Notes under the pieces: generated by a model | Seen by the model: only the letters and a program-made list of their open reading frames with translations | The model's database searches: none | Told to the model about the DNA's origin: nothing | Virus record (IMG/VR): IMGVR_UViG_3300045988_019579 | Location: 1-5,720 of that record | Reading direction: 5' to 3' (one strand) | DNA length: 5,720 nt | Source: a virus | Part shown: piece after piece, positions 1 through 5,720 of the stretch | Position numbering within the stretch: the stretch's first letter is position 1 | How the letters are laid out: every line of letters begins with the position of its first letter | Program-made: the position numbers and the translations under genes

Positions 1-55
1 GCCTTTTAGGTATTGCATTACCTGTTCGTCATTTGTTCCGGATTTGCTCATGCTC
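1..55. repeat. Terminal redundancy: 55 nt identical to 5666-5720 (circular genome closure, unit length 5665 nt)
   Basis: Base-by-base comparison of 1-55 (gccttttaggtattgcattacctgttcgtcatttgttccggatttgctcatgctc) with 5666-5720 gives identity at all 55 positions. The repeat sits exactly at both window ends, as expected for a k-mer overlap of a circular assembly. Confidence 0.95.
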
Positions 56-234
56 TGACTGCTTCCGCTGCCTTGCTGTGTGCTTCCGCCTGCGCTCTGG
101 CTTTGTCCTGTTTGACCCCATCCACCGAATAACCTTCCAACGTTTCCTGCGGCATTTGCCACATTTCCTATTGTGTTTGCTACTGTTCCAATGCCTCCGG
201 CTAACATCAAGAAGTCGTCTATTCCAAACGCCAT
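1..234 (-). CDS. VP2: VP2 minor capsid / DNA pilot protein, N-terminal part. The true ATG is at 234-232 and the ORF continues across the circular junction into 5665..4991.
   Basis: Manual translation of the minus strand from ATG 234 gives MAFGIDDFLMLAGGIGTVANTIGNVANAAGNVGRLFGGWGQTGQSQSAGGSTQQGSGSSQS. This runs in frame with no stop into MSKSGTNDEQVMQYLKG, which is the start of the 241-aa track ORF. An in-frame TAA lies 2 codons upstream of ATG 234, so this is the first possible start. The Gly-rich hydrophobic N-terminus is typical of microvirus VP2. Confidence 0.8.
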   Translation of the reverse strand, partial: MAFGIDDFLMLAGGIGTVANTIGNVANAAGNVGRLFGGWGQTGQSQSAGGSTQQGSGSSQSMSKSGTNDEQVMQYLKG

Positions 235-244
235 TTTTTAAAAT

Positions 245-264
245 AGCCGGGATTTCTCCCGGCT
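245..264 (-). promoter_or_regulatory. Stem-loop between the VP1 stop and VP2 start (weak intrinsic terminator/attenuator and/or SD-to-AUG bridging hairpin)
   Basis: The minus strand reads CTG TAA GAAAGGAGGA AGCCGGG AGAAAT CCCGGCT ATTTTAAAAA ATG. It has a perfect 7-bp stem (245-251 / 258-264) and a 6-nt loop, followed by AUUUU. The only Shine-Dalgarno for VP2 (AAAGGAGG, 266-273) lies immediately 5' of the stem. Confidence 0.55.
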
Positions 265-274
265 TCCTCCTTTC

Positions 275-1939
275 TTACAGTTTGTACAGCCCGGGCACGC
301 TGTAAAGCGGCATCCTGCGAGTTGTCTTGTTTGCTACGCGAATTGCTCCGAAGAACTGCGGTTCGTTCTCTACAATTAACGTCCTTGCAATTTCCTCTTT
401 TCCTTCTGTCATCCACTCTTGCGACAGTGTAGGAACTGCTTTGTAGTTGTCTGCATAGTGCCAGAAGTCGAGCGTTCCCGTTGCGTTGCTTCGCATTAAA
501 CCGCTTACACGGTTTGGTTTCATTCGGTAGTCTGCCCATGCTTCCTGATAGCCAAACGTTTCATCGTCTGTTGCTTCACCGGTGAGCATGATTTCTTTCT
601 TTTTTACCGGCTGTTCACCCAGATTTGCGAACTGTGGCACGTAGTAATCCAGCCTGTCCTTTCTGCTCCAAAAACGCTCAAGGCCTTGTTGGTAGCTTCT
701 GTTGTGTCTTACACAGCATACGCCAATCACAAAGCCGTGCTCTTCAAAGCTCTTCGTGAAAGAACTCTCGTTGATGGGTGTAACAGACATTGCACCGGTT
801 TCACCAATAGGTGTGTCGTTGCTTGTCTGCTGGCCACTCGTCTGCACGATTTGGTTAATGTTTACGTGATAGCGTCCACCACCCAGATATTCAGGCACTT
901 GTACCGTTTTATCTGAAATGATTACATCCCAGATTGCTTGCACCTGTTCACGGTATCTTGAGCCGCCCCGTGCCATTTCTTCGTAGTACTGTTGTACTGC
1001 GATGGCCTGTCTCAGCTGGTTGATAGTTGCTTGTGCTCCTGTTGCTGTTAGGTCTCCTGAAAGGTTTACGTACAGATTGCCTTGTTTTATTTGTGCTCCG
1101 CCTGATCCTGTTGCACCTGTTACTGTTGCCGCTCCACCACCGCCGCCGTCAATTGAACCTGCTGCCATTGAAGTTCCATTCATGAAGATTGTGCCCTGCG
1201 GTTTCTGTCCGGCTATATCTCTTAGTTCTACCGGATACAATCCGCTTAACGGGATTGTTACGTCTGGCCCTCTCTGCGGATATGGCAAACAGCTTGTGAA
1301 GTAGTCGTGGAATTTGTTTACTGGTAGAAGATTACCACCTGTTACAGCTTCCTGCAGCTCTTTTTCCATGGTGTCTTCTTCGCCTGTGCTCATTGTGTAT
1401 GTCACATCTGCATCGTCACTTTTCAGCACTGCGGCGTTGTCTACGTTTTCATCCCTGAAAAATTCGTTCCAGATTTTAACATATGCTCTGATTGGCAGTG
1501 CGTTGACACTGAACGGTTTCTTTACTTTTGTGGGTACTCCCATATAGTCCAGTATCGATTTTTCATTCGGCATTGGGGACATTTCATTTCCGTTGATTTT
1601 GATTTGTGGTACAGAATACGTTTTTGCTGGCATCCATGGAGTTTCTTCTACTTCGCCCATAAAGTATTTAAAGTTGTCCCATAAAATGCGGTTTGGACAG
1701 AAGAAATAGTAAAAGTCGATAAAACTATCGTCCATTACTGGGTATTTTGGTGTTGTCATGCGGATAATTGCCGCTGTATCCACGCTGAAAGTGTCGCCCG
1801 GTAGTACTTCGTCCACGTAAAATGGGATGAGTCTGCCCGCGTCGAACGTTGTCAAAATCGTTTGGTCTCTATTGAATCTCGTTCGGCTTGCTTTTATCTG
1901 CGGAATCTGGTTAAAATGCCGTTCATTATTCCGATTCAT
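275..1939 (-). CDS. VP1: Major capsid protein VP1 (Microviridae F-like capsid protein)
   Basis: 554-aa ORF. The N-terminus (FNQIPQIKASRTRFNRDQTILTTFDAGRLIPFYVDEVLPGDTF) and the overall length match the gokushovirus-type VP1 pattern. The ATG is preceded by GGAAGGAGAGG. It is the largest ORF in a 5.7-kb circular genome that also carries VP2/VP3/VP4. Confidence 0.95.
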   Translation of the reverse strand: MNRNNERHFNQIPQIKASRTRFNRDQTILTTFDAGRLIPFYVDEVLPGDTFSVDTAAIIRMTTPKYPVMDDSFIDFYYFFCPNRILWDNFKYFMGEVEETPWMPAKTYSVPQIKINGNEMSPMPNEKSILDYMGVPTKVKKPFSVNALPIRAYVKIWNEFFRDENVDNAAVLKSDDADVTYTMSTGEEDTMEKELQEAVTGGNLLPVNKFHDYFTSCLPYPQRGPDVTIPLSGLYPVELRDIAGQKPQGTIFMNGTSMAAGSIDGGGGGAATVTGATGSGGAQIKQGNLYVNLSGDLTATGAQATINQLRQAIAVQQYYEEMARGGSRYREQVQAIWDVIISDKTVQVPEYLGGGRYHVNINQIVQTSGQQTSNDTPIGETGAMSVTPINESSFTKSFEEHGFVIGVCCVRHNRSYQQGLERFWSRKDRLDYYVPQFANLGEQPVKKKEIMLTGEATDDETFGYQEAWADYRMKPNRVSGLMRSNATGTLDFWHYADNYKAVPTLSQEWMTEGKEEIARTLIVENEPQFFGAIRVANKTTRRMPLYSVPGLYKL

Positions 1940-2324
1940 TCTTTACCTCTCCTTCCTTTGACGTTTCCTTTGGCGTTTCCTTCTGCATCTCCTGTAGTGC
2001 AATTGTGTTTGCTTGCGCCGTTGCAATCATTCGGTGATATTCGTGAATGTTCTGCGGCCATTCGGTAATATCCATCTCTGTCCCGTCCAATGCTCCCTGT
2101 GAAAGGCTCTGCATAAACTGCGGGTCAAAACTCGCTTTTCTTACAATGTTTTTAATGTCGCATTCATCTGCATAGCTTTCAATTTCTGCTTGGATATCGA
2201 TACTTTTGGTTTCTTGCAGATATTCTTTGCCTTCTTTATCTTTTGCCCAAACGTATTGTTTTCGCTGTTTTTCGCCTGATTCAGAAAAGAAGGGCTTTCG
2301 CCCTTCTTCGTACCTTTTATTCAT
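1926..2324 (-). CDS. VP3: Internal scaffolding protein VP3 (Chlamydia-phage Chp2 scaffold-like)
   Basis: 132-aa acidic ORF directly upstream of VP1, overlapping it by 14 nt. It contains ECDIKNIVRK, resembling the ECDINxIMKKF motif I recall in gokushovirus VP3. SD GGGAGGG lies 8 nt upstream of the ATG. Confidence 0.8.
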   Translation of the reverse strand: MNKRYEEGRKPFFSESGEKQRKQYVWAKDKEGKEYLQETKSIDIQAEIESYADECDIKNIVRKASFDPQFMQSLSQGALDGTEMDITEWPQNIHEYHRMIATAQANTIALQEMQKETPKETSKEGEVKNESE

Positions 2325-2556
2325 TCGACTTACCCTCCCACACTTTCTCTTTGCAGTTGGTGAATTCTCCGTTTTCGTCGTTGAACACTGCCAGTTTGTA
2401 CCCGGTGTAGTCCTGCGGTGACTGGCCGATAAAGGTCTTTTCGTCCTTCTGCATTACGTTGCACATGCGTGCAAACGTCTGGTCGTTTTTGCTTTCACCA
2501 ATCCATGCGTAACATTTTGCTACGCTGTCCCAAACACCATAATAGGTGTGTTCCAT
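2317..2556 (-). CDS. Conserved microvirus small non-structural protein (VP5-like position), function unknown
   Basis: 79-aa ORF with SD AAGGAG 7 nt upstream of the ATG. Its stop overlaps the VP3 start by 8 nt. The pattern YGVWDSVAKCY...FARM...PQDYTGYKLAVFNDENGEF resembles the xVYDxKAxxY...AxRxF...PEDYxLxxIGxFDxxTG signature that I recall from small proteins of gut microviruses. This is a memory-based match, not a search. Confidence 0.65.
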   Translation of the reverse strand: MEHTYYGVWDSVAKCYAWIGESKNDQTFARMCNVMQKDEKTFIGQSPQDYTGYKLAVFNDENGEFTNCKEKVWEGKSNE

Positions 2557-2574
2557 TGCTTTTCTCCTTTTCTC

Positions 2575-2697
2575 TTACAGCCGAATACCGCCGCGCATAG
2601 GTTTCTGGCTCAGGTTGATGCTTTTCGTTTTTCGCGCGGTTACGTTAAACATGCGCTTGTCTTTCGCACCTTTCATTACTTTACGATGCCGGCCCAT
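2575..2697 (-). CDS. Small basic DNA-binding/packaging protein (phiX174 J analogue, gokushovirus ORF8/VP8-like), 40 aa, absent from the ORF track
   Basis: Manual translation gives MGRHRKVMKGAKDKRMFNVTARKTKSINLSQKPMRGGIRL followed by a stop. 14 of 40 residues are Arg/Lys/His. The C-terminal PMRGGIRL matches the ending I recall for gokushovirus ORF8-type proteins. SD AAGGGAG lies 7 nt upstream, and the start overlaps the preceding ORF by 17 nt. Confidence 0.72.
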   Translation of the reverse strand: MGRHRKVMKGAKDKRMFNVTARKTKSINLSQKPMRGGIRL

Positions 2698-2908
2698 TGT
2701 TGTACTCCCTTCTCATTAGCTCTAATTCTATGTCGTTTGCCAATTTTTTCATTCTCCATATTTCATCGATGATTTTTTTTGCATCTTCGATTTTGGATAC
2801 TTTTTTTATGAGCTTGAACTTTGCCTCGATGTTTGTATAGAGTCTTTCTTCTTGAAATCTTAATTCATTTTCGGTCTGGTCTCTGACGTTCCACGATTTT
2901 GCAATCAT
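2681..2908 (-). CDS. Hypothetical protein, 75 aa, charged/coiled-coil-like, no recognisable family
   Basis: The ORF fills the space exactly between neighbouring genes. SD AAGGAG lies 9 nt upstream of the ATG and is embedded in the end of the preceding small ORF. The heptad-like charged sequence is EAKFKLIKKVSKIEDAKKIIDEIWRMKKLANDIELEL. No transmembrane segment is present. Confidence 0.55.
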   Translation of the reverse strand: MIAKSWNVRDQTENELRFQEERLYTNIEAKFKLIKKVSKIEDAKKIIDEIWRMKKLANDIELELMRREYNNGPAS

Positions 2909-2914
2909 CTTTGT

Positions 2915-3031
2915 TTACTCCTTTTCGTTCGGCTGGTCGTGCAGAGCGTGATAGATCTCGTCCAGCTTTTCCAGAATCTGCATCATGATTTTGATTGCCT
3001 GCTTGACGTCTTTGATGCTGATAAGTGCCAT
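2915..3031 (-). CDS. Hypothetical small protein, 38 aa (MALISIKDVKQAIKIMMQILEKLDEIYHALHDQPNEKE), absent from the ORF track
   Basis: The ATG lies 4 nt after the peptidase stop, with AAGGGGGTG 7 nt upstream. The stop lies 6 nt before the next ATG. It reads as an amphipathic helix. Support comes only from packing and RBS geometry. Confidence 0.4.
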   Translation of the reverse strand: MALISIKDVKQAIKIMMQILEKLDEIYHALHDQPNEKE

Positions 3032-3035
3032 TTGT

Positions 3036-3425
3036 TTACACCCCCTTTCTGTATTTATTTTCTCGCACGTCTATGTGCACAAAGTTATTGTACCTGATTA
3101 CTCCACCGCCTAATTCGCCGAGCACCTTGCTCGCATATTCTGCCACCTCCTTGCTATTATGATTTTTTACTACAATGTCGGCCGCCATGCCTTTCACGTG
3201 ATAGCTGTTTTTTGCGCCGCCTACTTTTGTGTTCCATGTTGGTGTTCTGTATCCTGAATTGATGATTACTGGTTCTTTAAAGTGCTCTCTGATTCTTTCT
3301 AAGAGTGCGAGCAGTTCAGGTGCCCACAAAAATTCTTTTGTTCCGTCTTTGCATCTAAATTCTTCTGCTTTGAAGTGTTGCGTTAATCGGTCGTTGTTTG
3401 TTTGGTTTAGGATTGCTGTACTCAT
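3036..3425 (-). CDS. Zinc D,D- or L,D-peptidase of the LAS/M15 superfamily (Peptidase_M15_3 / DUF882-like), putative peptidoglycan hydrolase
   Basis: 129-aa ORF with an exact SxHxxGxAxD signature (S74-Y-H76-V-K-G79-M-A81-A-D83) and SGYR (57-60). A distal HxD (FVH117-I-D119) gives the H/D/H zinc ligand set. The N-terminal region FKAEEFRCKDG is typical of the family. There is no signal peptide or transmembrane segment. SD AAGAGGTGG lies upstream of the ATG. Confidence 0.88.
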   Translation of the reverse strand: MSTAILNQTNNDRLTQHFKAEEFRCKDGTKEFLWAPELLALLERIREHFKEPVIINSGYRTPTWNTKVGGAKNSYHVKGMAADIVVKNHNSKEVAEYASKVLGELGGGVIRYNNFVHIDVRENKYRKGV

Positions 3426-3446
3426 TTTAGACCACCTCTTGTTTGT

Positions 3447-3475
3447 ATTTTATTTTTTTCTGTTCGCTTTGTCAA
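3447..3475 (-). promoter_or_regulatory. Sigma70-type promoter driving the whole minus-strand gene array
   Basis: The minus strand reads AAAATTTTTTAAAAAAACC TTGACA (3475-3470), a 17-nt spacer, TAAAAT (3452-3447), then ACAAAC AAGAGGTGGT CTAAA ATG. The -35 is a perfect consensus, the spacing is optimal, the -10 matches 5/6, and an A/T-rich UP-like tract lies upstream. The predicted start near 3440 gives a leader of about 15 nt. Confidence 0.6.
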
Positions 3476-3503
3476 GGTTTTTTTAAAAAATTTTGGCAAA
3501 GCG
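3465..3503. promoter_or_regulatory. Imperfect 39-bp palindrome overlapping the -35 element (possible operator)
   Basis: CGCTTTGTCAA (3465-3475) and TTGGCAAAGCG (3493-3503) are inverted repeats with 1 mismatch. They flank GGTTTTTTTAAAAAATT, which is itself nearly palindromic. Confidence 0.4.
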
Positions 3504-3524
3504 AGCAGATGCCCGCGGCAGGCG

Positions 3525-3688
3525 TTTTTAACATTTTCCACAGACTTTTCAACATTTCCACATTGTTAAACTTTAGCATAACAGAGTGTTTTAACATTTT
3601 AACATTTTCTCAACAAATCTTTTAACGTTTGTTTTTACTGTTTTTTAACGTTCTAACGTTCAAAATTATCTGTTTTCAACTTTTCCAC
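3525..3688. repeat. Iteron array: AACATTT(T)(CCACA) copies and TTTTAACGTT copies
   Basis: Plus-strand copies of the first motif are AACATTTTCCACA 3530-3542, AACATTTCCACA 3551-3562, tandem AACATTTT 3593-3600 and 3601-3608, and CAACTTTTCCAC 3677-3688. Copies of the second motif are TTTTAACGTT 3620-3629 and 3643-3652, and TAACGTT 3654-3660. Most copies are preceded by a T-run. Confidence 0.7.
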
Positions 3689-3728
3689 TCACTCTACTAC
3701 TACGGCTACAACAAGTTAATATTATAAA

Positions 3729-3774
3729 TACGCGTGCGCATGTGCGCGCGTCTACGCGTGCGCATGTGCGCGCG
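3729..3774. repeat. Tandem direct repeat, 2 x 22 nt, TACGCGTGCGCATGTGCGCGCG, perfectly alternating pyrimidine/purine and GC-rich
   Basis: Unit 1 is 3729-3750 and unit 2 is 3753-3774. The units are identical and separated by TC. Each contains the palindromes ACGCGT, TGCGCA, CATG and GCGCGC, and a self-complementary core GCGCA-TG-TGCGC. Confidence 0.9.
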
Positions 3775-3795
3775 ATACATTAGCATCTATCGATA

Positions 3796-3855
3796 GCGAC
3801 AGCCCCATGAGTTGGGGCGCTGTCGCAAGGGGGAGACCAAAGGTCTCCCCCTTGC
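3796..3855. other. Two abutting long hairpins (ssDNA/RNA secondary-structure elements)
   Basis: In hairpin A, GCGACAGCCCCA (3796-3807) pairs with TGGGG (3813-3817) plus CTGTCGC (3820-3826), with a 2-nt bulge and loop TGAGT. In hairpin B, GCAAGGGGGAGACC (3825-3838) pairs perfectly with GGTCTCCCCCTTGC (3842-3855), giving a 14-bp stem and loop AAA. A 10-bp perfect palindrome CTATCGATAG sits just before them at 3787-3796. Confidence 0.85.
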
Positions 3856-3929
3856 TAAACTGAATAGAGTGTAATGTGCTGTTTTTAAATCATTTTTCGG
3901 TGTCTCTTTGAGAAACCAAACGGAAGAGT

Positions 3930-3963
3930 AAGCCCAGTACCCTACTTGATAGGTACTGGGCTT
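3930..3963 (-). terminator. Strong hairpin 12 nt downstream of the VP4 stop (candidate end of the transcription unit or ssDNA structural element)
   Basis: AAGCCCAGTACC (3930-3941) and GGTACTGGGCTT (3952-3963) form a perfect 12-bp stem with a 10-nt loop. On the minus strand it is followed by ACTCTTCCGTTTGGTTTCTC, which is only a weak U-tract, so terminator function is uncertain. Confidence 0.4.
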
Positions 3964-3974
3964 GGTGACACCAA

Positions 3975-4994
3975 TTAGAGAATTCCACGTTTTTTCGTTT
4001 GTTTTTTGATAACACGCTCCTTTGTTTCTAACTGTGTTTTGTAGTCTTTGCCTTCCAGCTGTAGCCTTTTTTGCTCGATTGCTTTTCTTTGTCTGTTCTG
4101 CTTGATTCTCCAAAGCCTTTCAGGGTTTTCTTTTTCCATCATTTTTTCATAGTACCTCGGTATTTGTGCTTTCTTTCCGTTGGTGCATTGAATGTAGCCT
4201 TGTTTCCAGATTTCTTCTTTGTGCTCCTGATAGTAGGCATCTCCTAGCCCCGGTTTAAGTGACATACACGCGAATGGCTTTTGCTGTCCTAGCTCATAGT
4301 ATGCATTTGATTTCTGGCCGTTAATTTCGTACATCTTTTTCGTTACGTATCCTGCAACATATCTATATGTTTCTGGTACTGCTTGTGCGATTTGGATTTG
4401 TCCGTTTCCCCATAGCTTCTTCATCCATTCACTTGTGTAATACCCGTTGTGGTGAATTTTGTACAGCTGTTTCAGGTCTGTTGCTTCCCATCCGTATAGT
4501 ATCATATGGTAGTGCGGCCTTGCCGTTTGTTCTCCATATTCTCCCGCACAGAAGAACCTTAATTTTGCTTTGTATGCTTTTCTGAGTCTCTTTAAGAATT
4601 TTTGTACGTCTGTGTATAGTAGTGTTTGCACACTTTCCGGTGATTTTTCCCCCGGCTTCCATACATACTGTACTTTTCTCATGATTTCGCCCGTTTTAAG
4701 AATCATTCCCGGTACATGGTCATCATCATAGGTTAATGTTATAAACCATACTTGTTCTTTCGGCCATTGTCGCGCTTCTAGTTCAATTCTTGTTGTCCAG
4801 TCTTCTCTTTGCTGTATTCTGCATCCTATGCATTGCCCACAAGGTATTAACATAACCTTTGGTTCATACATCAAATCTTCATATTTTAATTTTTTGCCCA
4901 CTCTTTCAGAAAAGCGGGCAAGTGAATACACTTGCCCGCTGATTTCTCTGTTTTCTGGGCTGTATATCCGTATTAACGGTTTATAGCAGCTCAC
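3975..4994 (-). CDS. VP4: Replication initiation protein VP4 (HUH rolling-circle endonuclease, phiX174 gpA-like)
   Basis: 339-aa ORF with motif 1 FITLTYDD, HUH motif RPHYHMILYG and the catalytic double-Tyr motif YRYVAGYVTKK (compare gpA YVAKYVNKK). It also carries the gokushovirus-type N-terminus SCYKPL and the Cys cluster PCGQCIGCR. The start is GTG at 4994-4992, overlapping the VP2 TGA (GTGA). Confidence 0.93.
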   Translation of the reverse strand: MSCYKPLIRIYSPENREISGQVYSLARFSERVGKKLKYEDLMYEPKVMLIPCGQCIGCRIQQREDWTTRIELEARQWPKEQVWFITLTYDDDHVPGMILKTGEIMRKVQYVWKPGEKSPESVQTLLYTDVQKFLKRLRKAYKAKLRFFCAGEYGEQTARPHYHMILYGWEATDLKQLYKIHHNGYYTSEWMKKLWGNGQIQIAQAVPETYRYVAGYVTKKMYEINGQKSNAYYELGQQKPFACMSLKPGLGDAYYQEHKEEIWKQGYIQCTNGKKAQIPRYYEKMMEKENPERLWRIKQNRQRKAIEQKRLQLEGKDYKTQLETKERVIKKQTKKRGIL

Positions 4995-5716
4995 TTTAAA
5001 TAATCACCCGGCTTTCTCTTTTGTCCGTAGCTTCCTGTTTTGTCTTGCATGGTTATTGCGTTCTTTTTTGCGCCACCAAAGTTTTGTGCTGTTATGCCTC
5101 CATGCTCGTTTTTTCCGGATGTTCTGTTGTTTGGCACGTTGTTATTCATTACGTTATTGACACCCTGGTTAATTCCATCGAGTGCTTTTGCTAATCCATA
5201 CGGTGACATTCCTGTTGAACTTAGCATCTGATTCCAGCTTTGTGCTGCGTTGTACCAATCACTTTGTGACCAGCTTTCACTGCTGTACGAGTTTGGCACA
5301 AAGCCGCTTGCCCTGCTTACTCCTAAAGCACTTGCTGTCGGTGCTCCCATGCTTGCGCCTGAAATCGTTCCTGCGCTACCTCCCGGCGTGCTTGCGCCGC
5401 CGTTTTGGAATGCCAATATAGGATTAAGTCCAGCTTTTTTCATGTCCTCAACTGCCCTCTGATAGGCTGTATTTGACATGTATTCTTGCCATTCCCGGTT
5501 TTTCATTGCTTCTGTCGAGTTAAAGTTCATTGCCGCCGCGTTCTCGATGTGATTGTATATGCCTTGCGCGATTGCTCCCAACGTGTTGTAACCCATCTGT
5601 TCTAGCATCGATCGCTGGTTAAACTGGCTTTGTCTTTGTCCTTCTGCGTTCTGATATTGGTATGCGCCTTTTAGGTATTGCATTACCTGTTCGTCATTTG
5701 TTCCGGATTTGCTCAT
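4991..5716 (-). CDS. VP2: VP2 minor capsid / DNA pilot protein, C-terminal 241 codons. The ATG at 5716 is internal, and the real start is at window position 234 across the junction.
   Basis: It contains YQRAVEDMKKAGLNPILAF, the AGLNP motif typical of gokushovirus VP2, and a Gly/Ser/Ala-rich low-complexity tract. It lies between VP1 and VP4. The reading frame is open upstream through 5717-5720, which equals 52-55, and continues to 234. Confidence 0.85.
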   Translation of the reverse strand: MSKSGTNDEQVMQYLKGAYQYQNAEGQRQSQFNQRSMLEQMGYNTLGAIAQGIYNHIENAAAMNFNSTEAMKNREWQEYMSNTAYQRAVEDMKKAGLNPILAFQNGGASTPGGSAGTISGASMGAPTASALGVSRASGFVPNSYSSESWSQSDWYNAAQSWNQMLSSTGMSPYGLAKALDGINQGVNNVMNNNVPNNRTSGKNEHGGITAQNFGGAKKNAITMQDKTGSYGQKRKPGDYLK

Positions 5717-5720
5717 GCTC

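Follow-up and report, generated by a model that had tools for sequence, protein, structure and literature searches.

M15_3 peptidases in gokushoviruses and alpaviruses were described by Roux et al. in 2012, who showed that they are horizontally acquired and proposed that they act as endolysins (PMC3394797), and the presence of a peptidase gene in gokushoviruses has been established knowledge since that year. The same study reported one complementary-strand ORF adjoining a peptidase (PMC3394797), and the microviral M15 peptidases were discussed again in 2020 and 2022 (PMC7062461, PMC9239249). GenBank relatives of the genome considered here are annotated as encoding a 'peptidase M15' (KX513868 and KX513876) or a protein 'similar to peptidase' (MG945781). 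A first-pass annotation of this genome had presented the Microviridae as phages that lack an endolysin. This applies to the phiX174 type but not to gokushoviruses and alpaviruses, which have M15_3 peptidases (PMC3394797), while its added remark that M15-like genes in microviruses may not be unprecedented is borne out by the 2012 report and the GenBank entries. The gokushovirus EC6098 lyses Escherichia coli, and gokushoviruses have been noted to be without a recognisable lysis gene (PMC7062461). In the microvirus Ebor, the peptidoglycan hydrolase Gp7 is active in vitro by zymogram and is present only in trace amounts in virions (PMC11980548). The papers searched on microviral peptidases mention holins only as neighbours of the bacterial homologues and do not address export of the microviral enzyme, and literature searches for a microvirus holin or a described export mechanism found none.

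The window, which is the whole 5,720-nucleotide stretch of DNA that was analysed, is a complete circular gokushovirus genome of 5665 nt whose ends in the window share an exact 55-nt overlap. Gokushoviruses were recognised by a VP1-VP5 set on a single strand of a circle of ~4.5-6 kb, and this genome has all five on the same strand: the F-type capsid VP1, the pilot VP2, the scaffold VP3, the Rep VP4 and VP5. Pfam matches are to Phage_F (E 1.8e-138), Chlamy_scaf, Phage_ORF5 and REP_ORF2-G2P, and PHROGs give a match to the pilot protein. Nucleotide identity to MZ821031 is 91%, and the coding strand is composed of 37.5% A and 18.6% T. An Rfam search of the window returned sub-threshold chance matches only. 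A conserved DNA hairpin lies at 3930-3963, after Rep. VP2 spans the point at which the circle was cut; the true protein has 302 aa and starts at position 234, and the VP2 gene of MZ821031 (909 nt) matches this length.

1..234, minus strand: N-terminal part of VP2 (55-nt terminal overlap), holding a Gly/Ala-rich hydrophobic segment, MAFGIDDFLMLAGGIGTVANTIGNVANAAG
4991..5665, minus strand: remainder of VP2, the pilot protein (phrog_8742, E 1.8e-93)

The peptidase gene and its motifs, which were located in the translation, are as follows.

3036..3425, minus strand: single-domain M15_3 (LAS) zinc peptidoglycan peptidase by profile match; 129 aa, ATG start, 14.7 kDa, pI 9.4
3177..3206, minus strand: SYHVKGMAAD, residues 74-83 (SxHxxGxAxD; predicted zinc ligands H76 and D83)
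3069..3077, minus strand: HID, residues 117-119 (predicted third zinc ligand H117 and catalytic D119)

Judged by its sequence, the ORF encodes an M15_3 (LAS) zinc peptidase. Pfam Peptidase_M15_3 (PF08291) matches it at E 6.8e-27 over profile positions 2-108 of 108, its score of 94.2 bits exceeding a cutoff of 23.2, Peptidase_M15_2/DUF882 gives a second Pfam match (E 2.6e-08), and PHROG 894, 'endolysin', matches at E 4.6e-38. The first-pass annotation had assigned the 129-aa product to the LAS/M15 zinc peptidases on an exact SxHxxGxAxD plus HxD signature; the profile searches that it suggested agree with the assignment, and both motifs are present. S74, H76, G79 and D83 are invariant among 83 clade peptidases and 46 database homologues, and H76, D83, H117 and D119 are invariant among the same 46 homologues, the 83 clade genes and the tailed-phage and Clostridia relatives, so the H76/D83/H117 triad that the annotation had singled out is kept. 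The zinc ligands are still invariant between clade peptidase types that are only ~45% identical, and the gene has a dN/dS of 0.33. The AlphaFold2 model has a pLDDT of 87. A PDB fold search with the model gave 0 matches at E <= 0.001; its two top matches are spurious, and the others include 1LBU, Hedgehog N-domains, VanXYc, LysECD7 and the RB49 peptidase at TM scores of only 0.45-0.48. Because these matches are weak, membership in the fold rests mainly on the sequence profile. The model agrees with predicted phage M15A peptidases at TM 0.9, and sequence search retrieves 1LBU as the only solved structure, at E 3.6e-06 from the single sequence and 5e-12 from a profile, its motifs SRHMYGHAAD and HTHV aligning to the zinc-ligand motifs of the peptidase.

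The signals that precede the gene are compact.

3447..3475, minus strand: sigma-70/sigma-A type promoter, TTGACA-17 nt-TAAAAT, an 11/12 match that ends 21 nt before the ATG
3432..3439, minus strand: Shine-Dalgarno sequence of the peptidase, AGAGGTGG, a GAGGTGG site downstream of the promoter
3459..3509, no strand assigned: inverted repeat containing the -35 hexamer, with 25-nt arms that are 84% complementary and a 1-nt spacer

The promoter is the sole 11/12 match in the genome, as expected from the earlier statement that the peptidase stands directly behind the only strong promoter. Promoter-like matches as a class are not above chance genome-wide (7 found against 8.6 expected), and the peptidase promoter is taken to be real because 61 of 85 related genomes have a match of at least 11/12 in front of the peptidase, regardless of peptidase type. 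No promoter better than 9/12 was found on the plus strand of the genome. Across the clade, the -35 hexamer lies within dyad symmetry in three or more sequence versions that are unrelated to one another, and inverted-repeat arms in shuffled sequence average 5.7 nt and reach at most 11, against 25 nt here. Ribosome-binding sites of the GGAGG type precede seven of the nine genes.

The peptidase is present in 123 of 123 clade genomes with an assessable locus, which were retrieved via Rep, o75 or the peptidase itself; three clade contigs without it are incomplete (4.0-4.8 kb) and were left out of the 123. The survey of related microviruses that the first-pass annotation had suggested thus finds the same gene at the same locus. 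The window peptidase is 64% identical to the best GenBank microvirus peptidase and 96% identical to those of IMG/VR contigs. Sliding-window identity gives the approximate limits of an exchanged segment.

3015..3565, minus strand: putative exchanged cassette of promoter, ribosome-binding site and peptidase gene

The window and one relative (L001) are 94-98% identical only within these limits and 40-70% identical elsewhere, with just 32-58% identity in VP1, VP2 and VP4. The reverse is seen with MZ821031 (L028), which is 90-100% identical to the window everywhere but in the cassette; its backbone is 92-99% identical, yet its peptidase is only 49% identical. These sequence comparisons indicate that the peptidase moves between distant backbones as a promoter-plus-gene cassette of ~550 nt, and such free exchange argues against a protein that needs to fit a capsid or a specific viral partner.

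Three small genes follow the peptidase.

2915..3031, minus strand: o38, a 38-aa acidic protein with a predicted amphipathic helix, conserved in nearly all clade genomes; dN/dS 0.13
2681..2908, minus strand: o75, a 75-aa protein predicted to be a soluble two-helix hairpin; dN/dS 0.23; AlphaFold2 pLDDT 91, helices 13-36 and 40-70
2575..2697, minus strand: o40, a 40-aa basic protein; phrog_10695, E 2.2e-09; dN/dS 0.11

The product of o38 has a hydrophobic moment of 0.64, a net charge of -2 and a highest hydropathy of 0.98. The ribosome-binding site of o38 falls within the final codons of the peptidase gene, which are conserved, and o38 is only 4 nt from the peptidase stop. Searches of o38 and o75 against Pfam, PHROGs and PADLOC gave nothing significant. 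Homologues of o75 fall into more than 1000 clusters, and the best 120 are nearly all on contigs of microvirus size or below, none with a Pfam annotation. The PDB matches of its model are to generic helical hairpins (CHMP4B hairpin, E 0.5), so no function can be read from the fold. The two ORFs had been called orphans; both exist, but they are conserved and under purifying selection. All 38 extra genomes retrieved through o75 carry the peptidase and all come from one clade, and co-occurrence of o38 and o75 with the peptidase is thus inseparable from shared ancestry.

A signal-less predicted muralytic enzyme is present in the window and in 45 complete clade genomes, and a holin to form the canonical holin-endolysin cassette is absent from them. 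The highest 10-residue hydropathy in residues 1-35 of the peptidase is -0.07, with no signal or SAR segment, and none of 75 distinct clade peptidase N-termini is hydrophobic, in agreement with the earlier reading of the N-terminus. A longer form with a signal peptide is excluded by the in-frame stop at 3452-3450, which precedes the ATG by 24 nt, and where relatives have extended gene calls, the N-termini are polar. No coding-strand segment of the window reaches a 19-residue Kyte-Doolittle hydropathy of 1.6, and no conserved coding-strand membrane protein or holin was found in the 45 complete clade genomes. The maximum in the window, 1.38, is in the Gly/Ala-rich N-terminus of VP2, which is the only recurrent semi-hydrophobic segment on the coding strand and has values of 1.3-1.55 in many clade genomes, below the usual transmembrane threshold. 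The first-pass annotation had found no transmembrane ORF of 60 aa or more on the minus strand, which holds at the threshold of 1.6, but it had missed the hydrophobic VP2 N-terminus because the window is a circle cut inside VP2. Two contigs that appeared to be holin-bearing microviruses (L016 and L017) were rejected, as they have no VP1 or VP4 and encode proteins of 522 aa and 810 aa. The clade-wide presence of the peptidase, the boundaries of its cassette and the systematic absence of a membrane protein are not described in the literature found on gokushovirus M15_3 peptidases.

The nearest full-length relatives of the peptidase, at 40-52% identity, are annotated endolysins of SP6/K1-5-like and Proteus phages and proteins of Clostridia. 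The closest cellular relatives are M15_3 plus PG_binding_1 endolysins of gut Clostridia that lie beside Phage_holin_4_1 (PF05105) holins (E 1e-20 to 1e-38). The peptidase probably descends from the catalytic domain of endolysins of gut-Clostridia phages, the catalytic core having been captured without the adjoining holin and without the C-terminal wall-binding domain. The gene, with its promoter and ribosome-binding site, now passes between gokushoviruses as a self-contained unit. The host is probably a member of the Bacillota (Clostridia). Near-consensus TTGACA/TATAAT promoters, GGAGG-type ribosome-binding sites and the dominance of Clostridia among the closest cellular homologues point to it indirectly, as does a complete peptidase-bearing gokushovirus that is integrated, with bacterial flanks, at ~141.5-146.4 kb of NZ_FOXE01000003.1, a contig of 177 kb from the isolate Oscillibacter sp. 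PC13. This prophage is a distant relative (VP1 43% identical) with the peptidase in the same position. Links between microviruses and hosts of the Gram-positive type are few, and this prophage is a further one; its presence in a cultured Oscillibacter could make the questions of lysis and entry testable in the laboratory. One related contig, which speaks against such a host, was binned with a Bacteroides MAG.

The most probable reading is that the peptidase is a cassette-borne lysis enzyme of Clostridia-endolysin ancestry that works without a holin and cuts the peptide part of peptidoglycan. It would be made in the cytoplasm, where it would be as harmless as canonical endolysins are, and would reach the wall only once the membrane had been breached by another viral activity. 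Gokushoviruses without the peptidase appear to need no more than their core genes to lyse their hosts, which makes it probable that the core encodes a lysis function and that the peptidase adds to it. The Gly/Ala-rich N-terminus of VP2 would be the only conserved hydrophobic element available for breaching the membrane; the phiX174 pilot protein H, the homologue of VP2, is not known to cause lysis on its own. Since the wall of the Bacillota is thick, an active wall-degrading enzyme is proposed to be useful to such a virus.

A tentative alternative is that no membrane-lesion partner is needed, the enzyme either destroying murein precursors in the cytoplasm or travelling in the T=1 virion and opening a Gram-positive wall as the phage enters. 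If true, this would be a lysis or entry strategy not yet demonstrated for ssDNA phages, in what would be a Clostridia-infecting microvirus lineage.

Carriage by the virion, taken by itself, is unlikely. The peptidase would then be an entry enzyme, or have a dual role in entry and exit like phi6 P5, and a few packaged copies would digest the wall for the VP2 tube. An enzyme that arrives from outside needs neither holin nor signal peptide, so the missing holin and export signal would be explained directly. Virion lysins have typically lost the wall-binding domain, as the peptidase has; this loss is unusual for endolysins of phages with Gram-positive hosts and would suit a virion enzyme equally well. 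The product is small and basic, and its gene heads a transcript that also bears morphogenesis genes. Some very large phage proteins, of 800-1191 aa, contain M15_3/M15A domains, as do proteins annotated as tape-measure or plate proteins, but the tape-measure and plate homologues are far more distant and match only partly, whereas the closest homologues are free endolysins in lysis cassettes. The cassette is swapped among capsids that are only 53-58% identical, and peptidase types of ~45% identity occur in near-identical capsids; free swapping of this kind is difficult to square with specific packaging into a T=1 shell. Neither a packaging signal nor a fusion to a structural protein was seen in the peptidase, and the detection of Ebor Gp7 in virions (PMC11980548) speaks for packaging as far as it goes, although the amounts are only traces.

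Dependence of the peptidase on o38, o75 or both for holin-independent delivery or control, comparable to that of Ms6 LysA on the chaperone-like Gp1, is improbable. The gene order peptidase-o38-o75 is invariant in ~120 clade genomes, both small genes are under purifying selection, the position of the o38 ribosome-binding site suggests coupled translation, o38 is strongly amphipathic and o75 is similar in size to Ms6 Gp1. This order is seen in a single sampled clade, however, and o38 of MZ821031 is still 92% identical beside a peptidase of 49% identity, while in another genome (L182) o38 and o75 move without the peptidase, which argues against co-evolution with it. The Oscillibacter prophage has the peptidase and neither o38 nor o75, and a further genome (L102) has only a weak o38-like ORF at a different position. 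Neither product is hydrophobic, o38 is acidic, and the matches of o75 are confined to generic hairpins outside any family.

Enzymatic single-gene lysis is very improbable. The peptidase would trim UDP-MurNAc-pentapeptide or lipid II in the cytoplasm, as VanX and VanXY do, starving wall synthesis until growing cells lyse, in parallel to phiX174 E. Such an enzyme would require no holin or signal, and the autonomy of the cassette agrees with a protein that acts by itself. Some members of the M15 clan cleave precursors in the cytoplasm, VanXYc is among the fold matches, and the best PDB relative, 1LBU, is a muramoyl-pentapeptide DD-carboxypeptidase. The nearest homologues, however, have wall-binding domains and adjoin holins, and thus act on the mature wall outside the membrane. 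Single-domain M15 endolysins of tailed phages are also routinely overproduced in E. coli, which is not known to lyse as a result.

A hidden holin, encoded as an overprinted or antisense small membrane protein or by a small intergenic ORF, is extremely improbable: the candidates are an 85-aa hydrophobic ORF antisense to the peptidase (3229-3486, plus strand, hydropathy 2.42), with antisense stretches that are hydrophobic and free of stops over 80 aa or more in 50 of 85 genomes and the complementary-strand ORF of Roux et al. 2012 (PMC3394797) as a precedent, and a stop-free 'VLGIIILIA' stretch just after Rep in some relatives, but the antisense ORF is expected from the base composition (synonymous-codon shuffle P = 0.59, other genes behaving alike) on a strand with no promoter above 9/12, the post-Rep stretch overlies the hairpin, would in most genomes be too short to cross a membrane and lacks hydrophobicity in the window, and no conserved coding-strand candidate was found in the 45 complete clade genomes.

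Gokushoviruses rank with the most abundant phages in the mammalian gut, and no lysis gene has been identified in them. The clade is a clean natural experiment in which an endolysin core without holin and wall-binding domain is kept throughout and exchanged together with the promoter in front of it. Should the enzyme act by itself or via a core virion protein, it would reveal a minimal mechanism of lysis or entry and provide a very small (14.7 kDa) wall-degrading enzyme against gut Clostridia.

Among known systems, phiX174 E and other single-gene lysis proteins resemble this case in small genome size, minimal coding capacity and the lack of a holin-endolysin pair. Proteins of this type are small, mostly membrane-anchored inhibitors of murein precursor synthesis whose genes often overprint another gene. 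E is a membrane protein that inhibits MraY non-enzymatically, whereas the peptidase is predicted to be soluble, occupies its own reading frame and has no membrane segment. SAR endolysins, signal-peptide endolysins and Ms6 LysA with its chaperone Gp1 reach the wall without a classical holin. The peptidase differs from the SAR and signal-peptide enzymes in having no N-terminal hydrophobic segment, and o38 and o75 differ from helpers of the Ms6 Gp1 type in having no homology to any known export helper. The D-Ala-D-Ala carboxypeptidase of Streptomyces albus G, a zinc enzyme (1LBU; MEROPS M15A), is the best true fold match, and its H-x6-D and H ligands align with those of the peptidase, but it is a secreted protein of 213 aa with an extra N-terminal domain, ~23% identity and a TM of 0.48, and this divergence means that its bond specificity is not transferable. 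Ebor Gp7 (Tainavirinae) is likewise an accessory hydrolase of a microvirus, with ~146 aa, and is the only such ssDNA-phage enzyme shown to be active. It apparently belongs to another family, and the host of Ebor is a Gram-negative alphaproteobacterium; since the M15 profile does not retrieve PDB 6SSC, the HHpred match of Gp7, the two enzymes are taken to be analogous in function only. A 45-aa membrane protein (Gp1) is also predicted in Ebor, whereas the clade of the window has none.

The M15 endolysins of SP6/K1-5/K1E-like and Proteus Autographiviridae and of Chaseviridae (SP6 endolysin, PM93 gp43, Myduc gp19) are closer. They are bare catalytic domains of ~115-120 aa with 41-48% identity to the peptidase and are also without a signal sequence, but annotated membrane proteins adjoin or overlap their genes, and their hosts are Gram-negative. 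Vibrio phage records list a 'TMhelix containing protein'. The endolysins of Clostridia phages and prophages are 44-52% identical to the peptidase over the whole catalytic domain, with all catalytic residues in common, and share with it an N-terminal strand region that the enterobacterial phage versions are without. They are longer, at 216-253 aa, with one or two wall-binding domains where the microviral peptidase has none, and they directly adjoin a holin of 2-4 transmembrane segments, unlike the microviral gene. The peptidases of Gokushovirinae and Alpavirinae from human and animal guts are alike in family, size, virus group and position between Rep and VP5. Kirchberger (2022) likewise noted a recombining peptidase region, and the enzymes described by Roux et al. 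share the affinity to Firmicutes (Faecalibacterium) homologues that adjoin holins.

The window is a complete circular genome of a gokushovirus-type microvirus. Its ends (1-55 and 5666-5720) form a direct repeat of exactly 55 nt, which puts the true length at 5665 nt and means that the circle was cut inside VP2, which appears in the window ORF list as a truncated 241-aa protein; the real protein has 302 aa and a hydrophobic Gly/Ala-rich N-terminus. The closest genome in GenBank is MZ821031, 91% identical at the nucleotide level along 92% of its extent. The minus strand carries all of the genes, in the following order:

VP2 pilot protein, 234..1 joined to 5665..4991, minus strand, 302 aa, spanning the cut point of the circle
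VP4 Rep, 3975-4994, minus strand
Non-coding region of 550 nt, between VP4 Rep and the peptidase
Peptidase, 3036-3425, minus strand, 129 aa
o38, small ORF, 2915-3031, minus strand
o75, small ORF, 2681-2908, minus strand
o40, small ORF, 2575-2697, minus strand, basic protein, phrog_10695
VP5 and then VP3 scaffold, after o40, minus strand
VP1 capsid, 275-1939, minus strand, last in the gene order

Several repeat elements lie in the non-coding region after Rep (3729-3774, 3796-3855, 3930-3963 and 3525-3690). One is a perfect 22-nt tandem repeat, in which the GC-rich alternating sequence TACGCGTGCGCATGTGCGCGCG occurs twice; three hairpins, perfect or nearly so, have arms of 14, 12 and 11 nt, and repeats of the TTTTAACATT type follow one another in 4-5 copies. 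These elements have no match in Rfam and are probably replication-origin or termination signals.

The first-pass annotation described the peptidase as an M15 zinc enzyme with SxHxxGxAxD and HxD motifs. Both motifs were located (SYHVKGMAAD at residues 74-83, HID at residues 117-119), and the assignment is borne out by profile searches, in which Pfam Peptidase_M15_3 scores 94.2 bits against a cutoff of 23.2 (E 6.8e-27), DUF882/M15_2 matches more weakly and PHROG 894 'endolysin' matches with E 4.6e-38. The sole solved structure returned by sequence search is 1LBU, the Streptomyces albus zinc DD-carboxypeptidase, with which the ligand motifs align. The triad proposed in that annotation (H76, D83 and H117) is invariant, as is D119, among 46 database homologues, 83 clade genes (two truncated sequences in this alignment stop short of H117) and tailed-phage and bacterial relatives. 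The AlphaFold2 model is confident (pLDDT 87, pTM 0.83) and matches predicted viral structures of phage M15A peptidases at a TM of about 0.9. Membership in the M15_3 family thus appears firm on sequence but moderate on fold, because the LAS-fold PDB matches, including 1LBU, Hedgehog N-domains, VanXYc, the endolysin LysECD7 and the RB49 L-Ala-D-Glu peptidase, reach a TM of just 0.45-0.48 with none at E <= 0.001, and two spurious phosphatase matches rank on top.

Relatives were gathered from three starting points, namely the peptidase (15 microvirus genomes), Rep with >= 81% identity (80) and o75 (38 further), so that sampling was not selected on the peptidase. The gene is present in all 123 of the 123 clade genomes with an assessable locus; the only three clade genomes without it are truncated contigs of 4.0-4.8 kb. 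Divergent peptidase types, with about 45%, 60-68%, 74-78% or 90-96% identity to that of the window, do not track the genome backbone, and nucleotide comparisons reveal sharp, matching breakpoints around the gene. One relative (L001) has VP1, VP4 and VP2 proteins 58%, 50% and 32% identical to those of the window, and its nucleotide identity is 94-98% at roughly 3015-3565 and nowhere else. MZ821031 is 90-100% identical in nucleotide sequence except at roughly 3015-3565; its backbone is 92-99% identical to that of the window, yet its peptidase is replaced by a 49%-identical allele. Judged from these alignments, what is exchanged (window about 3015-3565) comprises promoter, ribosome-binding site and peptidase gene. 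Kirchberger et al. 2022 described one comparable exchange case.

A strong promoter had been placed directly ahead of the peptidase, and indeed the genome has just one 11-of-12 promoter match, TTGACA-17-TAAAAT (3475..3447), after which comes a GAGGTGG ribosome-binding site. In 61 of 85 genomes the peptidase, whichever its type, lies behind a promoter that matches in 11 or more of the 12 positions. The -35 hexamer sits inside a dyad symmetry (3459-3509) of which at least three unrelated sequence versions occur, with 25-nt arms, with 13-14-nt arms, or as a GC-rich hairpin with TTGACA in the loop and then a T-run. Upstream dyad regions are found in relatives L007-L010, L040, L055, L059, L073 and others, and arms are at least 16 nt long in 19 of 85 genomes (shuffled maximum 11). 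The dyad may serve as an operator, combine a terminator with the promoter that overlaps it, or fold into a hairpin when the genome is single-stranded.

The reported lack of a signal peptide or SAR N-terminus was upheld: the N-terminus has no hydrophobic core, and a longer form is excluded by a stop codon that lies in frame 24 nt ahead of the ATG. Likewise, no coding-strand ORF in the window reaches transmembrane hydropathy, as had been noted for the minus strand. No conserved stop-free coding-strand stretch with transmembrane-level hydropathy was found among 45 complete circles, where the only recurring semi-hydrophobic element on this strand is the Gly/Ala-rich VP2 N-terminus (hydropathy 1.3-1.55).

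When one genome per bacterial species was scanned, the closest cellular homologues came overwhelmingly from gut Clostridia (44-52% identity, full length), including Lachnospiraceae, Oscillospiraceae, Acutalibacteraceae, Christensenellaceae, Oscillibacter and Faecousia. These homologues are typically 216-253 aa long, consist of M15_3 and one or two PG_binding_1 domains, and directly adjoin a Phage_holin_4_1 holin with 2-4 transmembrane segments. An N-terminal strand region is common to the microviral and Clostridial enzymes and missing from enterobacterial phage versions; the microviral proteins stop at the point where the wall-binding domain would start. Of a canonical holin-endolysin cassette, then, the virus carries just the catalytic core.

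Expression signals, an integrated virus and the literature give three further clues to a Bacillota host. Promoters are near-consensus TTGACA/TATAAT, and 7 of 9 genes have GGAGG-type ribosome-binding sites; Bacteroidota rely on other promoter motifs and make little use of Shine-Dalgarno pairing. The cultured isolate Oscillibacter sp. PC13 (Oscillospiraceae) has a complete gokushovirus inside a contig of 177 kb, integrated in the chromosome at about 141.5-146.4 kb of NZ_FOXE01000003.1 (4875-9706 of the locus L123), with the order Rep, o40-like protein, 127-aa peptidase, VP5, VP3, VP1, VP2. A tyrosine recombinase (L123 3640-4653, minus strand) adjoins it, and the bacterial flanks encode an SLH-domain glycosyl hydrolase, a RadA-like protein and Amidase_3. 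Microviral prophages in two Firmicutes isolates were reported in 2022; our literature search found no paper mentioning this one, a possible laboratory model. A 107-aa ORF with a strongly hydrophobic segment (2.38) is overprinted in another frame on the 3' part of its Rep gene (L123 5533-5856, plus strand) and has no counterpart in the window; it may be a composition effect, since that genome holds many hydrophobic alternative-frame ORFs. For the window's clade a Bacillota host is an inference, as the virus in Oscillibacter is only distantly related (VP1 43% identical). L102 (CAVKUS010000079.1, 5739 nt), the complete circle of a microvirus whose peptidase is 65% identical, is binned in a 'Bacteroides sp. 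CAG:545' MAG; this conflicts with the Clostridia signals, and the binning of a single contig is unreliable as host evidence.

The best-supported reading is that the peptidase is probably the lysis enzyme of the virus, with the role of an endolysin. Comparative sequence data favor it, since the nearest relatives are endolysins, the gene is retained clade-wide with an intact active site, and it behaves as an autonomous module whose fit to divergent backbones argues against a need to match the capsid or one particular partner from the virus. Any given route of release can be proposed only with low confidence. On this reading the enzyme would build up in the cytoplasm without harm until a breach of the membrane let it act. 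Because peptidase-less gokushoviruses such as EC6098, in which no lysis gene is recognised, still lyse their hosts (PMC7062461), it would be most economical for a core gene to supply a lysis or membrane-lesion function and for the peptidase to supplement it, perhaps on account of a thick host wall. The VP2 N-terminus, as the only conserved hydrophobic element, is the leading, if weak, candidate for the lesion. An enzyme borne in the virion for entry would neatly explain the missing holin and wall-binding domain, and tape-measure and plate proteins do contain M15 domains; it is unlikely, however, as 45%-identical alleles swap freely between capsids, which argues against specific packaging.

The downstream ORFs o38 and o75 had been regarded as orphans, a description that must be abandoned: both occur throughout the clade under purifying selection (dN/dS 0.13 and 0.23, against 0.33 for the peptidase) and are real genes. 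The o75 family has > 1000 clusters, and of the best 120 listed nearly all sit on contigs no larger than a microvirus genome; the protein is predicted to be a soluble two-helix hairpin (pLDDT 91). Between otherwise close genomes o75 is a variable spot (59% identity in L004 and MZ821031). In another relative, L182, o38 and o75 are 100% and 91% identical to those of the window while VP1, Rep and peptidase are 55%, 72% and 46% identical, so the pair also moves between genomes as a unit of its own, separately from the peptidase. The last peptidase codons (R-K-G-V, window 3036-3050) form the o38 ribosome-binding site AAGGGGGTG, and the o38 ATG (3031) is 4 nt past the stop. The 'YRKGV' tail is kept even between peptidase types only 45% identical, whereas homologues from outside the microviruses have 'RW(K/R)G' at their ends; translation may thus be coupled, with these codons constrained in two ways at once. 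A peptidase that depends on o38 and o75 would accord with this embedded site and the invariant linkage, but is improbable, as o38 shows no co-variation with peptidase type and the Oscillibacter prophage has the peptidase without either gene. Cytoplasmic cleavage of murein precursors, an attractive reading that would be novel, is very doubtful, and a hidden holin was tested for and is scarcely credible, the hydrophobic antisense ORF being accounted for by base composition (shuffle P = 0.59).

Such enzymes have been described before. In 2012, M15_3 peptidases were reported in gokushoviruses and alpaviruses, together with horizontal acquisition, holin-adjacent bacterial homologues and Faecalibacterium affinity, and an endolysin role was proposed (PMC3394797); later literature treats them as lysis-associated accessory genes. 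More than 100 microvirus records in GenBank match the peptidase, many annotated as such. Its presence in gokushoviruses is already known, and the window adds another case; the first-pass observation is confirmed and its interpretation partly supported. How a signal-less microviral enzyme works without a holin was addressed nowhere in the literature searched, and the clade-level evidence sharpens this question. In 2025 a peptidoglycan hydrolase encoded by the microvirus Ebor proved active, but that enzyme appears to belong to a different family from the window peptidase, and Ebor also encodes a predicted membrane protein.

Follow-up and report, generated by a model that had tools for sequence, protein, structure and literature searches.

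Results

Genomic context of the repeat

The window analysed here, the whole 5,720-nucleotide stretch of IMG/VR record IMGVR_UViG_3300045988_019579, is a complete circular genome in which bases 1-55 recur at 5666-5720. It belongs to a gut gokushovirus with 91% identity to GenBank MZ821031, and Microviridae from pig, rhesus and human faeces are 78-83% identical to it. Few ssDNA phages of the gut are more abundant than gokushoviruses. All the genes of the window are carried by the minus strand, and its sole large non-coding region (3426-3974), which lies between the VP4 stop and the peptidase start, holds the repeat considered in this study. The genes, and the features of the non-coding region, are as follows.

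275-1939, minus strand: gene for the VP1 capsid protein (Pfam Phage_F)
Minus strand: genes for the VP3 scaffold protein, ORF5 and VP2
3036-3425, minus strand: peptidase M15 gene, start at 3425
3475 to 3447, minus strand: sigma-70-type promoter of the peptidase M15 gene (TTGACA-17-TAAAAT), within a palindrome with 25-nt arms (3459-3509)
3525-3693, plus strand: conserved AT-rich iteron block of 8-11-nt repeats (TTTTAACA / TTTCCACA / TTTCAACA / TTTTAACG)
3694-3716, plus strand: highly conserved 'anchor', CTACTACTACGGCTACAACAAGT
3716-3730, strand not assigned: AT-only stretch, TTAATATTATAAATA
3731-3774, plus strand: GC hairpin, arms 3731-3750 and 3755-3774, loop TCTA (3751-3754)
3796-3826: hairpin B, GCGACAGCCCC...GGCGCTGTCGC, with a conserved bulge and preceded by conserved TATCGATAGCGACAG
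3825-3855: hairpin A, perfect 14-bp stem GCAAGGGGGAGACC / GGTCTCCCCCTTGC
3930-3972, plus strand: origin-like hairpin (3930-3963) with a 12-bp stem and loop CTACTTGATA, then GGTGACACC; abuts the VP4 stop
3975-4994, minus strand: gene for the VP4 replication initiator (Pfam PF23343, REP_ORF2-G2P), stop at 3975

Read along the plus strand, the order is therefore peptidase promoter, iterons, anchor, AT stretch, GC hairpin, hairpins B and A, and origin-like hairpin. A search of IMG/VR with the anchor motif (CTACTACTACNNCTACAACAAGT), just upstream of the repeat, returned at least 120 contigs, almost exclusively from microviruses. As DnaA boxes the iterons are doubtful candidates; TTTTCCACA fits a relaxed consensus whereas the family-wide motif TTTCAACA does not.

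The repeat and its alternating sequence

The original prediction, made from the letters of the window, described a tandem 22-mer, TACGCGTGCGCATGTGCGCGCG, at 3729-3750 and 3753-3774. TRF recovered the same repeat (period 24, 1.9 copies, 100% match), and a second repeat finder agreed. Its non-coding position, between the VP4 stop at 3975 and the peptidase start at 3425, was also as described, as were the alternation of pyrimidine and purine at 22/22 positions in each unit, the presence in the unit of ACGCGT, TGCGCA, CATG and GCGCGC, and the sharp contrast in base composition (73% G+C in the unit against 25-27% in 100-nt windows over 3550-3699). The maximal alternating runs comprise 24 nt (3728-3751) and 22 nt (3753-3774), which are in phase and are broken solely by C3752, and both fall within the definition of a Z-DNA-prone tract (at least 12 bp of strict alternation, CG/TG-rich). 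Shuffling the genome 500 times with dinucleotides preserved yielded longest alternating runs of 12.8 nt on average and 20 at most, compared with 24 in the window.

Two further elements of the prediction were borne out in part. A single unit had been expected to fold on its own in ssDNA, and on the plus strand it does (9 bp, -9.8 kcal/mol), although the minus strand folds more weakly and the property is thus strand-dependent. The abutting AT-only stretch had been likened to HUH nick sites, and it does contain TAATATTAT, which bears a weak likeness to them, but its sequence is not conserved in relatives, in which AT-richness is kept while sequence and length (about 10-25 nt) vary. As a CRESS-like nonanucleotide TAATATTAT was rejected, again for its lack of conservation among relatives.

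The repeats are the two arms of one plus-strand hairpin

Together the two repeats make up a single long, GC-rich hairpin, each supplying one arm, and this hairpin forms on the plus strand only. In nearly every version the element consists of one uninterrupted stem of 18-25 bp with a 3-4 nt loop, and in most lineages the halves are mirror images, as in ATGCACGTGCGCGTGCGCG-ATTA-CGTGCGCGTGCGCGTGCAT or CACGCATGT...ACATGCGTG. The direct-repeat identity of the halves, with a median of 86% across 61 versions, is a consequence of their low complexity. Halves that are at least 95% identical were found in just 5 of the 61 distinct versions, and thus the tandem direct repeat, the property by which the element was first noticed, does not appear to be what has been conserved. 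The window looks tandem because each unit, CGCGTGCGCA/TGTGCGCGCG, is self-complementary, and duplication of such a unit automatically yields a 20-bp hairpin with the loop TCTA.

The preference for one strand is pronounced. In the window the plus-strand stem of 20 bp contains 14 G-C, four G·T and two A-T pairs with zero mismatches, and when folded as ssDNA the plus strand gave -23.5 kcal/mol (z -2.7), compared with -15.8 kcal/mol (z +0.4, no better than shuffles) for the minus strand. G·T wobbles make up about 22-24% of the plus-strand pairs, and each of these is a C·A mismatch on the gene strand. In 72/72 distinct versions the antisense strand was the more stable as DNA (mean -22.2 versus -16.1 kcal/mol), and the same was true of 61/61 versions as RNA (mean -35.8 versus -23.7 kcal/mol for the sense strand) and of 54/55 versions of a set sampled through VP4. 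This wobble polarity is antisense to the genes in every class of genome arrangement (described below), even with the iteron block inverted, and it is also fixed relative to the origin-like hairpin. No version departs from strict alternation, which extends over 18-26 nt per arm; a non-alternating centre is always present, and the phase of the arms varies, with spacers that include TT, AT, C and TAT among others.

Occurrence, copy number and arrangement in relatives

Comparison of about 200 related genomes showed that far more than 100 microviruses of the gut share the conserved hairpin. MZ821031 matches the window without a difference over the 76 nt that surround the repeat, and six GenBank relatives have a two-part alternating GC element of different sequence in the same place. 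A paired alternating element was present in 81 of the 118 anchor-sampled genomes with recognisable VP1, and in 71 of 80 loci that were sampled independently through VP4 similarity. Alignment with relatives had been proposed at the outset as a means of checking the element, and conserved counterparts do indeed exist. Copy number is polymorphic, and the location of the element with respect to VP4 and the AT-rich block also varies.

Nine IMG/VR contigs contain the exact 22-mer, four of them in two exact copies. It is unlikely that the two-copy form is an assembly artefact, since the identical form is present in independent assemblies, namely GenBank MZ821031 and the four IMG/VR contigs, and an element in two parts occupies this location in almost all relatives. 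In one close relative (L135 = L216; VP4 96% identical) the sequence is that of the window minus exactly one 24-nt unit, and thus copy number is polymorphic (one versus two units). The element is missing from about a third of related genomes, whole sub-lineages included, which, together with the single-unit state of this relative, indicates that it is not essential. The element is therefore real, widespread, copy-number polymorphic and dispensable. In the sub-clade of the window there are five unit variants, each present as two identical copies 24 bp apart. The identity of the copies within each variant reflects concerted evolution which, in combination with the one-copy variant, points to repeated slippage.

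Gene mapping distinguished three arrangements, of which class I, the majority, is that of the window. Class III genomes, whose VP4 is about 81% identical, have the unit of iterons, anchor and AT stretch inverted in place, but the orientation of the GC hairpin and of the VP4-proximal hairpin with respect to the genes is unchanged; the GC hairpin lies on the other side of the iterons, and one breakpoint of the inversion that separates class I from class III is within about 6 nt of it. Class II genomes (VP4 about 38% identical) have their non-coding region ahead of VP4. Here the GC hairpin, when present, is found on either side of the iteron block and downstream, not upstream, of the origin-like hairpin, and in some class II genomes the element is upstream of VP4. 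Even L083, a distant genome in which VP4 is 37% identical, contains a recognisable module of hairpin B, TATCGATAG and the GC hairpin. The classical gokushoviruses Chp2, phiMH2K and SpV4 contain neither the GC hairpin nor a clear CTTGATA hairpin. The sense strand of SpV4 does contain CTAAACTTGATAAGCAAGGTTTAGGTGA, but the sequence falls within an ORF and is a weak lead only.

Selection on base pairing

Counted in 77 versions, the 17 pairs nearest the loop comprised 877 G-C, 310 G·T, 94 A-T, 9 A·C and 19 other pairs. When pyrimidines were shuffled among pyrimidine positions, and purines among purine positions, in one arm, 36±5 A-T and 68±5 A·C pairs were expected. When 20 diverse versions were aligned without gaps, pairing extended to 98.5% of cells compared with 92.7±0.7% in shuffles, and two-sided changes were evident in 14 of 20 pairs against 5.0±1.5, a value reached by 0/500 shuffles. 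Sliding the pairing register by ±2 made the fit worse. Among the variants of the closest relatives there were three independent G>A changes, all of them opposite T.

That A occurs opposite T far above chance indicates that pairing of the plus strand is under selection; mutation bias supplies T for C, but cannot put A opposite T. Indeed, a function exerted by the duplex would be blind to the asymmetry between G·T and A·C, and the substitution patterns thus argue strongly that pairing is selected in a single-stranded molecule of plus polarity. The strict alternation would follow from this history, because a (CG)n-like stem that changes through G·T intermediates does so by transitions only, and the purine/pyrimidine pattern is preserved.

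The most serious alternative is that the element acts in the RF duplex, either as Z-DNA or a cruciform under negative supercoiling, or as paired palindromic sites for VP4 or a host protein beside an AT-rich unwinding region. The original prediction took a view of this kind and called the repeat Z-DNA-prone, and the element does resemble Z-DNA-forming (CG)n/(TG)n tracts in its strict alternation, its 73% G+C, its length of 22-24 nt and its location on a supercoiled circular replicon. The alternation is kept in all versions, as a Z-DNA function would also preserve; in most cases the element adjoins the AT-rich iteron block or the AT stretch; and the occurrence of the five sub-clade variants as two identical copies, 24 bp apart, is what would be expected of two equivalent sites. 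A duplex, however, cannot distinguish G·T on the plus strand from G·T on the minus strand, yet the ratio is 310 to 9. In contrast to Z-DNA tracts, a 3-4 nt loop splits equal arms, which together with its non-alternating sequence is characteristic of a hairpin, and substitutions are strand-asymmetric and covary as pairs. A single uninterrupted Z-DNA tract is an unlikely target of selection, given that the phase between the arms is not conserved. A cruciform would require the mismatched minus-strand arm to fold too, the element does not always adjoin the AT stretch, and direct-repeat identity is lost beyond the closest relatives. Conservation by alternation alone, that is a continuous, in-phase and strand-symmetric tract, was not what was observed; Z-DNA leaves the loop, the equal arms, the A-T covariation, the one-strand G·T asymmetry and the variable arm phase unexplained. 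A role in the duplex is thus unlikely.

It could also be proposed that the element is a functionless, slippage-prone (CG/TG)n quasi-palindrome occupying a tolerant slot, in which T replaces C through strand-biased C>T mutation. The variation between one and two units, the absence of the element from about a third of relatives and the strong T-ward pressure on the plus strand all fit such a product, and the concerted evolution of the units suits repeated slippage. Mutation bias alone is insufficient, however, to explain 94 A-T pairs where 36 are expected and 9 A·C pairs where 68 are expected; double-sided changes are far above those in shuffles, and the architecture persists across lineages in which VP4 is only 37% identical. 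We consider this explanation improbable.

Selection on a single-stranded plus molecule could, in principle, act on RNA, with the hairpin forming in a transcript antisense to the genes, such as a small regulatory or 5'-stabilised RNA. G·U pairs would be natural in such a molecule, the plus strand folds better than the sense strand as RNA (the means of -35.8 and -23.7 kcal/mol given above), and in class I the AT stretch just upstream contains a TATAAT-like hexamer. Against this, no sigma-70-like promoter was detected on the plus strand, the upstream context is wholly different in classes II and III while the hairpin is unchanged, and neither strand has a T-run after the hairpin. There was no Rfam match above noise; the best, to the mir-297 model, scored 28 bits against a threshold of 90 and is a generic hairpin match, and other microRNA-type matches were also sub-threshold. 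The probability that the hairpin belongs to an antisense RNA is therefore, in our estimation, low.

A recombination site, either a hotspot or breakpoint for inversion of the iteron block or an ssDNA-folded Xer/dif-like site as in CTX phage, is very unlikely. One inversion breakpoint does lie within about 6 nt of the hairpin, and GTGCGCA resembles part of the XerC arm of dif, but inspection by eye revealed no dif-like pair of 11-nt arms around a 6-8 nt centre, and there was no integrated copy in 185,579 species genomes. In those genomes the anchor motif identified one free 5.7-kb class II microvirus contig and three chance matches to coding repeats. As no integration was found, these data suggest neither an att or dif role nor a host assignment. 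The free contig had been binned with a Bacteroides MAG. Prophages of enterobacterial gokushoviruses use canonical dif motifs, the sole non-coding feature that is mentioned for them (PMC7062461). Finally, a sense-strand terminator or 3' stabiliser of the VP1-VP2-VP4 operon is highly improbable: the element is downstream of VP4 and in the sense direction is followed by the T/A-rich stretch TATTTATAATATT, but about 24% of the sense stem consists of C·A mismatches (fold z +0.4), the VP4-proximal hairpin already fits the role, the element is upstream of VP4 in some class II genomes, and a scan of 3300-4100 for intrinsic terminators returned 0 terminator-like sites.

A candidate nick site next to VP4

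A duplicated, structured element beside AT-rich DNA had been predicted to be a VP4 binding site or origin. Replication-type signals do surround the repeat, but a better candidate for the nick site is found 170-220 nt away. On the plus strand CCCTACTTGATA, at 3940-3951, differs at one position from the phiX174 origin core (CCCAACTTGATA; CCCAACTTG/ATA), and 0.02 matches of this type are expected by chance. The cleavage site sequence CTTG/ATA is absent from 3716-3774 and is located instead within 3940-3951 of the plus strand. In relatives the sequence of the loop, (Y)TACTTGATAG, and the 3' box GTGACAC are conserved, and the stems covary. As the Rep nick site the hairpin at 3930-3963 is thus far more plausible than the repeat, with G3948/A3949 on the plus strand as the putative nick. 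The origin sequence of pC194, as printed, contains CTTGATA, which is also present in the window motif (PMC7072734).

The locus resembles the phiX174 gene A origin (CAACTTG/ATATTAATAAC...) and the CTTG/ATA origins of the pC194 family in combining an HUH-type initiator with CCCTACTTGATA and a downstream GACAC box. It differs from them in that the motif is on the strand opposite the genes and in a hairpin loop, and the repeat itself lacks the motif. The GC hairpin and CCCTACTTGATA share a strand, 170-220 nt apart, and in the window the GC hairpin is 175-218 nt upstream of the putative nick. In several lineages the VP4-proximal hairpin is followed by T-runs. Its stems are almost all Watson-Crick, and thus its G·T asymmetry is uninformative. 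It is plausible that the GC hairpin belongs to the origin region, as a single-strand hairpin signal rather than as a duplicated duplex site for Rep or for Z-DNA.

Polarity of the packaged strand

Of the strands of a microvirus, the one that is displaced and enters the virion is alone in staying single-stranded for long, and this is assumed to be the coding strand; to our knowledge every characterised member of the Microviridae is described as positive-sense. The base composition of the clade points the other way. At 4-fold sites the sense strand contains 46% A and 12% T across 118 genomes (50% and 12%, respectively, in the window), compared with 50% T in Chp2 and 65% T in SpV4. The sense strand of phiMH2K is A-rich, like that of the window's clade. 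In general ssDNA phages prefer NNT codons, which has been attributed to single-strand C>T deamination (PMC3278643).

A second, sister gut clade, comprising L272 and 13 of the 15 close relatives sampled, provides an informative comparison. Here the same hairpin, ...CTACTTGATAG...GGTGACAC, is on the sense strand, and the sense 4-fold sites are the mirror image, with 51-66% T and 10-15% A. The motif strand is therefore the T-rich strand, whichever direction the genes take. The L272 clade has no GC hairpin. L271 shows the same behaviour as this clade.

The substitution spectrum was derived from singletons in 11 groups of related genomes. On the plus strand G>T exceeded C>A 4.3-fold, and C>T exceeded G>A 1.4-fold. 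The same signature has been used to identify the single-stranded strand of maize streak virus (PMC2572610). It should be stressed that skew and substitution asymmetry are not independent; the spectrum largely restates the skew, and the two are counted as one line of evidence, which could in principle have arisen from codon selection.

From the motif strand and the skew we infer, at about even odds, that this clade displaces and packages the plus strand, which is antisense to its genes. The CTACTTG/ATAG...GGTGACAC hairpin is on the antisense strand, as are the T-rich skew, the excess of G>T and C>T, and the hairpin that tolerates G·T.

Discussion

The GC hairpin is a new and well-supported non-coding feature, whose kind is known, namely the strand-specific hairpin signals of ssDNA replicons. 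A search of the literature found nothing on a gokushovirus origin, on the GC hairpin or on Z-DNA in Microviridae. With respect to function, the most likely role is in complementary-strand initiation, in view of the location of the hairpin upstream of the putative nick, a layout like that of sso elements and M13, and the membership of VP4 in the protein family of gene II. We nevertheless put forward only tentatively, as a reading that falls somewhat short of an even chance, that the GC hairpin on the strand displaced by rolling-circle replication is the complementary-strand origin. The specific priming function is speculative and is proposed by analogy.

In such a model, VP4 would nick the plus strand at the CTACTTG/ATAG hairpin (3930-3963), and rolling-circle replication would displace the plus strand, which would then be packaged. 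As the GC hairpin is upstream of the putative nick, it would be among the last parts to be displaced. Once exposed on the displaced strand it could constitute all or part of a complementary-strand origin, in which the stable duplex stem excludes SSB and marks the start of the second strand for primase, a PriA primosome or RNA polymerase, so that the single-stranded genome is converted to double-stranded DNA. The alternating CG/TG composition would be the frozen legacy of a (CG)n-like self-complementary tract that evolves by transitions through G·T, and that grows and shrinks by slippage of the self-complementary 24-nt unit. A complementary-strand origin on this strand would imply that the clade packages the strand antisense to its genes. 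The full proposal, that a large clade of gokushoviruses from human and animal guts has its rolling-circle origin inverted relative to the genes, that it encapsidates the mRNA-complementary strand, as 'negative-sense' microviruses would, and that the GC hairpin is the complementary-strand origin, appears to us to have slightly less than an even chance of being correct.

The precedents for such an element are the sso elements (ssoA, ssoT, ssoU and ssoW) and the minus-strand origins of M13 and G4, each of which, like the GC hairpin, is a long, imperfect, non-coding palindrome with meaning on one strand. In the intergenic region of M13, and in rolling-circle plasmids, a structured element is located upstream of the nick on the same strand. 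The GC hairpin likewise is a one-strand structure in non-coding DNA, and it lies upstream of the putative nick in classes I and III, though not in class II. Similar to sso elements it is modular, exchangeable and dispensable, and, as in the filamentous phages, the initiator belongs to the Pfam family of the gene II protein (REP_ORF2-G2P). There are also differences. In contrast to the sso, M13 and G4 origins, the GC hairpin shares no plasmid sequence and its stem is purely alternating CG/TG. The stem contains none of the known sso motifs (RSB, CS-6, -35/-10-like) and has no similarity to a known sso, and a search of a plasmid database with 3700-3975 returned no match. A TAGCGA hexamer that resembles CS-6 is present near the GC hairpin, at 3793-3798. 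Furthermore, in contrast to the plasmid and phage origins, reading the element as an sso requires displacement of the strand opposite the genes, for which the Microviridae offer no known precedent.

A second precedent is the oriV of RSF1010, an iteron origin with the adjacent single-strand initiation hairpins ssiA and ssiB. The order of iterons, AT-rich stretch and GC-rich palindrome in class I bears some resemblance to this layout. Unlike in RSF1010, this order is not conserved, as class III illustrates, and there is no plasmid-type initiator or primase gene.

The proposed polarity of the packaged strand is a by-product of this analysis, and a more surprising one than the hairpin itself. If the antisense strand is packaged, the textbook description of Microviridae as 'positive-sense' needs qualifying, and inferences for ssDNA phages that are based on skew and codons must allow for the orientation of the origin. 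One non-coding region of 550 nt thus presents three candidate elements, the GC hairpin, the nick-site-like hairpin and the invertible iteron block, within a model that predicts which strand the virion carries. The GC hairpin also offers a compact marker by which metagenomic microvirus genomes can be classified and oriented.

A candidate VP4 nick site and the packaged strand

The best candidate for the site nicked by VP4, the replication initiator, judging from the sequence, is a conserved hairpin on the strand opposite to the genes:

3930-3972, plus strand: origin-like hairpin, immediately past the VP4 stop codon

Across relatives the stems of this hairpin covary, while its loop, CTACTTGATA, is conserved in sequence, as is a 3' box, GGTGACACC. 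Within the structure CCCTACTTGATA corresponds, with one mismatch, to the phiX174 origin core, a match for which 0.02 occurrences are expected by chance. When read in the sense direction the hairpin is followed by a T-run in several lineages, and thus may also be used as the terminator of VP4. A different placement was observed in class II genomes, in which the non-coding region precedes VP4:

About 20-90 nt past the anchor (the conserved motif at 3694-3716 of the window), in L013, L040, L083 and L132: origin-like hairpin of class II, flanked by GAGGTG, a Shine-Dalgarno-like sequence, and by the start codon of VP4

Folding of the class II hairpin would juxtapose GAGGTG and the start codon, which suggests that translation of VP4 in these genomes is dependent on structure.

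At four-fold degenerate sites the sense strand, over the whole window, contains 50% A and 12% T, the mirror image of the composition in the classical gokushoviruses Chp2 (T 50%) and SpV4 (T 65%), and in the sister gut clade represented by L272, L273 and L301-L315 (T 51-66%). The L272 clade contains the same origin-like hairpin, but on the sense strand. Together, the mirror-image skew and the position of the L272 hairpin suggest that the clade to which the window belongs packages the antisense strand. The window displays a terminal redundancy of 55 nt (1-55 is identical to 5666-5720), and is therefore a complete, circularly permuted genome of 5665 nt.

The iteron block and the GC hairpin

3525-3716: AT-rich iteron block with the anchor; iterons of 8-11 nt, at least 10 copies

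The iteron variants (TTTCAACA, TTTCCACA, TTTTAACA and TTTTAACG) are intermediate between the consensus sequences of the DnaA-box (TTATCCACA) and the Spo0A-box (TTCGNCA). Many gokushoviruses share the block, together with the motif CTACTACTACNNCTACAACAAGT, at 74-90% nucleotide identity, as seen when the window was compared with L059 and L093 (-230 to +23 relative to the anchor), L013 and L040. Both orientations with respect to the genes are found, even in genomes whose VP4 proteins are 81% identical, and this independence of orientation suggests a putative duplex protein-binding array. When 3774-3729 of the window (class I) was set against L059 (-233 to -180), the inversion of the iteron block that distinguishes class I from class III was seen to have one of its breakpoints no more than about 6 nt from the GC hairpin (3731-3774), a long palindrome that may have promoted the rearrangement.

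The 24-nt unit of the GC hairpin varies in copy number. L135, which is the same as L216 (IMGVR_UViG_3300045988_001766), is a single-copy variant, comprising the window sequence minus exactly one unit. L081 retains one unit, after which a larger deletion has taken out hairpins A and B as well as the origin-like hairpin; this genome is possibly defective or wrongly assembled.

Flanking elements

On the peptidase side, the gene has a strong promoter, TTGACA-17-TAAAAT, whose -35 hexamer lies partly or wholly within an inverted repeat at 3459-3509 (1-nt centre, arms of 25 nt that are 84% complementary). This repeat is a possible operator. Between promoter and iteron block, relatives contain a structured segment (CCTAGGACAGGAGCGCC...GGCGCTCC..., GATCGGCAAAGCCGATC...), which in the window (3510-3525) has shrunk to GATGCCCGCGGCAGGCG:

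L001 1-140; L003 560-700; L005 and L006 560-700: GC-rich segment of about 130 nt

At 3786-3800 the motif TATCGATAGCGACAG is kept as far as L083, in which VP4 is 37% identical. It contains TAGCGA, which resembles the CS-6 motif (TAGCGT/A) of ssoA single-strand origins, a likeness of six bases only.
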